Assembly: GCA_043746875.1 (NCBI GenBank)
Contig: JAYTQE010000046.1
Span: 1 to 50,422, forward strand
Length of the DNA stretch: 50,422 nt
Direction of reading: 5' to 3'
DNA from: Minisyncoccota bacterium
GTDB lineage: Bacteria; Patescibacteriota; Minisyncoccia; Phycocordibacterales; UBA9973
How positions within the stretch are numbered: the first letter of the stretch is position 1; the number at the start of each line of letters is the position of its first letter. A program made the position numbers and the translations under genes. Under the pieces are notes generated by a model that was not told the origin of the DNA, did no database searches, and saw only the letters and a list, made by a program, of their open reading frames with translations. Of this stretch, positions 1 through 50,422 are shown piece after piece.

Positions 1-2
1 AA

Positions 3-1598
3 AATTTACTTCAGAAATATTCTCTTCCTTCTTTAAAGACTTCTCTAATATGGATTCATGAACCAAAAAAATTTAGTGATGCACAAGCTGCTCGTAAAAG
101 ATTTGCATTTGATGAAATATTTACTATTAATATTTCTCGTGCTAAAGAAAAAATTAAAATCAAAGAAAATGTAGCTTACAGTATAAATATAAACGGTACT
201 GATATAAGAAATTTTGAAAAAAAATTTCCCTTTCCTTTAACTAATGCTCAAAATAAATCCGTTAAACATATATTAGATGATTTACAAAATGATCATCCTA
301 TGTCTAGATTATTAGAAGGAGATGTAGGAAGTGGCAAAACTGCTGTAGCAGCTATTGCTACTTATGCCACAGTTATAAATCGGCCTAATAATAACGGTAA
401 AAAACAATCTTTTGGTAATCTCCAGGTTGCATATATGGCTCCAACAGAAATACTTGCAACACAACATTTTGAAAGTTTCATAGATTTTTTTCGTGATACA
501 GGAATATCAATTGCACTTATTACAGGATCTGGTGCTAGAAAATTCCCCACTAAGGTTTCATCAAGTTCAACACCTTGGACTACAATATCAAAACCTCAAC
601 TTAAAAAATGGATTGCTAATGGTGAAATACCTATAGTTATCGGAACACATTCATTGATACAAAAATCTCTAGAATTCAAACATCTAGCATTAACTATTAT
701 TGACGAACAACATCGTTTTGGGCTCAACCAACGTAAAGGTCTTGCCAAAAAAGATTCTCACTTCCCCCATCTTTTATCTATGACAGCCACTCCTATTCCT
801 AGAACATTAGCACTTACAATATACGGAGATCTTGATCTTTCATTACTTGATGAAATGCCTATTGGGCGCAAACACCCTATTACAAAAATAATAAACTCTG
901 ACAAAAGAAACATCGTATATGAAGAAATTAAAAAAGAATTAGAAAATGGAAGACAACTATATGTTATTTGTGCTCGAATTGATGAATCAGATCCAGACAA
1001 AACTAATGCAATAATTGCCAAAAGTGTTACTCAAGAATCTAAGAGATTAAAAAAAGATGTTTTTCCTGAGTATTCTATTGAAGTACTACATAGCAAAATG
1101 ACAAAAATAAAAAAAGATTCTGTAATGAAAGAATTTTCTGAGGGAAAAATTCAAATACTTGTTGCAACATCTGTTGTAGAAGTAGGAGTTAATGTTCCAA
1201 ATGCAACAATAATGATAATAGAAGGGGCAGAAAGATTTGGATTATCTCAACTTCATCAACTTCGAGGACGAATTATGAGAAGTGATCATTTACCTTATTG
1301 TTATTTATTTGCTGAAAGTAAAAGCGAGAAAACAAAAGAAAGGTTAAAATATTTTATAACTGCTAAAAATGGTTTTGAACTTGCTGAATATGATTTAGCA
1401 CTTCGTGGTACAGGAGAACTTACCGGTGCTAAACAATGGGGGATCTCAGATATAGGCATGGAGGCACTTCGTAATATCAAACTCGTTGAAGCAGCTCGTG
1501 AATCTGCCAAGAAAATAATTGAGACTGACAAAGATTTAAAAAAATATCCATTACTTAAAGAAAAAATTATCAAAACTGAAGATTTACATTTTGAATAA
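3..1598 (+). CDS. recG: ATP-dependent DNA helicase RecG, C-terminal ~530 aa (5' end outside window)
   Basis: Frame is open from nt 3 with no stop before the track start at 300. Helicase motifs are in RecG order: GDVGSGKT (Walker A), DEQHRFG (motif II), MTATPIPRT, VATSVVEVGVNVPNA, QLHQLRGRI (motif VI). Stop TAA at 1596-1598. Confidence 0.85.
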   Translation, partial: NLLQKYSLPSLKTSLIWIHEPKKFSDAQAARKRFAFDEIFTINISRAKEKIKIKENVAYSININGTDIRNFEKKFPFPLTNAQNKSVKHILDDLQNDHPMSRLLEGDVGSGKTAVAAIATYATVINRPNNNGKKQSFGNLQVAYMAPTEILATQHFESFIDFFRDTGISIALITGSGARKFPTKVSSSSTPWTTISKPQLKKWIANGEIPIVIGTHSLIQKSLEFKHLALTIIDEQHRFGLNQRKGLAKKDSHFPHLLSMTATPIPRTLALTIYGDLDLSLLDEMPIGRKHPITKIINSDKRNIVYEEIKKELENGRQLYVICARIDESDPDKTNAIIAKSVTQESKRLKKDVFPEYSIEVLHSKMTKIKKDSVMKEFSEGKIQILVATSVVEVGVNVPNATIMIIEGAERFGLSQLHQLRGRIMRSDHLPYCYLFAESKSEKTKERLKYFITAKNGFELAEYDLALRGTGELTGAKQWGISDIGMEALRNIKLVEAARESAKKIIETDKDLKKYPLLKEKIIKTEDLHFE

Positions 1599-1602
1599 AA
1601 AA

Positions 1603-1626
1603 AAGCCCTCAAAAATATGAGGGCTT
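1603..1626. terminator. Hairpin aagccctc/gagggctt between convergent recG and 1649-3199; T-tract only on the minus-strand reading
   Basis: 8-bp perfect stem (1603-1610 / 1619-1626). The A-run at 1597-1604 becomes a U-tract for the minus-strand gene. Confidence 0.6.
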
Positions 1627-1648
1627 TGTAAAAAAAATAAGAAAAAAA

Positions 1649-3199
1649 TTATTTAATAATTACATATTGATTGATGTTTTTTTGTAAAGAAAAACTATTA
1701 AACCAATCTGGCGTACTTGCACCTAAAGAATAAGAATGTATTTGTCCTTCTGATTTATCAGAATAAAGAAAAGACTGTAATACTGCCCCTGTTGAAGGTG
1801 TTTGTGAATTAAATAATTTTGCTAAAACGTTATTTGGAGAAGATGATCCTCCAGAATTTAAATAACGATAAGAAGTCTGTGTGTCATCTGCCATAATAAT
1901 ACTAGATATAGCATCTCCTGAATGTAAAAATCCTTTAGGGATAGCTATTAATTCAAAAGAAGTAATAGTATTTTCAGGAATATTAACTTCAGTTAAAAAT
2001 GTTATATATAGCTTAAACCCTAATACAATAGAATCAATCTTTGCTCCAAAAGAGTTAGTAATAAAATATGTTCCTATATTATATACAGTTCCATTTACTT
2101 TAATACCCATATTGAATAATTTTAAAGTATCAATTTCTGGGCCATTATCCACTAAATTTACATTCCAAGACAAAACCTTTGTTGAGGTTATTCCTCCGAT
2201 TGATTTAATATTAACTCTACCAATAGTATTAATAGATCCATTTATTATATTTCCTACGGGAAATATTGAAGTTATTTCTTGATATGCTTTTACGGCATAT
2301 ATATCATTCCCTATTGCAATACCTGTTGTATTCATCGATATTCCGTCTATTGTTTTAATTGCCATACTAATAATATTAGTTGCAATATTTACATTAGAAT
2401 TAATGGATGAATTAATTTGCTTTAATTGTAATTTAATAACTAAATTATTTATTCCTTCTTTTAATGGGTAATTAGTAGATATTATTGCAATGTTCCCTGT
2501 AAAAATAGTAGTGCTACCCAACAATAAACCTAAAGAATCATACGCTGCTATACTAGATACAGCGTTTGGACTAACAACAGATAAAGAAATACTTTTAACT
2601 GTATTTAAACCGTGATTATTAATCAAACCTTTAACAACAGAAACTTCTGTTCCTGGTATAACCTTACTTGTTCCAAAAGTATTTGGATCTGAGGTTATAT
2701 TAACAGTTGGTAAACCAAAAAAAATCTTCTGTCCGAGAACAAATCCTGTGCTCCTATTTTGACCATAAGCCATATTCATAGCTATAGTAAAATTAGAACC
2801 ATCTACTCCATTTAATGCTTTTGTGTATAAATGGATTGTATAATTCAAATCTTTTTTAATTAAAAAACCTAAATTAATAGATGCTGAATTTTGTTGAATA
2901 GTAAATGGTAGAGTTTTTAATTTTGAAGAAGAATCAGAGTCCTGAATAACTTCAAAGACAAAACTACCAAAATTACTAATTTGTGCAGTTCCTGAATAAT
3001 TAAAGTTAACTTTTAAATTATCCATGTCGCTACTACTAACAAAACTAAAAGTAAGGTCTATGTCTTTTGGTGGAGTAATTGGTATGTCATTTCCTTTTTT
3101 TACCAAAGTAATAGATCCTGAGTTTAACTCAATATCCATAGTTTTTTTGCAAGAAATAGTTAAAGTCAAAAATAACAATACTATCATAATTTTTTTCAT
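1649..3199 (-). CDS. Hypothetical secreted protein, possible lipoprotein (516 aa)
   Basis: ATG start. N-terminal signal peptide MKKIMIVLLFLTLTISC with a Cys at residue 17 (lipobox-like). Asn/Ser/Thr/Ile-rich with no catalytic motif recognised. Confidence 0.6.
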   Translation of the reverse strand: MKKIMIVLLFLTLTISCKKTMDIELNSGSITLVKKGNDIPITPPKDIDLTFSFVSSSDMDNLKVNFNYSGTAQISNFGSFVFEVIQDSDSSSKLKTLPFTIQQNSASINLGFLIKKDLNYTIHLYTKALNGVDGSNFTIAMNMAYGQNRSTGFVLGQKIFFGLPTVNITSDPNTFGTSKVIPGTEVSVVKGLINNHGLNTVKSISLSVVSPNAVSSIAAYDSLGLLLGSTTIFTGNIAIISTNYPLKEGINNLVIKLQLKQINSSINSNVNIATNIISMAIKTIDGISMNTTGIAIGNDIYAVKAYQEITSIFPVGNIINGSINTIGRVNIKSIGGITSTKVLSWNVNLVDNGPEIDTLKLFNMGIKVNGTVYNIGTYFITNSFGAKIDSIVLGFKLYITFLTEVNIPENTITSFELIAIPKGFLHSGDAISSIIMADDTQTSYRYLNSGGSSSPNNVLAKLFNSQTPSTGAVLQSFLYSDKSEGQIHSYSLGASTPDWFNSFSLQKNINQYVIIK

Positions 3200-3306
3200 A
3201 TTTTTTAATTTAAATGTACATTTTAATCTCCTTTATAGTTGGTAGGAGTTTAACCGTTTTATTATTATAATACATATAATATATAAAAAGTCAATAAGCT
3301 TAAATG

Positions 3307-3380
3307 TCCGCCCTCATGGATTCGAACCATGGACCCCAGAGGTATAAGCTCTGTGCTCTAACCAACTGAGCTAAGGGCGG
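3307..3380 (-). tRNA. tRNA-Ile with anticodon UAU (reads AUA); no encoded CCA
   Basis: The reverse complement folds as a canonical 74-nt cloverleaf. Acceptor is CCGCCCT/AGGGCGG (7 bp), D arm GCTC-AGTTGGTTA-GAGC, anticodon stem CAGAG/CTCTG with loop C-T-TAT-A-C. Variable loop is GGGTC, T arm CATGG-TTCGAAT-CCATG, discriminator A. Confidence 0.8.
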
Positions 3381-3478
3381 TAATGTTGGTAATTTTATTA
3401 TTAACAAAGAGATTGTACACTTCAATCAAAAAAAATAAAAGGCCTTTATACCAATTTTTGATGTATAATGACTATATT

Positions 3479-3955
3479 ATGATTAATGAATTTATGGCAA
3501 AAAAAATTGGTGAGGTTTTAGCTTTTACCAAGATTAGTAATGACACAATAGAAAAAGCTGGTATTCCTTTATCTAATGTATTAGGTGAAGAAAAAATTAT
3601 AGAATTTATTGAAAAAAATAAAAGATATATAAAAGAAATAAATCATATATCAGAAACTTTTAATGTTTCAGATATTGTTACAAAAAAATCTGCATCTACT
3701 GAAGAAAAACTTAAATCTATGCGTGACATGTACATAAGAGAACAATGGTCAAACCCTGTTGAAGTTCTCGAATGGAGTGGTTTTTTTGAAGGAGCAGCTA
3801 TTGTTCATTTTGCATTAGTTAAGGGTTGCGCTGAAGGAATAAATAATGATTCTTTAATTGCTTTTTCTCAAGAGTGTATAGATTACCATAGGGAAATCTT
3901 AGATATTATTGAGAGTGAACTTTGTTCTGTTGGATCAAATAGATCTATTATTTAA
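3479..3955 (+). CDS. Hypothetical protein (start uncertain: ATG at 3461, 3479 or 3494; the track start 3383 abuts the tRNA)
   Basis: Long ORF followed by a strong terminator. TATAAT at 3464-3469 lies 9 nt upstream of ATG 3479. No motif recognised. Confidence 0.5.
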   Translation: MINEFMAKKIGEVLAFTKISNDTIEKAGIPLSNVLGEEKIIEFIEKNKRYIKEINHISETFNVSDIVTKKSASTEEKLKSMRDMYIREQWSNPVEVLEWSGFFEGAAIVHFALVKGCAEGINNDSLIAFSQECIDYHREILDIIESELCSVGSNRSII

Positions 3956-3957
3956 TA

Positions 3958-3990
3958 AAAAAAATCTCACAATATTGTGAGATTTTTTTT
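3958..3990. terminator. Bidirectional rho-independent terminator (shared by 3479-3955 and ftsH)
   Basis: Palindrome aaaatctcacaat/attgtgagatttt flanked by an A-run and a T-run. Confidence 0.8.
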
Positions 3991-3995
3991 ATTAA

Positions 3996-5888
<1,893 letters not shown>

Positions 5889-5950
5889 GTCAAGATATTA
5901 TACACAAAAATAAAATTACTGCCTGTAATATTATGCTAACATAGTTAAAT

Positions 5951-6385
5951 ATGGAATACCTTCGTAATAAAAAAGCGACCTTTGACTACCAACTCGAAGA
6001 AAGTATTGAAGTAGGATTAGAATTACTTGGAACAGAGGTTAAATCAATTAAAGCTCATCATGGCTCTCTTTCTGGTGCATATATAATTATAATTGATGGG
6101 CATCTTGTATTACTTGGAGCTCACATACCTGCTTGGCAAGAAAAAAATGCTCCTATTGGATTTGACCCTTATCGTACTCGTCGTTTATTAGTAAATAAAA
6201 GTGAACTTCTCTATTTAACCAAAAAACTAAAAGAGAAAGGTTTGACTATTATCCCTGTCTTAATGTATGGTAAGAGTAAGCTGATTAAATTACAGCTTGC
6301 AATTGCAAAAGGTAAGAAAAACTTTGACAAAAGAAATACGATAAAAAAACGTGACCTTGATCGAGAATCTCGTAGAGGTGAATAA
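5951..6385 (+). CDS. smpB: SsrA-binding protein SmpB
   Basis: 144 aa. N-terminus NKKATFDY, then GTEVKS, and a basic C-terminal tail. Sits directly upstream of the tmRNA. Confidence 0.9.
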   Translation: MEYLRNKKATFDYQLEESIEVGLELLGTEVKSIKAHHGSLSGAYIIIIDGHLVLLGAHIPAWQEKNAPIGFDPYRTRRLLVNKSELLYLTKKLKEKGLTIIPVLMYGKSKLIKLQLAIAKGKKNFDKRNTIKKRDLDRESRRGE

Positions 6386-6387
6386 TC

Positions 6388-6774
6388 GGGGATGTTTGGT
6401 ATCGATAGATAATATCGAGCCTGCATGCATACCAAGCATAGACGTACTCTTGTAAATCGTCGTCTAAAGGATATCTGGAAACAGTACCGCTAAGGTAAAG
6501 TCTCCATACTTCAGTATGAACTTTGCTCCAGCATTCGCCTAAATTTAGGCCAATCTGGTGTCACTATATTTGATACTCAATAAAATAATAGTGGCAACAT
6601 ATCATTGAGTGTAGGTAGATTATCTAGTCTCAAATAATCACCCAATAAAAGAGACTCGGGAGTTATTCATTTTGTATTTTTTTATAGAATAACCCTCCAA
6701 AATAAAATAATACTAAGTATGTAGATTTGTTTGTTCATATTTTCTACACGGGGGTTCGATTCCCCCCATCTCCA
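6388..6774 (+). ncRNA. ssrA: tmRNA (ssrA), one-piece, no encoded CCA
   Basis: 5' GGGGATG pairs with 3' CATCTCC, including the G3-U70 wobble that is the Ala identity element. T arm is GGGGG-TTCGATT-CCCCC, discriminator A. Conserved GGTATCGA and GCATGC boxes lie near the 5' end. In-frame tag ORF 6477-6542 reads GNSTAKVKSPYFSMNFAPAFA-stop (resume codon position not certain). Confidence 0.85.
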
Positions 6775-6828
6775 CTGTTAAAACATTAGCACCCTAAAAA
6801 GGTGCTTTTGTTTTTCAGTGGAGATGGG
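6765..6828. repeat. 13-bp perfect inverted repeat: tmRNA 3' end cccatctccactg (6765-6777) and cagtggagatggg (6816-6828)
   Basis: Direct reading; the arms bracket the tmRNA terminator hairpin. Confidence 0.9.
6788..6815 (+). terminator. tmRNA terminator
   Basis: agcacc-ctaaaaa-ggtgct followed by tttgttttt. Confidence 0.75.
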
Positions 6829-6975
6829 AACACGACGCCTACGTGTCGTGCGTGGGAATCAAACAGGCGCAGATATCCTGAGCTTGTCGAAGGAATCGAG
6901 GCGGGCTTGCGAACACTTTGTAGAATTTGAGCAAAGCGAAAAATTATACTTAGTGATTCGTGAGTCGATCCCCAT
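6816..6975. other. Unassigned GC-rich island with hairpins (possible ncRNA or relic of an element integrated at ssrA)
   Basis: Sharp compositional contrast with its flanks. Hairpin cacgac-gcctacgt-gtcgtg at 6831-6850. The segment gagtcgatccccat (6962-6975) weakly resembles the tmRNA T-arm/acceptor. Confidence 0.3.
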
Positions 6976-7134
6976 ATACATACTATTGACTTTTAAGCTT
7001 ATTTATGCTATTATTGAAGACAATAATAGTTCTTTGATATGTTCGGTTTTTAAGAGATTTTGTTGGTTCATCTGAGTTCCCTTGTTTAGAGGATTTGAGA
7101 TGAATCAATATTAAATCACCTTAAAAACTAAAAA

Positions 7135-7626
7135 ATGATAAGTATCCTAAAATCTAAAAAAACAAAAATTAAAGAGACCGAAGCTTCCTTGAAAGGAAAG
7201 CTTCAAAAAATGTTATCTGATCTTAATTGGACAAATTATAATTTTGAAATTAAAGAAATCGTAAAATTCTTTAATTATATAGAAAGTCAGATAGGGACCA
7301 TTACTGAAAAAGAATTCGAAGTTGCACCTGAAGGTTTAAAGAACTTTGTTCAAAATACAGGAAGAGATCAATATGGATGGTTCCGTGCTCCTCAAGGAGA
7401 GACAGCCTCTGTGTTGAATACCTATATTCAACCAACTGGACACTTTGATGAATACTTTCACACCCACAATGTAAAAAAATTGATGGATTATGAAGATAAA
7501 CCATCTGATCAAGGTGGGTTTGCAAAAAGAGACATGACAACCAGAGAATTTTACCTGGAAGCTTTTGTTAAACCTTTTATTAAAGGTAATACAAAACATT
7601 TGGAATCTTTAGTTAAAGAACTTTAG
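7135..7626 (+). CDS. Hypothetical protein (163 aa)
   Basis: ATG-start ORF followed by a terminator; no motif recognised. Confidence 0.5.
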   Translation: MISILKSKKTKIKETEASLKGKLQKMLSDLNWTNYNFEIKEIVKFFNYIESQIGTITEKEFEVAPEGLKNFVQNTGRDQYGWFRAPQGETASVLNTYIQPTGHFDEYFHTHNVKKLMDYEDKPSDQGGFAKRDMTTREFYLEAFVKPFIKGNTKHLESLVKEL

Positions 7627-7647
7627 CTTAAGATTATATAAAAGTTT

Positions 7648-7677
7648 AAAGGATTGATTAATTTCAATCCTTTTTTT
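7648..7677 (+). terminator. Rho-independent terminator
   Basis: aaaggattga-ttaatt-tcaatccttt followed by a T-run. Confidence 0.8.
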
Positions 7678-7793
7678 ATTTCACTACTATCATATAACTA
7701 ATTATTAATACCTCCACTTAAACCCTCACCCCTATAATCTCCTCAGGCGCTTCAAATACCCAAGAATTTAGTTACGACACTAAAATCTCTACA

Positions 7794-7822
7794 TTGACAT
7801 TTAGCTTATTTTCTGATAATAT
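7794..7822 (+). promoter_or_regulatory. Sigma-70-type promoter of the cold-shock gene
   Basis: TTGACA (7794-7799), 17-nt spacer, TAATAT (7817-7822). Leaves a ~80-nt 5' UTR before ATG 7909. Confidence 0.6.
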
Positions 7823-7908
7823 CTCTTCTACAAAAGAGCTGAGGTTGAGAATAGTCGTTTCTAAGAGACAAGTTCATTTTGTAATTAATAGTAAAATAAT
7901 CAACAACA

Positions 7909-8106
7909 ATGAACGGAAAAATTAAAACGCTCAAAGATAAAGGTTTTGGTTTTATAGCTTCAGACGGACTTGAGAAAGATCTTTTCTTCCACTCAAACGC
8001 TCTTGTAGGTGTAACATTCGAAGAACTTCGTGAAGGAGATTCTGTTTCTTTCGAAATGGAAGATTCTCCAAAAGGACCGAATGCGGTAAATGTACAACGT
8101 GCATAA
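7909..8106 (+). CDS. Cold-shock protein (CspA family)
   Basis: 65 aa with RNP1-like KGFGFI and RNP2-like LFFH motifs. Confidence 0.9.
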   Translation: MNGKIKTLKDKGFGFIASDGLEKDLFFHSNALVGVTFEELREGDSVSFEMEDSPKGPNAVNVQRA

Positions 8107-8120
8107 TATCTAAATCAATA

Positions 8121-8150
8121 AAAAAACCACCATTATATGGTGGTTTTTTT
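8121..8150 (+). terminator. Rho-independent terminator
   Basis: ccaccat-tat-atggtgg flanked by an A-run and a T-run. Confidence 0.8.
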
Positions 8151-8219
8151 ATTTTAAACTTGCTTTTTTTCAAAAAAATGTAATAATATAAAAAAATTCC
8201 TTAACCAAAACATTCAATC

Positions 8220-8585
8220 ATGAAACCAAGTGTTTTATTAAAATCAGCAGAGACTGCAAATCCTTTTTTAAAAATAAACAAAAATGTCATTCCTTGTTTA
8301 GAAAAAGAAATTCCTAATTCGAGAGGAAAAAAACTACTTCATATTTTAGAAGAAGTAGCAGGGTACCTAAACAAAAATAATCTTCCTTATGGGACAATTA
8401 GTGTTTCTGGGTCAGACAATTCTAGCCTTAAAAGGAGATTATTTTTAAATTTAAATGTATTGAAAAAAGAAATGCCAGAAGAATTTGAGAAAGTTACACC
8501 AATGCATTATTGTGTACACACTAATTCTACTGAATTTCCAAATGTTATCGTACTAAAAGCAAATACTTTTAGTGAGGCAGTTTAA
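8220..8585 (+). CDS. Hypothetical protein (121 aa)
   Basis: ATG-start ORF followed by a hairpin/T-run; no motif recognised. Confidence 0.45.
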   Translation: MKPSVLLKSAETANPFLKINKNVIPCLEKEIPNSRGKKLLHILEEVAGYLNKNNLPYGTISVSGSDNSSLKRRLFLNLNVLKKEMPEEFEKVTPMHYCVHTNSTEFPNVIVLKANTFSEAV

Positions 8586-8597
8586 ATTAAAAATGAA

Positions 8598-8626
8598 AGT
8601 GTGACTTAATTAGTCGCACTTTTTTA
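8598..8626. terminator. Hairpin terminator between convergent genes
   Basis: agtgtgac / gtcgcact (one G-U pair) followed by a T-run that overlaps the truB stop. Confidence 0.6.
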
Positions 8627-9403
8627 TTTATAATCTCCTATTTGGACTCTTCTAATTTTATAAGCTATGGCTGGAGTTCCCAATTCTTGGCCTAATTTTT
8701 CAGCTAAAGATCTCATATATGTACCTGACGAAGCTTTTATTCTTAAAGAAATAACTTGAACTAATCTATTCTGATTATTCAATAAAAAATTATTCCAATT
8801 ATCTATAATTTCTTTTTGTCTAAAATCTCCTTTTACTTTTAAAATAGCTGTATTTATTTCATCCACAATGTTTTCTAATTTTTCATTTTTTATAGAAAGA
8901 GTTTCTATGTCATATATTTTTATATTTTTATACGGAATAACAATGTCTTTTGTGCCGTTTCGCGCATGACTAAACAATGCTTTTCCTTTTACCAAAACAG
9001 AAGAATACATTGGGTATTTAAGTTTGGTAATTTTTTTTAAATTTTTAATTTTTTCTTCTATTTCTTTTTCTTTATAACTTTTAATATTTGACTGATTTAT
9101 TAACCCCAATGAATCTAATGTATCTGTACCTATGCCCAATAAAACCTCTACTTCATAAGTCTTATCCATATTAAGTAATAAATCTTTCTCAAATCTTGCT
9201 TTTCCTGCCAAAATCAAAACCACTCCATCAGCCATAGGGTCCAACCTACCAGCATATGTTAATTTGTCATCTTTTTTAAGATTATAAATTTTTCTAAATC
9301 TATCTAAAAGACAAGCCAGTGTCTCTCCCCGCTCTTTAAATAAAGGATATTTACCAGAAAAGTCTTGACTATTAGTAATAGTTTTTGTATGCTTTATAGA
9401 CAT
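8624..9403 (-). CDS. truB: tRNA pseudouridine(55) synthase TruB-like
   Basis: Motif GRLDPMADGVVLI (TruB catalytic Asp box LDPxAxGV) followed by DKTYEVEVLLGIGTDTLD. ATG at 9403 is preferred over the TTG at 9445 used by the track. Confidence 0.7.
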   Translation of the reverse strand: MSIKHTKTITNSQDFSGKYPLFKERGETLACLLDRFRKIYNLKKDDKLTYAGRLDPMADGVVLILAGKARFEKDLLLNMDKTYEVEVLLGIGTDTLDSLGLINQSNIKSYKEKEIEEKIKNLKKITKLKYPMYSSVLVKGKALFSHARNGTKDIVIPYKNIKIYDIETLSIKNEKLENIVDEINTAILKVKGDFRQKEIIDNWNNFLLNNQNRLVQVISLRIKASSGTYMRSLAEKLGQELGTPAIAYKIRRVQIGDYK

Positions 9404-9421
9404 TATTTTAGAACTATACTC

Positions 9422-9949
9422 TTGAAAGAACGAATAAACAAACAAATACGAGCCAAAGAAGTTAGGGTTATAAACAACGAGGGATCAAACTTGGGTATTT
9501 TTTCTATTGAAGAAGCTTTATTGATGGCAACAAATGATGGTGTTGATTTAATAGAAACAGGACCAAATGCCAAACCTCCAATATGTAAAATAATGGATTT
9601 TGGGAAATACCAATACGAACAAAAGAAAAAAGCTCAAAAAGCAAAAACTGGGGCAAAACCAACCGAAACCAAGTCTCTCCAGATCAAAATAGGTACCGGG
9701 GACCATGATTTAGAATTAAAAGCCAAAACAGCCTCAAAATGGCTCAAAGAAGGCCATCGTATAAAAGTTGAGTTATTCTTAAGAGGTAGATCCAAAGGGA
9801 TGAATGAACCCTTTTTAAGAGAAAGACTAGACAGGGTCTTGCATTTTATCACTGAACACTATAAGATAGCTGAACCACATAAGCGTTCCCCAAAAGGCTT
9901 AGCAGTAGTCATAGAGAGAGATAAAACCTCAAAAGATACTGTAAAATAA
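9422..9949 (+). CDS. infC: Translation initiation factor IF-3 (start uncertain; TTG 9422 chosen)
   Basis: INKQIRAKEVRVI...GVDLIE...NAKPPICKIMDFGKYQYE is a typical IF-3 sequence. The track start (TTG 9365) adds an implausible N-terminus overlapping truB. IF-3 genes commonly use non-AUG starts. Confidence 0.85.
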   Translation: MKERINKQIRAKEVRVINNEGSNLGIFSIEEALLMATNDGVDLIETGPNAKPPICKIMDFGKYQYEQKKKAQKAKTGAKPTETKSLQIKIGTGDHDLELKAKTASKWLKEGHRIKVELFLRGRSKGMNEPFLRERLDRVLHFITEHYKIAEPHKRSPKGLAVVIERDKTSKDTVK

Positions 9950-9962
9950 ACATTTAATTATT

Positions 9963-10151
9963 ATGAGTACAAAAACTAATAAATCATTTTCGAAACGTTT
10001 AAAACAGACAAAATCTGGTAAACTTATTGGTCGCAAACCAGGTTTCAACCACTTTAATGCTAAACAATCGAGAACAAAACAATTAGCAGGTAAAAAAGGT
10101 GTTGAATTTATTATGAGCAATAAAGACAGAGCTCGTTTTCTGCCCCATTAA
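9963..10151 (+). CDS. rpmI: 50S ribosomal protein L35
   Basis: 62 aa, basic, KTNKSFSKRLKQTKSGK; sits in the infC-rpmI-rplT order. Confidence 0.9.
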   Translation: MSTKTNKSFSKRLKQTKSGKLIGRKPGFNHFNAKQSRTKQLAGKKGVEFIMSNKDRARFLPH

Positions 10152-10168
10152 TATTTTAATAAAATTAT

Positions 10169-10513
10169 ATGACAAGAGTAAAAAGAGGAGTAATAAAAAA
10201 TAAGCGTCGTAAGAATGTTTTATCACAAACAAAGGGATATCGTTTTGGACGTTCTACAAAAGAAGCTGCTGCAAAAGAGGCTATTTTCCATGCTGGAACA
10301 TACGCATTTGCTCATAGAAGAGACAAAAAAGCTGATGCTCGTACCCTTTGGAATATTCACATAAATGCAGCTGTTAGAGCTGAAGGTTCAACTTATAGTA
10401 AATTTATCGGAGGATTAAAAAATGCAAAGATTGAAATTGATAGAAAAATTCTTTCTTATTTAGCAAAAGATCGTCCTAATACTTTCAAAAAAATTTTTGA
10501 TAAAGTAAAATAA
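10169..10513 (+). CDS. rplT: 50S ribosomal protein L20
   Basis: MTRVKRGV...KGYRFGRS...AFAHRRDKK. Confidence 0.95.
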   Translation: MTRVKRGVIKNKRRKNVLSQTKGYRFGRSTKEAAAKEAIFHAGTYAFAHRRDKKADARTLWNIHINAAVRAEGSTYSKFIGGLKNAKIEIDRKILSYLAKDRPNTFKKIFDKVK

Positions 10514-10547
10514 TTTTTTAAGACAATCAAAATCAAATACTTATACT

Positions 10548-10578
10548 AAAAAATCTCCAAATACTTGGAGATTTTTTT
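10548..10578. terminator. Bidirectional terminator (rplT / map)
   Basis: aaatctccaa-atac-ttggagattt flanked by an A-run and a T-run. Confidence 0.8.
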
Positions 10579-11338
10579 AAATTGTTAAAATTTCTGCACC
10601 ATTTTCTGTAATTAAAACGGTGTGCTCAAAATGAGCAGATTTAGAATTATCTATAGTTTTTAACGTATAACCATCTTGCATTAAAACGACATCTTCACTT
10701 CCAAGTGTAATCATAGGTTCTATAGCTATTGCCATCCCTGGAACAAGTTTTGCTCCTTTTCCTTTTTTGCCATAATTGGGGATATATGGATCTTCATGAA
10801 TTTCCCTACCTACACCATGACCAGATAGAACTCTGACTATCCCAAATTTATATGGCTTAATATAAGATTCTATAGCATAACCGATATCTCCAACCGTAGA
10901 TCCTGGTTTGATGCACTGTATTGCTTCATTTAAAGCGTTTTGTGTTACATATATAAGCTCTTTATCTTTTTTATTTATATCCCCTACTCCTATTGTAATT
11001 GCATGATCTAAAAAAACACCTTGATAATTTAAACCTAAATCAAGAGAAATAATATCTCCATTTTTTAAAATTTTATCTTTCGGTATACCATGAACAACTT
11101 CACTATTTATTGATGTAATAAGTGTTGCAGGGTATGGAGTGTCGGCACTGTTTGGTTTATAACCAAGAAATGCTGGTTTACAATTTGCTTTAATTATCAT
11201 TTCATATGCTATAGAGTCTAATTCTTTTGTTGTTATTCCTACTTTTACACTATTTGATACTTGCTTCAAAATACTTGCGAGGATTTTACCTCCTTCTTTC
11301 ATTTTTTTTATTTCTTCTGGAGTTTTTATTATTATCAT
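10577..11338 (-). CDS. map: Methionine aminopeptidase type I
   Basis: 253 aa. Metal-ligand context is HGIP, ISLDLG, GHGVG, IEP, FEHT. Confidence 0.9.
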   Translation of the reverse strand: MIIIKTPEEIKKMKEGGKILASILKQVSNSVKVGITTKELDSIAYEMIIKANCKPAFLGYKPNSADTPYPATLITSINSEVVHGIPKDKILKNGDIISLDLGLNYQGVFLDHAITIGVGDINKKDKELIYVTQNALNEAIQCIKPGSTVGDIGYAIESYIKPYKFGIVRVLSGHGVGREIHEDPYIPNYGKKGKGAKLVPGMAIAIEPMITLGSEDVVLMQDGYTLKTIDNSKSAHFEHTVLITENGAEILTI

Positions 11339-11375
11339 AATAATTATTAACCAATAACTATTTCTACTAAAATTT

Positions 11376-11969
11376 CTAATCTAGATTTAATATTTCACAT
11401 ATATCCCTATGAACAGATTCAATATCTTTTTCTCCTTCAATATTATGAAAAGATATTTCTGAGCTCTGTTGTAATATATTTATGGATGGTTCTACACTTT
11501 CATGGTACCACTGTATTCTCCCCCATACATCTTTTTCATTTTTATCATCAGCTCTGCCTCGAGCTTTTATCCGTTGATATGACCAATCATCAGAAACTTG
11601 TATATTAAATACATATGGATGCCAATCATAAAAAATACATGCTGAAATGAGAACAGGTACTTCATCTGGAACACGAGGGGTTCCGTCTATAATAACTGTT
11701 TTATTTTCCGAGTAATTATAAATTAGATCATGAGCCCACATATGAATACCTAAAAATGGTGGTGGAAGCTTACCTTCAGATGTAAGTAATTTTACTTTTT
11801 TTGATGTAAATGTATCTTCCTTAATTAAAGATCTGAAATGATTTCCGACCTCAAGATATAAAATATCTTTTTTTTCAATAGAATTTTCTATTTTATTTTT
11901 TAAAAGTTTTGCTTGTGTTCCTTTACCGGCACCTGATTGTCCGATAAAAATATAAACATCTTTTTTCAT
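11376..11969 (-). CDS. adk: Adenylate kinase (short-lid type, divergent)
   Basis: P-loop GQSGAGKGTQ, IIDGTPR, RGRADDK. Lies in the canonical secY-adk-map position. Confidence 0.8.
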   Translation of the reverse strand: MKKDVYIFIGQSGAGKGTQAKLLKNKIENSIEKKDILYLEVGNHFRSLIKEDTFTSKKVKLLTSEGKLPPPFLGIHMWAHDLIYNYSENKTVIIDGTPRVPDEVPVLISACIFYDWHPYVFNIQVSDDWSYQRIKARGRADDKNEKDVWGRIQWYHESVEPSINILQQSSEISFHNIEGEKDIESVHRDICEILNLD

Positions 11970-11994
11970 TTTTATATTATATCACTAAGCGTGA

Positions 11995-13266
11995 TTAATA
12001 TTCAGTCATTGCAACTTGTGCGTCAACACGTCTTATTAAGTCTATAACTACAGAAACTGTAATAAGAAGAGAAGTTCCACCCAGTGCAAATGCTGTAATC
12101 CCTGTAGTACTTGTAATAATAAGAGGTAAAACAGCTACAATTCCCAAAAAGACTGAACCAACTAAAGTAATTTTTGTTACTATGTCAGATATATGATTAT
12201 TCGTAGAATCTCCTGGTCTTATCCCTGGGACAAAAGCTCCATTTTTTTGGAGATTTGTTGATATTTGTTTTGGATCAAATGTTACGGCTGTATAAAAATA
12301 TGTAAATAAAACAACAAGTAAGAAGTAAACTATAGAATACATGACTGTATTATTTAGAAAAGAAGTCAGAGAATTACCTATACTTTGTAAAATACTAGAT
12401 TTAGCTGTTGCTAAAAATCCTGATAAAAACTGCGGAAATAACAACAAAGAAGAAGCGAAAATTATAGGCATAACACCTGCTTGTGTTAAACGTAGTGGTA
12501 AATATGTATCAGTTCCACCAATAGTACGTACACCTCTTATTTCTCTTGCATACGTTATTTTAATAGGTCTCTCTGCTTCATATACATAAACAATTCCAGT
12601 TATTACAACTAGTGAAAATACAAAAAATACAATTATTGTAGGAATTTGATCTGGTGTAACTGTAAATAAAAACTGAGAAATATTTGTTGGAATTTGAGCT
12701 ACTATACCAGCCATAATTATAAGAGAGCTTCCATTTCCTATTCCAAATTCATTTACAAGTTCAGCTAACCACAAAAGAAGCATTGCTCCTCCAACTATAA
12801 TTATTATATTAGTAATCAAAGAATCTAAAGAAAGAGGTCCTATTGCTCCTTGGCTTTGTAGATATTTAATGAAAGTAAAAGCCTGTAATGCTCCTATAGG
12901 AACAGTTAATAATCTAGAGTATTGATTAAATTTTTGACGTCCAGCTTCACCTCCGTCTTGCATCATTTCTTTCAACTTAGGATACATCATTGAAAGTAAT
13001 TGCATTATTATGGAAGCAGTAATAAATGGACCAATTCCAAGCATTACTATTGAGAAAGAAGATAGTCCTCCACCAGACAATACATTAAATAAACCTAAGA
13101 ACTGATTTCCCTCTAAAAATTGACTCAATTTTGTTGTATCTATTCCTGGAACAGGAATTGCAGCAAGAAAACGAAATACAAAAAATACTCCTATAACAAA
13201 AAGAATTTTGTTTCTAAGAGTTTTCTCTGTAAATAAGGTTAAAAATTTTTTAAAAAAAGAATTCAT
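11995..13266 (-). CDS. secY: Preprotein translocase subunit SecY
   Basis: 423 aa, about 10 TM segments, conserved GIGPFITASII plug/TM2 region; operon position after rplO. Confidence 0.95.
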   Translation of the reverse strand: MNSFFKKFLTLFTEKTLRNKILFVIGVFFVFRFLAAIPVPGIDTTKLSQFLEGNQFLGLFNVLSGGGLSSFSIVMLGIGPFITASIIMQLLSMMYPKLKEMMQDGGEAGRQKFNQYSRLLTVPIGALQAFTFIKYLQSQGAIGPLSLDSLITNIIIIVGGAMLLLWLAELVNEFGIGNGSSLIIMAGIVAQIPTNISQFLFTVTPDQIPTIIVFFVFSLVVITGIVYVYEAERPIKITYAREIRGVRTIGGTDTYLPLRLTQAGVMPIIFASSLLLFPQFLSGFLATAKSSILQSIGNSLTSFLNNTVMYSIVYFLLVVLFTYFYTAVTFDPKQISTNLQKNGAFVPGIRPGDSTNNHISDIVTKITLVGSVFLGIVAVLPLIITSTTGITAFALGGTSLLITVSVVIDLIRRVDAQVAMTEY

Positions 13267-13277
13267 TTTTGTAATTT

Positions 13278-13712
13278 TTAATATATCTTTCCTCCAGCAT
13301 TTTCAATTTTTTGTTTTGCTGAATCAGATATTTGGCAATCGTATATAGAGATTGCATGTTTTATATCTCCTTTTGCTAAAATTTTAACATTAGATACAAC
13401 CCCTTTTGATCTACGTATTAATTTTTTATTTAAAAGAATAGATGGTGAAACTATAGATCCTGCTGGAAAATTAATAGCTAATATAGCGACATTAATAGTA
13501 TTTGGAGAAATTTTAAAAGCTCTATTTATATTCTTACCTCTTCCTCTTAGTTTAGGAAGTTTTTTAATAATATCTCTTATATGAGGTCTGATACGGTGTC
13601 CAGCACGAGCTTTTTGTCCTTTTGTTCCGCGACCAGAAGTTTTACCACGAACACCTCCGCGCCCAACCAATTTACTCTTTTTATTTTCTGTTTTTCTTTT
13701 TAATTCAATCAT
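13278..13712 (-). CDS. rplO: 50S ribosomal protein L15
   Basis: GRGGVRGKTSGRGTKGQKAR N-terminal motif. Confidence 0.9.
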   Translation of the reverse strand: MIELKRKTENKKSKLVGRGGVRGKTSGRGTKGQKARAGHRIRPHIRDIIKKLPKLRGRGKNINRAFKISPNTINVAILAINFPAGSIVSPSILLNKKLIRRSKGVVSNVKILAKGDIKHAISIYDCQISDSAKQKIENAGGKIY

Positions 13713-13717
13713 AAAAA

Positions 13718-14317
13718 TTATTTATCTTTATCATTATCTAAATTTACAACTACAGGAGCTTCAACTTTGGCTCCAAAAATATATTTAGTACTTATTCCAG
13801 AAAGCGCTTTCATAGCAGCTCTTGCAGTATTTAATTTATTCTTACTTCCAGAAATAACCTTTCCAGAAATATCTTTCATTCCAGAAATAACTGCTATATC
13901 CCTAAGGGCAGCTCCTGCTACAAGACCTTTACCATTATTTGGGAAAAACATAACCTTTGAAGAACAATATTTTGCTGAAACATCGTATGCTATAGAATTA
14001 GAGTCTGTACGATTAATTTTTATAGCGTTCTTTTTAGCATCCTTAAGAGCTTTTGCTATAGCAAGAGCTGTATCATTTCCTTTTCCTGTACCAAGTCCTA
14101 CAACACCTTTTTTATCACCTATTAACATAGAAACAGCAAAACTCATTCTTCTTCCTCCTGCTACTACACGTGTAACTCTTCTTATATCTAGAATTTTTTG
14201 GTCCACATCTTTTACTCTATCTCCAAAACTCTTTCCTCCTTGACGAGGTGCTCTACGATTGAATGTTTTTTCTTTAGAAGCTTCAGTATTATTTTGTGTT
14301 TTTGTTGTAGTAGTCAT
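13718..14317 (-). CDS. rpsE: 30S ribosomal protein S5 (N-terminal extension)
   Basis: VTRVVAGGRRMSFAVSMLIGDKKGVVGLGTGKG core. Confidence 0.9.
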   Translation of the reverse strand: MTTTTKTQNNTEASKEKTFNRRAPRQGGKSFGDRVKDVDQKILDIRRVTRVVAGGRRMSFAVSMLIGDKKGVVGLGTGKGNDTALAIAKALKDAKKNAIKINRTDSNSIAYDVSAKYCSSKVMFFPNNGKGLVAGAALRDIAVISGMKDISGKVISGSKNKLNTARAAMKALSGISTKYIFGAKVEAPVVVNLDNDKDK

Positions 14318-14323
14318 AAAAAA

Positions 14324-14671
14324 TTAAAAGTTAAGTCCTCCTTCTCTTGCTGAATCAGCAAAGGCTTTGATTCGACCAGAATATTTAAAACCATTGCGAT
14401 CAAAAACAACACTATCTATTCCTTTTGTTTTTGCTAACTTTGCTAACTCTGCTCCTAAAATAATAGCACTTTGTACTTTTGTACCATTTTTCTTATTAAG
14501 ATCATTTACTGAAATTAATGTATTATGAGCATCATCATTTATTAATTGAGCATAAAGAAAATTATTAGATCGAAAAACACTAAGTCGTGGCCTATTTTCT
14601 GTACCAGAAATTGTTGAACGAATCTTTCGTTTAATGCGTAATCTTTTTTGTTGTGTTGTTTGTCGTGACAT
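14324..14671 (-). CDS. rplR: 50S ribosomal protein L18
   Basis: RPRLSVFRSNNFLYAQLI motif. ATG at 14671 is preferred; the track start 14725 is a GTG overlapping rplF. Confidence 0.9.
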   Translation of the reverse strand: MSRQTTQQKRLRIKRKIRSTISGTENRPRLSVFRSNNFLYAQLINDDAHNTLISVNDLNKKNGTKVQSAIILGAELAKLAKTKGIDSVVFDRNGFKYSGRIKAFADSAREGGLNF

Positions 14672-14681
14672 ATATTTTTTA

Positions 14682-15215
14682 TTATGCAGTTTTCTTACCA
14701 GCTTTGCGACGAATAATTTCATCACTATAACGAAAACCTTTACCCTTATAAGGTTCTGGTTTCTTTAAAGCTCTTACTTTTGCTGAAAATTGACCTACTG
14801 ATTCTTTGTCTATGCCTGAAATATTAATATTATTTTTCTCTGCTGTTACTGTAAGTCCTTCTGGAATTGAAACTATAACTGGGTGAGAAAAACCAAGAGC
14901 TAAATTTAAATCTGTTCCCTTTACTTCACTTTTAAAACCAACTCCTTCTAATATTAATTTTTTTGCATAAGGAGTATTAACACCAGCAATCATATTTTTT
15001 ACATGAGAGGCATATGTACCCCAAATAGCCTTAGAAAATGGGTCTTCTTTTTTTGGCTTAAAACTAACAATATTATCTAGAATAGTAATTTCAATATGAT
15101 CAGAAAATTGTTTTTTAAGAGTTCCAAGAGGACCCTTTACACTTAGGATACCATTTGTAAAGTTTACTTCTGTATTTTCTGGTATAACCAGTTGTTGTTT
15201 TCCTACTCTACTCAT
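14682..15215 (-). CDS. rplF: 50S ribosomal protein L6
   Basis: MSRVGKQ N-terminus from ATG 15215; the track start 15227 is a TTG overlapping rpsH. Confidence 0.9.
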   Translation of the reverse strand: MSRVGKQQLVIPENTEVNFTNGILSVKGPLGTLKKQFSDHIEITILDNIVSFKPKKEDPFSKAIWGTYASHVKNMIAGVNTPYAKKLILEGVGFKSEVKGTDLNLALGFSHPVIVSIPEGLTVTAEKNNINISGIDKESVGQFSAKVRALKKPEPYKGKGFRYSDEIIRRKAGKKTA

Positions 15216-15220
15216 ATATT

Positions 15221-15616
15221 TTACCAAATCATAAATAATGCTTCTCCTCCGACCATTTCCTTACGAGCTTGTTTATCTGTCAAGATTCCTTTTGGAGTAG
15301 ACATGACCATTATACCGTGACCATTTTTAACCGGACGTAAATCGTGAACACCCAAGTACATACGTCTTGAGGGTTTTGAAACACGAAGAACATCATTTAT
15401 TTTAGATACAGAATTATCATAAGCTAAAGAAATCTCTAGAACAGAAACATTGTTTTTTTCTGTTTTTTTAGAAACCTCTTTTATAAAACCTGAATCTTTA
15501 AGACATTGAGCTATTGAATATTTTAATTTTGAAAAAGGAATTACCACAGTTTGCTTTGAAACCATAGCTCCATTCTTCATACTTATTATCATGTTTGAAA
15601 TTGGATCTGTAACCAT
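15221..15616 (-). CDS. rpsH: 30S ribosomal protein S8
   Basis: DPISNMI...NG N-terminal motif, 131 aa. Confidence 0.9.
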   Translation of the reverse strand: MVTDPISNMIISMKNGAMVSKQTVVIPFSKLKYSIAQCLKDSGFIKEVSKKTEKNNVSVLEISLAYDNSVSKINDVLRVSKPSRRMYLGVHDLRPVKNGHGIMVMSTPKGILTDKQARKEMVGGEALFMIW

Positions 15617-15617
15617 A

Positions 15618-15803
15618 TTACCAAGACGACTTACGAATACCCGGAATCATACCTTCATTAGCAAATTCCCTAAAACAAATACGACACAAACCAAAATCAC
15701 GCATAAAACCATGCCTTCTTCCACAACGAAAACAGCGATTAACCGCTCTTGTACTAAATTTAGGCGTTTTTTTTGAACGCGCAATAACTGATGTTTTTGC
15801 CAT
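15618..15803 (-). CDS. rpsN: 30S ribosomal protein S14, zinc-binding type Z (61 aa)
   Basis: CxxC...CxxC pattern (RCFRCGR...LCRICFRE). Confidence 0.9.
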
Positions 15804-15899
15804 ATTATTTTACTTCATTAAAATATCACCTCTTTCTTCCTGTTTCATCGGATTTCTCCGGTGCACAGAGAGCCCGAGGGATTTCAATGTAGTCCAAAC

Positions 15900-15928
15900 A
15901 TCCTAACAGAATAACTCTTTAGAGTCAA
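15900..15928 (-). promoter_or_regulatory. Candidate promoter re-starting transcription before rpsN
   Basis: Minus-strand TTGACT (15928-15923), 17-nt spacer, TAGGAT (15905-15900). Sits just downstream of the terminator of the inserted gene. Confidence 0.35.
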
Positions 15929-15930
15929 AT

Positions 15931-15962
15931 AAAAAGAAATCCCCTTTAGGGGGATTTTTTTA
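15931..15962 (-). terminator. Rho-independent terminator of inserted gene 15960-16658
   Basis: Minus strand reads aaaaaatccccc-taaa-ggggatttcttttt; overlaps the stop codon. Confidence 0.75.
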
Positions 15963-16658
15963 ATTTAATTCTATTAATTTTTCTTTTTTTCTAGAATTAG
16001 TAATTTTTTCTTTTTCGATATTCATAAGAGCTTCATAGTCTAGTTTATATTCTTTTAGGGCTTTTAATTTTAAGTTATTTTTAAAAAGATTAATTTTTTT
16101 TTCTTTTTCCTCTAACTTGCCATTTGGTAAAACCCTTAAATAATGAGCTTGTTTTTGTGCTAATGTGCTAACTTTTGCAATAGTACCTAAAACAACAGCT
16201 TCATGAATTTTAATTAAAACTACTTCAGACTTTAATCTTTTTTCTATTTTTTTTGATTTAAAATAGATTTTTGTTGTCTTTTTTGAATTTTCTTTTAATT
16301 CTAAAGTAAGAATAGTTTCTTCAAAATCTCTACTGAGATTTAAAACTTGATCAAAATGTTGATAATCTTTAATCTGTTTAATTAGTACATTTGAAACCAT
16401 ATTTATAAAAACATGTATTTCTGAATCTTCTTCTTTGTAATGATTCCAAAAATCTAGAATTTTTTTATAAGATATATTATAAACAGGACTACTTAGATCT
16501 AAAATATCACAAACATATTGATACCTTAGACGCATTATTGTCTTATTTTTGATTTTATTATCAAATCTAAAATAAAACATAATAACCAATAAGAAAATAA
16601 TGACTGGGTAAAGAACGAAATTATATTCCATAAAATGTATTTTTTCTTTATAATACAT
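15960..16658 (-). CDS. Hypothetical membrane-anchored protein (232 aa) inserted between rplE and rpsN
   Basis: ATG start. One N-terminal hydrophobic helix (FVLYPVIIFLLVIMFYF), then a Lys/Glu-rich, probably coiled-coil tail. No motif recognised. Confidence 0.5.
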   Translation of the reverse strand: MYYKEKIHFMEYNFVLYPVIIFLLVIMFYFRFDNKIKNKTIMRLRYQYVCDILDLSSPVYNISYKKILDFWNHYKEEDSEIHVFINMVSNVLIKQIKDYQHFDQVLNLSRDFEETILTLELKENSKKTTKIYFKSKKIEKRLKSEVVLIKIHEAVVLGTIAKVSTLAQKQAHYLRVLPNGKLEEKEKKINLFKNNLKLKALKEYKLDYEALMNIEKEKITNSRKKEKLIELN

Positions 16659-16667
16659 TATAATATA

Positions 16668-16723
16668 ATTTAGTCAATATAAAAACCGTTTTTACGTAAA
16701 AACGGTTTTTATATTGACTAAAT
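16668..16723. repeat. 56-nt perfect palindrome (28-nt arms, centre acgt) between rplE stop and the inserted gene start
   Basis: atttagtcaatataaaaaccgttttta|cgtaaaaacggtttttatattgactaaat read directly. No flanking U-tract on either strand. Confidence 0.9.
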
Positions 16724-16730
16724 ACTAGAT

Positions 16731-17267
16731 TTATTTTTTAAATGGTATACCTAAGTGTTCAAAAAATGCAGTTGCCTCTACTTTATTCTTAGCTGAAGAT
16801 ACCAAAGTTATAGCAAATCCAAAAACATCTTTAAGGTCTTCATCCGCTGTTTCTGGAAAAATTGTATGCTCTTTTATTCCAAGAGTCATATTTCCTATAT
16901 CATCTACTGATTTTTTATTGATACCACGGAAATCTTTTGTTCGAGGAATAGCAACATGAATAAGTTTATCCAAAAAGTGATACATGCGAGCACCTCTAAG
17001 TGTAATAGATACACCAATAGGATCGCCTTCTCTAACCTTAAAACTAGCAACTGATTTTTTTGCACTTCTAAGAGAAGACTTCTGACCTGTAATCTTTGTT
17101 AGTCGATCCATAACTAAATTATTTTTGTCTTTATCTTTTTTTATTCCACTACCAGTTCCACTAGAAACAACTATTTTCATAAGTCTTGGTGCTGCCAATT
17201 TTGCTTTGTAATCAAAAGTACTTAATGATTTAAATGTTTCTTCTTGTTTTTGTTTAGTAATTTTCAT
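16731..17267 (-). CDS. rplE: 50S ribosomal protein L5
   Basis: PRLMKIVVSSGTG...FRGI...GNMTLGIKEH. Confidence 0.9.
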   Translation of the reverse strand: MKITKQKQEETFKSLSTFDYKAKLAAPRLMKIVVSSGTGSGIKKDKDKNNLVMDRLTKITGQKSSLRSAKKSVASFKVREGDPIGVSITLRGARMYHFLDKLIHVAIPRTKDFRGINKKSVDDIGNMTLGIKEHTIFPETADEDLKDVFGFAITLVSSAKNKVEATAFFEHLGIPFKK

Positions 17268-17277
17268 AAATATAAAA

Positions 17278-17577
17278 TTATTTTATTTCATCTCCTGTTG
17301 TCTTAGCAATACGAACCATTTTGCCGTCAATATTTTTTTTACCAATACGAGTAGGTTTATTGTTTGAATCGAGAACCATAACGTTTGATGAATGAAAAGA
17401 AACTTCTCTTTCAACGATAGATCCTTTTTCATTTCTATTTTTTGGTTTTATGTGAACCTTCATTTTGTTTACACCTTCAACAATAATCCTTTCTCCAAGA
17501 ACTTTTGTAATTTTACCTTTGGTACCTTTATTTTTACCAGCTGTAACTATTATATTGTCTCCTTTTTTGATTTTCAT
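17278..17577 (-). CDS. rplX: 50S ribosomal protein L24
   Basis: MKIKKGDNIIVTAGKNKGTKGKI (KOW motif). Confidence 0.9.
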   Translation of the reverse strand: MKIKKGDNIIVTAGKNKGTKGKITKVLGERIIVEGVNKMKVHIKPKNRNEKGSIVEREVSFHSSNVMVLDSNNKPTRIGKKNIDGKMVRIAKTTGDEIK

Positions 17578-17581
17578 AAAA

Positions 17582-17953
17582 TTATAAAACCTCTGGTGCT
17601 AATGAAACTATTTTTTGGTAACCTAGTTCTCCTATCTCTCTAGGTATAGGACCAAATATTCGACCAGCTTTTGGTTCTTTTTTTCCTTTATCAATAATAA
17701 CAACAGCGTTATCATCAAAACGAATATATGAACCATCTTTTCTTCTAAATGCATTTTTTTGTCTTACAACAACAGCATAACAAACATCTTTTTTCTTAAC
17801 AGCCTTTCTAGGTTCAGCAACCTTAATAGAAAGAACTACGAGGTCTCCTATACCTGCATAGCGACGTTTTGAACCACCAAGAACTTTAAAAATCTTGCCG
17901 ATCTTACCTCCGCCATTGTCTGTTATTTTAACTATTGATCCATCTTGTAACAT
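17582..17953 (-). CDS. rplN: 50S ribosomal protein L14
   Basis: MLQDGSIVKITDNGG...GDLVVLSIK...RFDDNAVV. Confidence 0.95.
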   Translation of the reverse strand: MLQDGSIVKITDNGGGKIGKIFKVLGGSKRRYAGIGDLVVLSIKVAEPRKAVKKKDVCYAVVVRQKNAFRRKDGSYIRFDDNAVVIIDKGKKEPKAGRIFGPIPREIGELGYQKIVSLAPEVL

Positions 17954-17957
17954 ATAA

Positions 17958-18215
17958 TTATATTAAATTATCTTTAATTACTTCAAAATGCTTATCTTTC
18001 GACAAAGGGCGTGTTTGGCGTAAACTTACAGTATCACCAACTTTTGATTGGTTGTTTTCATCATGAGCTTTAAACTTTTTTGTAATTTTAAGATATTTTT
18101 TGTATTTATCATGTTTTACAAAACGAGTTACAGAAACAACAACAGTCTTATCCATTTTGTCTGACACTACTATGCCTTTCAATATTTTATTTTTATTTGT
18201 TTCTGTAGAAATCAT
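17958..18215 (-). CDS. rpsQ: 30S ribosomal protein S17
   Basis: [18 protein letters not shown]...HDENN...GD.V....RPLSK. Confidence 0.9.
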
Positions 18216-18271
18216 ATGAATTATGTATATTACTTATTTTTTTACTTTTGTCGACCTTTTTTATTTATTAT

Positions 18272-18688
18272 TTAAATTCTCTCTACGATTCTAGTCTTTA
18301 TAGGGAGTTTTGTTCCTGCTTTCCTCAATGCTTCTTTTGCAACAGCAATATCTACACCATCTACTTCAAATATAATACGTCCTGGTAAAACCTCTACGGA
18401 ATAACCATCAAGATCACCTTTACCTCCACCCATGGGAACTTCTGCTGGTTTTGATGTAAATGGTCTGTCTGGAAATACTCTAATCCACATACGCCCAATT
18501 TTTGTTAAATGTCTTGATGCTGCTTTTCTAGCTGCTTCAATTTGATTTGATGTAAGTCTACCTAATGTTTCTGCTTTCAAACCATAAGAACCAAAAGAAA
18601 CAGTTGTTCCACGTGTTTCTACACGAGAACTCATATCGGTACGTTTCTTTTGCCATTTTCTAAATTTTACTTTTTTTGGAAATAACAT
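18272..18688 (-). CDS. rplP: 50S ribosomal protein L16
   Basis: MLFPKKVKFRKWQK...IEAARKA...MGGGKG. Confidence 0.95.
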   Translation of the reverse strand: MLFPKKVKFRKWQKKRTDMSSRVETRGTTVSFGSYGLKAETLGRLTSNQIEAARKAASRHLTKIGRMWIRVFPDRPFTSKPAEVPMGGGKGDLDGYSVEVLPGRIIFEVDGVDIAVAKEALRKAGTKLPIKTRIVERI

Positions 18689-18694
18689 GGTATT

Positions 18695-19360
18695 TTATTT
18701 ATTTTCTTCTTTATTAAAAACTTGACCTTTATAAATCCAAACCTTAATCCCTATTCCTCCATAAGCAAGCCTAGCTGTCTCACGAGCATAATCAATATCA
18801 GCACGAAATGTTTGTAGAGGAATTGATCCACGCTTCAAAACTTCACTTCTTGAAATCTCTGCGCCCCCAAGTCTTCCTCCTAGGTAAAATTTAACACCGT
18901 GAACACCTCGAACAGCCATAACTTTTTCTATCAATTGTTTCATTACTCTACGATATGGGAGTCTTTTTTCCAAACCTTCAGCTATCATATATGCTACTAT
19001 TTTTGCATCAGCATCAGGATTTGCTACTTCTAAAATTTCAATTTTTATATCATCAATTACTTCTAATTTTGCTCTTTTAATAGCCTTAACTAGATCAGCT
19101 TTTAATTTAACTGCTCCTTCTCCGTTACGACCAATAATCATTCCCGGTCTAGAAGTACGTAGTATAACCTTTATTGCTTTTTGACCTCGTTCAATTTCAA
19201 CACTTGAAACATAAGATCCTCTAAGTTTCTTTGTCAAAAATTCACGAATAATAACATCTACTGATAAGTTTTTTACATAATCTTTTGTAGCAAACCAGCG
19301 TGATTTCCAATCACGAAGTATTACAAGTCTATGAGCATATGGATGGACTACTTTTGACAT
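18695..19360 (-). CDS. rpsC: 30S ribosomal protein S3
   Basis: KH-domain GMIIGRNGEG and the C-terminal GRLGGAEI motif. Confidence 0.95.
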   Translation of the reverse strand: MSKVVHPYAHRLVILRDWKSRWFATKDYVKNLSVDVIIREFLTKKLRGSYVSSVEIERGQKAIKVILRTSRPGMIIGRNGEGAVKLKADLVKAIKRAKLEVIDDIKIEILEVANPDADAKIVAYMIAEGLEKRLPYRRVMKQLIEKVMAVRGVHGVKFYLGGRLGGAEISRSEVLKRGSIPLQTFRADIDYARETARLAYGGIGIKVWIYKGQVFNKEENK

Positions 19361-19362
19361 AA

Positions 19363-19722
19363 TTATTTTTTATTTATTTTAGATTTCTTATTTTTAAGGA
19401 TAGTAGGAGCTAAGGTTACGACAACATGACTAGTTCTTTTATTAATAGGTTTTGCTACACCCATAGCTCTAGGCATAGAACGTTTTAAAACAATTCCTTT
19501 ATTTACTTCTATATTTTTAATAATAAGAGTATTTGTATCAATTCCAACATTTGCTGCATTTGCAGCTGCACTTTTTATAAGCTTAGACATTGGCTCTGAA
19601 CCACGCTTAACCATATAAGCAAGTACAGAATCAGCATTTGCCAAAGTTTTACCTTTTACAGCATTTGCTACAAGTCGAACCTTTCTTGGTGATTGTCTAT
19701 AGTTAGTAATTGATGCTTTCAT
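19363..19722 (-). CDS. rplV: 50S ribosomal protein L22
   Basis: YRQSPRKVRLVA...RAMG....I.KRTSH. Confidence 0.9.
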   Translation of the reverse strand: MKASITNYRQSPRKVRLVANAVKGKTLANADSVLAYMVKRGSEPMSKLIKSAAANAANVGIDTNTLIIKNIEVNKGIVLKRSMPRAMGVAKPINKRTSHVVVTLAPTILKNKKSKINKK

Positions 19723-19739
19723 AATAATTTAAATTAAAC

Positions 19740-20084
19740 CTATTTTTTCTTAGTATCTGTAGTAGATTTTGCAGCTTTTGCAGCTGTAATTTCAGCTTCT
19801 TTTTTCTTTTGATCAATATCCTTTTGCATTTTTCCTCCGTGTCGGGTAAATTTGCGAGTTGGAGAAAATTCTCCTAATCTGTGTCCGACCATATCCTCTG
19901 TTACTAAAACTTCTAGATGTTGTTTACCATTATGAACACCAAATGTGAAACCTACCATTTCAGGAGAAATTTGACTTGCTCTAGCCCATGTCTTAATAAC
20001 ACCAGCAGACAATGGCTGTTTACCTTCAATTTTTTTAATAAGTTTTGGATCGATATACGGTCCTTTTGCAAGTGATCTTGTCAT
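19740..20084 (-). CDS. rpsS: 30S ribosomal protein S19 with Lys/Ala-rich C-terminal extension
   Basis: [12 protein letters not shown]...GHRLGEF.PTRKF..HG. Confidence 0.9.
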
Positions 20085-20098
20085 AATGTAGAAAAAAA

Positions 20099-20149
20099 GA
20101 AGCTCTGTTTGAGCTCCGAGTATCTTAACAAATTATGAGCTATTGTCAA
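20099..20149 (-). promoter_or_regulatory. Candidate promoter followed by a terminator-like hairpin in front of rpsS
   Basis: Minus-strand TTGACA (20149-20144), 16-nt spacer, TAAGAT (20127-20122). Then hairpin GGAGCTC-aaaca-GAGCTTC (20117-20099) plus T7, 7 nt before the rpsS ATG. Confidence 0.35.
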
Positions 20150-20161
20150 ATACTTTATTTT

Positions 20162-20557
20162 TTAAAAAAATATTTTTGGTACAAAAATTATCAAACCTAC
20201 AATAGATGATCCGATAACTGTCAAAAGGACTGCACCAGCAGCTACATCTTTTGTGTCTCGAGCATAAGGATGCTCATCGGGACTGGTAAGGTCTATATCT
20301 ATTTCAAGTGCCGTATTAAAGCCCTCAGCGACAATAACACTAGTAATAGCTATTATTATTAGTCCCCACTCAGCTTCATTGAGTTTGTAGACAAACCCTA
20401 GAATAACTACAAAAATCCCTACAAAACCGTGCACCCAAGCATTATGTTGAGTTTTAAATATTATCCCAACTCCCCGAAATGCATGGTTAAAACTCTTAGC
20501 TCTGGCAATTATTGAAAACCTTTTCTTTTCTGATATTTTTTTATAAAAATTTGTCAT
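20162..20557 (-). CDS. dgkA: Diacylglycerol/undecaprenol kinase family (DgkA-like) membrane protein inserted between rplB and rpsS
   Basis: Three TM segments and a prokaryotic DAGK signature context (FRGVGIIF...NAWVH, AEGFNTALE, RDTKDVAAGAV). ATG 20557 is preferred over the track TTG 20596. TATAAT (20570-20565) lies 7 nt upstream. Confidence 0.7.
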   Translation of the reverse strand: MTNFYKKISEKKRFSIIARAKSFNHAFRGVGIIFKTQHNAWVHGFVGIFVVILGFVYKLNEAEWGLIIIAITSVIVAEGFNTALEIDIDLTSPDEHPYARDTKDVAAGAVLLTVIGSSIVGLIIFVPKIFF

Positions 20558-20593
20558 ATAAATAATTATAACTTTAAAATCTAAAAAGTATAA

Positions 20594-20628
20594 CAAAAAA
20601 TCTCTTTATTTAAATAAAGAGATTTTTT
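20594..20628 (-). terminator. Rho-independent terminator after rplB
   Basis: Palindrome tctctttattt/aaataaagaga flanked by an A-run and a T-run. Confidence 0.75.
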
Positions 20629-20630
20629 GT

Positions 20631-21467
20631 TTATCTTTTTCCTGTTTTACGACGAGTAATAACGTTACTATTTGAATACTTCTTCGGAGTACGAGTCTTG
20701 CGACCACCTGTAACCTTACCCCATTTAGTTTTTGGTCTTTTAGTTCCACGTCCTTGTCTACCTTCACCTCCTCCATATGGGTGATCAACCGGATTTTGAG
20801 CAGTACCACGAACAGTAGGCCTAATACCTTTCCAACGACTTCTTCCAGCTTTACCGTATTTTACAAGTTTATTTTCTTCATTAGAAACTTCACCAATAGT
20901 TGCCCAACATGTATCTTGTAATCGACGAATTTCACTTGATGGAAGCTTTACTTGAGAATATCCTTCATTTTGAGCAATTACTTGAGCAAAAGATCCTGCT
21001 GATCTTACGATCTTTGCTCCACTATTTGGTTTTATCTCTATATTAAAAATAAAACTTCCTGCTGGGATTGAACTCAACGGTAATCGATTTGCTACTTCTA
21101 TAGGAGCTGTTTTTCCTACTATAAATTTATGTCCAACTTTTATATTTCTAGGAATAACAACATATCTCTTTTCTCCATCTTCATAAACAGCTAGACCAAT
21201 AAATGCACTTCTATTCGGATCATATTCTACTGATGTTATTTTTGCTGGAATATCATGTTTATTATATAAAAAGTCTATTTCACGATAAAGACGCTTAGCT
21301 CCACCTCCTTTGTGTCGAGTAGTTATGCGACCTAGATTATTTCTTCCATTTGATCTTTTGAAACCTCCAGTTAAAGATTTTTCTGGTTTTGATTTTGTCA
21401 AAACTTTACGATAATCAATACCAAGTGTTCCGCGTTGTGATTTTGTTGTAGGTTTGTGTGATTTCAT
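20631..21467 (-). CDS. rplB: 50S ribosomal protein L2
   Basis: GRNN.GRIT.RH.GGG.KR...VRG.AQNPVDHP.GGGEG. Confidence 0.95.
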   Translation of the reverse strand: MKSHKPTTKSQRGTLGIDYRKVLTKSKPEKSLTGGFKRSNGRNNLGRITTRHKGGGAKRLYREIDFLYNKHDIPAKITSVEYDPNRSAFIGLAVYEDGEKRYVVIPRNIKVGHKFIVGKTAPIEVANRLPLSSIPAGSFIFNIEIKPNSGAKIVRSAGSFAQVIAQNEGYSQVKLPSSEIRRLQDTCWATIGEVSNEENKLVKYGKAGRSRWKGIRPTVRGTAQNPVDHPYGGGEGRQGRGTKRPKTKWGKVTGGRKTRTPKKYSNSNVITRRKTGKR

Positions 21468-21479
21468 AGTATTAAAATA

Positions 21480-21788
21480 TTACATTACCTCTATCTTAAC
21501 TCCTTTTTTAACAGTTATATATGCCTTTTTTCCTTTTTTACTAGCACCTAATATACCTTTACGAAAAAAAATTTTTGCTTTTTGATTAGAAGTGTTTACT
21601 CTTACTGGTTTATGCTTAAATTGAGCAAAAAAAGCTTTTGAAATTTCATTTTTTGTAGAATTTACATTTACATCAAAAATATAAGTATCAACCTGGACAG
21701 AATTTGCTGCTTTTTCAGTAATACGAGCCTTCTTTAGTATAGAAGGAGTTTTTGTTGCTATTTCTTTTGTGTCTTTTATCTTTTTCAT
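21480..21788 (-). CDS. rplW: 50S ribosomal protein L23
   Basis: ILKKARITEKA...YIFDVN...TKNEI..AF; operon position. Confidence 0.85.
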   Translation of the reverse strand: MKKIKDTKEIATKTPSILKKARITEKAANSVQVDTYIFDVNVNSTKNEISKAFFAQFKHKPVRVNTSNQKAKIFFRKGILGASKKGKKAYITVKKGVKIEVM

Positions 21789-21792
21789 AATT

Positions 21793-22557
21793 TTATTTTA
21801 GTTTTGATTCTAAAAAACTAATAATAGACTCTGGATTAATAAAAACCAAGTTTCTAAATTTCATTGAAAGTACAGGGTTTAAATCACCTATTTTAATAAT
21901 AGTAGCTCCTGGTAAATTAGCAAAACTTTTTTCTATATTTACATTACTTTCTGATAAAACAAATAGAGAGCCTGTTTTCTTTTTTGAATTAATTTTTGAA
22001 AAATTATCAATTTTTGAAAAATTCTCAAGTACTTTTTGAGCATCTTTTGTTTTAATATTATCAAGATTTAATGAATCGATAAATAAAATATCTCCTTTTG
22101 TATATTTATTTGATAAAACTGTAAACAAAGCCTTAACACGCATTTTTTTGTTTATTTTCTTTGTATAGTCTTTTTCTTTTCTTGGACCAAATGTTGTACC
22201 TCCGCCACTCCAAATAGGACTTCTTGTAGATCCGTGACGAGCTCGGCCTGTACCTTTTTGTTTCCAAGGTTTTCTACCACCACCTGAAACTTCACTTCTG
22301 TCTTTTGTATGAGCGGTACCAGCTCTAGCATTTGACATCATTGATGTAACAACTTCATGAACTAAGTCAGCATTCCATTTAACACCAAAAACTTTTCCTG
22401 GAAGAGAGATATTACCAACAGATATACCCTTTTGAGAAAAAATAGAAGCCTCTAAAGATACCTCTACTTTGATTTTCTTTTCAGTTTTCAACTTAGGTGT
22501 TTTAACTGATGATGTTTTTGTTGTTTTTGTTGTTTTTGTTGTTTTTGTTTCAGACAT
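21793..22557 (-). CDS. rplD: 50S ribosomal protein L4 with ~45-aa Thr/Lys-rich N-terminal extension
   Basis: GGGRKPWKQKGTGRARHGS motif; operon position. Confidence 0.9.
   Translation of the reverse strand: MSETKTTKTTKTTKTSSVKTPKLKTEKKIKVEVSLEASIFSQKGISVGNISLPGKVFGVKWNADLVHEVVTSMMSNARAGTAHTKDRSEVSGGGRKPWKQKGTGRARHGSTRSPIWSGGGTTFGPRKEKDYTKKINKKMRVKALFTVLSNKYTKGDILFIDSLNLDNIKTKDAQKVLENFSKIDNFSKINSKKKTGSLFVLSESNVNIEKSFANLPGATIIKIGDLNPVLSMKFRNLVFINPESIISFLESKLK
22514..22549. repeat. Four tandem copies of 9-nt unit gtttttgtt inside rplD, encoding (TKT)x4
   Basis: Direct reading: copies at 22514-22522, 22523-22531, 22532-22540, 22541-22549. Confidence 0.9.
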
Positions 22558-22562
22558 ATAAA

Positions 22563-23177
22563 TTAACTCGTAATACTTACAAGAGTTCCTCGACGACCTG
22601 GAACAGCACCACTAATATAGATAATATTTGCATTTTCATCTACAGAAACAACTCTTAGTCCTTTTACTGTAACAGTATCTCCACCGGTACGTCCAGCCAT
22701 TCTCATTCCTTTTACAACACGACCTCCAGCACGACCTGGTCCACCACCAATAGATCCTGGTTCTCTTTCTGAATGTTTTTGTCCGTGACTACGTGGTCCT
22801 CCTTTGAAGTTATAACGCTTAACAACACCTTGAAAACCTTTTGACTTTGAAATAGCTGAGACTGTTATAGAATCTCCTTGGTTGAAAATATTTGAATTTA
22901 TCTCTTGCCCAATTTCTAAGTTTTCTGATTCTTTAAGTCTAAACTCTTTTAATAATTTAAATGTTAAACCTTTATTTGCTCCTAATTGAGCCTTGTTCAT
23001 GCGAGATTCTTTTTGTTTACCGTAAGCAATTTGAACTGCATTATAGCCATCACTTTCTACATTTTTTATTTTTGTGACAATGTTTGAATCTATAGAAATA
23101 GCAGTAACTGGAGTTACAAAACCCTTTTCATCAAAAATTTGTGTCATATTCAATTTTTGGCCAATTATAAATTTCAT
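22563..23177 (-). CDS. rplC: 50S ribosomal protein L3
   Basis: GKQKESRMNKAQ...SKGKGFQGVVKR..F.GGP.SHG. Confidence 0.95.
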   Translation of the reverse strand: MKFIIGQKLNMTQIFDEKGFVTPVTAISIDSNIVTKIKNVESDGYNAVQIAYGKQKESRMNKAQLGANKGLTFKLLKEFRLKESENLEIGQEINSNIFNQGDSITVSAISKSKGFQGVVKRYNFKGGPRSHGQKHSEREPGSIGGGPGRAGGRVVKGMRMAGRTGGDTVTVKGLRVVSVDENANIIYISGAVPGRRGTLVSITS

Positions 23178-23271
23178 ATTTTTTTGTGTTCTTACCGTAT
23201 AATTTATTGTCTAGTCCAGTATTGCAATAAAGTAAGAGCGGTAGCGGATCACTTAATTAGATTGTCACAGG

Positions 23272-23299
23272 ATTATACACGTGATTAAGAATTATGCAA
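23272..23299 (-). promoter_or_regulatory. Candidate promoter for rplC and downstream genes
   Basis: Minus-strand TTGCAT (23299-23294), 16-nt spacer, TATAAT (23277-23272). Leaves a ~90-nt leader. Confidence 0.45.
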
Positions 23300-23305
23300 A
23301 TAAAA

Positions 23306-23334
23306 TTAAAAATCCCACTTTTGTGGGATTTTTC
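23306..23334 (-). terminator. Terminator of small inserted ORF
   Basis: aatcccac-tttt-gtgggatt flanked by an A-run and a T-run. Confidence 0.75.
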
Positions 23335-23353
23335 AAAAAAAATGAATTGGAAA

Positions 23354-23557
23354 TTATCTATCCTCAATAAATTCTTCAGTATTTTCTTCTATTTTTTGTT
23401 TAAATGAATTATCTTGTGTATTAGATTCTTCGATTCTTGTTTTTTTAGCTGTTTTTCTAACAAAAAAAATAAATCCTCCTACTAACAGTATAATTACAAT
23501 TACACCCAAAATAATACCTATCCAATCATCATTTGAAAGTACTAAAATAAATTTCAT
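23354..23557 (-). CDS. Small single-pass membrane protein (67 aa) inserted between rpsJ and rplC
   Basis: ATG start. Hydrophobic helix IGIILGVIVIILLVGGFIFFV followed by an acidic tail. Has its own terminator. Confidence 0.45.
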   Translation of the reverse strand: MKFILVLSNDDWIGIILGVIVIILLVGGFIFFVRKTAKKTRIEESNTQDNSFKQKIEENTEEFIEDR

Positions 23558-23678
23558 AACTTATTAAGTTTGTTTGAATCAAATTAACACACTTAACAAA
23601 TAAAAGTCAAGTATTAATTTTAATTTTGAGGATTCTATATTCAACTGGAAAAGGTTATAGTCAAAAAACATATCTAAC

Positions 23679-23705
23679 AAAAAATCCCCAAAAGGGGATT
23701 TTTTG
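23679..23705 (-). terminator. Terminator after rpsJ
   Basis: aatcccc-aaaa-ggggatt flanked by an A-run and a T-run. Confidence 0.75.
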
Positions 23706-23712
23706 TTATTAC

Positions 23713-24063
23713 TTACATCATTTTTACATCTATATCCACACCACTTGGCATAGATAGATTTGTCAGAGCTTCTATCACTTTTGGTGATGGATTCTCTATA
23801 TCAATAAGTCTTTTGTGTACACGCATTTCAAATTGTTCTCGAGAATTTTTATAAATAAAAGGAGAACGATTAACTGTGTACTTTTTAATTTCAGTCGGTA
23901 ATGGTATTGGGCCTCGAACTTTTGCATCATAACGAATAGCTGTATCGATAATTTGCTTAGTACTAGCATCTAAAATTTTATTTTCATATGCACGAACCCT
24001 AATACGCAATAATGATTGAACTTCGGAATTTAATTTTGTTTTGCTTGTTGTTTTTGTTGTCAT
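23713..24063 (-). CDS. rpsJ: 30S ribosomal protein S10
   Basis: LRIRVRAYENKILD....I.....R....V.GPIPLPT. ATG 24063 is preferred; the track start 24093 is a TTG. Confidence 0.9.
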   Translation of the reverse strand: MTTKTTSKTKLNSEVQSLLRIRVRAYENKILDASTKQIIDTAIRYDAKVRGPIPLPTEIKKYTVNRSPFIYKNSREQFEMRVHKRLIDIENPSPKVIEALTNLSMPSGVDIDVKMM

Positions 24064-24168
24064 AAGAATGTGCTTTGTATAAGTAGTGCACAATATCGTG
24101 AGTTCTCTTTCAAAAAGAAAGAATATGTTTTCACTATAATAGCCTGTTCTTTATACGTTAAATTGGTA

Positions 24169-25362
24169 TTATTTTATAACTTTTGTTACAACACCAGCTC
24201 CAACAGTCTTACCTCCTTCTCGGATAGCAAAACGTTGCTGATCCTCAAGGGCTACTGGAACTACAAGTTTAACTGTAATCTTAACAGTATCACCTGGCAT
24301 AACCATTTCAGTTCCTGTTGGTAGATTTACTTCACCAGTTACATCAGTTGTACGAATGTAAAACTGAGGTTTGTAACCATTAATAAATGGTGTGTGTCTT
24401 CCACCTTCTTCCTTTTTCAAGATATAAACTTCACCTTCAAACTCAGTATGAGGAGTTACAGACCCACTTTGAGCAAGAACTTGACCACGAGTTAGGTCAT
24501 CTTTTTTTGTACCACGAAGTAGAATTCCTGCATTATCTCCTGCCATACCACTATCAAGTTGTTTATTGAACATTTCAATACCAGTAACAGTAGTTTTTGC
24601 AGTATCTTTAATACCAACAATTTCTATTTCTTGACCTACTTTAACTGTTCCTCTTTCGATACGTCCAGTTACAACTGTTCCACGACCTTCGATAGAAAAG
24701 ATATCTTCGATAGGCATTAGAAACGGTTTTTCAACTTCACGAACTGGAACTGGAATATAAGTATCAAGAGCATTTGTAAGTTCAAGAATCTTCTTTGCCC
24801 ATTCATCTTCTACAGATGTAGATTCAAGACCTTTAAGTCCTGATCCACGTATAACTGGACAATCTTTATCAAAACCTTGTTTTTCAAGAATTTCACGAAT
24901 TTCTTCTTCAACTAGATCAATCATGTCTTTGTCATCTACCATGTCGCATTTATTCAAAAATACAACAATTTTTGGAACACCTACTTGTTTTGCAAGAAGG
25001 ATATGTTCACGAGTTTGTGGCATTGCTCCATCAGTTGCAGCAACTACGATAATTGCTCCATCCATTTGAGCAGCACCAGTAATCATGTTTTTGATATAGT
25101 CAGCGTGACCTGGAGCATCAATGTGTGCATAGTGACGAGAAACTGTTTCATATTCATTGTGTGAAATATTAATAGTAATTCCACGAGCTTTTTCTTCAGG
25201 TGCGCCATCAATATCACCAACACCTTTTAATTTAACTGTATTTCCTGCCATGTTTAGAACATGCAGTATAGCCGCTGTAAGCGTAGTTTTTCCATGATCA
25301 ACGTGACCAATAGTTCCTACGTTTACGTGTGGCTTGTCTCTTTTAAATGCTTCTGTAGCCAT
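24169..25362 (-). CDS. tuf: Elongation factor Tu
   Basis: [37 protein letters not shown]. The ATG at 25362 gives a canonical N-terminus; the 15-aa extension from 25407 is implausible. Confidence 0.95.
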
Positions 25363-25442
25363 AATAAATATATAATTAATTGATAAAATAAAAACAAAAA
25401 CAATCATACCCTAATACTAGGGAGCAAAATTGATTGTCTTTT

Positions 25443-25470
25443 ATGATAACAATTCTGACCTTTTTGTCAA
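25443..25470 (-). promoter_or_regulatory. Candidate tuf promoter
   Basis: Minus-strand TTGACA (25470-25465), 16-nt spacer ending in TGt, TATCAT (25448-25443). Confidence 0.5.
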
Positions 25471-25477
25471 ACCAAAC

Positions 25478-25510
25478 AAAAAAACCTTCTTTTTAAAAGA
25501 AGGTTTTTTT
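25478..25510 (-). terminator. Terminator after inserted gene 25513-25908
   Basis: Palindrome aaccttctttt/aaaagaaggtt flanked by an A-run and a T-run. Confidence 0.8.
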
Positions 25511-25512
25511 AA

Positions 25513-25908
25513 CTAATGAACTTTTTTATACAAAACTTCCTGTATTTTAATAAAAATACTAAAAAAATCTTTACTCATATGCTTTAAATCTATTCTATGC
25601 ATATGACTTGGTTCCATATGGAGAGATTTTTTAGGTAAGACTTTTATATTAAATATTACTTTTGGAGATATTTCTTTCTTATTTTCGAAATCTTTCTTTA
25701 TTTCACTAATTTCCTCAGTGAGCATAAATATATAACCCCTATCTCCACTCTTAAGGAAACCCAAAGTAACATCTTTTCCAGCCATTTCCACAAGAGAAAT
25801 ATCTCCGTAATAACTTAAAATTTGATGTATTTTGTCTTTTTTAAAGAGATGATCAGATATAGTAGACATTACTATATTTTCTAATTCTTTTTCTAAATTT
25901 ACTTTCAT
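25513..25908 (-). CDS. Hypothetical protein (131 aa) inserted between fusA and tuf
   Basis: ATG-start ORF with no terminator between it and fusA, but a strong terminator after it. No motif recognised. Confidence 0.45.
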   Translation of the reverse strand: MKVNLEKELENIVMSTISDHLFKKDKIHQILSYYGDISLVEMAGKDVTLGFLKSGDRGYIFMLTEEISEIKKDFENKKEISPKVIFNIKVLPKKSLHMEPSHMHRIDLKHMSKDFFSIFIKIQEVLYKKVH

Positions 25909-25962
25909 TTTGTATTTTTCTAAAGATTAACACAAAATTTTTATTTGTAAATTTATATTAAT

Positions 25963-28104
25963 TTATGTTCGTGATTTTATGATAGTATCAGCAACGTTTT
26001 GAGGGACTATATCGTAACGTAAAAATTCCATTGTAAAACCTGCTCTACCTTCAGTCATTGAACGAAGATTTGTCATATATCCAAACATTTCTGAAAGTGG
26101 TACAACTGCATTTACAGCTTGATTCATACCACGAGTTTCCATACCTTCAATAAGTCCGCGACGAGACGATAATGAACCTGTTACGTCTCCCATAAATTTG
26201 TCAGGAGTTACAACCTCTACTTTCATCATAGGCTCTAAGATAACAGGCTTTGCAGATCTACATGCCTCTTGAACGGCCATACTTGCTGCTATTTTAAAAG
26301 CCATTTCATTTGAATCAACTTCGTGAAAAGATCCATCGTATAAATCAACAGAAACATTTTCCATACGAAAACCTGCTAATACACCTCTATCTAATCCTTC
26401 TTTTAATCCTTTTTCAATTGGCACTATAAATTCTCCCGGAATTGCTCCTCCTTTAATATTGTTTATAAATTCAAAACCATTTGATCTTTTAGTATTTTTA
26501 GGTAAATCTTTTGGATCTACACTTTGATCCATAGGTTTAATATTAATCTTAACGTGGCCATAGTTACCTTTTCCTCCTGATTGTTTAATATATTTACCTT
26601 CAGATGATGCATTTGTAGTAATAGTTTCTCTATACGCCACTTGAGGTTTTCCAACATTTGCTTCAACATTAAACTCTCTTTTCATACGATCAACAATAAT
26701 TTCTAAGTGAAGCTCTCCCATACCAGCAATAATTGTTTCTTCTGTTTCAGGATCGGTAGAAACTTTAAATGTTGGATCTTCGTCAGATAAACGATTTAAA
26801 GCTAAGCCCATTTTTTCTTGATCAGCTTTAGTTTTTGGTTCTATACGTAAAGTGATAACAGGTTCTGGGAATTTAATACGATCAAGAGTAATAGGTGTAG
26901 ACTCATTACAAAGAGTATCTGAAGTTTTTGTATCCTTAAGACCAACAGCTGCGGCAATTTCTCCAGCAAAAACCTTTTTAACTTCTTCACGTTGATCAGC
27001 TTGCATACGAACAATACGACTCATACGCTCTCTGTTTCCAGTACGAGGATTATAAATATATGAACCAGCCTCAACTGTTCCTGAATAAACTCTAAAAAAT
27101 ACCAATTGCCCAACAAAAGGATCTGCCATAGATTTAAATGCAAGTGCTGCAAATGGAGCATTGTCATCTGCAGGACAATCTATAATTTCTTCTGTATCTG
27201 GATTAATCCCTTTTGCTACAGTAATTTCTGTTGGAGCAGGAAGATAATCAACAACAGCATCTAATACTAATTGGACACCTTTATTTTTAAGAGCACTACC
27301 TGCATATACAGGGAAAATCTGATTAGCGATAACAGCTTTACGTAGAGTTGCTTTAAGTTCCGCAATACTTGGCTCTTTACCTTCTAAGTAATTAGTCATA
27401 TGAGTTTCATCATTTTCAACTATACGCTCAACAAGTTCTGCATGATACTTATTTGCTTCAGCAAATAAGTTCTCTGGAATATCTTTTGTAATAACATTAC
27501 TTCCCATTTCTCCTTCAAAGTAATATGCTTTCATTTCTAAAAGATCAACAACCCCTTCATGGTTCTCTTCTAGTCCAATAGGAATTTGCATACGAACTGC
27601 TTTTTTAGACAATCGATCAAGAATTGTTTTATAAGAATGTTCAAAAGATGCTCCTGTACGATCAAGTTTATTCACAAAACAAATACGAGGAACATTAGCT
27701 TCATCTGCATAGCGCCAATTAGTCTCTGATTGAGGCTCTACCCCTGCTACTCCATCAAAAACAACAACTGCTCCATCTAGTACTCTAAGTGATCTCTTAA
27801 CTTCAACAGTAAAGTCTATGTGACCAGGTGTATCTATAATATTAAATCGAAAACTTTTAGATTTATCACCTTTTTCATATGTTGGAATCCATGCGCAAGT
27901 TACAGCTGCAGCTGTAATTGTAATCCCTCTTTCTCTTTCTTGTTCCATCCAGTCAGTTGTAGTTTCTCCATCATGAACTTCACCAATTTTGTGACTCATT
28001 CCAGTATAGAAAAGTACACGCTCTGATGTCGTAGTTTTTCCAGCATCAATATGAGCAATGATACCAAAATTTCGAACTTTATTTAGGGGGTACTCTCTTT
28101 CCAT
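25963..28104 (-). CDS. fusA: Elongation factor G
   Basis: [28 protein letters not shown]; 713 aa. Confidence 0.95.
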
Positions 28105-28202
28105 ATGTTTTATATTTATTTAAAATTAATTTCTTTATTATTAAAAGCCCCACAGGGGCTATAGTAACAAATACTATAAATGTAAGTTAGTAAAAATGCA
28201 AC

Positions 28203-28229
28203 AAAAAAATCCCTATAAGGGATTTTTTT
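28203..28229 (-). terminator. Terminator after rpsG
   Basis: atccct-ata-agggat flanked by an A-run and a T-run. Confidence 0.7.
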
Positions 28230-28233
28230 ATAT

Positions 28234-28707
28234 TTACCAAGCAAAGTGAGCGAATGCTTTGTTTGATTCAGCCATTTTGTGTGTATCTTTTTTCTTCTTT
28301 ACAGCGTTGCCTTCTCCTTTTGCTGCTAAAGTAAGTTCTTCAGCAAGAGCTACTGATGTTTTTGCGCCTTTACGAGATCTAGTGGCATCTATAATCCAAC
28401 GCATAGCAAGAGCTGTACGTCTTTCATTTCTAACCTCTCTTGGTACTTGATAATTTGCACCACCTATACGACGAGAACGAACTTCAACTAATGGTCCAGC
28501 ATTTTTTATTGCATTATCAAAAATTTCAATAGGGCTTTCTACTGTAGTATCTTTTGATTTAATTATCTCAAAAGCATCATAAACTATCTTACGAGCTGTA
28601 TTTTTTTTACCATCTTGCATTAGGCAATTAATAAATTTCTCAAGAGTTTTTGAATTAAACTTGATATCTTCACCTACTATATTTCTATTTGTTACTTTTC
28701 TTCTCAT
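28234..28707 (-). CDS. rpsG: 30S ribosomal protein S7
   Basis: KFIN.LM.DGKK..A..I.Y.AF...VE.RSRR.GGANYQVP. Confidence 0.95.
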   Translation of the reverse strand: MRRKVTNRNIVGEDIKFNSKTLEKFINCLMQDGKKNTARKIVYDAFEIIKSKDTTVESPIEIFDNAIKNAGPLVEVRSRRIGGANYQVPREVRNERRTALAMRWIIDATRSRKGAKTSVALAEELTLAAKGEGNAVKKKKDTHKMAESNKAFAHFAW

Positions 28708-28718
28708 ATATTTATATA

Positions 28719-29141
28719 TTATTTAGAAACTACTTTTGGACGCTTAGTACCGTACATTGATCTAGATTTTCGACGTTTATCAATACCTTGTGTATCAAGA
28801 ACACCTCTTACTATATGATAACGAACTCCAATCAAGTCTTTTACACGACCACCTCGAAGCATTACAACTGAGTGCTCTTGTAAATTGTGACCCTCACCTG
28901 GAATATATGCTGTTACTATATCTCCATTTGTAAGTCGTACACGAGCTATTTTACGAATAGCTGAGTTAGGTTTCTTAGGTGTAGTAGTAGAAACTTTTAC
29001 ACATACACCTCTTTTAAAAGGGGATGAGTAATAAACTGGACGATTATGAATAGCATTAAAACCACGGGAAAGTGTTACCGCTTTTGTTTTGCGCTTTACG
29101 CTCTTTCGAGGTTGTTTAACAAGCTGATTTATAGTTGACAT
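28719..29141 (-). CDS. rpsL: 30S ribosomal protein S12
   Basis: TINQL...[17 protein letters not shown]....[14 protein letters not shown]. Confidence 0.95.
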
Positions 29142-29190
29142 GTTCCGCTATGCTACTACAGTGGCGAAAAGAAATCAAGTGTTATTAAAA

Positions 29191-29814
29191 CTAAAATCTA
29201 ACTCCTGTAATAAAACTAAATAAAACAAAAGCAAAAGGTGCTACAATTTTCCATCCAAAAACAATAAAAAGTAGCAAAAGAGGCAAACTATACTCCTCTA
29301 TAAAAGATAATTTCTTATAAAACCTAACTGGTAAAATTGCTGATAAAAAACGAAATCCGTCCAATGGAGCAATAGGAATTGCATTAAAAATTGCTAGCAC
29401 TATATTTACTAATACAACAATACTTGTGATTTCTATAAATTTTTCTGGTGTATTTCCAAGTAATATAGCAATCCTAATAGCTAATCCAAAAAAAATAGCA
29501 ATAAGTAAATTAACAATAATTCCAGCAATAGATACTTTTGCTACACTTTTATTTCCATTTCTTAAATTATCTGGATTATAAGGTACAGGTTTTGCCCAAC
29601 CAAATATAAATCCAGCATTTGTGATAAGTAAAATTAAAGGCAAGATAATAGAACCAAATATATCTATGTGTTTTAACGGATTAAGAGTAATACGCCCCAA
29701 AATACGAGCAGTAGAATCTCCTTCTTTTTCTGCCATAATTCCATGAGCTACCTCATGAACAATAATTGAAAAAATAAGTATAAAAAAATAAAAAATAGAA
29801 ATTGTTGCTGTCAT
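29191..29814 (-). CDS. M50-family (site-2 protease-like) membrane metallopeptidase
   Basis: HEVAHGIMA (HExxH) in TM1 and NAIPIAPLDGFR (NxxPxxxLDG) in a later TM segment; polytopic. Confidence 0.75.
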   Translation of the reverse strand: MTATISIFYFFILIFSIIVHEVAHGIMAEKEGDSTARILGRITLNPLKHIDIFGSIILPLILLITNAGFIFGWAKPVPYNPDNLRNGNKSVAKVSIAGIIVNLLIAIFFGLAIRIAILLGNTPEKFIEITSIVVLVNIVLAIFNAIPIAPLDGFRFLSAILPVRFYKKLSFIEEYSLPLLLLFIVFGWKIVAPFAFVLFSFITGVRF

Positions 29815-29948
29815 GTATAAAATATTATTATATATCAGCTTAGCATAACTAGAAAATACTTAATACTAAAGAGCTACTAGATTTTTAATTGATTAATAGT
29901 GTTTATGATATATAAGGTATTTTATATGAAAATTTATATATTTAGATA

Positions 29949-29977
29949 TTGCAAGATCAACCCTTGTATGTTACTAT
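29949..29977 (+). promoter_or_regulatory. Candidate rpmB promoter
   Basis: TTGCAA (29949-29954), 17-nt spacer, TACTAT (29972-29977). The ATG lies only 9 nt further. Confidence 0.5.
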
Positions 29978-29986
29978 CTCGTAACT

Positions 29987-30232
29987 ATGGCAAAAGAATG
30001 CGCAATAACTAAAAAATCGTCACAAATGGCTGGAGGTTACTCTACTAAAGTTCGTGCTACCAAGTTTAACCCGACAGGTATGACTCGAAAATATGCTAAC
30101 TTACAAAAAAAGCGTATTTTTGTTCCAGAACTAAACAAAACTCTAGTTATAACTATCTCAACTCGAGGAATGAAAAATATTCAAAAAAATGGAGCTTATA
30201 AGACGCTCAAAGAGGCTGGTTTAGTTAAATAG
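29987..30232 (+). CDS. rpmB: 50S ribosomal protein L28
   Basis: MAKECAITKK....G..........R...NLQ.KR; 81 aa. Confidence 0.85.
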   Translation: MAKECAITKKSSQMAGGYSTKVRATKFNPTGMTRKYANLQKKRIFVPELNKTLVITISTRGMKNIQKNGAYKTLKEAGLVK

Positions 30233-30243
30233 ATCTAGCAAAT

Positions 30244-30271
30244 AAAAAACACCTTGCGCAGGTGTTTTTTT
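30244..30271. terminator. Bidirectional terminator (rpmB / RT operon)
   Basis: acacct-tgcgc-aggtgt flanked by an A-run and a T-run. Confidence 0.8.
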
Positions 30272-30273
30272 AT

Positions 30274-31482
30274 TTACTTTACTATTTTATAGAAATGATC
30301 AAAAGTTTTTTGAAATTCATCTACTAAATAAGTATTATTTGTAAACAACGTATCTTCATCATTTCTATAAAAACCAGAAGCAGTCCAATTATTTGTTCCA
30401 AAAACAACAATTTTATTATCAACAATCATTACATGATGATGTAAAAAGATACTAAAATCAGATCTTTGTTTAGATTTATCTATCAAATTATCTAACTTTG
30501 TATCAAATAATATTTGTAAATTATCTATTTTTTGTTCAAATTTTATTTTTTCTAATTCACTAATAACTGAATTTTCTTTATAAGCGACAAAATCATCTAC
30601 TATTAAATTAATAGAGACTCCTGTTTTAGCTTTTTTAATTAAAATATTAGCAATATCTTTATCTGTAAATTGCCACATAAGTATATTAATATTATTTTTT
30701 GAAGAATCTATTATTTCAATAATTTTTTCTTTACTAGAATTCATATTTAGTCCTGGTGACATCCAAATATCTAGATAACTATCTGTATATTTAATATGCT
30801 TAAGCCATGGATTGTAAATTGGGTTTTTTAACTTTTTTGTTCCATAAAAATTATTTTTTAAAAAATCAAATTCTTTGACATAAGATTCTATAATATCAAC
30901 ATCTTTTGTTACTAAATAAAAACTTTGTTCATAAAGTTCACCTTTGTCTGTATAATTTATAGAACCTGTTATCATTTGTTGATTGTCTAGACCTTTATCA
31001 ATTATTAATAATTTATGATGCATATACTCTGCATTTTTATTATTTTGAGGATCAAAAAAGCCTGTATCTATCCGGACAATATCCTTAGGCAATTTTATAA
31101 AAAAAGCATCGTGTTTTAACTTACGAGAATAATCCAAAACCAGTGTAACCTTTACCCCTCTTTCTGATGCCCTATAAATAGCATCTCTTATTTTATAAGA
31201 ATAAAAAGAAAACATAACTATATCTATCGTTGACTTAGCACTATCTATCATCTCAACAATATTATTTAAATATTTTTTATCTTCAAGTTCATTATTAAAA
31301 AAAATCTTTGTATCCATTGGTGTATTTTTATAAACAACAACTTGTGGAGTAGCTACAGTAAACCTTAAGTTAAAATCAACTTCTTTGAGATACAGGTATG
31401 AAATATATTTAGTGATAAGTATAAAAAAAATACCTAATACAAAATATATTATTATATAATTATATTTTTTTAATATTTTCAT
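30274..31482 (-). CDS. Membrane-anchored phospholipase D superfamily protein with two HKD-type motifs (last gene of RT operon)
   Basis: N-terminal TM helix YIIIYFVLGIFFILI. Motif 1 is HHKLLIID...GSINYT (canonical HxKxxxxD...GSxN). Motif 2 is HHHVMIVD...GTNNWT (His at the Lys position). ATG 31482 is preferred (track TTG 31494) and overlaps the upstream gene by 23 nt. Confidence 0.75.
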   Translation of the reverse strand: MKILKKYNYIIIYFVLGIFFILITKYISYLYLKEVDFNLRFTVATPQVVVYKNTPMDTKIFFNNELEDKKYLNNIVEMIDSAKSTIDIVMFSFYSYKIRDAIYRASERGVKVTLVLDYSRKLKHDAFFIKLPKDIVRIDTGFFDPQNNKNAEYMHHKLLIIDKGLDNQQMITGSINYTDKGELYEQSFYLVTKDVDIIESYVKEFDFLKNNFYGTKKLKNPIYNPWLKHIKYTDSYLDIWMSPGLNMNSSKEKIIEIIDSSKNNINILMWQFTDKDIANILIKKAKTGVSINLIVDDFVAYKENSVISELEKIKFEQKIDNLQILFDTKLDNLIDKSKQRSDFSIFLHHHVMIVDNKIVVFGTNNWTASGFYRNDEDTLFTNNTYLVDEFQKTFDHFYKIVK

Positions 31483-33184
31483 TTTTGATTTCAAAAATAG
31501 AGGTGTAAGCTAATAAATTATTATTATTTCTTGCAAATAATATAATCGTAGAGTCTTTTAAATTTTTATCTAAATAAGATATCATTTCTTTTATTTCTTT
31601 ATAATTAATATCTATCCAGATATTATCTATAATAATAATACTTGGTTTATTCAATAAACAATAGGCTATCTGAGCAGTAAATAATAATGTTTGATTATCA
31701 ATCAATGTGTACAAATTTTCTCCTGAGAATTTTTTTCCGGATAAAAGAGGTTTAAGTAATGGGTATTGTTCTATAAGATTGACAATTTTATCTATATCTT
31801 GTGTATTTATATCTTCTTTGTCTTTATTAAGAATAATCTCTCCTATTGTTTTGCTCGATGAAAATTTTGGAACAAAAAAGTATTTGGACTGAAAGATATC
31901 AGACCAGTTATTATAGGTGAATCTAATTTTATCTATTTTGACCACCCAGCTATGTCTAGAGAAAAAACCATTACCTGAAAATAACCTTGCCAAAGAGGTT
32001 TTGCCTGCAAACTTTTCTCCAAAAAAAAGAATTCTCTCTTTTTTATTGAAATCTATAGATATTTTTTTGAAGTAATTCCCATGTTCATGAATCTTTACCT
32101 TATTTGATCTAAAAGATATTTTTCCCCAGTCTTTATTAAATGGTTCTAATTTTTTTATCCCATATTTAGGTATACAAGATCTTAATCCCAGTTTAAGTGG
32201 AATATAATAAAGTCCAACCCTAATGCTCAAATAGAAAATTCTAAGCATATATAAGTAAAAAAATCCTTTTAATAAAGATAAATTTTGAGATACTGCACTT
32301 ATATCTATTTTTTTATTTTTAGATAATAAGAAAAATATCGACAAAACAATAGCAAAAACAATAGTTGCGGCTCTACCAGAGAACCTCAACCAAACGTCTC
32401 TTCTTATTCTGAAGAAAGTATCAACATTTACTATGTTTTTAAGTTTCTCATTTATTTTTTTAAATTCTGAAAAATTTTTTAATGAATCAAAATCAAATAT
32501 AGATCTAGAAATGTGCTTAAAAATAGCAGAATAAGACGACACCTCTTTAGATATAAGATATTTTGATACTAAATAAGAAGCCATCATAAAAGCCAAACTT
32601 CCAAACAATATAATGGGAATATACAGTAGAAATTCTAAACCTAGAAATAAAGCAATAATGGTTAGAATAGAAAATGACAAAATAAAATATACAAAACCAA
32701 CGATAGAGTTATCAAGCCCCATTGATACAAGTGATAAACTATATGATATTTTAGTAAAAAAACCGGCCCTATTTTCATAATCTGCTTCTGCTATATTTTT
32801 ATCAAAAAATGTAGCAAATAAATCAGCTCTTAATTTATTAATGAATGTTAAAACTAGAAGTCTCTCATATTTAATAGATAAAAATAGTCCTCCTATATAA
32901 AAACATGCAATTGATAAAACTATCATAGGCATAGTCAATCTGTATCCTAGAATAAATAATAGGTAATCAGAAGATATATTTTTTATTGCAAAAAATAACG
33001 ATGCCTCAATTAATCCTTGAATAATTATAAAAAAAATAGCTAGACCGATAATCTTTTTAGTTTTTTTTATAAATCTTTTTATATAATCAATTCTTTTTTG
33101 TTTATCTGTATCAAAATCTTCAATTGATTGTTTTATTTCTATTCTTTTTTTATAAAGCAAAAATTGCTCTCTATCTTTATTCAT
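31460..33184 (-). CDS. ABC-exporter-like membrane protein with degenerate nucleotide-binding domain
   Basis: About six hydrophobic segments are followed by an NBD. Walker A is intact (GEKFAGKTS). The Q-loop Gln is absent, the signature LSGGQ position reads IDNQT, Walker B is IIIIDN (no catalytic Glu), and the H-loop position reads FARN. Confidence 0.7.
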   Translation of the reverse strand: MNKDREQFLLYKKRIEIKQSIEDFDTDKQKRIDYIKRFIKKTKKIIGLAIFFIIIQGLIEASLFFAIKNISSDYLLFILGYRLTMPMIVLSIACFYIGGLFLSIKYERLLVLTFINKLRADLFATFFDKNIAEADYENRAGFFTKISYSLSLVSMGLDNSIVGFVYFILSFSILTIIALFLGLEFLLYIPIILFGSLAFMMASYLVSKYLISKEVSSYSAIFKHISRSIFDFDSLKNFSEFKKINEKLKNIVNVDTFFRIRRDVWLRFSGRAATIVFAIVLSIFFLLSKNKKIDISAVSQNLSLLKGFFYLYMLRIFYLSIRVGLYYIPLKLGLRSCIPKYGIKKLEPFNKDWGKISFRSNKVKIHEHGNYFKKISIDFNKKERILFFGEKFAGKTSLARLFSGNGFFSRHSWVVKIDKIRFTYNNWSDIFQSKYFFVPKFSSSKTIGEIILNKDKEDINTQDIDKIVNLIEQYPLLKPLLSGKKFSGENLYTLIDNQTLLFTAQIAYCLLNKPSIIIIDNIWIDINYKEIKEMISYLDKNLKDSTIILFARNNNNLLAYTSIFEIKNENIKKI

Positions 33185-33192
33185 AACAATAC

Positions 33193-34404
33193 TTACTTTT
33201 TAAATTTTTTATTATAATGATTATATAATGAATCTATTTTATTATACCTAAATAATTTCTCTGTTTCTCTTCTATTTTTTTCTGAATATTTATCAAAAAA
33301 ATATTTAGTTATTATTCTATAAAATTTTTCAGAAAAATTTAATATTTGATTATCGTCATCTATTAATTTTTTTTGTTCTATAATTTGCTTAAACTGTATA
33401 AAAATACTATTATAATTACTTTCAAAATTAAGGCTAAAATGCTTCTTTTTTCTTAACTTATTACTACCTGGATATCTATATAATGTTTTTTTAAGAGAAC
33501 TTATAATTTTAATGAGAGAATTTTCATTTACGCCTATTTTATTATTTTTAAATCTATAACCTAAAAAAACAAAAGGTTCTTTATCTGATATAACCTTTAA
33601 TTTATTTTTATTAAGAATTAGTTTTTTTTCTTTTATCATTTTACTTAAGGTTTTTTGTAGACTCAAAATCTTATTTTTATCTTTATCAAAAGCAATCATA
33701 TCGTCTCCTACTCTCCGATAAAAATCAACATACTTCCCTGCTATTTTATCAAAATCATCCATAAATAAATTTGATAATAAGCCAGAGATAGGAGTTCCTG
33801 TCATTAAACCTTTATTGATTTTTATTAATTTACCATTTTCAAAATATGAAGATTTGATAAAAATTTCAATCAAATTTTTAGTTTTTTGATCTAAACAAAT
33901 TTTATCTAAACTAGATATAAGTAATTCATGATCAATAGAATCTGTATAATCTGAAAGGTCTGCTACCAATATGTGATTGGATCCATAAAACCTTTTATAC
34001 CTACGAATAACACTTCTAGATGCATAATAAGCTGGGTGAGACTTTCTGTATGAATACAAAAAATCAGATAAATATTCATCAAAAAATGGACTTACTACTC
34101 TATATATAGCCTCTGCTCTTATTCTATCTTTTATAGAAAAAATATATATGGATCTATATTTGCCAGTTTTTTTGGGAATCAAAATTTTAAATGGAGGATT
34201 AGTTGGTTTTAAGTTTTTTATTTCCTCTTCGACAATTTTTATTATTTCTTTTGAGGAATAATTTATATTGTTTATTGAAACACCGTCTACTCCTTGTAAT
34301 GTACTTGATTTAGATTCTTCATCAACCTTTTTTAAAAGTTCAAAATATGCACTGACTATGTTGTCATGATCTAGTATTTTATCAAAAAGGTTATTCTCTA
34401 GCAT
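33193..34404 (-). CDS. Reverse transcriptase (stand-alone RT domain plus ~100-aa helical C-terminus)
   Basis: The RT motif series is present in order: LIPKKTGKYRSIY (1), SIKDRIRAEAIY (2), SYRKSHPAYYA (3), ILVADLSDYTDSI (A), GLMTGTPISGLLSNLFM (B), YRRVGDDMIAF (C), LNKNKLKV (D), FVFLGYRF (E). Confidence 0.85.
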   Translation of the reverse strand: MLENNLFDKILDHDNIVSAYFELLKKVDEESKSSTLQGVDGVSINNINYSSKEIIKIVEEEIKNLKPTNPPFKILIPKKTGKYRSIYIFSIKDRIRAEAIYRVVSPFFDEYLSDFLYSYRKSHPAYYASRSVIRRYKRFYGSNHILVADLSDYTDSIDHELLISSLDKICLDQKTKNLIEIFIKSSYFENGKLIKINKGLMTGTPISGLLSNLFMDDFDKIAGKYVDFYRRVGDDMIAFDKDKNKILSLQKTLSKMIKEKKLILNKNKLKVISDKEPFVFLGYRFKNNKIGVNENSLIKIISSLKKTLYRYPGSNKLRKKKHFSLNFESNYNSIFIQFKQIIEQKKLIDDDNQILNFSEKFYRIITKYFFDKYSEKNRRETEKLFRYNKIDSLYNHYNKKFKK

Positions 34405-34411
34405 ATATACT

Positions 34412-34622
34412 TATAGTACGATCCGAGCATAATAGATACCAAGCGGCCTATTATAAATTGAATAAAATTTTCAGTCGGAAGCGATCCCCGCAAGGGGGTC
34501 GTGGAGGACTGATGCCTTTTAGATGAATTATTTCACCCAAATTGTTGGTATTAGGCAACTATAAAAATTTGGGCCCATAATTATTAATACTCACTTAAAA
34601 GTGTTTCTCTGATCGTACTATA
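34412..34622 (-). ncRNA. Candidate RT-associated structured ncRNA (retron msr/msd-like or DRT-type template RNA)
   Basis: Perfect 12-bp inverted repeat tatagtacgatc (34412-34423) / gatcgtactata (34611-34622) encloses 187 nt with hairpins at 34536-34573 and 34471-34512. It ends 7 nt before the RT ATG. A minus-strand TATAAT at 34647-34642 lies upstream. Stops occur in all frames. Confidence 0.5.
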
Positions 34623-34653
34623 AATATACAGCACTGTTTGATTATACTATATA

Positions 34654-35520
34654 TCAATTACTTTTATACCATTTTAGTCCGTCAGTATAAAATGAGGTTG
34701 TTCCTTTTTCTATTGTTGAAATTATGGGAATATTAAGAGATTTTAATCTTTCTATAATTTCTATATTTGGATGACCATAATTATTCTTGACTCCAGCTGA
34801 TATCAAAACTAAATTAGGAGATACACTTTTTAAAAATTCCAAACTAGATCCAGTTTTTGACCCATGATGTGAAAGCTTCAAAATATCAACATTTATTTTT
34901 TTAGGAAAATTATTAACTAGAAAATGCTCAATATTCGCTGGTGAGTCCCCAGTAAAAAGAGCTGATCTTTGGCCAATATCTAATCTTCCAACAATTGAAG
35001 CATTATTTGTCTCCCAGTTGTCTGTTGGTCTATTTGGGAAAATTATAGAAAACTTTGTAGGAACTGATGTCGAATTATTCAAGGTTAAATCCATACCACT
35101 TCTTGCATAATATGAAGGTATATTTTTTTTATTAAGATCAAAAAAAAGATTTTTAAAAGTCTCTGTATCTGTCGATACTTGTGATGTAAGAAATAATCCT
35201 ACCTCATAATGTTTAAGAACAGATTTTATACCTCCTATATGGTCTGCGTCTGGATGTGTTGCAATAATTACCTCTATAAATCTATCTCCTTTTGGCATAA
35301 CACTAGTAAGACCTGAAAGAACCTTTGAATCTTTACCTGCATCAATAAGTAATTGAACACCATTTGATGATTGAATTAAAAAACTATCACCCTGCCCTAC
35401 ATCAATCATAGAGAATCCAGAATTATTTTCATTTTTGCTAGATCCAAAAAATAAAAATACTAAAATTAGAATACTTAAAAATAAACTAAGTATAATCAAA
35501 TTTCTAATCTTTCTATCCAT
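34654..35520 (-). CDS. ComEC C-terminal-type metallo-beta-lactamase-fold protein with N-terminal membrane anchor
   Basis: IDVGQGDS, HPDADHIGG, LSHHGS, NNYGHP motifs are typical of the ComEC/Rec2 MBL domain. N-terminal TM helix LIILSLFLSILILVFLFF. Confidence 0.75.
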   Translation of the reverse strand: MDRKIRNLIILSLFLSILILVFLFFGSSKNENNSGFSMIDVGQGDSFLIQSSNGVQLLIDAGKDSKVLSGLTSVMPKGDRFIEVIIATHPDADHIGGIKSVLKHYEVGLFLTSQVSTDTETFKNLFFDLNKKNIPSYYARSGMDLTLNNSTSVPTKFSIIFPNRPTDNWETNNASIVGRLDIGQRSALFTGDSPANIEHFLVNNFPKKINVDILKLSHHGSKTGSSLEFLKSVSPNLVLISAGVKNNYGHPNIEIIERLKSLNIPIISTIEKGTTSFYTDGLKWYKSN

Positions 35521-35566
35521 AAATAAATTTTATACTAAATTAATAATAAATCAGATCTTATAAAGA

Positions 35567-35575
35567 TGCTATAAT
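35567..35575 (+). promoter_or_regulatory. Extended -10 box (TGcTATAAT) 6 nt upstream of the sod ATG
   Basis: Direct reading; implies a leaderless or near-leaderless mRNA. Confidence 0.45.
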
Positions 35576-35581
35576 GAAAAC

Positions 35582-36175
35582 ATGTTTACAGAACAAAAAT
35601 TTGAAATACCGAAACTTGTCGGTATAAGTGAGAAAACAATAGAAGAACACTTGAAGTTATATGCTGGTTATATAAAAAATGCGAACATGATTCTTGAATT
35701 ACTAGAAAAAGGATCGTGGGAAGGTGAAGGTGGTATCTATGCGAGAAACGAATTAAATCGTCGTTTTAGTTTCGAATACAATGGTATGCGCAACCATGAA
35801 ATTTATTTTTCTTCTTTAGAAGAAGGACCTAAAGATCTCAATCCAGAAAGTGAATTAGGTAAAACATTACTAGGACTTTTTGGTAATTATGAAAACTTTG
35901 TACAAAAATTTACGAGCATAGCTCTTACTCGTGGAATTGGATGGGCAATATTATGGTATGATAAAAAAAATAACAAAATACTTACTTCTTGGATAGATGA
36001 ACAACACTTAGGTCAATTAAATGGTTGCAAAATGATACTCGCACTTGATATGTGGGAACATTCATTTGTGGCTGATTACCAATCAAGCGGTAAAAAAGTA
36101 TATGTTGAAGATTTTTTCAAAAATTTGAATTGGTCTGTATGCGAAAAGTATTTCTCAGATGCGCAAAATAAGTAA
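35582..36175 (+). CDS. Fe/Mn superoxide dismutase family protein (divergent)
   Basis: Ligand contexts are conserved: EEHLKLYAGYIKNAN, NGMRNHEIYF, DMWEHSF. Confidence 0.7.
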   Translation: MFTEQKFEIPKLVGISEKTIEEHLKLYAGYIKNANMILELLEKGSWEGEGGIYARNELNRRFSFEYNGMRNHEIYFSSLEEGPKDLNPESELGKTLLGLFGNYENFVQKFTSIALTRGIGWAILWYDKKNNKILTSWIDEQHLGQLNGCKMILALDMWEHSFVADYQSSGKKVYVEDFFKNLNWSVCEKYFSDAQNK

Positions 36176-37598
36176 TAATTTCTCTTTTATAAATTAGTAC
36201 AAATAACACACTGTAGATACCTAGGACCCCGAATCCACTCAGATTCGGAGTTTGCCATTGGGGTAATTTCCCAAAAAATGTCAGAACATTGATTGTGAAA
36301 CCTCCAACAAATGATGTTAGTGTTCCAAAAAAATTAGTTAAAAGTGTTATAGGTGAAAATACTACAACAGCAAGTCCTCCCAACATAAGTAATGGAATTA
36401 TTGGAACTAAGAACATATTTGCAATAGGTGAAACGATTGGAAACAATCCTGAGAAATACATCAAGTATGGCAACATAAATATTGGTAGACCGAAAGATAA
36501 AATACTTAGCTCACGAAAGTTAACCTTCCAATTTGGAATCCAAATTAATTTCTCTTTGAGAATTGGAAGTATAGTGATAATGAACAATGTTGCTAGAAAT
36601 GATAGATGAAATCCTGGATCGCTAAATATTGCCTTTGGCATTGTCATAAAGAAAAATAAAAATGCGAACAATAATGCTCGGAAAACATTATAAGTACGGA
36701 GAGTTGCTGTAGCTAGAAGTGCAATAGAACCCATTATTCCTGCTCTAACTGCTGCTATACCTGCACCACTAACAAGTACTAATGAAAATATCCCAAAAAA
36801 TATCAAAATGTTACGTACCTTAAATTGTGCTCTGCGCAAAAGTATCCCGATAAATGTCGCTAAGACTGTGATGTTGTAGCCAGAGAGTACTAGGGTGTGA
36901 AGTGTACCTGTTACTCTGAAAATATCTGACAAATATTTTGGAATACCTCCTTGAAAGCCAACCAACATACCACTAACTATTCCATCAACTGGGAAAGATA
37001 TATTTTTCGACAATTGTCTTGCAATCCATGAGCGAGTAATAGTGGCATATCTAACAACATAATTCCTAATCTCACCATTCTTTAGGCCTTGCCTAAAGAA
37101 TTCAATATTTGCTATTTGAGCATTGTTTACTATAGCGTCTATACCTTTACTACTTAAATATTGTTTATATGGAAATATTCTACCCGAATCAGTTACAAAG
37201 TTTTCTGGCTCTTTTACTTGTCCGCGAAATGATATATAGTCTCCCGGTAATATATTGTTAATATGAGATAATTCAACCTGGACTTTACCATCAGAATTAT
37301 CTAATTTAACTATAAGTAATGTCTTATCTAATCTTTCATCTATACTTTGAACTATACCGCTAAGTGCTCTATTGCCTATTTCTATTTCATGAACAGGCAT
37401 CATCCATATTCTTAAAGCTCCAAGTATTACTGTTAATGTTAAAATTAAACCTATTAATATTCCTTTGAAGTTTCTAAAAATTAAACAAAAAAATACTCCC
37501 CAAAGAATACTCAAAAAATAAATTTCAGTAAGACTAAAGTTTAACTGATAATAAAATGTTGAACCTATAATCAAGCTAATACAAAACAGTACGAGCAT
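36117..37598 (-). CDS. comEC: ComEC/Rec2 membrane channel part (DUF4131-like OB region plus competence domain), no MBL domain
   Basis: 493 aa, polytopic. A soluble insert follows the first TM segments, then a dense TM bundle typical of the ComEC competence domain. Confidence 0.7.
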   Translation of the reverse strand: MLVLFCISLIIGSTFYYQLNFSLTEIYFLSILWGVFFCLIFRNFKGILIGLILTLTVILGALRIWMMPVHEIEIGNRALSGIVQSIDERLDKTLLIVKLDNSDGKVQVELSHINNILPGDYISFRGQVKEPENFVTDSGRIFPYKQYLSSKGIDAIVNNAQIANIEFFRQGLKNGEIRNYVVRYATITRSWIARQLSKNISFPVDGIVSGMLVGFQGGIPKYLSDIFRVTGTLHTLVLSGYNITVLATFIGILLRRAQFKVRNILIFFGIFSLVLVSGAGIAAVRAGIMGSIALLATATLRTYNVFRALLFAFLFFFMTMPKAIFSDPGFHLSFLATLFIITILPILKEKLIWIPNWKVNFRELSILSFGLPIFMLPYLMYFSGLFPIVSPIANMFLVPIIPLLMLGGLAVVVFSPITLLTNFFGTLTSFVGGFTINVLTFFGKLPQWQTPNLSGFGVLGIYSVLFVLIYKREIITYFAHLRNTFRIQTNSNF

Positions 37599-37618
37599 AT
37601 ATTATATTTTATCATTTT

Positions 37619-38353
37619 TTATAGCAAAGTTTTAAGTGTATAATCTTGAACTAAACTAATTTCTTCATCTTTTGAAAAAACCTTTTTGTATTTGGCACCT
37701 TTTGTTCCCTTCACACGCTTCTCACAAGCAGCCCAAGTTTTGTCAGTATGAACCTTGCCATCAACGAGTGAGATATATGAATATGCCGGAGTATTATTTT
37801 TATTTTTCTTTGGTTTCGTTTCTTTGAGTGTTGTCCCGATTTCTTCTAGAAATTTATCATAATCTTTTTGTGCTCCCTTAAAGTGGTTAGTTTTTTCACC
37901 AAGAGCTGCAGCGACTGCAAGCTCATCACAGCGTTCGTTGTAGAGATCTCCTGCATGACCTGAAACTTTAGTAATAGTTAATCTATCTTTGTACTCTTTT
38001 AATAAGACTAGTAATTCTTGCCACATAATTTTATTTTCAACTGGAGTTTTGTTCATAGTAATCCATCCTTTTTTTTCCCATCCCCAAACCCAAGAATTTG
38101 ATCCATTTACAACATAAGCACTATCAGAAAATACTGTTACAGAACCTTTATATTTACGAGATGAAGTATCAGAAAGTACCGATATAACCGCTTGAAGCTC
38201 CATTTGATTGTTTGTTGCTTTTTTTTTACTTCCAGTAATTTCCATAACAAAATCATCTACGAGAATAACCGCTCCCCACCCACCTAAGCCCGGATTACCT
38301 CGAGATGCTCCATCTGTATATATAACTAATCTTTTTATATTATTTTTTTTCAT
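37619..38353 (-). CDS. rnhA: Ribonuclease HI with C-terminal hybrid-binding-like domain
   Basis: RNase H catalytic contexts are YTDGASRGNPG, NNQMELQA, FSDSAYV, NERCDELA. The C-terminal ~50 aa (YSYISLVDGKVHTDKTWAACEKRVKGTKGAKYKKVFSKDEE) resemble the RNase H1 HBD / caulimovirus-VI-type fold signature. Confidence 0.8.
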   Translation of the reverse strand: MKKNNIKRLVIYTDGASRGNPGLGGWGAVILVDDFVMEITGSKKKATNNQMELQAVISVLSDTSSRKYKGSVTVFSDSAYVVNGSNSWVWGWEKKGWITMNKTPVENKIMWQELLVLLKEYKDRLTITKVSGHAGDLYNERCDELAVAAALGEKTNHFKGAQKDYDKFLEEIGTTLKETKPKKNKNNTPAYSYISLVDGKVHTDKTWAACEKRVKGTKGAKYKKVFSKDEEISLVQDYTLKTLL

Positions 38354-38355
38354 AA

Positions 38356-39726
38356 TTATTTAAACAATGACACAATTACTGCAATACTAGATATTGCCAT
38401 AATAAAAGTTACTATCCATCCTAAAATATTAACTAATCTAGTATTTTTATATTTATTCATAATTTTTTCATCACCACCAAATTTAACTATAAAATATAAA
38501 ACAACAGGCGATACAACACCATTTGCAACTGCAGAATAAATAAGTGCTTTAATTGGGTCTAGTCCTATAAAATTCAAACCTATACCAACAATAACAGCTA
38601 AAATAATCACACCATAAAATGAATAAGCATTTTTTAATTTTTTGTACAAACCAAATTTCCAACCCATACTCTCAGCTACAGCATAAGACGCTGACCCAGC
38701 AAGGACAGGTACAGCGAGCATTCCTGTTCCAACTATCCCTATAGCAAATAAGGTATAAGCAAAATCTCCAGCAAAGGGTTTCAGAGCAAGAGCAGCGTCT
38801 GCTGCAGAATTTATATTTGTAATTCCATTTGCAAAAAGAGTGGCAGCACAAGCTGCAATAATAAAGAACATAACAATATTTGAAAAAAACATTCCAGTCC
38901 AAACGTCTATTCGCATTTTGCGAATATCTTTTGGATGTGCTGAGTGCTGTCTTTGAGTTATAGTTTTATTACCTTTTAATATATCTTCTTCAACTTCTTG
39001 TGAAGTTTGCCAAAAGAAAAGATATGGCGAAATTGTTGTTCCTAATATTCCAGCAATTATAAGTATTTGTTCTTTAGAAAAAGTAATAGAAGGAATAACT
39101 GTATGTTTCAAAATTAAATTCCAATCAAAATCTATAAATAATGCTGATGCAATATATGAAAGTAGAACTAATGCTAAATATTTTAAAAATTTTGCATATC
39201 TAGCATATGTAGTAAAAACTTGAAGTAATATTGTAATAATACCAAAAAATATTACCAACCCAGCAAAACTAAGTGATGGAAAAATTAACTTAGCACCTTG
39301 AGCCATAGCTCCAAAATCTGCTCCTATATTAAATACATTAGCAGCAACAAGAAGAAATGTTACTGTATATAAGACTGGTTTAGAATAATGTTTACGTATA
39401 TTTGCAGCTAGACCTCGACCTGTTACCATTCCTATACGAGCACACATTTCTTGAACAATAGCCATTAAAGGAAATGTAAAAAGTGAAACCCAAAGAAGTT
39501 GGTAACCATATTTTGCTCCAGTTTGAGAATAAGTTGCAATACCTGAAGGATCATCATCTGCCGCTCCAGTAGTCAATCCAGGACCTAAATTGTGCCAATA
39601 TTCTTTTGCTTTTCCAAATGGTTTTTTACTTACAAGTTCGTGTTCAAATTTTTTGATCTCTTCTACTCCTTCTTCAAGCAATTTAGCAGGTCTGGCAATA
39701 ATTTTTTCAAATTGATCTTCTTTCAT
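38356..39726 (-). CDS. mntH: NRAMP-family divalent metal transporter
   Basis: GAADDDPSGIATYSQTGAKYGYQLLW signature region; about 11 TM segments. Confidence 0.8.
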   Translation of the reverse strand: MKEDQFEKIIARPAKLLEEGVEEIKKFEHELVSKKPFGKAKEYWHNLGPGLTTGAADDDPSGIATYSQTGAKYGYQLLWVSLFTFPLMAIVQEMCARIGMVTGRGLAANIRKHYSKPVLYTVTFLLVAANVFNIGADFGAMAQGAKLIFPSLSFAGLVIFFGIITILLQVFTTYARYAKFLKYLALVLLSYIASALFIDFDWNLILKHTVIPSITFSKEQILIIAGILGTTISPYLFFWQTSQEVEEDILKGNKTITQRQHSAHPKDIRKMRIDVWTGMFFSNIVMFFIIAACAATLFANGITNINSAADAALALKPFAGDFAYTLFAIGIVGTGMLAVPVLAGSASYAVAESMGWKFGLYKKLKNAYSFYGVIILAVIVGIGLNFIGLDPIKALIYSAVANGVVSPVVLYFIVKFGGDEKIMNKYKNTRLVNILGWIVTFIMAISSIAVIVSLFK

Positions 39727-39737
39727 ATAGAAATATA

Positions 39738-41378
39738 TTATAACACTTCCTTTATCCTAATTCTCACTCCACCTCTATATCCTGATTCAAACACTCCAGT
39801 AAAAGAAACAATACTGCCAATTGATAATTTACTTAAAAGATCCTTACTAGTAAAAAAATTAAATGCTATTACAGAATAACTCCCTTCTCGCATAATACAC
39901 TCTAGATGTTCTTTGTTTTTCCCAAACATTTTTATATTTTGAACTTCCACATTTTTAAACAAAAATATTGGTTCTAAATTCTCAACACCAAAAGGAGCAA
40001 ATTTCCTAATTACTTCTAAATTTTTTATTGTCACAGAACCTAATGATAAAATTATCGTTTTTTCTTCTAAAGATTCTTCTATATGTGAAACATTTGAAAT
40101 AGAACTATTAAGTGCATTTTCTAAAAAATGTATTTTTTCTTTAGTGATAGAAAACCCTCCTGCAGCTTTATGTCCTCCGGCATGTAACATAAAATCTTTT
40201 GGTAATGCTTGAAAAAGTAATGCAGCATGATGCCTACTAACCATACGACAAGATCCTTTTATAGAACCATCTCCTCCTTCTCCCCAAACAAAAAAACTTT
40301 TATTATAAAATTCTTGAAGTTTATTGGCTACCAAACCTAAGACTGCTGGTCTCCAATCTGGATTTCCCACAACAACAATTTCTGGGAGTTCTCTATTATC
40401 TAAATTTATGTGTGCGGATTTTACAATACGAGCTACTAATAATTTTCTTTCATTGTTTATTTGATCTAATTTTTTAACAATAGTTAATGCTACAGTTTCG
40501 TCATTCGTAGAAAGAAGTTCAAATGCAAGCATTGGAGTATCCATACGTGATGCGGCATTAAGCCTTGGAGCAAGAGTAAAGGTTAAATCATTTTCAGTGA
40601 GATAGTTTAAATTTATATTATTTTTTAAAAACAAAGTTTTAAGACCCAAACGTTTAGTTTGATTCATTACAACAAGTCCATATTTAGCCAACATTCTATT
40701 TTCTCCAACAAGAGGAACCATATCTGCCAATGTTGCAAATCCCACCAAATCTAATAACCATTTTTCCCAACCTATTTGTATATCAAATTCACCTCTGTAT
40801 TTTTCTAAAAATGCAGAAATAAAATAAAATGCCACACCTGCACCACATGGGTCTTGGTTTGGATATGTACCATTTCTTGGATGTATAACACAATACGCTT
40901 CTGGAAAACCAGTATTAAGTGGTTCGTGGTGGTCAGTTAAAATAACATCAATTCCTTTTTCTTGAGCATTTTTAACGTGATCAATAGCTGTAATTCCTAA
41001 GTCTACCGTAATCATCAACGATACTCCTTTTTTAAATAACTCATCTATTCCTCTTTGACTCAGACCATAACCTTCATCATGTCTGTCTGGAATATAAATA
41101 TGAATATTTTCAATATTACCAATCTTTTTAAATAAATCTACCAATATAACTACAGCAGGAATTCCATCACAATCATAATCACCATATATCCCTATATTTT
41201 CATTATTTTTTATAGCTCTATAAAGTCTTCCAACAGCTTTTTCCATATCTTTAAATAAAAAGAAGTCTCCAAAATGGTATTCTGGAGAAACAAAAGAGTC
41301 TATATTTTTTTCTGTAAGTCCAAAATACTCTACAAGAATTTCATTGAGTTCTGAGGGTGAGAATCTGGTATTTTGCAT
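39738..41378 (-). CDS. recJ: Single-stranded-DNA-specific exonuclease RecJ
   Basis: DHH-family motifs IGIYGDYDCDG, TVDLG, LTDHH, and DHHA1 GGHKAAGG. Confidence 0.85.
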   Translation of the reverse strand: MQNTRFSPSELNEILVEYFGLTEKNIDSFVSPEYHFGDFFLFKDMEKAVGRLYRAIKNNENIGIYGDYDCDGIPAVVILVDLFKKIGNIENIHIYIPDRHDEGYGLSQRGIDELFKKGVSLMITVDLGITAIDHVKNAQEKGIDVILTDHHEPLNTGFPEAYCVIHPRNGTYPNQDPCGAGVAFYFISAFLEKYRGEFDIQIGWEKWLLDLVGFATLADMVPLVGENRMLAKYGLVVMNQTKRLGLKTLFLKNNINLNYLTENDLTFTLAPRLNAASRMDTPMLAFELLSTNDETVALTIVKKLDQINNERKLLVARIVKSAHINLDNRELPEIVVVGNPDWRPAVLGLVANKLQEFYNKSFFVWGEGGDGSIKGSCRMVSRHHAALLFQALPKDFMLHAGGHKAAGGFSITKEKIHFLENALNSSISNVSHIEESLEEKTIILSLGSVTIKNLEVIRKFAPFGVENLEPIFLFKNVEVQNIKMFGKNKEHLECIMREGSYSVIAFNFFTSKDLLSKLSIGSIVSFTGVFESGYRGGVRIRIKEVL

Positions 41379-41407
41379 AGAAGTGATTCTACCATATACT
41401 AAAGATT

Positions 41408-41803
41408 ATGAATGATACAGTTTTTGAAAAAATTATAAAAGGAGAAATTCCTTGTACAAAAATATACGAAGATGATGATTTTTTTTCAATACTTGATATT
41501 AATCCTGTAAGTAAAGGACACACTTTAATTTTAACAAAAAAATCTTACCCTTGGATTCAAGATGTTCCAGACGAAATAATAGGTAAAATTTTTATAAAAA
41601 CAAAATATATAATTTCTTCACTTAAAAAAGCTACCTACTGTGATTACGTCAAAGTTTTAGTAGAAGGAATTCAAGTTCCTCATTTTCACATACACTTAAT
41701 TCCAAGTAATTATGATCACCCTAATGCAAAATGGGATCATGCAATATATGAAGATGGAGAAAAAGAAATTTTTGCAGAAAAGATAAAAAGTTTTTTACTT
41801 TAG
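41408..41803 (+). CDS. HIT-family (histidine triad) protein
   Basis: HFHIHLIP triad; N-terminal FEKIIKGEIP. Confidence 0.85.
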   Translation: MNDTVFEKIIKGEIPCTKIYEDDDFFSILDINPVSKGHTLILTKKSYPWIQDVPDEIIGKIFIKTKYIISSLKKATYCDYVKVLVEGIQVPHFHIHLIPSNYDHPNAKWDHAIYEDGEKEIFAEKIKSFLL

Positions 41804-42922
41804 AGCATCTATACCGGGTAATTTTCCTTTTGCTAGATAATCAAGTGTTGAACCTCCACCACTAGAAATAAAAACTTTTTTATTGTTATAATCTTTAAAG
41901 ATTTTTTCAATAATAACTCCAGTATCTCCTCCACCAATTATAGCTTTCACATTGAACTCTTTAATAGCTTTTGCTATTCCAATAGTTCCAGAAACAAAGC
42001 CTTTTTCATACCATCCTGATGGTCCATTCCAAACTATAATTTTGGATTTTTTAATTTTATCTTTTATTAAATTTACACTAAGTGGACCTATGTCAGAGAT
42101 TATGTCATTTTTTTGTATTTCAGCAGGAGATACTATTATTTTTTTCTCACCTCTAAGCACGATGACATCTATTGGTAGTAATAATTTATTACTTTTCAAT
42201 AATGGTTTTATTTGTTTATCAAAACCTGTTTCAACAACAGAGTCTCCTACTTCAAAATTCAATAAATGATAAAAATTATTTAATATTGCCCCAACGATAA
42301 TAACATTATCAGCTGTCTCATTAAAACGTTTTAGTAATGGAATCTTTGTCCCAAACTTTGCTCCTCCTAAAATAAAAACAAATGGGTTTTTTTTATTATT
42401 AAAAACACTGTTTAAATTTTTTATTTCAGTAATTAATTGTTCTCCTGCAAATGAGGGTAAATATCTAGGAATTCCCACTATAGAAGCGTGTTTTCTATGT
42501 GAAACAGAAAAAGCATCATTTACATAAAATTCTCCTAGTGAAGATAGTAATTTAGCAAAAGCTTTGTCATTTATTTCTTCTTCTTTATAGCGACGAATAT
42601 TTTCAATTAGAATTAATGTTCCTTTTGGTACTTTATCTAAAACAGAAATAAAATCATTATCATAAATATCTTTAGTAATAAAGACTACTTTATATTTTTT
42701 TAATAAATATTTTGCGATTGGTAATAAACTTTCTTTACCTTCTCCCAAATGAGCTATCAAAACTGGTATTCCTCCTTTTTTTAAAATTAAATTTAATGTT
42801 TTAAAGCTAACATCAATTCTTTTATGATCTAAAATTTTTGTTCCTTTAATAGGAACATTATAATCAACTCTTACAATTACTCTATTATTTTTTAATTTTG
42901 GAAGATCTTTTAATGTTTTCAT
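41795..42922 (-). CDS. pgk: Phosphoglycerate kinase
   Basis: RVDYNVP, ILGGAKFGTKI, GGGDTG. Confidence 0.85.
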   Translation of the reverse strand: MKTLKDLPKLKNNRVIVRVDYNVPIKGTKILDHKRIDVSFKTLNLILKKGGIPVLIAHLGEGKESLLPIAKYLLKKYKVVFITKDIYDNDFISVLDKVPKGTLILIENIRRYKEEEINDKAFAKLLSSLGEFYVNDAFSVSHRKHASIVGIPRYLPSFAGEQLITEIKNLNSVFNNKKNPFVFILGGAKFGTKIPLLKRFNETADNVIIVGAILNNFYHLLNFEVGDSVVETGFDKQIKPLLKSNKLLLPIDVIVLRGEKKIIVSPAEIQKNDIISDIGPLSVNLIKDKIKKSKIIVWNGPSGWYEKGFVSGTIGIAKAIKEFNVKAIIGGGDTGVIIEKIFKDYNNKKVFISSGGGSTLDYLAKGKLPGIDALK

Positions 42923-43677
42923 TATATAGATACAATATTAGCTGTTAATTTTTCAAATTTTTTAATATCTAGACTTGCTCTACCTACTAAAAATCCTTGT
43001 ATATTACCTTCCTTCACAAAATTAATTGCATTAATCTCATCAACTGATCCTCCATACAAAATATTTACAAGGGCTGCACTTTTTTCTCCATGAATATCAG
43101 TAATAATTTTACGAATAAAAATTACCATTTCATTACACTCTTCTGGATTTGCTTGGCGAATAGCATTTTTACCTATCGCCCAAACAGGCTCATATGCGAT
43201 AATAAAATATTTCAACATACTTTTAGGTATATCTTTCAATATTGATTCGATTTGATCCTTAACTGTACTTAAGTACCACCCATGAGAATCTCTTTCTGTT
43301 TCTCCTACACATAAAATTGAAATTATTTTTTTCTCCAACAATCTCTTAGATTGTTCTTTTATAATTTCATTTGTATCACCTCTTGATCTTGATTCTGAAT
43401 GACCTATTATACAATGTTCTACTCCGTAATCCTTCAACATATTAGCTGAAATCAAACCAGTTTGAGCAATCTCTGTAATACTAGATACCCATTGGGCTCC
43501 CAATTTGGCTGTTTTTGTAAATTTAGAAACATTACTTATATGAATACTAGGAGAACATATAATCAAAGAGATATTTTTTTTATATTTTTTTGCTAAAAGA
43601 TTAGATTTCTTAGCAAGGTCTATAGCTTGGACTTTTTTTTCTGGAGCCATTTTCCAGTTTGCAATTAGTATTTTCAT
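42922..43677 (-). CDS. tpiA: Triosephosphate isomerase
   Basis: ANWKM, IGHSESR, AYEPVWAIG. Confidence 0.9.
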   Translation of the reverse strand: MKILIANWKMAPEKKVQAIDLAKKSNLLAKKYKKNISLIICSPSIHISNVSKFTKTAKLGAQWVSSITEIAQTGLISANMLKDYGVEHCIIGHSESRSRGDTNEIIKEQSKRLLEKKIISILCVGETERDSHGWYLSTVKDQIESILKDIPKSMLKYFIIAYEPVWAIGKNAIRQANPEECNEMVIFIRKIITDIHGEKSAALVNILYGGSVDEINAINFVKEGNIQGFLVGRASLDIKKFEKLTANIVSI

Positions 43678-43712
43678 AATTAATTATAAAATATTATAGC
43701 ATACTAAAAATA

Positions 43713-45443
43713 CTACTGTTCAAGCCAAGAAGATGAAGACCAAGAACCTGATGGTCCGCTAGAAAAGTTTATATTAGCAAGTCCAGAATCATAATTAATA
43801 ACAGCATTATTGTTAAGATTTATTTTAAAACCATTAACCGACTTTGCTCCAGCATTATTAGAGACGTTTAATGTTCCATTTGCAGCATACAAAATTACAG
43901 CTCCAGCATTATTAGAAAGTGTTATTGCAGATGTTGAACTTGATGTAGAAAGTACCATTACATAACTTCCAGAATTTCCTGATCCTGAGAAATTAGCATT
44001 ATTACCAACATTCACTGTTCCATCGACAATTATTACTCCACTTGATCCTCCATAGGAAGATGCAAGTCTTACTGTTGCATTGTTACTTATATCTACATTT
44101 CCGGTAACCCAAAGAGTTCCACTGACGATAAGAATCGCCCCATTTGTAACACTTAAATTACCAGAAATTTTTTTGGGACCTAATGTTGAAGTTCCACTTG
44201 CATTATAATTTCCACTATATGTACCACCAGAAAGTGCTTCATCTTTCCAATCATCAATATTTATATCAGAAATAGGCATATCTATAGACGTAGGATCAGC
44301 TAAGCTAGTATTACAAGACTTATTATTTCCAGTGCCACTTTGACAATAATTAGTACCTTGTATATTTGAATTGTTCACAGTCCTTGCATAGGTATTACCC
44401 ACACCATTTGTCCCTACTGTAATACCACTAATAAGACCTGTTTCTCCACCTAAATAAACCTTAAAAAAAATATCAAGACCTGTTGGAGATGTATTATTCC
44501 ATGTCCCACTATATTGACCAATTTTTGCTTGACCATTTGTATAATTTGAATTCCCTCCTATTTGATAATATTTTGATGAAGATGTCGCTCCATCAAGAAC
44601 GATCCAATAAGTTATACCTGTTGATAATTGTATACTAGTAGATAGCGAAATATCAATCCATCCATAATTTGTAGAAATAGATGATGCTGACAATGTCCCT
44701 GTTGCAAGTGTATTTGTTGATGGGCTACCATTTGAATCTGTAACCAATCTTAGTGTTATATTTGCTGGTGTGCTAACTTTTTTTATATAAACTTGAATCT
44801 TATTCAAAATCTCTGTTGTACTTACTTGAAAACTTTGAGATATGTCTTGAGTGCCATTAGTATTACCAAAAGTTATATTATTTGCTGGTGTACCAGAACC
44901 ATTTTGTTGGTCAGCATAAAGAGCTGCAGAATTTGCTGAAGTAGCGCTTCCTGTAATAGATCCTGATCCTGTTATTGAACCATTTGAATAAACACTTCCT
45001 GAAACACTAGAATTATTAGCCATTGATATACCACCTTGACCACTTTGAATACCATAAACAAATGAAGCTCCAACTCCTTGAACAACAATAGTATTTATTG
45101 TTCTATTCCTGCTATTACTATCACCTATAGTATTGATTTGTTTTTTTCCTCCAACAATATCTGTAATAGTTGTTGTTGATTGATTATTACCCAAGATTAA
45201 AGTTTCAGTAGGGGAAACCTGTCGAGCTGTTCTTAGTCTATAAAATACATCTTCTACCCCAGATTCAGCCATGGCATAGCTACGCTTAGATTCAATAGAA
45301 TTTACAGCTACTTTATTTGCTTTTATAACAGGGACAACAAGGCCAATAGTCACTGAAAGTGATATTGCGACAAATAAAATCATAACTACCAAAAGTACCC
45401 CTCCTTTTTGTTTATTATTTTTTAAAAAAAATTTTTTAATCAT
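43713..45443 (-). CDS. Large PilX-like pilus-associated protein (576 aa)
   Basis: N-terminus KGGVLLVVMILFVAISL followed by SYAMAESGVE resembles the PilX N-terminal domain. The rest is Asn/Ser/Thr/Gly-rich. 4-nt ATGA overlap with the upstream pseudopilin gene. Confidence 0.55.
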   Translation of the reverse strand: MIKKFFLKNNKQKGGVLLVVMILFVAISLSVTIGLVVPVIKANKVAVNSIESKRSYAMAESGVEDVFYRLRTARQVSPTETLILGNNQSTTTITDIVGGKKQINTIGDSNSRNRTINTIVVQGVGASFVYGIQSGQGGISMANNSSVSGSVYSNGSITGSGSITGSATSANSAALYADQQNGSGTPANNITFGNTNGTQDISQSFQVSTTEILNKIQVYIKKVSTPANITLRLVTDSNGSPSTNTLATGTLSASSISTNYGWIDISLSTSIQLSTGITYWIVLDGATSSSKYYQIGGNSNYTNGQAKIGQYSGTWNNTSPTGLDIFFKVYLGGETGLISGITVGTNGVGNTYARTVNNSNIQGTNYCQSGTGNNKSCNTSLADPTSIDMPISDINIDDWKDEALSGGTYSGNYNASGTSTLGPKKISGNLSVTNGAILIVSGTLWVTGNVDISNNATVRLASSYGGSSGVIIVDGTVNVGNNANFSGSGNSGSYVMVLSTSSSTSAITLSNNAGAVILYAANGTLNVSNNAGAKSVNGFKINLNNNAVINYDSGLANINFSSGPSGSWSSSSWLEQ

Positions 45444-45940
45444 TTATTTCTTAATAAAATTGTTGAATAAAATGGAGCACTAACTATATAACCATTTGCA
45501 GTAGTTAGTGTCATTTCTACTTTTATTCCAAGACTATTTGCTGTTGTAATATTTCTAAATATCAAAGAGGTAACTACAACCTCTGAGGTAGACAAATCTC
45601 CAATATTCCCATTATCATTTATTTGTAATACTCCATTTGTAATACTAAATGATGAACTTTTAGTACCTCCGATAGAGTCCACTCCTGATAAAGAAATTGA
45701 TCCAGGATTTGTATTATATGTCGCCGAGACAATAGTATTAGAGCTTCTAATTTCTCTTGCAATTCTATCCATTATCAAGTCTCCATTACTTTGTAATCTT
45801 CTGTAGCCTTGAGCTGTTGAATAAGTTTTAGTAATAGTTAATAAAGAATTTATAATTACTACTACTATAATTGAAAAAAGAGCAATATAAATTACAAGCT
45901 CTAGAATTGAATAACCTTTTTGTAATTTATTTATTTTCAT
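45440..45940 (-). CDS. Prepilin-type N-terminal-cleavage pseudopilin
   Basis: LQKG|YSILELVIYIALFSII class III signal. Confidence 0.7.
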   Translation of the reverse strand: MKINKLQKGYSILELVIYIALFSIIVVVIINSLLTITKTYSTAQGYRRLQSNGDLIMDRIAREIRSSNTIVSATYNTNPGSISLSGVDSIGGTKSSSFSITNGVLQINDNGNIGDLSTSEVVVTSLIFRNITTANSLGIKVEMTLTTANGYIVSAPFYSTILLRNK

Positions 45941-45942
45941 AT

Positions 45943-46416
45943 TTAACTTCTTATGTCAGAAATATAAAATTCTATATTTTTACTTTGATTACCTGATGGT
46001 GTATTCCATGTAATTGCTACTGAAAACTTCTTAGTTCCCGTGTCATTTGTTCCACCGGAAAGTGTTATATCGTCACTGCTATCACGAGATACTGTATCTA
46101 TTGTAACTATACGTGTAAATAGTCCTATTGTACTTGGTGTTGTAGAAAGACTCCAGTTAGAACCATTCCATGATAAATAATAATTTGTTCCTACAGACAA
46201 TGCTGTGATATTAGTCCAAACTCCATCTCTAATAGACTTAATAGATTCGACTCCTTCTTCAAGAAGATATCCTGCTTGAGTAAATTCAAGAGATCTTTGT
46301 GATGCCTCTACACTATTTTGAATTAAACCTAAAATACTTACTAATACAACAGTAATAATAGCTGTTGTGACAACAACTTCAACTAGAAAAAAACCTTTTT
46401 GATTTAAAAATTTCAT
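45943..46416 (-). CDS. Prepilin-type pseudopilin
   Basis: NQKG|FFLVEVVVTTAII class III signal. Confidence 0.7.
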   Translation of the reverse strand: MKFLNQKGFFLVEVVVTTAIITVVLVSILGLIQNSVEASQRSLEFTQAGYLLEEGVESIKSIRDGVWTNITALSVGTNYYLSWNGSNWSLSTTPSTIGLFTRIVTIDTVSRDSSDDITLSGGTNDTGTKKFSVAITWNTPSGNQSKNIEFYISDIRS

Positions 46417-46893
46417 TTAATTTCTTTGAATAGTACCAGTAGATGCTACTGTAATATTTCTACTAGTGCTACCAGGCAAAGCTATAGTAATAGTACCATA
46501 TTGACTCGTTGAACCCTTGAGTCTATCAAATTTAATATCTGATCCGCCTCCATTTAAAGATAATGCTGTCATAGAAACAGGGCTTTCATAAAAAAAATTT
46601 TCATTTGATATCGTAGATGAACTATATGTTCCTCCTGTAAAAATAACTACTTTATCATTTTGTATATGTACTCCATATTGATTATTATTTACAGATGCAA
46701 GAGTTTTAGCCCTAGCATCATTTAGAGTAGAAATAATCATATTTGTACTATTTTCTAATGCTTGTTTATTTTTAAAATTTAAAATAGAAACACTCATTAT
46801 GCTTGTAAGAATAACAATTACACCTATTACAATTAATATTTCAACTAAAGTGAATCCTTGTCTAAAATTATTTTTTAATTTAAAAAAAATCAT
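46417..46893 (-). CDS. Prepilin-type pilin/pseudopilin
   Basis: FRQG|FTLVEILIVIGVIVIL class III signal. Confidence 0.75.
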   Translation of the reverse strand: MIFFKLKNNFRQGFTLVEILIVIGVIVILTSIMSVSILNFKNKQALENSTNMIISTLNDARAKTLASVNNNQYGVHIQNDKVVIFTGGTYSSSTISNENFFYESPVSMTALSLNGGGSDIKFDRLKGSTSQYGTITIALPGSTSRNITVASTGTIQRN

Positions 46894-46894
46894 A

Positions 46895-48103
46895 TTATTT
46901 TATTGAATCCATTATCGAATACATAGGAGAAAGCATTGATACAGCAAAAAATCCAACCGCTCCTCCAATAAAAATCATTAATACTGGCTCTATTATAGTA
47001 GATAGATCTTTAGTTTTTGCATCAACTTCTCCTTCATAAAATATAGCGATATCAAGTAACATATCAGCAGATTTTCCAGTTTCTTCTCCTACTTCCATCA
47101 TTTCTCCAACCATAATAGGGTAAAGTTTAGTATTTGCTTTAAAAACTTTTGACATTGGTTCTCCTTTTTGAATTATATTTTCTACTTCACCTAAGACTTT
47201 TTTATAATAAACATTTTGTAGTACTTCTTTAGTAATTGAAATTGCTTTACTGATATTGACACCTGACGTAATAAGAGAAGAAAGAGTCCGAGCAGTTCTA
47301 GCGGCATTAACCTCTTTTATTAAAGTTCCGATAACCGGAAGTCTTATTATTATGTAATCAATGGCTCTTTTTGTTCTTGGAAGCTTAAACAACATATAAA
47401 TTATAAAAACAAAAGCTGCTATACCTAAAATCACTAAAAATATATGATTTGCTAATAAATCACTTATCCCAACAACAAATCGTGTTGATGCAGGAAGTTC
47501 TACTCCTAAATCTTTAAATGTTTTTGTAAGAGTTGGAACAACGAAAATAAACATTAATATTCCGATAATAAATATAGCCACTAGAATAATCATTGGATAC
47601 ATCATTGCGCTTTTTATTTTTCTATTTAAAGCGTAGCTTTTTTCTAAATTAGTTCCTATTTCAAGAAGAGTTGCTGGTAAACTTCCTGATTCTTCCCCAG
47701 CTCTAACCATAGATATAAAAAGTGGTGAAAAAATATTTGGAAATTTTTCCAAACCATCAGAAAAAGTACCACCTTTATCAATATTTTCAATTAAAAAATC
47801 TATAACTTCTTTAAAGAATTTATTTTCTGTTTGTTTAGTTAATACATCAAGAGCTCTTGTTAAAGGTAATCCTGCGCGAAGCATTCCTGCCAAATTTTTT
47901 GTAAAAACAATTTTTTCACTTAATTTAACTCCTTTAAAAAAAGAAAAATTAAATGATTCAAAAAATGTTAAGCTTTTTTCTTTAATAAGAAATGGTGTTA
48001 TTCCACTATCTCTTAAATGAATTATTGCTTCATCTTTATTTTTACCTTCTATTGTTCCAGATACTGGGCCTGAATTATTGCGACCTTTATATTCAAATTT
48101 CAT
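46895..48103 (-). CDS. pilC: Type IV pilus / T2SS platform protein (PilC/GspF family)
   Basis: 402 aa with duplicated T2SS-F domains and three TM segments; adjacent to the pilB-type ATPase. Confidence 0.85.
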   Translation of the reverse strand: MKFEYKGRNNSGPVSGTIEGKNKDEAIIHLRDSGITPFLIKEKSLTFFESFNFSFFKGVKLSEKIVFTKNLAGMLRAGLPLTRALDVLTKQTENKFFKEVIDFLIENIDKGGTFSDGLEKFPNIFSPLFISMVRAGEESGSLPATLLEIGTNLEKSYALNRKIKSAMMYPMIILVAIFIIGILMFIFVVPTLTKTFKDLGVELPASTRFVVGISDLLANHIFLVILGIAAFVFIIYMLFKLPRTKRAIDYIIIRLPVIGTLIKEVNAARTARTLSSLITSGVNISKAISITKEVLQNVYYKKVLGEVENIIQKGEPMSKVFKANTKLYPIMVGEMMEVGEETGKSADMLLDIAIFYEGEVDAKTKDLSTIIEPVLMIFIGGAVGFFAVSMLSPMYSIMDSIK

Positions 48104-48148
48104 ATTAATATAATTAAAATACTATTTTAATTATACACTTAATTAAAA

Positions 48149-49900
48149 TTACTCACTAACAACACGAAGGACTTCTTCAATATTTGTCTTTCCTTGAACT
48201 GCCTGGAAAATGCCATCTTCAAGCATCGTAATCATTCCTTCTTTTTTTGCTTGAGCTTCAATCTCATCAGCAGTTCCATTGCGTAAAATAATTTCTTTTA
48301 CTGCTGGACTAATTTTCAAAACTTCATGTATCCCCACTCTTCCTTTAAATCCATCATCTGATTCATCACTAATTTTTGGTTTAAAAAATGGTATATCTTT
48401 CCATTTAGATTCTGGTGCTGCAACTTTTTCTTCAATCAAAACTTGGAGCATTTTATTCATATCTACAAGTTTTTCTAATGCTTGAAATTCTGAATCTGAT
48501 AAAAAATATTCCTCTTTAACCTTAGTCAATCGACGAACCAAACGTTGAGCAATAATAGTTTTTGCTGTTGATACGATCAAGAATGGTTCAACTCCCATAT
48601 CTATAAGTCTAGGGATTGCTCCTGCTGCGGAGTTTGTATGTATAGTAGAAAGTACTAAATGTCCTGTAAGTGCAGCATTAACTGCCAAACTTGCAGTTTC
48701 TCCATCTCTTATTTCTCCAACCATTATAATATTTGGATCTTGACGAAGTAATGCCCTTAAGCCATTTGCAAAAGTCATTCCTATATCTGAACGAACCTGA
48801 GTTTGATTAATACGAGCCATTTGATATTCGATTGGATCTTCAACTGTTGAAATATTTACAAATGGAGTATTTAATATATCAATCATTGTATATAAAGTAG
48901 TAGTTTTTCCACTTCCTGTAGGGCCAGAAGCAAGTAGTATACCTGAGTGTTGCTTCATACCATCATGAATTCTTTCAAGCGACTCTCCATGAAAACCGAG
49001 TCCTTCTAAACTAAAACCATGAGATGATTCTCTTAATATACGTATAACAGTTTTTTCTCCAAAATAAGTTGGAAGTGTTGATACACGAAATGATACAGGT
49101 TGTTCGTCCAACACTATTTTAAATCGACCATCTTGAGGTAGTCTTTTTTCATCAAGTTTTAAATTGGACAAAACTTTAATACGAGCAGTTACAGCAGGAG
49201 CTGCATCTTTTGGTAATGTCATAGCATCATGTAATATTCCATCAATACGATATCTAATTATTAATTCAGTTTCTCCTGGTTCTATGTGTACATCAGATGC
49301 ACCTTGAAGGATTGCATGAGAAATCAAAGAATCTACTATTTTTATAACAGGCAAATCATCTGCTAATTTTTTCAAATCATTTGCATTTCCCTCGTCATCT
49401 TTTTTGTCATCAATTCTGGTTATATTTCCTACTTCTTTTTGAATTATAGAATCAAATTCAGCCTGGAGACTTTTTTTGTATTGCTGAAGAACTGCTTTTA
49501 TAGATTCAGAATCTGTCATTCTAGGTTGAATCTTGAGTCCTGTCTTTTTCTTAATGAAATCAATAGCAGGAAGGTTATCAATATCCAAAACTGCAATTTC
49601 CAAATTTATGCCATTTTTTCTATATGGAACTACATTATATTTCCTAGCAATTGGTTCTGGTATCAAACTTAAAATATTAGAATCAATTTTTTCTTTTTCT
49701 AATCCTATAAAAGGTATTCCTAAAACATAAGCTTCTAATCTTTTTAATTCATTCTCTTTTATTTTTCCAGATGACAATAGAAAATCAGACAAACTTTGAA
49801 TTTTATCTTTTTTGGAAATATCAAAATTATTTAAATCATCCAATGTAACAATATTTGTATCAAGCAACATATTGCGTAATTTTGATTCATTAATAATCAT
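48149..49900 (-). CDS. pilB: Type IV pilus assembly ATPase (PilB/GspE family)
   Basis: N-terminal GspE-N domain, Walker A GPTGSGKTTT, Asp box, Walker B IIMVGEIRD, His box. Confidence 0.9.
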   Translation of the reverse strand: MIINESKLRNMLLDTNIVTLDDLNNFDISKKDKIQSLSDFLLSSGKIKENELKRLEAYVLGIPFIGLEKEKIDSNILSLIPEPIARKYNVVPYRKNGINLEIAVLDIDNLPAIDFIKKKTGLKIQPRMTDSESIKAVLQQYKKSLQAEFDSIIQKEVGNITRIDDKKDDEGNANDLKKLADDLPVIKIVDSLISHAILQGASDVHIEPGETELIIRYRIDGILHDAMTLPKDAAPAVTARIKVLSNLKLDEKRLPQDGRFKIVLDEQPVSFRVSTLPTYFGEKTVIRILRESSHGFSLEGLGFHGESLERIHDGMKQHSGILLASGPTGSGKTTTLYTMIDILNTPFVNISTVEDPIEYQMARINQTQVRSDIGMTFANGLRALLRQDPNIIMVGEIRDGETASLAVNAALTGHLVLSTIHTNSAAGAIPRLIDMGVEPFLIVSTAKTIIAQRLVRRLTKVKEEYFLSDSEFQALEKLVDMNKMLQVLIEEKVAAPESKWKDIPFFKPKISDESDDGFKGRVGIHEVLKISPAVKEIILRNGTADEIEAQAKKEGMITMLEDGIFQAVQGKTNIEEVLRVVSE

Positions 49901-49914
49901 ATTCTTTATTGTAA

Positions 49915-49943
49915 CAAAAAAACCAACACAATGTTGGCTTTTT
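49915..49943 (-). terminator. Terminator after gene 49950-50420
   Basis: ccaaca-caa-tgttgg flanked by an A-run and a T-run. Confidence 0.65.
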
Positions 49944-49949
49944 ATTTAT

Positions 49950-50420
49950 TTAAAATTCTTTGAAGATAGGTCTTTTCTTTCCATTGGCACTAGCCGAAAC
50001 TATTGCTTGTCTTGTTAATCCTCCTCCAATACCTTCTATAACTATAGGACTATATACGGTAGTTGAAGTCATATCAGCTGCATCCATGAATATAGTTAAA
50101 GTTATAGGTGAATACCCTCCTCCTGAATAATTCATTAAATTTGATGGTGTAAATGAATATGATGTACTAGGTGGCATAGGTGGAAGATTTACACTAAGAC
50201 TAACATTAGAATTAAATCCATTCATAGGAGTTGCTGTAATAGAATAAGTTACAATCTTTTTACCTGTATATATCCCTGTTCCATCTACAAAAGCTATAGA
50301 ACTTGGATTAGCTCCCAAGCTAAAGTTTGGGGCACAAACATTAACTACACTATTTGAACTTGTAACTGTTTGTCCTCCATTTGTACATTGAAGATTATAA
50401 GTTGAACCTCCTCCTTGAAC
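49950..50420 (-). CDS. C-terminal part of a Ser/Thr/Gly/Asn-rich, probably surface protein (5' end outside window)
   Basis: The frame stays open from the track TTG (50318) up to the window edge. Composition is similar to the pilus-associated proteins. Confidence 0.5.
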   Translation of the reverse strand, partial: VQGGGSTYNLQCTNGGQTVTSSNSVVNVCAPNFSLGANPSSIAFVDGTGIYTGKKIVTYSITATPMNGFNSNVSLSVNLPPMPPSTSYSFTPSNLMNYSGGGYSPITLTIFMDAADMTSTTVYSPIVIEGIGGGLTRQAIVSASANGKKRPIFKEF

Positions 50421-50422
50421 AG

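Follow-up and report, generated by a model that had tools for sequence, protein, structure and literature searches.

We found that a structured RNA, a reverse transcriptase (RT), an ABC-exporter-like membrane protein and a membrane-anchored protein of the PLD superfamily occur together as one unit in more than 130 genomes and metagenome contigs, mostly from tiny Patescibacteria, and their linkage shows the module to be one inherited unit of four parts. The module had been predicted from a 50,422-nt stretch of DNA of a Minisyncoccota bacterium (contig JAYTQE010000046.1, hereafter the window) as an undescribed RT-based system, and a literature search together with PADLOC, NCBIfam and Rfam did not turn up such a unit. 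Whether RT homologues keep the ABC-like and PLD neighbours and the upstream repeat had been set beforehand as the refuting test; they do, in both search directions, and the proposal passed the test.

The coordinates originally proposed for the four-element block, including the 8-nt gap and the 23-nt overlap given below, were all borne out. All elements lie on the minus strand of the window, starting with the structured RNA (34406..34628, ~223 nt from closing stem to closing stem, supported by fold z-score and covariance model R1), which is followed by the RT gene (33193..34404, 403 aa, ATG at 34404, RVT_1 profile). The gene for the ABC-exporter-fold membrane protein with a degenerate nucleotide-binding domain (31460..33184, 574 aa) starts 8 nt past the RT stop and overlaps by 23 nt the gene for a single-pass membrane-anchored tandem PLD protein of the predicted nuclease branch (30274..31482, 402 aa from the ATG at 31482); the longest PLD open reading frame, from a TTG at 31494, has 406 aa. 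The expected terminator hairpin was located at 30244..30270 between rpmB (plus strand) and the PLD gene (minus strand), with an A-run on one side and a T-run on the other, so that it can serve both genes alike. The whole module measures ~4.4 kb and, as anticipated, is AT-rich (24.2% G+C against 31.0% in the remainder of the window). The proposal of one transcript held in part: the three genes in the window plausibly share one, but the RNA of several relatives is followed by a terminator-like hairpin and looks like its own unit there.

Searching with the RT, we retrieved 74 genome loci, with the ABC-like gene adjacent in 70 and the PLD gene in 67, the loci without one or the other lying mostly at or near a contig end. 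The reverse search with the ABC-like gene yielded 59 metagenome loci; the RT is adjacent in 57 of them, the remaining two beginning at a contig edge, and the PLD gene is present in 51, with those without a PLD match ending within or shortly after the ABC-like gene. In four distant loci the trio is retained but oriented differently (divergent in L055, L068 and L074, convergent in L070). RT, ABC-like and PLD genes are the only ones conserved across loci, no other gene being common to all, and the pairwise distances of the three proteins correlate with r = 0.91-0.94, a level reached in 0 of 500 permutations. The family is rare: the RT search returned 45 clusters (50% identity) at E <= 1e-30 among 1.84 billion representatives, and 2.9 million viral contigs yielded a single match. 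Hosts span a G+C of 0.22 to 0.62, one of them being represented by a 2.96-Mb Longimicrobiales contig, and module G+C is below that of the flanks in 38 of 43 loci. Several small genomes hold two to three divergent copies, with within-genome RT identities of 37-64%. This rarity, host range, low G+C and multiplicity of copies point to an accessory character, and the module is most likely patchily distributed and horizontally spread.

The predicted full RT motif series was recovered, with RVT_1 matched over its entire profile (1-205/205, E = 3e-23). Residues D149, Y153 and G233-D234-D235 are invariant in 54 relatives, and the active site reads VGDD where YADD would be expected; at the level of its motifs the RT is shown to be catalytically intact. 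The best match of the RT family profile is the GsI-IIC RT (129 bits), group II RTs outscore DRT9 and DRT2 against it, and Ec86 reaches 35 bits. An AlphaFold model (pLDDT 89.6) aligned to GsI-IIC with a TM-score of 0.80 and to G2L4 with 0.73. Cut-offs of the dedicated models were missed throughout, with 145 bits against 300 for the intron model TIGR04416, 48.7 against 235 for NCBIfam retron_St85_RT, 55 against 200 for Drt3a and 52 against 390 for Drt2. In PADLOC, the best UG group was RT_UG26 (132 bits), which aligned to the core only (39-313 of 398) and was outscored by the generic RT model (144 bits), while the UG17 model aligned along nearly all of the RT (22-382) at 100 bits and the retron RT models reached E ~1e-11 at best. 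The match to RT-Cas1 was confined to the RT domain, no GIIM maturase domain is recorded for the 54 family members, and UG26 has been described with a Vsr-like endonuclease, not with ABC or PLD proteins. [quoted passage not shown] The expectation that it would not fall cleanly inside a characterised family was thus confirmed (partial PADLOC matches, missed NCBIfam thresholds, no Rfam match), and the label retron/DRT-like does not fit the lineage of the RT.

Several known classes of RT were rejected. UG/Abi (DRT) RTs were set aside on the RT_UG26, Drt2 and Drt3a profile scores given above, and a mobile group II intron on the missed TIGR04416 cut-off, the lack of an Rfam match to RNA domains I-VI, an upstream region of only ~223 nt and a gene directly downstream. 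For a diversity-generating retroelement, no direct repeat of >= 35 nt was found other than one AT-rich pair at 38.3 kb, and no Avd-like neighbour is conserved; for a CRISPR-associated RT, no cas family was among those listed for 122 immediate neighbours, and the three module genes alone are conserved. A related sister RT family from GC-rich bacteria adjoins intact ABC exporters that keep their motifs and are apparently active. This family suggests an older and wider partnership between RTs and ABC proteins, and the RT surveys covered by our literature search make no mention of ABC transporters.

The stretch upstream of the RT is a real RNA family with abundant compensatory change. For the 249-nt intergenic RNA, the folding energy is -73.7 kcal/mol, while shuffled versions give -47.3 +/- 4.2 (z = -6.3; none of 200 was as good), and covariance model R1, which leaves out the P2 and pseudoknot helices, matches the window at 34413-34621 with 169 bits. 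Members span ~170-330 nt; a long stem closes the structure, which also contains several helices and a pseudoknot. Across the family, 92.8% of cells are paired (29-45% when the partners are slid), and both sides change in 45 of 46 pairs. An Rfam search of 29800-35800 at E <= 1, group II models included, gave no match. The 12-bp perfect inverted repeat that had been noted 7 nt before the RT start codon (34412-34423 / 34611-34622) proved to be the core of the closing stem P1, which extends to 22 nt with 91% complementarity (5' arm 34607..34628 with its perfect core at 34611-34622, 3' arm 34406..34427, minus strand). The distance from the end of its 3' arm to the RT start codon is 1 nt in the window and 1-25 nt across loci. 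P1 (helix 1) shows compensatory change in 14/14 pairs with 94.4% of cells paired, and nearly all loci have a long stem of 12-30 bp and unrelated sequence at this position.

Inside P1, on the same strand, a conserved A-rich linker (consensus aaaAaC) leads to the small hairpin P2 (34592..34603), which most relatives have with differing sequences and which is reduced in L001, L002 and L005. A pseudoknot pairs GUAUUA (34585..34590) with UAAUAC (34548..34553) in the loop of the hairpin at 34544-34559. Although it lies outside the search model, 98.7% of its cells are paired and 6/6 pairs covary over 45 distinct sequences, with 98.1% of cells paired in the 9-sequence seed. The stems P3 and P4 around the pseudoknot hairpin (34526..34582, helices 3-5) are 80-95% paired with compensatory change in 15/16 pairs. 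The following region (34455..34525) comprises a variable part, a G+C-rich hairpin in the window, whose sequence and length differ among loci and tandem copies, and then a conserved single-stranded stretch 5' of P6 with a motif of the type CUCnUUGnAUUUAAUUA; this variable region and stretch have no match elsewhere in the window. The 3' hairpin P6 (34429..34454, helix 6) carries the conserved loop GCCGYUUGG, with compensatory change in 10/10 pairs and 94.3% of cells paired. Looking for a template in the RNA, we found neither an A-B-A' enrichment of the DRT10 type nor a long frame free of stops, and the window contained no match that looked like a target. All occurrences of the RNA lay immediately upstream of the RT and on the RT strand, and in divergent loci the long-stem RNA stays beside the RT and not beside the ABC/PLD pair.

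The ABC-like protein matches Pfam ABC_tran weakly (E = 1e-3, 20.1 against a cut-off of 25), and its profile matches Pgp, ABCB4, MsbA, TM287/288 and PCAT1 at 50-73 bits, with the matches to Pgp, MsbA and TM287/288 spanning both halves, that is, a six-helix transmembrane domain and a nucleotide-binding domain. Foldseek gave full-length alignments to half-transporters at TM 0.55-0.63 on a low-confidence model (pLDDT 62). The original prediction had the protein keep only Walker A; Walker A is indeed conserved (GxxxxGKT), but so are the Walker B Asp and the D-loop Asp. Walker B reads hhhhD-N, with a conserved D-N instead of D-E, and the LSGGQ signature and the H-loop His were not found. The ATPase site probably binds nucleotide and probably does not hydrolyse it, judging from these motifs. 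Type IV exporters such as TM287/288, TmrAB and BmrCD, in which one of the two ATP sites is degenerate, are likewise built from half-transporters with six long helices and a C-terminal nucleotide-binding domain; in contrast to them, the module has a single ABC-like gene without catalytic Glu, signature or H-loop His, so a homodimer would have no competent site, whereas the exporters of the sister family are intact.

The PLD protein has two PLDc_2 domains (E = 1e-39) and matches NucT (92.8 bits), Zucchini/MitoPLD (71-74) and Nuc (61.6), its best solved relatives. It shares the HKD fold with these and with DrmC and DpdK, two proteins of defence systems that are also among the best profile matches. 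Compared with the family pattern HxK(x)4D(x)6G(S/T)xN, motif 1 is canonical (H159-x-K161-x4-D166), while motif 2 reads H352-x-H354-x4-D359 followed by GTNN and is invariant, His replacing Lys in every member. The protein is a tandem NucT/Zucchini/Nuc-type PLD, with a predicted place in the nuclease branch, and differs from Nuc, NucT and Zucchini in the HxH...D of motif 2 and in having two domains in one chain behind a membrane anchor. As predicted, there is one N-terminal hydrophobic helix, seen in 64/64 members, with 4.9 K+R before it and 2.2 after it; from the positive-inside rule, the PLD domains are probably outside the cell.

Several described systems resemble parts of the module. Retron Ec48 has a membrane effector, and type I-A retrons pair the ABC-type ATPase PtuA with the nuclease PtuB. 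Like retrons, the module has an RNA bounded by inverted repeats just ahead of the RT, a likeness of shape only, and effector genes in the same operon, and its ABC-superfamily ATPase and nuclease recall PtuAB. It differs in its RT, as the St85 and Ec86 scores indicate, in an ABC protein of the transmembrane exporter type instead of a soluble SMC-like one and in a nuclease of the PLD and not the HNH type; no branching G is conserved after the P1 5' arm. Group II intron RTs and free-standing G2L RTs are the nearest in profile score and structure, and G2L4 has YIDD in place of YADD, but the module RT has VGDD, its own non-intron RNA and fixed membrane partners. DRT10 (UG17) consists of an ncRNA, an obligatory SLATT membrane protein and an RT (PMC12632851). 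Like DRT9 (UG28) and DRT10, the module has a structured ncRNA with a long basal stem and smaller stem-loops next to an RT, to which DRT10 adds a membrane effector (PMC12632851), and DRT9 is among the best Foldseek matches to the module RT (TM 0.65). Unlike in DRT9 and DRT10, the RT resembles group II intron RTs more than UG/Abi RTs, the RNA is longer, pseudoknotted and without Rfam or DRT match or A-B-A' pattern, and the partners are an ABC-exporter-fold protein and a PLD instead of SLATT, in the order RNA, RT, effectors.

The explanation that we favour, tentatively, is that the module may be a conflict or defence system on the retron/DRT plan, with an RT-RNA sensor and a membrane effector. 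The RNA would be transcribed from its own start just upstream of P1, and the RT would bind it, just as the RTs of retrons, DRT2/9/10 and group II introns do with their RNAs, and copy part of it into DNA. The RT-RNA-DNA particle would hold or switch the ABC-like/PLD membrane complex through the cytoplasmic nucleotide-binding domain, the complex acting at the envelope as a gated channel or flippase and the PLD cutting nucleic acid or phospholipid at the outer face. The defence logic proposed at the outset is an analogy to which the genomic surroundings lend no support: PADLOC found only generic MBL and helicase matches among the 122 immediate neighbours and no defence island. The single match among viral contigs and the failure to identify a template in the RNA count against this reading too. 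We know of no membrane ABC exporter that acts as a defence effector, and an outward-facing PLD would be in an odd location for an abortive-infection nuclease.

That outward orientation, together with NucT as the nearest relative, a membrane-associated nuclease linked to natural transformation in Helicobacter, would suit another role that we consider unlikely: nucleic-acid uptake, export or processing at the surface of episymbiotic Patescibacteria, in which the PLD and the ABC-fold protein work with pili and ComEC and the RT-RNA particle synthesises or primes a DNA that this apparatus takes over or is regulated by. Pilin N-termini and ComEC-type MBL are the commonest Pfam families among the 122 immediate neighbours; 18 of 74 loci have type IV pilin-like genes no more than 7 kb away, and such genes are the commonest immediate neighbour (8/122); the window and five other loci have a ComEC-type MBL gene right beside the module, in a different orientation, and in L050 the RNA and the RT flank two pilin genes. 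The apparently active exporters of the sister family also fit. Yet these genomes commonly encode pilins and ComEC, and many loci are relatives of one another, making this enrichment a candidate only; neighbours vary widely from locus to locus, and the rarity of the module ill suits a core uptake function. To our knowledge, no uptake or export system contains an RT. The RNA could instead be mainly a cis-acting leader, either controlling translation by RT binding as group II domain IVa does or sensing a ligand for the operon, with the RT lacking a dedicated template and acting, for example, in DNA repair like G2L4. The closeness of P1 to the RT start, a purine-rich Shine-Dalgarno-like run on its 3' arm in many loci (e.g. 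UUGGGGGUGA), the terminator-like hairpin after the RNA in some loci, reminiscent of riboswitch leaders, and the structural proximity to group II RTs and G2L4 agree with this, but we regard it as very unlikely: P1 is much longer than riboswitch switching helices, tandem RNA duplicates precede a single RT in at least 8 loci, a strong terminator as well as the pilin genes separates the RNA from the RT in L050, the RNA keeps to the RT and not to the transporter genes in divergent loci, and the strict ABC/PLD partnership is left unexplained. Hardly credible, and largely refuted, is a mobile retroelement or decayed group II intron with passenger neighbours. The nearest RTs are indeed those of group II introns and several genomes carry multiple copies, but RT identity among these is too low for recent transpositions; intron domains I-III would not fit into the short upstream RNA, the RT gene is immediately succeeded by the ABC-like gene, neither a GIIM domain nor TR/VR-type repeats were found, Rfam gave nothing, and the ABC-like and PLD proteins co-evolve with the RT.

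A broader proposal, which we hold to be quite unlikely, is that a whole clade of RTs with an xGDD active site evolved in step with ABC exporters of their own across phyla, with intact exporters in GC-rich bacteria and hydrolysis-dead ones in Patescibacteria, because the exporter takes the RT product (a DNA, or a DNA-RNA-protein particle, templated by the pseudoknotted RNA) as its ligand or cargo. If true, the module would not be a cytoplasmic abortive-infection switch but the first RT system to send its output to the cell envelope, or to have it read there, with an outward-facing nuclease processing it. Each of the systems that combine an RT with an RNA, such as retrons, DRT2, DRT9 and DRT10, brought to light an unforeseen route to DNA synthesis, and some became genome-engineering tools. 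What the module adds is an RT lineage that is neither retron nor UG/Abi, a pseudoknotted RNA family that is new, effectors unprecedented among the described RT systems compared here, and, as a host group, the Patescibacteria, whose very small genomes sometimes hold two or three divergent copies. Its parts are small and sharply bounded, so that the DNA product and the role of the membrane pair are amenable to direct test.

The module lies on the minus strand of the window at about 30274-34653, where four elements are flanked by the rpmB terminator on one side and by a ComEC-type MBL gene on the other: a 249-nt non-coding stretch upstream of the RT (34405-34653), the 403-aa RT itself (33193-34404), a 574-aa ABC-like ORF that starts 8 nt past the RT stop (31460-33184), and a PLD ORF whose ATG, at 31482, lies within the ABC-like gene, giving the two a 23-nt overlap. 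An inverted repeat closes the non-coding stretch, with a perfect 12-bp core extending to 22 nt at 91% complementarity, and the stretch folds much more stably than shuffled sequence (z = -6.3). G+C content is 24% in the module block versus 31% in the rest of the window. The original prediction had described this layout accurately, as the four elements, their coordinates, the inverted repeat and the low G+C all hold.

Using an RT search among 1.84 billion representatives, we delimited a small and sharply bounded family of 45 clusters (50% identity) at an E-value threshold of 1e-30, beyond which scores fall from 147 to 123 bits. The RT-side scan kept one genome per species, yielding 74 loci; the ABC-like gene is adjacent to the RT in 70 and the PLD in 67, nearly always 3' of the RT, on the same strand and with ends overlapping or almost abutting. 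Most loci missing either gene lie at or near a contig end, and four distant loci are rearranged, holding the ABC-PLD pair beside the RT in divergent or convergent orientation. From the ABC side, a search of metagenome loci retrieved 59, with an RT in 57 (the other two start at a contig edge) and a PLD in 51, those without it ending within or soon after the ABC-like gene. All-against-all clustering of the neighbours yielded no gene common to the loci beyond RT, ABC-like and PLD. The parts are linked and the three proteins co-evolve, their pairwise distances correlating at 0.91-0.94. With a long upstream stem in nearly all loci as well, the co-occurrence of both partners and the repeat with RT homologues, on which the original prediction depended, was borne out.

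At least ~245 nt of non-coding DNA precede the RT in nearly every locus and carry this long stem, unrelated in sequence between loci and spanning 166-330 nt. The structure backed by a 9-sequence alignment has P1 as its closing stem and P3 and P4 as nested stems, together with one hairpin, P6 as 3' hairpin, and a pseudoknot in which a 6-nt stretch pairs with the inner hairpin's loop. Pairing holds in 91% of cells, versus 32-45% when partners are shifted, and compensatory change is seen at 39 of 48 pairs. We built a covariance model (R1) omitting the pseudoknot, which, run on the window and the 74 genome loci, yielded 46 matches and, on the next 60 loci, a further 39, all on the RT strand and upstream of the RT, with none elsewhere in the loci searched. 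The 46-sequence alignment has 92.8% of cells paired (29-45% in controls), and the pseudoknot, absent from R1, pairs in 98.7% of cells with 6 of 6 pairs covarying; this helix is the cleanest evidence for RNA structure because the alignment was not fitted to it. What had been predicted as a structured RNA upstream of the RT is a covarying, pseudoknotted family. An nhmmer sequence profile detects the RNA in 99 of 135 sources, the missed ones being truncated contigs or divergent sublineages, five of which were folded and show the same plan. Among the conserved unpaired positions are the A-rich linker that follows P1, an AAU ahead of P3 and a stretch of ~18 nt ahead of P6. A search of 29800-35800 against all Rfam families at E ≤ 1 returned nothing but a chance sRNA match, located at the rpmB terminator.

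At least eight loci have two tandem RNA copies upstream of a single RT (L003:6566-6972, L011:2558-3303, L016:928-1500, L034:6526-6998, L061:6648-6999, L073:6397-6976, L092:1654-2226 and L115:3097-3676), sharing a common core and differing in P1 and the variable region. Several loci place a terminator-like hairpin between RNA and RT, and in L050 (4813-7004) the RNA is cut off from the RT by a strong terminator-like hairpin plus two pilin-like genes (type IV); there the RNA looks like a separate transcription unit, and the pilins lie inside the module. Together, these arrangements favour a discrete RNA over a simple leader. In the window, a TATAAT box (34641-34646, minus strand) precedes the extended closing stem by ~12 nt, and L014 and L017 carry TGCTATAAT, an extended -10, at a similar distance upstream of P1, which suggests that transcription may start just before P1. 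The promoter scan of the AT-rich window DNA returned 35 sites versus 43 expected. The sole tRNA gene of the 50-kb window (3306-3380) is a tRNA-Ile with anticodon TAT, an uncommon bacterial means of reading AUA.

The RT matches RVT_1 across the whole profile. Its best NCBIfam model is a group II intron RT, at 145 bits and so below the cut-off of 300, and it scores far under the cut-offs of the Drt2, Drt3a and retron St85 models. The top PADLOC models are a generic RT (144 bits) and RT_UG26 (132 bits, RT core only), while UG17 aligns over almost the entire RT at 100 bits. We then matched a family profile built from 54 relatives to solved RTs: GsI-IIC was best at 129 bits, followed by RT-Cas1 (115), DRT9 (68.6), DRT2 (51), G2L4 (41), retron Ec86 (35) and telomerase (24). 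The predicted structure is confident (pLDDT 89.6) and superposes on GsI-IIC with a TM of 0.80, on G2L4 with 0.73 and on DRT9 with 0.65. The catalytic aspartates and Y153 are invariant, Y153 standing where, judging from other RTs, the sugar-selecting residue would be expected, and the active-site box reads RVGDD in place of RYADD. These invariant residues and group II-type matches lead us to read the RT as a probably active, free-standing, group II-intron-like enzyme. The retron/DRT-like placement first proposed needs amending accordingly: by its model scores the RT does fall outside characterised families, with group II enzymes closer than retrons or DRTs.

The ABC-like profile matches type IV exporters across both the membrane and nucleotide-binding halves, including Pgp, ABCB4, MsbA, TM287/288 and PCAT1. 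Family-wide, Walker A (GxxxxGKT) is conserved, Walker B ends in D-N rather than D-E, the D-loop aspartate is kept, and the signature motif and H-loop histidine are absent, as expected of a degenerate ATPase site; Walker A is thus not the only motif left, as had been thought, since the Walker B and D-loop aspartates also persist. The protein is of low-complexity sequence and its predicted structure is of low confidence. The PLD has one N-terminal helix followed by two PLDc_2 domains, and among solved proteins is nearest to the nucleases NucT, Zucchini/MitoPLD and Nuc; its first HKD motif is canonical and the second is HxH...D in all members. Lys and Arg number 4.9 before the helix versus 2.2 after it, with enrichment in 53 of 64 members, a bias that over-long ORF calls could inflate and that by the positive-inside rule would make the catalytic domains extracellular.

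The RTs nearest to the family without being part of it (472-503 aa, at 24-27% identity) were examined on their own contigs. All five informative loci (L136:1410-4644, L137:3228-6450, L138:3706-8508, L139:2436-6345 and L140:686-4075) have an ABC exporter next to the RT, in convergent or divergent orientation, and one also has a PLDc_2 gene. These exporters keep their catalytic motifs intact (Walker A, FSRGELQK as signature-like sequence, DEPT at Walker B and SHR at the H-loop) and score 110-144 bits on the Patescibacteria ABC-like profile, where ordinary exporters reach at most 66 bits; they are specifically related to the window's ABC-like family. R[YF]GDD occurs in six of seven sister RTs checked, the seventh (P0059) having RYADD. 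The upstream regions of the sister loci fold strongly, R1 finds no match in them, and the hosts have 50-59% G+C. On the basis of these five loci, a wider partnership between RTs and ABC exporters may exist.

No template within the RNA was identified by repeat, ORF and window-match searches. A template of DRT10 type was sought as A-B-A' direct repeats within the 37 nt surrounding the P6 start, where the longest repeat did not exceed those of shuffles (median p = 0.58, none ≤ 0.05). For an ORF of DRT2/neo type, reading frames in the RNA stay free of stops for at most 42 codons. As a possible guide, the variable region matches the rest of the 50-kb window only through 8-11-mers of the kind that arise by chance. 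No DGR repeats were found either.

Host labels are mostly Patescibacteria lineages with few others, locus G+C spans 0.22-0.62, and module G+C is below that of the flanks in 38 of 43 loci. One complete module with a G+C-rich RNA version lies in a large genome outside Patescibacteria (L023, CBDFMQ010000002.1, 2.96 Mb, Longimicrobiales, locus G+C 0.62), which implies probable horizontal transfer across phyla. Among IMG/VR viral contigs the module is essentially absent, with a single locus (L075, IMGVR_UViG_3300001866_000229) carrying RT and RNA on a contig of putative viral nature that ends inside the module. The commonest immediate neighbours are pilin-type and ComEC-type MBL proteins. A membrane-anchored ComEC-type MBL gene abuts the module in the window (34654-35520, same strand) and, divergently, in five loci (L039:5852-6715, L049:5830-6717, L063:5647-6513, L064:5247-6134 and L066:5813-6700), and type IV pilin-like genes occur within 7 kb in 18 of 74 loci. 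The window's ComEC is split into two ORFs, this MBL and a competence/membrane domain (36117-37598, minus), with a superoxide dismutase gene between them (35582-36175, plus) that shares 59 nt with the end of the latter ORF. PADLOC run on 122 immediate neighbours gave generic MBL and helicase matches only; the neighbours are not defence-enriched, and within the module PADLOC recognised no described system, returning partial RT-model matches.

None of PADLOC, NCBIfam, Pfam and Rfam recognises the system, and the RT surveys and reviews searched, a scope outside which many subscription papers lie, make no mention of ABC transporter or PLD partners, in keeping with the original prediction that the type was undescribed. 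The RT lineage, the RNA and the effector pair appear to be new, an earlier description being possible; the logic of RT, RNA and effector is already known.

The module's linked, co-evolving parts combine a polymerase site that is intact, an ATPase site that is degenerate, PLD motifs of the nuclease type and a conserved RNA with a pseudoknot, attached to the RT gene. If it works like the RTs of retrons, DRT2/9/10 and intron RNPs, the enzyme would bind the RNA and copy part of it; the resulting particle would then target the ABC-like protein at its cytoplasmic domain, and the membrane part of that protein may be coupled to an outward-facing PLD. A mobile element is nearly excluded: six genomes hold two or three modules, but RT identity between the copies is only 37-64% and their partners are as divergent, which makes them old paralogues or separate acquisitions and not recent transpositions. 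That the RNA is mainly cis-regulatory, ranked third, is improbable, given the tandem copies, the terminator-like hairpins before the RT and the separation in L050. Handling of nucleic acids at the cell surface, linked to pili and ComEC, would fit the six MBL abutments and the nearby pilin-like genes, but this proximity may reflect chance or shared ancestry of the loci, and we rank it second, as rather unlikely. A role in conflict or defence is the reading we rank first, and hold tentatively, because of the rarity of the module, its horizontal spread, its paralogues and the precedents.

Follow-up and report, generated by a model that had tools for sequence, protein, structure and literature searches.

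The gene at 31460..33184 on the reverse strand of the window, the whole 50,422-nt stretch of Minisyncoccota DNA analysed here, codes for a 574-aa protein shown by structural modelling and family profiles to be a complete type I (ABCB/MsbA-like) half-exporter fold, and alignments show that throughout its family the residues of ATP hydrolysis have been lost. The linkage of this ABC-like gene to one clade of reverse transcriptases (RTs) and one clade of PLD-family proteins is obligate. We consider it reasonably probable that the ABC-like protein is the non-pumping membrane partner of an accessory module that further comprises a structured ncRNA, the RT and the PLD, and that it would act therein as a scaffold or transducer.

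Locus layout and exporter fold

The features of the locus, together with the evidence for each assignment where relevant, are as follows:

30274..31482, reverse strand: membrane-anchored two-HKD PLD-family protein, predicted to be outward-facing; 402 aa from its ATG, PLDc_2 twice
31460..33184, reverse strand: ABC-exporter-like pseudo-ATPase, the main feature; 574 aa, ORF judged real
31463..32122, reverse strand: degenerate NBD, residues 355-574 (profile, AF2, MAFFT alignment)
31532..31534, reverse strand: A551 in the place of the H-loop (switch) His (HMM alignment)
31622..31639, reverse strand: Walker B IIIID520 followed by N521 in the place of the catalytic Glu (HMM alignment)
31685..31699, reverse strand: D496-NQT-L500 in the place of LSGGQ (HMM and MAFFT alignments)
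31868..31870, reverse strand: P439 in the place of the Q-loop Gln (HMM alignment)
31997..32020, reverse strand: intact Walker A, G389-EKFAGK-T396 (HMM alignment)
32174..33058, reverse strand: six-helix TMD of type I exporter fold, residues 43-337 (hydropathy, family profile, AF2, Foldseek)
32390..32422, reverse strand: family signature D255-T-F-F-R-I-R-R-D-V-W265, at the cytoplasmic start of TM5
33059..33184, reverse strand: basic cytoplasmic N-terminal extension, residues 1-42; two helices (DSSP 2-21 and 28-41)
33193..34404, reverse strand: free-standing RT, UG26-like / group-II-intron-like; 403 aa, RVT_1
34401..34632, reverse strand: structured ncRNA 5' of the RT; ~230 nt, terminal stem ~22-25 bp

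The stop codon of the RT is separated from the start of the ABC-like gene by an 8-nt gap, and the ATG of the PLD (31482) sits 23 nt within the ABC-like gene, so that the placement of an RT upstream and a PLD downstream given in the preliminary description of this DNA was borne out. The GC content of the cassette is 0.20-0.25 as against ~0.30 for the window.

Both hydropathy and the AF2 model (pLDDT 91.3, pTM 0.86) placed six long TM helices ahead of the NBD. When submitted to Foldseek, the model retrieved full-length MsbA, PglK and TAP chains with TM scores of 0.70-0.76 and a probability of 1.0, and a profile built from 61 family sequences matched MsbA, ABCB1, TM287/288 and PCAT1 in the PDB (E 4e-20 to 1e-16), with both the TMD and the NBD covered. 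These PDB matches were given by the family profile alone, a phmmer search of the PDB with the single ABC-like protein having returned none, and Pfam scores for that protein were likewise sub-threshold (ABC_tran, PF00005, 20.1 bits against a cut-off of 25; ABC_membrane, PF00664, 13.6 bits against 28). The original proposal of about six TM segments followed by an NBD, as in a type I half-exporter, was upheld. The NBD carries a net charge of +10 in the window protein (family median +7), compared with -5 in the canonical exporter of the same genome, and the N-terminal extension has a family median of +7.

Loss of the ATP-hydrolysis residues across the family

Motif positions were established by aligning the protein to MsbA (HMM) and to the canonical exporter of the same genome (MAFFT), and family-wide counts were taken over 61 cluster representatives. 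This careful profile alignment recovered no canonical Q-loop, signature, catalytic Glu or H-loop, and the losses were found to be family-wide. For the window protein, the preliminary description had recorded an intact Walker A (GEKFAGKTS), no Q-loop Gln, a Walker B of IIIIDN with Asn for the catalytic Glu, a D-loop reading IDIN and a switch His region reading FARN, all of which agreed with the alignments (G389-EKFA-GKT396, P439, IIIID520 plus N521, W523-I-D525-I-N and A551, respectively). It had also read IDNQT at the LSGGQ position: the loss itself was confirmed, but the register was one residue off, an immaterial shift, with D496-NQTL500 aligning to VSGGE/LSGGQ. Only the claim that Walker A was the sole survivor had to be given up, the Walker B Asp also being kept, as it is in 56 of the 61 representatives.

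A strict Walker A, [AG]xxxxGK[ST], was present in 35 representatives and missing from the other 26, and the Q-loop Gln position was occupied by Pro in 31. At the catalytic Glu position, Glu itself was found only twice, the remainder including Asn (34), His (8), Pro (6) and Ser (5), while the H-loop position held mainly Ser (40), Ala (9) or Gly (5) and in no case His. SGG is absent from the entire family, and the window protein reads DNQTL at the signature position. The same pattern of losses was repeated in 26 locus-derived ABC-like proteins, and a distant subfamily (~23% identity to the window protein) has D-H, an H-loop Ser and no signature.

A canonical 601-aa ABC half-exporter coded for by the same 0.49-Mb genome retains intact Walker A, Q-loop, VSGGE, DEAT, SALD and AHR motifs, which indicates that AT-rich drift was not the cause of the losses. 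The notion of a decaying transporter gene or AT-rich drift artefact with no function might draw on Pfam scores below the gathering cut-offs, on the ABC-like protein being the fastest-evolving of the three (mean identity 0.34 for the 24 loci in which RT, ABC-like protein and PLD were compared), and on a few split copies (the ABC-like gene in L056, the RT in L044, the PLD in L037). It is scarcely credible, and already contradicted, given that ~78 clusters at E<1e-30 keep a full-length ABC-like protein, that the AF2 pLDDT is 91, that D255, R262, N116, R119, K145, G324, P329 and G333 are invariant in the family and R259 present in 59 of 61 representatives, that higher-GC members such as L061 show the same losses, and that the canonical exporter coded for elsewhere in the genome is intact.

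From established ABC enzymology we infer that the ABC-like protein would bind ATP and barely hydrolyse it, an expectation inapplicable to the ~40% of representatives from which a strict Walker A is missing. Since most members retain both Walker A and the Walker B Asp, a nucleotide-dependent step, even slow hydrolysis, may occur; where both are present (~57% of clusters, that of the window protein included), bound nucleotide would probably serve as a ligand or regulator and not as fuel.

The presence of these two elements in the window copy also speaks for a working ATP-driven exporter of some RT- or PLD-related product, dependent either on non-canonical catalytic residues or on heterodimerisation with the canonical half-transporter of the genome. 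Heterodimers in which one site is degenerate are common among exporters, a heterodimeric pair is seen at L006, and the present genome has one canonical half-exporter. However, a consensus ATP site is composite, one subunit contributing Walker A, Walker B and the H-loop and its partner the signature, so that a protein supplying no signature, catalytic Glu or His would leave at most one half-crippled site; 26 of the 61 representatives have no strict Walker A, and the cassette, which contains a single ABC-like gene, is passed whole from genome to genome. A working exporter is consequently regarded as very improbable.

Obligate partners and patchy distribution

The same RT and two-HKD PLD adjoined the ABC-like gene in all 35 loci read, which fall into 12 or more clusters below 50% identity. 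The RT was directly upstream in 25/25 loci and the PLD directly downstream, with the genes overlapping, in 26/26 colinear loci; the contexts read came from clusters found with one peptide motif plus one extra subfamily, and for about one in four family representatives no relative above 30% identity has a known context. In the ~23%-identity subfamily (four proteins, 6 loci) the ABC-PLD overlap is kept and the same RT clade is adjacent, divergently transcribed. Pairwise-identity matrices for the RT, ABC-like protein and PLD are correlated with r = 0.95-0.97 over 24 loci. The homolog survey called for at the outset yielded no ordinary transporters, every locus with readable flanks having the same RT and PLD adjacent.

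Distribution of the cassette is accessory, patchy and rare. Its accessory status follows from relatives that keep the flanking synteny without it, G284 and G256 (same family) and G178 (same order) all retaining RNaseH-ComEC-(SOD)-MBL with the cassette absent. The ABC-like family was found in 0/400 and 0/400 other sampled genomes, tblastn over 50,697 phage records gave no match, and a first metagenome scan with alignment A1 returned no true relative. In metagenomes, the D[ST]YFR[IV]RR[DE] motif alone picked out 26 true family loci among 40 pattern matches. In 400 genomes of the phylum the best non-family matches were no intermediates but ordinary heterodimeric ABC exporters with intact motifs (as at L006), and a 584-aa ORF behind the RT of L073 was rejected as a second ABC-like protein (hhalign probability 0.4%). 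Around the cassette no enrichment of defence genes or integrases was seen, the flanks consisting of housekeeping genes. No RT + ABC-like + PLD module was described in the literature searched, although a description may still exist.

The RT matched Pfam RVT_1 (3e-23), the PADLOC generic RT (1.7e-42) and RT_UG26 (7e-39) models, and the NCBIfam group II RT (3e-42, with a score of 145 that falls below the cut-off of 300). Among specific PADLOC models UG26 scored best with each of the 19 RTs tested, a moderate match with a best E of 6e-41 and only ~130 bits, and the RT_UG17 model was matched along the whole length at 2.7e-29, more weakly than either UG26 or the generic RT. Placement in the retron clade was rejected, retron RT models scoring ~1e-11 to 1e-13 as against 1e-39 to 1e-42 for the UG26, generic and group-II models. 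The Asp of motif A and R[VL]GDD of motif C are invariant in 24 loci.

Upstream of the RT, the ncRNA folds with an MFE of -76.2 kcal/mol compared with -48.7 +/- 4.7 for shuffles (z = -5.9), and its terminal stem of 22-25 bp resembles the terminal inverted repeats (a1/a2) found beside retron RTs. Per-locus duplex folding revealed terminal stems of 16-26 bp, differing in sequence between loci, in most homologous regions for which the 260 nt taken extended far enough; RNAalifold applied to a 23-sequence upstream alignment returned no pairs, MAFFT having set the arms of the terminal stem out of register. Rfam offered no credible family for the ncRNA over 30000-35000. A mobile group II intron was discounted, there being no Rfam intron match in the same interval at E<=1 and a group II RT score below cut-off, as was a DGR, no template/variable repeat pair but only AT-rich low-complexity repeats being found in 28000-38000.

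The PLD has two PLDc_2 domains (1.2e-39) and resembles NucT and DrmC, its NCBIfam NucT match (7e-31) lying below the NucT cut-offs. HKD1 is a canonical HxKxxxxD and HKD2 an HxHxxxxD in all 24 homologs, and neither the His nor the Asp residues of the two HKD motifs vary; with their catalytic residues kept, both the RT and the PLD look active. In 23 of the 24 homologs an N-terminal TM helix is preceded by a K/R-rich flank (4-9 K/R residues on the N side as against 1-4 on the C side), from which the catalytic domain is predicted to lie on the outer side of the membrane, the positive-inside rule being the sole basis for this orientation. The AF2 model (pLDDT 93) has as its nearest folds bacterial PLD 7e0m, PLD3/PLD4 (Foldseek E ~1e-19) and vaccinia F13. 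PLD3 and PLD4 are type II-anchored lumenal ssDNA exonucleases.

With the RT inside the cell, an exporter fold with a basic cytoplasmic face spanning the membrane and, predicted outside, a PLD whose nuclease affinities are those of NucT and PLD3/4, the arrangement might be read as a conduit, in which a passive or ligand-gated ABC-like dimer would hand RT-made ssDNA, another nucleic acid or an RT-RNA-DNA signal across the membrane to the PLD for trimming or release. Such a surface device for nucleic-acid export or processing might be connected with DNA uptake or scavenging by CPR episymbionts, and not with immunity; the cassettes of the window, L035, L001 and the L051-L055 clade do have ComEC-type MBL, pilB/pilC or pilin genes at a distance of 1-3 genes, but such neighbours are few and non-independent, related genomes sharing synteny. 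To our knowledge no type I ABC exporter moves DNA, a dead ATPase leaves no evident energy source for translocation, and a rare accessory cassette is unlike a core scavenging function. Export of RT-derived DNA by a membrane partner has been put forward for SLATT, a proposal attributed to Burroughs et al. 2015 where it is cited in bioRxiv 10.64898/2026.04.29.721553. On balance the conduit is doubtful, and is placed below the gated pore considered next.

Proposed role and comparison with known systems

A role for the ABC-like protein as a sensor or effector scaffold fits the data, and a channel or conduit role may be served. With one gene per cassette the protein would form a homodimer, the basic cytoplasmic face of which (N-terminal extension, RxRR intracellular-loop motif and pseudo-NBD) would dock the RT-ncRNA or its cDNA product, while the TM domain would pack against the single TM helix of a PLD whose catalytic domain is outside the membrane. 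The dead exporter could in this way link cytoplasmic reverse transcription with an activity located at the membrane or beyond it. By analogy with all the characterised ncRNA+RT+effector modules (retrons, DRT2, DRT9, DRT10), a part in conflict or anti-phage defence is the most likely one for the module; for a response to phage inside the cell, an outward-facing PLD would be an unusual effector.

CFTR, which evolved from an ABC exporter, provides a model for a ligand-gated pore or channel, and an RT-ncRNA or cDNA signal might similarly open the dead exporter fold and collapse the membrane potential, bringing about abortive infection in the manner of DRT10 SLATT or the 2TM effectors of certain retrons. 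The exporter fold with its central cavity is kept at high confidence, a gating ligand could be bound at Walker A and the Walker B Asp, which most members retain, and membrane effectors are employed by the nearest RT systems that have been characterised (DRT10, bioRxiv 10.64898/2026.04.29.721553). Nevertheless, we judge such a pore unlikely: it leaves no role for a strictly co-inherited PLD with intact catalytic residues, the signature motif, which NBD dimerisation would require for gating, is absent here, and ~40% of clusters have no strict Walker A.

All well-studied bacterial RT systems known to us pair an RT and RNA with a soluble or small membrane effector, whereas the present module pairs them with a full-size, motorless ABC-exporter fold plus a predicted outward-facing enzyme. 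If the linkage is functional, it would imply a new evolutionary fate for ABC exporters, that of a homodimeric pseudo-ATPase scaffold or gate, a route for coupling cytoplasmic reverse transcription to the cell surface, and an RT-based accessory system in the CPR/Patescibacteria, organisms with tiny genomes and few known defence systems. Were the conduit to prove correct, the module would be a reverse-transcription-coupled machine for nucleic-acid export and processing at the surface of an episymbiotic CPR cell, and not a conventional intracellular effector of abortive infection. The family is in addition a natural mutant set (Walker A present or absent; Asn, His, Pro or Ser at the Glu position) of an exporter fold without ATP hydrolysis.

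With the type I (type IV fold) exporters MsbA, Sav1866, TM287/288, PglK and TAP the ABC-like protein shares the N-terminal elbow, six long TM helices, coupling loops and C-terminal NBD, and their TM2/TM3 motifs (the R of 'lR..lf', and 'sR..Y') align to R119, K145 and Y148 of the family. Unlike them, the family has no catalytic Glu, H-loop His, LSGGQ or Q-loop Gln, and in ~40% no Walker A; its NBD is basic where theirs is acidic, it has D..FR.RR..W and DN.W.D motifs of its own, and at the loci read its gene never stands alone but always accompanies the RT and PLD. CFTR, a channel, and SUR1/2, channel regulators, likewise put the exporter fold to uses other than primary active transport, the binding of nucleotide being regulatory; they are akin to the ABC-like family in sequence at the superfamily level only, and keep one consensus ATP site plus signatures, whereas both sites of an ABC-like homodimer would be degenerate.

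The type I-A, Septu-like retrons (PtuA, and PtuB HNH) also combine an ncRNA, an RT, an ABC-superfamily P-loop protein and a nuclease-family protein, and retrons resemble the present locus in that the ncRNA precedes the RT, with long terminal inverted repeats (a1/a2) closing it; PtuA, however, is a soluble, SMC/ABC-like protein with no TM domain, and the retron nuclease is an HNH and not a PLD. NucT / Nuc and PLD3/PLD4 share the HKD phosphodiesterase fold of the PLD, and PLD3/4 also the single N-terminal anchor and non-cytoplasmic catalytic domain deduced for it, but the second motif here is HxH and not HxK.

The published partner of UG26 is a YcjD/Vsr-like endonuclease, found in 9/35 members (Mestre et al. 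2022, PMC9226505), which differs from the ABC-like protein and PLD of the present cassette; neither ABC, PLD nor phospholipase is mentioned in that paper. DRT10 / UG17 likewise unites in one module a structured ncRNA with a free-standing RT and a membrane protein, and DRT10 (ncRNA, RT and SLATT) is a characterised precedent for an RT product acting via a membrane partner (bioRxiv 10.64898/2026.04.29.721553; PMC12632851). Its subtypes have been reported in Pseudomonadota, Bacteroidota and Bacillota, not in CPR (PMC12632851 / bioRxiv 10.64898/2026.04.29.721553), and Pfam and PADLOC scans detected no SLATT in the cassette. In DRT10 the ncRNA precedes the SLATT gene, in the present module it lies upstream of the RT, and in place of a 2-TM SLATT the membrane partner is here a 574-aa ABC-exporter fold accompanied by a PLD.

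Gene layout and fold of the ABC-like protein

The protein under study is encoded by the middle one of three tightly packed genes which, together with a structured RNA, constitute the cassette:

34401-34632, minus strand: structured RNA of ~230 nt upstream of the RT, with a 22-25-bp terminal stem
33193-34404, minus strand: RT, 403 aa, first of the three genes
31460-33184, minus strand: ABC-like protein, 574 aa, middle gene
30274-31482, minus strand: PLD protein, ~402 aa, with two PLD/HKD domains, last of the three genes

The RT stop is separated by 8 nt from the start of the ABC-like gene, and the PLD ATG falls 23 nt before the 3' end of the latter; translational coupling to both neighbours had been proposed in a preliminary description of the locus. 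The source genome is of the CPR/Patescibacteria type (0.49 Mb, 94% complete, low GC), and the GC content of the cassette (0.20-0.25) is lower than the window average of ~0.30.

The preliminary description had recognised by eye an ABC-exporter fold in which only Walker A was retained. Scores against the Pfam models ABC_tran (20.1 bits; cut-off 25) and ABC_membrane (13.6 bits; cut-off 28) were both below threshold, and a phmmer search of the PDB with the single protein returned no match, so that this motif assignment was in need of a stronger test. When 1.84 billion cluster representatives were searched exhaustively with HMMER, 136 matched, 78 at E<1e-30 and nearly all ~570 aa long; sequence comparison indicates that these proteins are a family of their own. 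A profile prepared from 61 full-length cluster members matched MsbA, ABCB1, TM287/288, BmrCD and PCAT1 (E 4e-20 to 1e-16), with separate aligned stretches over the transmembrane and nucleotide-binding domains, while Foldseek comparison of an AlphaFold2 model generated from the same 61-member alignment (pLDDT 91.3, pTM 0.86) gave TM-scores of 0.70-0.76 to full-length type I exporters, the identity to them being 10-16%. Family profile, model and Foldseek comparison together confirmed the type I exporter fold.

ATPase motifs in this copy and across the family

Motif positions were taken from two alignments, one to MsbA (HMM) and one to the canonical exporter encoded in the same genome (MAFFT).

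Table. ATPase motif positions of the ABC-like protein in the window
Walker A: G389-EKFAGK-T396, intact
Q-loop Gln position: P439
LSGGQ/VSGGE position: D496-NQT-L500
Walker B: IIIID520, catalytic Glu replaced by N521
D-loop region: W-I-D-I-N
H-loop His position: A551

The profile alignment recovered no canonical Q-loop, signature, catalytic Glu or H-loop, and the earlier readings of an intact Walker A, a lost Q-loop Gln, Asn in place of the catalytic Glu after IIIID (HMM and MAFFT alignments), the D-loop sequence and a lost switch His all stood. The claimed loss of LSGGQ was likewise correct, but its placement at IDNQT was one residue off; similarly, the nucleotide-binding domain is degenerate as described, but Walker A is not the only element retained, the Walker B Asp (D520) being kept too.

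Residue counts among the 61 representatives indicate that this degeneracy belongs to the whole family and not to the window copy alone. The catalytic Glu position is occupied by Glu in 2, Asn in 34, His in 8, Pro in 6 and Ser in 5, and the H-loop position by Ser in 40, Ala in 9, Gly in 5 and His in none; Pro stands at the Q-loop position in 31/61, and no SGG signature was found in any of them. The Walker B Asp is retained in 56/61, and a DN.W.D motif stands where the Walker B Glu and D-loop would be. A strict Walker A is present in only 35/61 (GK[ST] in 38/61), and nucleotide binding would therefore be dispensable for a large minority. The degenerate pattern recurred in 26 proteins taken directly from locus sequences, and in a deep-branching subfamily ~23% identical to the window protein in which His follows the Walker B Asp.

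The only canonical type I ABC half-exporter of the same genome (601 aa; G000:C16:234-2039, locus L070) served as an internal control, and its motifs are all intact: GSGKST, the Q-loop Gln, VSGGERQ, FDEAT, SALD and AHR. The ABC-like family has near-invariant residues of its own, namely D255, R259 and R262 within D[ST][YFH]FR[IV]RR[DE]xW, where TM5 begins on the cytoplasmic side, together with N116, R119, K145, Y148, G324, P329 and G333. Simple decay or AT-rich drift, considered as an explanation, is opposed both by the intact exporter and by these residues. Both the 42-residue N-terminal extension and the nucleotide-binding domain carry a family median net charge of +7 (+10 for the latter in the window copy), compared with -5 for the nucleotide-binding domain of the canonical exporter.

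Cassette partners and distribution

Genomic context was read for 35 loci, 26 of which came from searching metagenomes for the family motif D[ST]YFR[IV]RR[DE]. Among the colinear loci, wherever the contig was long enough, the RT lay directly upstream (25/25) and the PLD directly downstream (26/26), the three genes being on one strand throughout and mostly overlapping. These colinear loci represent 11 clusters at 50% identity, and include one devoid of Walker A (L060, cluster P0072) and one of high GC (L061). The same RT-ABC-PLD order was found on Logan contigs for P0002, a family member 40% identical to the window protein with flanks (trmD, a KH protein, rpsP) different from those of the window, and in a Candidatus Paceibacteria MAG between ribonucleotide reductase/DsbB and pilB/pilC. 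As an outer probe, the distant, deep-branching subfamily around P0050 was queried and four proteins located in six places (L073-L078, e.g. L076:3297-7881): in 6/6 the ABC-like and PLD genes overlap, with the RT adjacent and divergent from them across a 390-470-nt spacer. These divergent RTs align full-length with that of the window, the invariant residues being common to both, and persistence of the linkage through such a change of layout is good support for a functional connection. Across 24 loci the pairwise-identity matrices of RT, ABC-like protein and PLD correlate at r = 0.95-0.97, values inflated by shared ancestry, which fits inheritance of the cassette as a unit without partner swapping. 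The possibility, foreseen in the preliminary description, that homologues are ordinary transporters without an RT was contradicted by an RT beside the gene in every readable locus, and no member seen at E<1e-30 from the ABC-like side was devoid of its partners; approximately a quarter of the family representatives lack a context-known relative above 30% identity.

Two further neighbours were recorded. A PrsW-family protease gene directly follows the PLD in L074-L078 (L073 ends at the PLD), loci that are not independent because of their shared synteny. In 12 loci belonging to a single clade (L038:5708-6292, L039:9023-9637, L045:3924-4520, L049:755-1348 and 8 more) a ~195-aa protein with no Pfam hit, an N-terminal TM helix and an internal repeat (DYQxW...) adjoins the cassette, usually just 3' of the PLD and before the ncRNA in two; it is shorter in L041 and L037, and may be a clade-specific fifth component.

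All 24 RT copies have the Asp of motif A, and motif C reads R[VL]GDD without exception. The best specific model was UG26 (7e-39, ~130 bits), generic and group-II models being about as good, whereas the UG17/DRT10 model was weaker (2.7e-29) and retron models far weaker; no DGR-type repeat pair was found near the RT. The window RNA has a folding energy of -76.2 kcal/mol versus -48.7 +/- 4.7 for shuffles (z = -5.9). In most loci the RT is likewise preceded by a structured RNA of ~230-300 nt (e.g. L039:4546-4805), closed by a 16-26-bp terminal stem that varies in sequence by locus with pairing kept; conserved internal blocks (ATTAAnAATTAAT and GCTAATnCC) recur, and no Rfam family matched.

In 24/24 PLDs (e.g. 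window 30274-31482, L039:7685-8935) HKD1 is a canonical HxKxxxxD and HKD2 reads HxHxxxxD (Lys to His), a pattern that points to a fixed asymmetric active site and not a one-off substitution. The best families by sequence were NucT and DrmC, while the closest structures to an AF2 model (pLDDT 93.2) were a bacterial PLD (7e0m), the ssDNA exonucleases PLD3/PLD4 and vaccinia F13. An N-terminal TM helix is present in 24/24 full-length proteins, with a K/R-rich flank on its N side in 23/24, from which the positive-inside rule predicts an outward-facing catalytic domain.

The ABC-like family was detected in 0 of 400 other sampled genomes of the phylum, where the best matches were ordinary ABC exporters (L006), and in 0 of 400 sampled genomes of the class holding the Paceibacteria MAG. 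Three relatives, two of the same family and one of the same order, keep the RNaseH-ComEC-(SOD)-MBL synteny; past the MBL gene, other genes occupy the place that the cassette has in the window. Split copies of the PLD (L037, 3059-4321), RT (L044, 4796-5999) and ABC-like gene (L056, 536-1712) were also noted, attributable to frameshifts, stops or assembly errors and expected of an accessory module subject to occasional loss. Cassette flanks consist of housekeeping genes, and neither integrases nor enrichment of known defence genes was seen in them. On these combined grounds the cassette is a rare accessory module, outside recognisable defence islands.

The split ComEC arrangement of the window (34654-37598), a channel gene and then a separate MBL gene, is conserved in the cassette-less same-family and same-order genomes (L067, L068, L069) and is hence a lineage trait, not a local accident; in family-level relatives an opposite-strand SOD lies between the two genes. 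Competence or pilus genes (a ComEC-type MBL protein, T2SSE/pilB-like ATPases, pilC, prepilin) recur 1-3 genes from the cassette (window 34654-35520; L051-L055, e.g. L052:3408-4295; L035:8970-11938; L001:6895-7344), in a sample too small and too related for an association to be called; relative to the cassette, the MBL gene runs in the same direction in the window and divergently in L051-L055. These recurrent neighbours and the predicted outward-facing PLD would also fit a less likely alternative in which the cassette may be a surface nucleic-acid-processing device; our best guess, drawn from the analogy to retrons and DRT systems, is a role in conflict or defence.

Proposed role and comparison with known systems

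ABC proteins hydrolyse ATP only with a Walker B Glu, an H-loop His and, from the partner subunit, a signature motif. As each cassette has a single ABC-like gene, its product is probably a homodimer in which both composite ATP sites would be incompetent, and on the basis of ABC enzymology no pumping would be expected. The ABC-like protein combines a demonstrable exporter fold with a dead ATPase and an obligate linkage to RT, RNA and PLD, the RT and PLD being apparently active. Its most likely role would be that of a scaffold or transducer bridging cytoplasmic reverse transcription to an enzyme across the membrane, a gated pore or a conduit being less likely. The RT-RNA complex or cDNA would most likely dock on the conserved basic cytoplasmic face, and the single TM helix of the PLD would be the likeliest partner of the ABC-like TM domain, while retention of Walker A and the Walker B Asp in most members suggests nucleotide as a ligand.

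No account of a module combining RT, ABC-exporter-like protein and PLD was found in the 2022 UG/Abi survey (PMC9226505), the 2021 prokaryotic RT review (PMC8632793), the DRT10 preprint (bioRxiv 10.64898/2026.04.29.721553) or full-text literature searches. The ABC-like protein has its scaffold in common with ABCB/MsbA-type exporters but lacks four of their defining catalytic features, and is therefore not filed as a functional ABC transporter. The defence analogy is drawn with DRT10 in particular, in which an RT and an ncRNA are combined with a membrane effector, SLATT (bioRxiv 10.64898/2026.04.29.721553). By membership criteria the present module falls within none of the retron and DRT systems tested, but it is alike to them in logic.

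Follow-up and report, generated by a model that had tools for sequence, protein, structure and literature searches.

A candidate ncRNA-guided reverse transcriptase module with ABC-exporter-like and PLD-family partners in an accessory island of an ultra-small bacterium

Reverse transcriptases (RTs) with a dedicated ncRNA, including those of retrons, DRT2, DRT9 and DGRs, have repeatedly yielded new biochemistry and tools, and in the DRT9 and DRT2 systems the ncRNA is required for function. UG26, the named class that will prove relevant below, is itself functionally uncharacterised to our knowledge. Its members, which belong to the Class 2 UG/Abi RTs, are stand-alone or occur with a Vsr-like endonuclease, and no ABC protein, PLD or ncRNA has been reported for them (Mestre et al., 2022). 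Among group II intron and group II intron-like (G2L) RTs, the literature describes the steric-gate residue F143 of the GsI-IIC RT as one that all RTs conserve and that keeps rNTPs out; its replacement (F143A) weakens both dNTP binding and non-templated addition, and the G2L4 enzyme is retuned by one YADD to YIDD change. Here we describe an RT locus in a patescibacterial contig (the window, i.e., the whole 50,422-nt stretch of DNA analysed) that is probably a new ncRNA-guided RT accessory system of ultra-small bacteria, of a defence type.

The reverse transcriptase and its nearest relatives

The RT and its three central motifs are located as follows.

33193..34404 (-): reverse transcriptase, 403 aa, of an unclassified group II intron-like clade (from ORF, Pfam, alignment and fold)
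33960-33940 (-): RT motif A, D149-L-S-D-Y153-T154-D, with T154 at 33945-33943
33801-33796 (-): RT motif B, T202-G203, in the string GLMTGTPISG
33711-33700 (-): RT motif C, V232-G233-D234-D235, in the string YRRVGDDMIAF

The ORF matches Pfam RVT_1 at 3e-23 and contains the motif A string ADLSDYTDSIDH. Its best PDB match, in sequence as in fold, is the GsI-IIC RT (6ar1, E 1.7e-36), followed by DRT9, a DGR RT and G2L4, the last being a weak profile match (1e-9). In Foldseek, the AF2 model (pLDDT 88.6) reaches a TM of 0.74-0.79 to the GsI-IIC RT across the full length, with DRT9 as the second-best fold match (TM 0.60-0.65) and the retron RT Ec86 as the weakest (TM 0.44). Sequence and predicted fold both assign the protein to the group II intron-like enzymes, as part of an undescribed branch, and its clade is found mainly in Patescibacteria (CPR). 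The preliminary description of this DNA had recognised an RT0-like segment (LQGVDGVSINN), TG in motif B, VGDD in motif C and FVFLGYRF after motif D (motif E), with no retron VTG signature; all of these strings are present, and profile alignment with the GsI-IIC RT (6ar1) bears out all four: GiDG pairs with GIDG of RT0, the motif B Thr aligns with Gln of PQG, R-V-G-D-D with R-Y-A-D-D, and FLGY with FLGF. The catalytic Asp triad, the motif D Lys and the finger Arg/Lys expected of an active RT-superfamily polymerase are all present, and the family is under strong purifying conservation in a 53-member alignment, with G233, D234, D235, D149, Y153, K268, R84 and R94 invariant. Weak Pfam RdRP_1 matches lie over the RT palm and are also precomputed on some relatives.

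Non-canonical catalytic boxes had been proposed for this one protein; across 74 family RTs, one of the two turns out to be a signature of the clade and the other a sub-clade variant. Motif C is [VIL]GDD in all 74 (67 VGDD, 4 IGDD, 3 LGDD), which excludes chance or sequencing error as the source of VGDD. Motif B, on the other hand, is QG in 46 members and TG in only 13, with I, S, H, A or V before the Gly in the other 15. A further departure had been missed earlier, namely that T154 aligns with the steric-gate F143 of the GsI-IIC RT. The gate comparison covers this family, its sister clade and the GsI-IIC RT; within the family, the gate residue is non-aromatic in 70/74 (S45/T13/A6/C2/M2/G1/K1, with F in 4; Ser, Thr or Ala in 64/74), i.e., the aromatic F/Y at D+5 of motif A is not kept, and the residue before it is always aromatic (Y66/F7/W1). 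The [VIL]-G-D-D motif C and the small gate residue are signatures of the clade. At the level of sequence, the family active site departs from two near-universal RT features: the aromatic residue of YxDD, with Ala, Met or Val as x, and the steric-gate aromatic.

No family member reaches the curated threshold of a known RT family. The RT scores 145 bits on TIGR04416 (equivalog cut-off 300 bits), where the best of the 53 members has E = 9.8e-46, or about 155 bits; 48.7 bits on retron_St85_RT (cut-off 235), with any match at all in only 22/53 members; 52 bits (5e-14) on Drt2 (cut-off 390); and 55 bits on Drt3a (cut-off 200), a model on which a true Drt3a family member reaches 297 bits. The PADLOC Drt9 model matches at 1.6e-26 over a partial profile, the UG17 model also scores partially, and the highest-scoring specific PADLOC model is UG26 (131.7 bits, 7e-39, profile positions 39-313 of 398). 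Going by these profile scores, UG26 is the nearest named class; membership in UG26, UG17, DRT9 or RT-Cas1 was rejected, the scores being only partial or low, and no cas genes were seen in the RT neighbourhoods. A retron was ruled out by the HMM scores and the fold rank. The suggestion that the RT, with its non-retron motifs, stands in a clade of its own is upheld by 49 bits against a retron cut-off of 235 and a TM of 0.44 to Ec86 against 0.78 to a group II intron RT, and the substitutions are carried by no well-characterised family that clearly contains this RT.

The GIIM domain (maturase X, PF08388) is absent from all 54 family clusters, which carry PF00078 only; PF08388 does occur on the true intron RTs that this search returned. 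Rfam intron families are found neither in the window at gathering score nor around the ORF at E<=1, and the ORF leaves 8 nt downstream and 250 nt upstream to the neighbouring features. The RT is single-copy in the genome. A group II intron or its remnant is ruled out by the lack of intron RNA, the lack of a GIIM domain and the single genomic copy. The sequence and fold matches place the RT within the operational definition of G2L, i.e., nearest to intron RTs and without intron RNA.

A sister clade of UG26-like RTs (P0055-P0064) scores 162-198 bits on the UG26 model over the full profile (positions 41-396), and its members have a [YF]GDD motif C with Thr or Ser at the gate. These RTs adjoin a canonical ABC exporter with intact ATPase motifs in 5/5 loci, and this exporter is homologous to the partner described below (hhalign 99.2%, E = 9e-20). 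The R1 RNA model finds no RNA next to the sister-clade RTs.

The upstream RNA, the membrane partners and the island

The RT gene is preceded by a structured RNA with the following elements.

34404..34630 (-): structured ncRNA, about 225 nt, directly upstream of the RT (from MFE and covariation)
34630-34607 and 34427-34404 (-): 5' and 3' arms of the closing helix P1, the last base of the 3' arm being the A of the RT start codon
34603-34592 (-): hairpin P1a, preceded by an AAAC junction
34590-34585 with 34553-34548 (-): pseudoknot helix P2
34582-34577 with 34531-34526 (-): P3, with an inner part at 34573-34566 with 34543-34536
34559-34556 with 34547-34544 (-): P4
about 34511-34472 (-): variable GC-rich hairpin
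34470-34453 (-): A/U-rich single strand
34452-34431 (-): conserved 3' hairpin P5

The predicted fold is much more stable than expected from composition (MFE -76.2 kcal/mol, z = -6.6; 0/200 shuffles equally stable), and RNAalifold finds compensatory changes at 21/21 pairs. Pair counts are 85.5%, compared with 66.6% in shuffled and 33-47% in slid controls, and 85-91% of cells are paired, compared with 67-73% after shuffling, where the observed value was reached in 0/500 shuffles. The pseudoknot helix P2 shows 99.1% pairing over 56 sequences, and each of its 6 pairs has double changes; the alignment was not fitted to P2, and the helix was absent from the covariance model. That model, which covers the 5' domain of the ncRNA, finds 34521-34612(-) in the window with 48 bits (E = 2.8e-5). 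The RNA has no match in Rfam 15, even at E<=1.

The preliminary description had placed the RT in a retron-like context. One part of this stands, since there is an upstream RNA with terminal inverted repeats, namely P1, which is present in 61/72 loci (median score 43 vs 21 for shuffles); the other does not, as the core is an H-type pseudoknot and ABC-exporter-like and PLD genes follow. In 43/61 loci, no more than 12 nt lie between the end of the P1 3' arm and the RT start codon. Four loci have a second, complete RNA unit whose variable hairpin differs and which no RT start follows, suggesting that the RNA is more than a leader. The conserved junction after the P1 5' arm is A-A-A-C, with no conserved branching-G context seen there, and a search of the ncRNA for a template or priming site identified none. 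A rolling-circle endless ORF of the DRT2 type was rejected: a stop-free frame exists in only 3/61 RNAs, two of which have weak P1 scores and odd P1 positions.

Downstream of the RT lie two further genes, within a block bounded as listed here.

31460..33184 (-): ABC-exporter-like membrane protein (574 aa) whose nucleotide-binding domain is degenerate; 8 nt separate its start from the RT stop codon
30274..31494 (-): PLD-family protein (406 aa) with tandem HKD motifs and a membrane anchor, Nuc/NucT/Zucchini branch; 35-nt overlap with the ABC-like gene
30244..30270 (no strand): bidirectional hairpin resembling a terminator, with the 3' ends of rpmB and of the PLD gene on either side
30233..34653 (no strand): accessory island, 4.4 kb, between rpmB and a ComEC-type MBL gene (from empty sites and GC)

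The ABC-like gene is present in 58/74 loci, in 54 of them at position +1 on the same strand. Its product has profile matches to MsbA, TM287/288, PglK and PCAT1 (1e-8 to 5e-15, some full length). Walker A GK[TS] is kept in 36-40/44 proteins and the Walker B Asp in 44/44; in 39/44, Asn replaces the catalytic Glu, and there is neither an LSGGQ nor a Q-loop Gln. With neither a catalytic Glu nor a signature motif in its nucleotide-binding domain, the protein does not appear to be an ordinary pump. The PLD gene, found in 53/74 loci, encodes a protein matching Pfam PLDc_2 (1e-39) and, in the PDB, Zucchini/MitoPLD, NucT and Nuc (1e-15 to 1e-18). Its first HKD motif (HxK..D) is invariant and canonical, and the second is HxH(x)4D in 45/45. 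All 45 members have a single N-terminal TM helix, whose N-flank is the more positive in 42/45, so that the protein is predicted to be N-in/C-out, i.e., outward-facing, in these 42. Among its relatives, Nuc and NucT are secreted or periplasmic, and Zucchini is a membrane-anchored cardiolipin hydrolase.

The 8-nt gap between the RT and ABC-like genes and the 35-nt overlap between the ABC-like and PLD genes suggest that the genes are coupled, and the two partner genes are kept in the 74 loci while the flanks vary. The hairpin at the rpmB end is the only terminator-like site in 30100-34800, a scan that found no terminator between the RNA and the RT, and it likely ends an ncRNA-RT-ABC-PLD transcription unit. 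A promoter scan gave 30 sites, compared with 36.8 expected.

The 4.4-kb block is an accessory island. Its GC content is 20-25%, compared with about 30% in the flanks, and four same-genus genomes have the order rpsL-S2P-rpmB-MBL-SOD-ComEC-RNaseH with no RT block, only unrelated small genes (0.5-0.8 kb, or 2.5 kb) lying between rpmB and MBL. A search of 100 further genomes from the same family did not recover the RT, and one weak match came from 400 genomes of the phylum. A housekeeping gene of the lineage is ruled out by this distribution and the empty sites. The upstream MBL gene, which PADLOC matches as an 'RT-associated MBL', was rejected as part of the module, as MBL-SOD-ComEC is kept in the same-genus genomes without the RT block. 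A phage-borne element was also rejected, with one match in 2.9 million IMG/VR contigs and no close match in 50,697 phage records. No known defence genes consistently adjoin the RT in the 74 loci, and the PADLOC matches on the partners are generic (a DrmC-like PLD and a weak mad8). The RT module takes up 1% of a 0.49-Mb genome.

Proposed function and rival explanations

We favour, with a probability of roughly 60%, the reading that ncRNA, RT core, ABC-like protein and PLD form a four-part module of this unclassified clade with the following mechanism and a defence-type role. The ncRNA and the three genes would be made as one transcript, in which the P1 closing helix would hide the RT translation start. 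The RT may bind the conserved scaffold of pseudoknot and P5 and copy part of the RNA into cDNA, most likely the hypervariable region. The resulting ribonucleoprotein would control or feed the ABC-like/PLD membrane pair, which, by analogy with retrons and DRTs, might be the effector of an anti-phage response of the abortive-infection type. A predicted outward-facing PLD is unusual for an abortive-infection nuclease and would suit surface or export functions equally. The degenerate ATPase site of the ABC-like protein, the lack of consistently adjoining defence genes, the generic PADLOC matches of the partners and the failure to identify a template or priming site in the RNA likewise count against this reading.

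An envelope or export role, in which the RT-ncRNA product is handed to the ABC-exporter-like protein and processed by the PLD outside the cell, or in which membrane lipids are remodelled, in either case serving an episymbiotic lifestyle, would make use of exactly this topology (42/45 members) and of the kinship with Nuc, NucT and Zucchini. It also draws on the deep, conserved pairing of RT and ABC exporter in two RT clades, the exporter of the sister clade having intact ATPase motifs. However, the ATPase of the CPR-clade exporter is degenerate, the extremely sporadic, island-like distribution is unlike that of a lifestyle function, and we know of no precedent for the export of RT products; we consider this role unlikely. 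The active site has prompted another explanation, because the gate aromatic is missing, motif C is of the GDD type and the motif B Gln is often replaced: the clade might polymerise rNTP or mixed rNTP/dNTP chains, or a very weak dNTP affinity might make it a sensor of the nucleotide pool. The small residue in 64/74 members at the position of F143, where F143A weakens dNTP binding, is consistent with such chemistry, as are the retuning of G2L4 by one motif C change, the weak RdRP_1 palm matches, and the [YF]GDD and T/S gate of the sister clade. Altered dNTP or template handling, as proposed in the preliminary description, would gain support from the missing gate aromatic and from the published F143A and YADD/YIDD results. 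Yet all 74 members have an aromatic residue next to the gate position that may serve as the gate instead, most members keep QG, and the overall fold is that of a normal RT, so that altered substrate chemistry seems improbable. An extended version, in which the polymerases of both this clade and the UG26-like sister clade keep the RT fold, have lost the sugar gate and make RNA or mixed polymers from a dedicated pseudoknotted ncRNA (or sense nucleotide pools), with the ABC exporter as ancestral and obligatory partner, is a long shot. Were this version true, the locus would not be a cytoplasmic abortive-infection device: the polymerase would pass its product to a membrane translocator and an extracellular PLD, making this an RT-derived system of a new type.

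With P1 lying over the start codon in 43/61 loci, the RNA could equally be a leader with a regulatory role only. Group II intron RTs autoregulate their translation at domain IVa, and the present RT is group II intron-like, with no terminator separating it from the RNA; it might act on other cellular or foreign nucleic acids, for instance in repair like G2L4, while the RNA merely autoregulates translation in cis. Against this stand the complete second RNA units without an RT start in four loci, and the make-up of the RNA, whose pseudoknotted scaffold of roughly 200 nt carries a hypervariable insert and is far more elaborate than an operator hairpin; the conserved membrane partners would also go unexplained, and we regard a leader-only RNA as highly unlikely. 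A retron, as the context had suggested earlier, or a decaying group II intron is barely credible: the long inverted repeats closing the upstream RNA are like retron a1/a2 and the RT resembles intron RTs, but the retron HMMs stay far below their cut-offs, the retron fold match is the weakest, and strong purifying conservation goes together with a single genomic copy lacking both GIIM and intron RNA domains.

The preferred defence-type module is one of few candidate RT systems in ultra-reduced CPR bacteria. We found no description of its family-wide active-site departure, which makes sugar and nucleotide selectivity directly testable by point mutants, nor of a pseudoknotted RNA that covariation supports and that combines a constant scaffold with a hypervariable insert, nor of an RT/ABC-exporter pairing conserved across two deep clades.

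Comparison with known systems

The ABC-like protein is like type I ABC exporters (MsbA, TM287/288, PglK, PCAT1) in profile match and membrane topology but differs in the catalytic Glu, the signature motif and the Q-loop Gln. The PLD matches the Nuc/NucT/Zucchini nucleases in full-length profile and topology; it differs as a fused pseudo-dimer whose second motif is HxH.

With retrons, the locus shares an upstream ncRNA that is closed by long-range pairing of its ends and contains a hypervariable hairpin, and effector genes after the RT, but the RT is not retron-type and the pseudoknotted RNA core is unlike msr. The logic of an RT-ncRNA particle, with a structured ncRNA ahead of the RT, is common to DRT9 (UG28) and DRT2 (UG2), although the RNA here is unrelated to theirs, as Rfam gives no match, and membrane partners are absent from both. 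The RT is like those of UG26 in size (about 400 aa) and in having no fused domain, whereas its locus differs in having an ABC-like protein and a PLD as partners.

The closest likeness in the enzyme itself is to group II intron and G2L RTs, with which it shares RT0 (GxDG) within an N-terminal extension, FLG as motif E and a thumb/C-terminal region built of helices; despite the lack of a GIIM match, the GsI-IIC thumb region can still be superposed on its predicted fold. It differs from them in motif C, which is [VIL]GDD where they have YADD, in the small size of the residue at the F143 gate and in a frequently replaced motif B Gln, and from the group II intron RTs also in having its own unrelated pseudoknotted ncRNA and membrane partners.

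The reverse transcriptase and its active site

The module studied here and other features of the window are as follows, in window coordinates:

34404-34630 (-), ncRNA upstream of the RT gene
33193-34404 (-), RT gene
31460-33184 (-), ABC-exporter-like gene
30274-31494 (-), PLD gene
30244-30270, bidirectional terminator-like hairpin AAAAAACACCTTGCGCAGGTGTTTTTT, common to the convergent rpmB and PLD genes
34654-35520 (-), ComEC-type MBL gene
6388-6777 (+), tmRNA (Rfam, 99.8 bits)
3307-3380 (-), tRNA (Rfam)

The RT ORF was confirmed to be real; it codes for 403 aa and lies where the GC content of the window is lowest (20% in that kilobase vs. about 30%). All motif strings quoted in the preliminary description were found in this protein. 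Positional homology was established by aligning a 53-relative profile with the crystal-structure sequence of GsI-IIC RT (PDB 6AR1), without gaps, and this bore out the reported non-canonical boxes, with Tyr replaced by V and Ala by G in motif C, and Gln replaced by T in motif B.

Correspondence of RT motifs with GsI-IIC RT in the profile alignment
RT0 segment: G-V-D-G, corresponding to G-I-D-G of RT0
Motif A: A-D-L-S-D-Y-T-D, corresponding to M-D138-L-E-K-F142-F143-D
Motif B: T of G-L-M-T-G, corresponding to Q of P-Q-G
Motif C: R-V-G-D-D, corresponding to R-Y-A-D-D
FLG motif: F-L-G-Y, corresponding to F-L-G-F

A further substitution had been overlooked: T154 takes the steric-gate position, F143 in GsI-IIC RT, where the aromatic residue stacks on the dNTP sugar, keeps rNTPs out, and is conserved “in all RTs” (Lentzsch et al.).

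Our search of 5.8 billion proteins recovered a family of about 54 clusters (400-430 aa, E 1e-52 to 1e-131), followed at 1e-30 and weaker by a UG26-like group and group II intron RTs, and scanning a single genome for each GTDB species yielded 74 family loci. Motif C is [VIL]GDD in all 74 scorable RTs (VGDD in 67, IGDD in 4, LGDD in 3). At the steric gate, 45 RTs have S, 13 have T, and 6 have A, and only 4 have an aromatic residue; the residue before the gate is aromatic in every case (Y 66, F 7, W 1). VGDD and a small gate residue are therefore signatures of this clade. Motif B reads QG in 46 RTs, TG in 13, and I/S/H/A/V-G in 15; TG is a sub-clade variant and no clade signature. The enzyme looks active from its sequence, since neither the catalytic Asp triad nor the motif D Lys nor the finger Arg residues vary in the family.

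The RT matched Pfam RVT_1 (3e-23) and scored below the cut-offs of the NCBIfam group II RT/maturase (145 bits, cut-off 300), Retron St85 (49 bits, cut-off 235), Drt2 (52 bits, cut-off 390), and Drt3a (55 bits, cut-off 200) models; none of the 53 family members scanned reached the threshold of a curated RT model. PADLOC matches were to generic RT (1.7e-42), UG26 (7e-39, profile positions 39-313 of 398), RT-Cas1 (6e-33), UG17 (3e-29), and Drt9 (2e-26). The family alignment gave a confident AlphaFold2 model (pLDDT 88.6, pTM 0.84), which superposed best on full-length GsI-IIC RT (TM 0.74-0.79), compared with 0.70 for G2L4, 0.60-0.65 for DRT9, and 0.63 for a DGR RT, with retron Ec86 (0.44) far below the other RT folds. 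The GIIM Pfam domain is absent from every family member, group II intron RNA was not detectable around the RT or in the window, and the window's own 0.49-Mb genome holds a single RT copy. Since it is intron-RT-like, lacks GIIM and intron RNA, and is single-copy in this genome, the RT counts as group II-like (G2L) by the operational definition, but it falls outside every named family, as judged from sequence and predicted structure. The nearest out-group, sister-clade proteins P0055-P0064, has [YF]GDD or VGDD in motif C, [A/T/S/Q]G in motif B, and mostly T or S at the gate, and scores 162-198 bits on the full UG26 profile; UG26 is therefore the closest named class. The unusual active-site residues thus characterize a wider, little-studied lineage that includes this UG26-like out-group.

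The upstream RNA

The 250-nt intergenic stretch upstream of the RT folds at -76.2 kcal/mol (z = -6.6, with 0/200 shuffles equally stable). In 61 of the 72 testable loci, a 12-33 bp helix, P1, encloses 170-300 nt directly upstream of the RT. Its sequences are unrelated from locus to locus, its median score is 43 vs. 21 for shuffled 3' arms (maximum 29), and its 3' arm ends <=12 nt from the RT start codon in 43/61 loci. The order inside P1 is constant, starting with an A-A-A-C junction that is followed by a small hairpin; helix P2 abuts the long helix P3, and the loop of hairpin P4 supplies the 3' strand of P2, forming an H-type pseudoknot, after which come at least one hypervariable hairpin, often GC-rich or internally duplicated, an A/U-rich single strand, and hairpin P5.

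RNAalifold recovered P1, P2, and P5 with compensatory changes at 21/21 pairs. Over 35 sequences, 85.5% of cells in the full model were paired vs. 66.6% when shuffled and 33-47% in slid registers, and the observed pairing was reached by 0/500 shuffles on all five measures. A covariance model of the 5' domain only, built without P2, matched 53 of 75 sources, including the window at 34521-34612 (-), and in its alignment P2 was 99.1% paired with double changes at 6/6 pairs. Nothing resembling this RNA was found in Rfam 15, even at E<=1; the only Rfam families at gathering score in the window were the tmRNA and the one tRNA. A DRT2-like endless ORF in the RNA was tested and rejected.

In four loci, two complete units lie in tandem upstream of the RT (L016:937-1333, L034:5535-5934, L061:5648-5929, and L073:5406-5801). 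Both units have P1, the pseudoknot core, the A/U strand, and P5, but their variable hairpins differ, so that the scaffold is constant and the insert variable; this argues against the RNA serving only as a translational leader. At another locus, L050, a 5'-domain match (3821-3911) lies 2 kb upstream of the RT, with three paralogous ~300-330-aa genes (neighbor cluster c4) in between.

Membrane partners, island status, and distribution

The order RNA, RT, ~570-aa membrane protein (58/74), and ~400-490-aa PLD protein (53/74) is conserved across loci, and neighbor clustering indicated that the flanks outside this block vary. In the window, 8 nt separate the RT and ABC-like genes, the ABC-like and PLD genes overlap by 35 nt, and the sole terminator-like site of the module follows the PLD gene. 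Profile-to-PDB matches (MsbA, TM287/288, PglK, PCAT1) identified the first partner as a type I ABC exporter, with a nucleotide-binding domain that is degenerate throughout. Of 44 members, 36 have the Walker A Lys, all 44 have the Walker B Asp, and 39 have Asn in place of the catalytic Glu; the signature motif is missing. The second partner, a PLD-superfamily protein of the Nuc/NucT/Zucchini branch, has invariant HxK..D and HxH..D motifs and one N-terminal TM helix; in 42/45 members, the charge bias of this helix predicts that the catalytic domain faces outward. In several small genomes, the whole module is present two or three times in diverged form (L019/L021/L036, L039/L052, L047/L054, L018/L031, L016/L030, and L020/L046); the RTs share 31-41% identity with the query, and the P1 sequences are unrelated.

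A canonical ABC exporter of ~610-620 aa, retaining Walker A, Walker B, and the catalytic Glu, adjoins the RT in 5/5 sister-clade (UG26-like) loci examined, four convergent and one divergent, one of them with a PLD gene too. Because these adjacent exporters are homologous to the window's ABC partner (519 columns, hhalign 99.2%, E = 9e-20), RT and ABC exporter appear to form an old functional pair, with the CPR version derived from it. A targeted literature search found no description of this pairing; a 2021 review of prokaryotic RTs mentions no transporter or phospholipase, and a 2022 UG/Abi survey no ABC or PLD. In three sister-clade loci (L085, L086, and L087), the 3' ends of the RT and exporter genes overlap by about 70-150 nt, and in a fourth (L089) a PIN/PhdYeFM toxin-antitoxin pair adjoins the exporter.

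The RT was not found in 100 other genomes of the same family, six of them of the same genus, and a 400-genome sample of the phylum gave only one weak, intron-like match. Four same-genus genomes (L081-L084) share the order rpsL-S2P-rpmB-(gap)-MBL-SOD-ComEC-RNaseH, and their gap holds unrelated small genes (0.5-2.5 kb), different in each genome, where the window has a 4.4-kb block. Therefore, this block (30233-34653) is an accessory island occupying a variable site; the rpmB/MBL intergenic site behaves as an integration hotspot in the genus. The MBL gene matched the PADLOC ‘RT-associated MBL’, LmuA, and Avs1a models (6e-24 to 4e-26); it was rejected as a module member and these matches are a false lead for defense annotation, because MBL-SOD-ComEC synteny is kept in relatives without the RT.

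The RT family is essentially absent from viral collections. By record labels, 41 of the 74 loci belong to named CPR lineages, 2 to Omnitrophota, and 1 to Longimicrobiales, and 21 have ‘Gammaproteobacteria’ MAG labels that are unverified; the family is hence mainly, though not provably exclusively, CPR. The Longimicrobiales-labeled locus (L023, on the GC-rich 2.96-Mb contig CBDFMQ010000002.1) has the RNA and PLD, and the Omnitrophota-labeled loci (L003/L004) have the RNA. If the non-CPR labels are right, the family extends beyond Patescibacteria.

Proposed function

Overall, the module unites an active-looking G2L-type RT, whose nucleotide pocket is remodeled, with a pseudoknotted RNA dedicated to it and two coupled membrane proteins, and it behaves as an island. 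We propose that the RT binds the conserved RNA scaffold and may copy a portion of this RNA, the hypervariable region being the likeliest template, that P1 would tie RNA folding to RT translation, and that the resulting RNP could control the membrane pair as effector in a defense-type response. A non-defense, export-type function is a possible alternative in view of the predicted outward-facing PLD and of the exporter as partner.

As for the RT itself, the pocket substitutions of the clade likely alter nucleotide handling, be it through relaxed sugar selectivity, low dNTP affinity, or another change, because comparable substitutions have published effects: the F143A mutant of GsI-IIC RT keeps primer extension, with weaker dNTP binding and non-templated addition, and G2L4 is retuned by a YADD to YIDD change.

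Follow-up and report, generated by a model that had tools for sequence, protein, structure and literature searches.

The window, a 50,422-nt stretch of DNA from a Minisyncoccota bacterium (contig JAYTQE010000046.1), carries on its minus strand a cassette of a structured non-coding RNA, a reverse transcriptase (RT) and two further genes. The RNA occupies 34404–34630 (227 nt from the 5' arm to the 3' arm of its closing stem P1) and is followed by a free-standing, group-II-intron-like RT of 403 aa (33193–34404; Pfam RVT_1), the stop codon of which is overlapped by the next gene. Then come a 574-aa membrane protein with a type I ABC-exporter fold and a degenerate nucleotide-binding domain (31460–33184) and a 406-aa nuclease of the PLD family with an N-terminal transmembrane helix and tandem HKD domains of the Nuc/NucT/Zucchini type (30274–31494). 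The family profile of the ABC-like protein matched MsbA, TM288, PCAT and ABCB1 at E 1e-16 to 1e-11, and its Walker B motif reads IDN where DE is expected. The PLD protein contains Pfam PLDc_2 twice, with profile matches to Zucchini/MitoPLD, NucT and Nuc.

This set of RNA, RT, ABC-exporter-like protein and membrane-anchored Nuc/Zucchini-type PLD nuclease is a conserved cassette. Among 111 loci, 101 have the ABC-like gene next after the RT and 95 have the PLD gene in third place, in both cases on the RT strand. The genes upstream of the RNA are not conserved. ComEC genes were found upstream in 6 loci only, and a link to ComEC was taken as coincidence. PADLOC gave no system match for the cassette. 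Some genomes have several copies, which are paralogues of 35–40% identity and not recent insertions.

The region upstream of the RT had originally been described as structured, non-coding and RT-associated, and this description was borne out. The RT-sense strand folds at −77 kcal/mol with z = −6.2, more stable than chance, and the opposite strand, folded as well, gave z = −5.25. The GC content of 0.40 is a local peak (0.15–0.27 in the RT gene). Open reading frames in the region are limited to TTG-start frames of 20–35 aa, and coding for a small peptide was rejected on this ground. Covariance model R1 scored 189 bits at 34408–34626(−), its sole match in the window. Rfam 15 gave zero matches at the gathering score for the window and 13 other loci, and the one match of the region at E ≤ 10 was a chance alignment of 12 nt with a CRISPR repeat model.

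A −10-like TATAAT at 34641–34646(−), read from the sequence, ends 10 nt before P1 and is a candidate promoter of the RNA; the box had been pointed out before, with coordinates (34647–34642) that were off by one. Similar hexamers end 7–11 nt before P1 in many homologous loci, a weak signal in AT-rich DNA, and a generic promoter scan of the locus did not rise above its own shuffles. No terminator was found between the RNA and the RT gene.

The ends of the RNA are paired by P1, in which the 5' arm (UGUAUAUUUAUAGUACGAUC, 34611–34630) and the 3' arm (GAUCGUACUAUAAGUAUAUA, 34404–34423) form 20 uninterrupted pairs including two G-U, the last base of the 3' arm being the A of the RT start codon. Its core is the 12-bp inverted repeat of the original prediction (34611–34622 and 34412–34423), with arms that are indeed perfect complements 187 nt apart, in a stem longer than the one noted. 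A repeat search at the locus returned a 22-nt pair with 91% complementarity. In the family alignment, all 13 modelled pairs of P1 are compensatory and 95.7% of cells are paired. An alignment-free test, counting stems of at least 14 uninterrupted bp that end no more than about 60 nt from the RT start, was positive in 57 of 111 non-identical loci versus 13 of 555 shuffles; the most divergent loci are covered by this test only.

The distance from the 3' end of P1 to the ATG has a median of 6 nt across loci, and in the window P1 covers the ATG. Shine-Dalgarno-like motifs, where present, lie inside the P1 3' arm in 15 of 16 cases. The earlier observation that the 3' arm almost reaches the RT start thus holds beyond this locus, with P1 overlapping the translation start in most loci. 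P1 is longer with G-U pairs allowed than with A-C pairs allowed in 74 loci, and the reverse is seen in 21. Since the arm sequences are wholly different between loci while complementarity is kept, and the G-U excess over A-C is found on one strand only, selection on an RNA helix is indicated. The stretch after the 5' arm has the family consensus YNAAAAC with no conserved G. The purines (AGAG) at this place, taken earlier as a sign of a retron, are a feature of the window that is not conserved across the family, and without a conserved G no branching G can be inferred.

Inside P1, a conserved A-rich AAAC linker precedes a small hairpin, P2 (CACU-UUUA-AGUG, 34592–34603(−)). Most homologues have a hairpin of this type, of 3–8 bp and differing in sequence, abutting the pseudoknot strand, with a mean length of 3.9 bp versus 2.7 in shuffles. 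The P3 domain (34527–34581(−)) is a long three-part hairpin with its apical loop engaged in a pseudoknot with the strand that follows P2. It is composed of P3a (34577–34581 with 34527–34531; 96.7% of cells paired), P3b (34566–34574 with 34535–34543; 85% and 74% in its two modelled segments) and P3c (34556–34559 with 34544–34547; 94.4%), with a conserved GAA bulge at 34532–34534, all on the minus strand. The bipartite hairpin proposed at 34536–34573 (8-bp cccaaatt/aatttggg plus 4-bp gttg/caac) appears in the minimum-free-energy fold, and covariation was found at every pair of P3, in agreement with the MAFFT-only alignment. The pseudoknot joins GUAUUA (34585–34590(−)) to UAAUAC (34548–34553(−)), which is within the 8-nt loop of P3c. 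Its 6 bp, which were left out of the covariance model, show 97.4% of cells paired versus 19–42% in slid controls, with 6 of 6 pairs compensatory.

On the 3' side of the P4 hairpin, the conserved A/U-rich single-stranded linker J4/5 (AAAUUUUAUUCAAUUU, 34455–34470(−)) keeps its length and sequence type across the family. It is followed by the conserved hairpin P5 (AUAAUAG-GCCGCUUGGUAU-CUAUUAU, 34429–34454(−)), in which 7 of 7 stem pairs covary with 94–100% of cells paired and the apical CC/GG pair is invariant in this clade. The pseudoknot, the outer P3a helix, P2 and P5 were absent from the earlier description and are added here.

The same architecture lies directly 5' of the RT start, on the RT strand, in about 100 homologous loci. 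In 61 homologues aligned by covariance model, 92.0% of cells are paired versus 34–49% in slid controls, 39 of 40 pairs are compensatory, and the covariation score is 0.697 versus 0.07–0.135 in controls. A MAFFT-only alignment of 11 sequences gave a similar picture (93.8% of cells paired versus 33–45%; 40 of 46 pairs compensatory). The conservation and covariation proposed as a check upstream of homologous RTs are therefore present for both the repeat and the bipartite hairpin. All model matches with E < 1 are on the RT strand and nearly all are directly upstream of the RT start; the exceptions are tandem upstream RNA copies, in arrays of two or three complete copies before a single RT gene, and locus L106, in which a 1.4-kb opposite-strand gene separates the RT from an intact RNA of 81 bits. 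The model score follows RT identity, from 189 to 120 bits at 42–54% and 30–80 bits below that, which suggests that the RNA co-evolves with the RT. The hosts are mainly Patescibacteria, and a phage origin was rejected, with one RT relative among 2.9 million viral contigs.

Position 34404–34630(−) is thus a structured ncRNA of about 225 nt with a defined strand, a fixed position and a conserved cassette. No description of the RNA family was found, and its case as a candidate new Rfam family is well supported. Full-text literature searches on UG26, on ncRNAs of Patescibacteria RTs, on G2L with ncRNA and on RT with PLD and ABC returned no description of the system, and neither Patescibacteria nor phospholipase D occurs as a word in one 2026 ncRNA-mining preprint.

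The GC-rich hairpin P4 (34471–34512(−)) is the hypervariable module of the family. It had been noted from the window alone and is present in the minimum-free-energy fold, with the asymmetry of its inner stem as described, C-A in the RT sense and G-T in the opposite sense. The P3-to-P5 linker that holds P4 ranges from 28 to 135 nt among homologues, the GC content of P4 is 50% versus 36% in the scaffold, and tandem RNA copies of one genome have nearly identical scaffolds and differ mainly in P4. At wobble-type positions of P4 helices, A-C outnumbers G-U by 30 to 10 after de-duplication, favouring the complementary strand, whereas scaffold helices show the opposite bias (G-U 211 versus A-C 34 in one count, 174 versus 60 in another). 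Some 40 wobble positions, from sequences that are related, underlie the P4 bias, and part of it comes from base composition: since shuffles that keep the C-rich composition of P4 already give an A-C:G-U ratio of about 2:1, this evidence was downgraded to suggestive. The suggestion that P4 folds like the cDNA of a retron msd therefore keeps a weak family-wide bias on its side, with part of the signal attributable to composition, and the better pairing on the complementary strand weakly favours the cDNA idea. A role of P4 as guide or target mimic was rejected, its 22-mer occurring once in the window and not at all in viral contigs.

About 54 homologues of the RT were found, of 400–425 aa. By both sequence profile and fold, the top matches of the RT are the GsI-IIC and E. 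rectale intron RTs. A profile search of the PDB gave 129 bits for GsI-IIC, 69 for DRT9 (9ioa) and 35 for Ec86, and comparison of the predicted fold gave TM scores of 0.80 for GsI-IIC, 0.73 for G2L4, 0.65 for DRT9, 0.52 for DRT2 and 0.44 for Ec86, DRT9 being one of the best structural matches. A model of group II RTs matched at 3e-42 and TIGR04416 at 145 bits, short of its equivalog cut-off (300). Among PADLOC models, UG26, UG17 and Drt9 matched at E 7e-39 to 2e-26. UG26 was the best of the specific ones; it has no cut-off and aligned with 131.7 bits over positions 39–313 of 398, leaving the C-terminal third unaligned (generic RT, 143.7 bits); a YcjD endonuclease neighbour, sometimes found with UG26 (PMC9226505), is absent in the loci compared. 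The RT is not a UG28 or UG17 member, since the scores of Drt9 (91 bits) and RT_UG17 (100 bits) are both below those of the UG26, generic RT and group II RT models. Retron models scored far lower, with PADLOC RT_Ec107-like at E 4.5e-11 and NCBIfam St85 at 6e-13 (48.7 bits versus a cut-off of 235). Intron_gpII and group-II-D1D4 models found nothing in the window or in 13 other loci, and the region itself gave no match to them at E ≤ 10.

Motif C of the RT is an invariant YRRVGDD, with VGDD where YADD is usual, and the steric-gate position is occupied by Thr, Ser or Ala. Judging from these residues, the active site is atypical and the enzyme may behave unlike known RTs. The C-terminal tail follows the family pattern I-x-S-L-[YF]-x-[HY]-[YF]; of 54 sequences, 50 have S/T392 and 44 have at least one Tyr. 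The priming peptide of DRT9 is QSLNYDYE (PMC12483538), and the likeness of the tail to it is a lead only for protein priming.

Several known systems resemble the cassette in part. As in retrons, inverted repeats (a1/a2-like, here the 20-bp P1) close an RNA that lies upstream of the RT, has a variable hairpin that is possibly copied, and is followed by effector genes; unlike retrons, the RT belongs to another lineage, the RNA has a pseudoknot and no conserved branching G, conserved recognition hairpins flank the variable one, and the effectors fall outside the described retron types. The RNAs of DRT9 and DRT10 consist of a central stem with stem-loops, lie upstream of the RT operon and act as scaffold and template (PMC12632851, PMC12483538). 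Compared by published description (PMC12632851), DRT9 (UG28) and DRT10 (UG17) share with the cassette a 5' structured ncRNA with closing stem and stem-loops and a detectably related RT (PADLOC E 1e-26 to 1e-29; DRT9 TM 0.65 to the predicted fold) of about 400–500 aa, without fused effector domain and with a conserved hydroxyl-rich C-terminal tail. Points of difference are the RNA, which here has no sequence relationship to theirs and contains both a pseudoknot and a hypervariable GC hairpin; the partner genes, which code for an ABC-exporter-like protein and a PLD nuclease instead of SLATT; the RT, which is nearer to intron RTs; and the hosts, mainly Patescibacteria.

The RTs of the G2L and group IIC type (GsI-IIC, G2L4) are alike in fold and length over the whole protein and in having no intron ribozyme, while they have YADD or YIDD with Phe in place of VGDD and a small steric-gate residue; no dedicated ncRNA is described for G2L RTs in a review of them (PMC8632793). 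DRT2 (UG2) also has an ncRNA immediately upstream of the RT, with stems joining the ends of the template, whereas its RT is weakly related (TM 0.52 in the same comparison) and the extra effector genes are found only here. A Neo-like endless ORF as in DRT2 was rejected, the enclosed region being open in any frame in 3 of 88 sequences.

Taken together, the RNA is probably a scaffold and template for the adjacent RT in a new retron/DRT-like system; RT binding, templating, the nature of the product and the biological role are inferred. A rival reading is that of a purely cis-regulatory leader, a structured 5' UTR operator bound by the RT or another factor that controls RT translation without any reverse transcription. 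The model for it is the group II intron Ll.LtrB, where LtrA binds the DIVa hairpin, in which the Shine-Dalgarno sequence and the start codon lie. The nearest relatives of the RT are intron maturases that bind a DIVa-type operator, and the place of the P1 3' arm, with its median of 6 nt to the ATG and its Shine-Dalgarno-like motifs, fits such a control, as does the lack of a terminator before the RT gene. However, five helices, a pseudoknot and a hypervariable insert of 28–135 nt exceed the needs of an operator, only the proximal one of two or three tandem RNA copies could gate translation of the single RT, and the RNA of L106 has stayed intact behind a 1.4-kb opposite-strand gene, so that a leader acting alone is rather unlikely. 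Also unlikely is a mechanism of the DRT9/DRT10 type, by which the RT would be protein-primed from its C-terminal tail and would repeatedly copy J4/5, with P4 as the 5' boundary of the template, into long repetitive or homopolymeric ssDNA. J4/5 is a single strand of conserved length directly 3' of the stable P4 stem-loop, an arrangement that is one of two fixed constraints of DRT10 (PMC12632851); the RNAs share their overall layout, DRT9 ranks among the top structural matches, and the tail, of the form S-L-Y-x-[YH]-Y, resembles the DRT9 priming peptide (PMC12483538). Yet A-B-A' repeats are not enriched in J4/5 (longest A-A' mean of 4.23 nt versus 3.81 expected, on a 4-mer scale, and p ≤ 0.1 in only 6 of 61 sequences, other loops having been examined less thoroughly), and a DRT10-like template there was rejected; the family RNA alignment has no conserved poly-U of the DRT9 type. 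In addition, the SLATT effector is absent, UG17 and UG28 are more distant from the RT than intron RTs are, and the pairing bias of P4 towards the complementary strand would be left unexplained.

The original prediction had seen an msr/msd-like architecture in the region. As a true retron, it would have P1 as a1/a2, a G after the 5' arm priming through its 2'-OH and P4 giving the stem of the msDNA. This reading did not survive the placement of the RT and is now very improbable. It would account for the inverted repeats closing the RNA just upstream of the RT, the effector genes downstream and a variable P4 that pairs better on the cDNA strand, but the RT does not belong to the retron clade (HMMs of retrons at E 1e-11 to 1e-13 versus 1e-39 to 1e-42 for group II/UG26; TM of the predicted fold 0.44 to Ec86 versus 0.80 to GsI-IIC), a conserved P5 stands between the putative msd and the 3' arm, unlike the retron layout, and the effectors match no retron type; retron membership was rejected on RT lineage and the lack of a conserved G. 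Hardly credible is a remnant of a group II intron or mobile element, or an inverted repeat acting at the DNA level (MITE or IS ends, a recombination site), with no RNA function. The RT is intron-like and some genomes hold several cassette copies, but group II domain models gave nothing even with a limit of E ≤ 10, there are only about 250 nt before the ORF and nothing between the RT and the next gene, the copies within a genome are paralogues of 35–40% identity, and the P1 arms differ yet stay complementary with G-U exceeding A-C on one strand only.

In the scaffold-and-template reading, which we favour, the RNA would be transcribed, probably from its own promoter just upstream, with no terminator before the RT gene, and would be the cognate partner of the group-II-intron-like RT next to it. 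Binding and positioning of the enzyme would fall to the conserved core of P2, pseudoknot, P3 and P5, and a variable part of the RNA would be reverse-transcribed, as in retrons, DRT2, DRT9 and DRT10, the template being most likely either P4 or the J4/5 linker just 3' of it. By burying the RT translation start, P1 may keep RT synthesis low relative to the RNA. The RNA–RT complex or its cDNA product would then act with the ABC-exporter-like membrane ATPase and the membrane-anchored Nuc-type PLD nuclease, and by analogy with the known systems a defence-type role appears most likely. A bolder version, offered tentatively and with more doubt than belief, is a new Patescibacteria-centred class of RT system, in which a domesticated group-II-intron-type enzyme independently gained a pseudoknotted RNA of the retron/DRT style and a hairpin cDNA from P4, or a non-canonical polymer made by the VGDD/Thr-gate site, is handed to the ABC-like protein and the nuclease. 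Such a link between reverse transcription and the cell envelope would, if true, be new, and episymbiotic bacteria might use it in defence or to export or take up nucleic acids.

Retrons, DRT2, DRT9 and DRT10 each showed a new way of making DNA and are now genome-engineering tools. To our knowledge, the characterised RT–ncRNA systems are all from retron or UG lineages of cultivable bacteria. The cassette described here adds a third lineage, in which a compact 403-aa group-II-intron-like RT is found with a covarying, pseudoknotted RNA that has a swappable hairpin module, set in the little-studied Candidate Phyla Radiation together with membrane and nuclease partners. Should the RNA prove to be a template, the design of an RT plus a closing-stem RNA plus an effector would have evolved repeatedly, the pair would be a small, programmable RT–RNA system, and it would give a testable entry to defence or nucleic-acid traffic in bacteria that are not yet culturable alone.

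The original prediction placed a 12-bp inverted repeat directly upstream of the RT gene. On the minus strand, its arms (34611-34622 and 34412-34423) are indeed perfectly complementary, with 187 nt between them, and a repeat search in the window returned a 22-nt pair of 91% complementarity. The closing stem, P1, is longer than predicted, pairing 34611-34630 with 34404-34423 through 20 uninterrupted pairs that include two G-U, and so extends as far as the A of the RT start codon. By burying this start, P1 could keep RT translation low. Both predicted hairpins were found as well. In the RT sense, the 261-nt interval has a folding energy of -77 kcal/mol (z = -6.2 against dinucleotide shuffles), with z = -5.25 for the opposite strand; its GC content peaks at 0.40, compared with 0.15-0.27 for the gene context, and an ORF scan of the region gave only TTG ORFs of 20-35 aa. 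The predicted TATAAT exists, although one base away, at 34646-34641. Hexamers of the -10 type recur across loci, ending 7-11 nt before P1, which is weak evidence in AT-rich DNA. No terminator was found between the RNA and the RT gene. Rfam recognised only a tmRNA (6388-6777, 99.8 bits) and a tRNA (3307-3380) in the window, and none of its families matches the RNA.

Homologues were searched in one-genome-per-species contigs and metagenome contigs, giving 140 loci, 111 of them with non-identical upstream regions. The hosts are almost without exception Patescibacteria/CPR MAGs, and 2.9 million viral contigs contained 1 relative. For each locus, the RT start was located and the longest uninterrupted helix with a 3' arm ending nearby was determined without alignment. 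Most loci showed closing stems of 12-33 bp that are unrelated in sequence; a length of 14 bp or more was reached in 57 of the 111 loci versus 13 of 555 shuffles, and in the homologous loci the 3' arm of P1 ends a median of 6 nt upstream of the ATG. The RNA, the RT and the ABC-like gene were also found in contig CBDFMQ010000002.1, a GC-rich sequence of 2.96 Mb labelled Longimicrobiales, where the RNA pseudoknot reads GUUGUCG/CGACAAC. Since this label is non-CPR, the system is not strictly confined to Patescibacteria.

Folding the RNAs individually and aligning the 11 closest ones with MAFFT revealed a common plan. From the 5' end, the 5' arm of P1 and an AAAC-type linker are followed by the small hairpin P2 (short, present in most members, with differing sequences), a 6-nt strand (GUAUUA in the window) and the long hairpin P3, formed by P3a, a conserved GAA-type bulge, P3b, an A/U-rich internal loop and P3c. 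Then come a variable region with the GC-rich hairpin P4 (34471-34512), the conserved A/U-rich linker J4/5, the conserved hairpin P5 and the 3' arm of P1, after which the ATG follows. A pseudoknot results from complementarity between the 8-nt P3c loop (CCUAAUAC) and the 6-nt strand 3' of P2. Window coordinates were verified for every RNA element.

In the MAFFT-only alignment, 93.8% of cells were paired versus 33-45% with partners slid by 1-3 columns, and both sides change in 40 of 46 pairs. A covariance model built from it, without P2 and the pseudoknot, found a single site in the window, 34408-34626 on the minus strand (189 bits), and sites in about 95 loci; every match with E < 1 was on the RT strand, nearly all abutting the RT start. 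For the 61 aligned matches, pairing was 92.0% (34-49% in slid controls), compensatory change occurred in 39 of 40 pairs, and the covariation score was 0.697 compared with 0.07-0.135 in controls. The pseudoknot columns, to which the model had not been fitted, were 97.4% paired versus 19-42% when slid, and 6/6 pairs covary, e.g., GC/AU/UA and UA/CG. The model score drops as the RT diverges, as expected for co-evolving partners. In the scaffold, that is, the conserved helices as opposed to P4, 211 G-U cells were counted versus 34 A-C cells, and in the alignment-free analysis allowing G-U gave a longer P1 than allowing A-C in 74 loci and a shorter one in 21; therefore, the functional molecule is RNA of the RT sense. 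The RNA structure is as secure as comparative analysis can make it.

Across homologues, the P3-to-P5 stretch holding P4 varies in length between 28 and 135 nt, and P4 has a GC content of 50%, with 36% in the scaffold. Four loci contain tandem arrays, with two or three complete RNA copies upstream of one RT gene: L003 (4561-4740 and 4792-4977), L034 (4521-4708 and 4824-5004), L016 (925-1190 and 1237-1421) and L011 (three matches, 2538-3311). The two aligned pairs, from L003 and L034, have near-identical scaffolds; most of their differences fall in P4 and in P1, those in P1 being compensated. A tRNA gene lies 18 nt upstream of the tandem copies in L034 (4420-4503) and another about 660 nt upstream of the RNA in locus L116 (4078-4161); they may mark an integration hotspot. 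In locus L106, the RNA (157-372, 81 bits) is intact and the RT starts at 2174, with an insertion-like 468-aa gene of opposite strand between them (minus-strand ORF, 436-1842).

The GC-rich stem had been predicted to fold better as a cDNA copied from the transcript. This asymmetry extends beyond one stem as a family trend. Using a strand-neutral folding score and positions within helices of at least 5 bp, G-U and A-C wobbles numbered 73 and 17 in P1, 73 and 29 in P3, and 28 and 14 in P5, but 10 and 33 in P4 (10 and 30 after de-duplication, binomial p = 0.002). The P3-P5 stretch including P4 also folds better on the complementary strand (shuffle-normalised z of -4.44 versus -3.44, Wilcoxon p = 0.001). 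Such a trend is expected if the P4 complement, a cDNA, is the hairpin under selection, but it is only suggestive, because counts are small, the sequences are related, and shuffles keeping P4's C-rich make-up already give an A-C:G-U ratio of about 2:1.

The RT (33193-34404, minus strand, 403 aa) belongs to Pfam RVT_1. The best PADLOC models were, in order, generic RT, UG26 (7e-39; 131.7 bits, over a partial profile only), RT-Cas1, UG17 and Drt9, while the NCBIfam group II intron RT/maturase model reached 145 bits, under its cut-off, and retron models scored poorly. A profile of 54 RT homologues gave its highest scores, about 129 bits, to GsI-IIC and other group II intron RTs, followed by Cas6-RT-Cas1 (116), DRT9 (69), DRT2 (51), G2L4 (41) and retron Ec86 (35 bits). 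The AlphaFold2 model (pLDDT 89.6) aligns structurally with GsI-IIC along its entire length with a TM-score of 0.80, compared with 0.73 for G2L4, 0.65 for DRT9 and 0.44 for Ec86. Since group II ribozyme models had no match anywhere scanned, the enzyme is a free-standing group-II-intron-like RT. Motif C (residues 229-235) is an invariant YRRVGDD, thus VGDD where the related group II RTs have YADD, and at the position corresponding to the GsI-IIC steric gate F143 (within residues 149-155), 51/54 homologues have Thr, Ser or Ala. Together, these substitutions raise the question of an unusual sugar selectivity or product. The conserved C-terminal tail, I-x-S-L-[YF]-x-[HY]-[YF] (33193-33250), has S/T in 50/54 sequences; the window RT ends about 6-8 residues before its closest homologues.

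Downstream of the RT, ORF clustering around the 111 loci identified two conserved same-strand genes. The first encodes a protein of about 570 aa (101/111 loci), whose family profile matches the type I ABC exporters MsbA, TM288, PCAT and ABCB1 over membrane and nucleotide-binding domains. In this family (31460-33184 in the window), Walker A is kept, Walker B is IDN instead of DE, without the catalytic Glu, and the canonical LSGGQ signature is absent; judging from these motifs, it may bind ATP without hydrolysis. The second, of about 410 aa (95/111 loci), combines an N-terminal membrane helix with a pair of PLD/HKD domains of the Nuc/NucT/Zucchini nuclease type; in this family (30274-31494 in the window), the first HKD is canonical (MHHKFxIID), and in the second an invariant His replaces Lys (LHHHxLIID). 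Genes upstream of the RNA vary, and the window's ComEC genes recur in just 6 loci. This ComEC region (34654-37598) is split into a Competence-domain ORF (36117-37598) and a metallo-beta-lactamase-domain ORF (34654-35520), both on the minus strand, with a plus-strand Fe/Mn superoxide-dismutase-like gene (35582-36175) between them. A further ORF, at 37619-38353, has an RNase H domain.

DRT9 and DRT10 RNAs, which serve as scaffold and template, have a central stem with stem-loops (PMC12632851, PMC12483538), and so does the RNA described here. The system resembles retrons and DRTs in its proposed working but is a member of neither. Its RT falls outside the retron clade, and the branching G proposed in the original prediction is not borne out, no priming G being conserved in the RNA family. 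In contrast to DRT9 and DRT10, the RT is not UG17 or UG28, SLATT is absent, and there is no conserved poly-U and no enriched A-B-A' pattern. UG26, matched over part of its profile, is a possible affiliation. The literature reports no ncRNA for UG26 (PMC9226505), the G2L review describes none for G2L RTs (PMC8632793), and no description of the RNA or the cassette was found in the searchable full-text literature.

The best-supported reading is that the RNA is a dedicated partner of the adjacent RT, with a conserved pseudoknotted core that would bind the enzyme and set its position, and a variable part that would serve as template, as in retrons, DRT2, DRT9 and DRT10. A pure translational operator fits poorly with the tandem RNA arrays, with a structure of this size and with the RNA of L106, intact though a 1.4-kb opposite-strand gene parts it from the RT. 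A DRT2-like endless ORF is unlikely. Within the partner-RNA reading, two templating models remain. The copied part may be P4, as its hypervariability and strand bias suggest. Alternatively, J4/5, directly 3' of the stable P4 stem, could be a short template with P4 as its boundary; this layout counts among the two constraints that are fixed in DRT10, and the RT tail resembles the DRT9 priming peptide QSLNYDYE, but the A-B-A' test gives no support and J4/5 is without a conserved U-tract. The biological role of this RNA-RT partnership may be defence, or nucleic-acid handling at the envelope, judging only by analogy and by the nature of the partner proteins.
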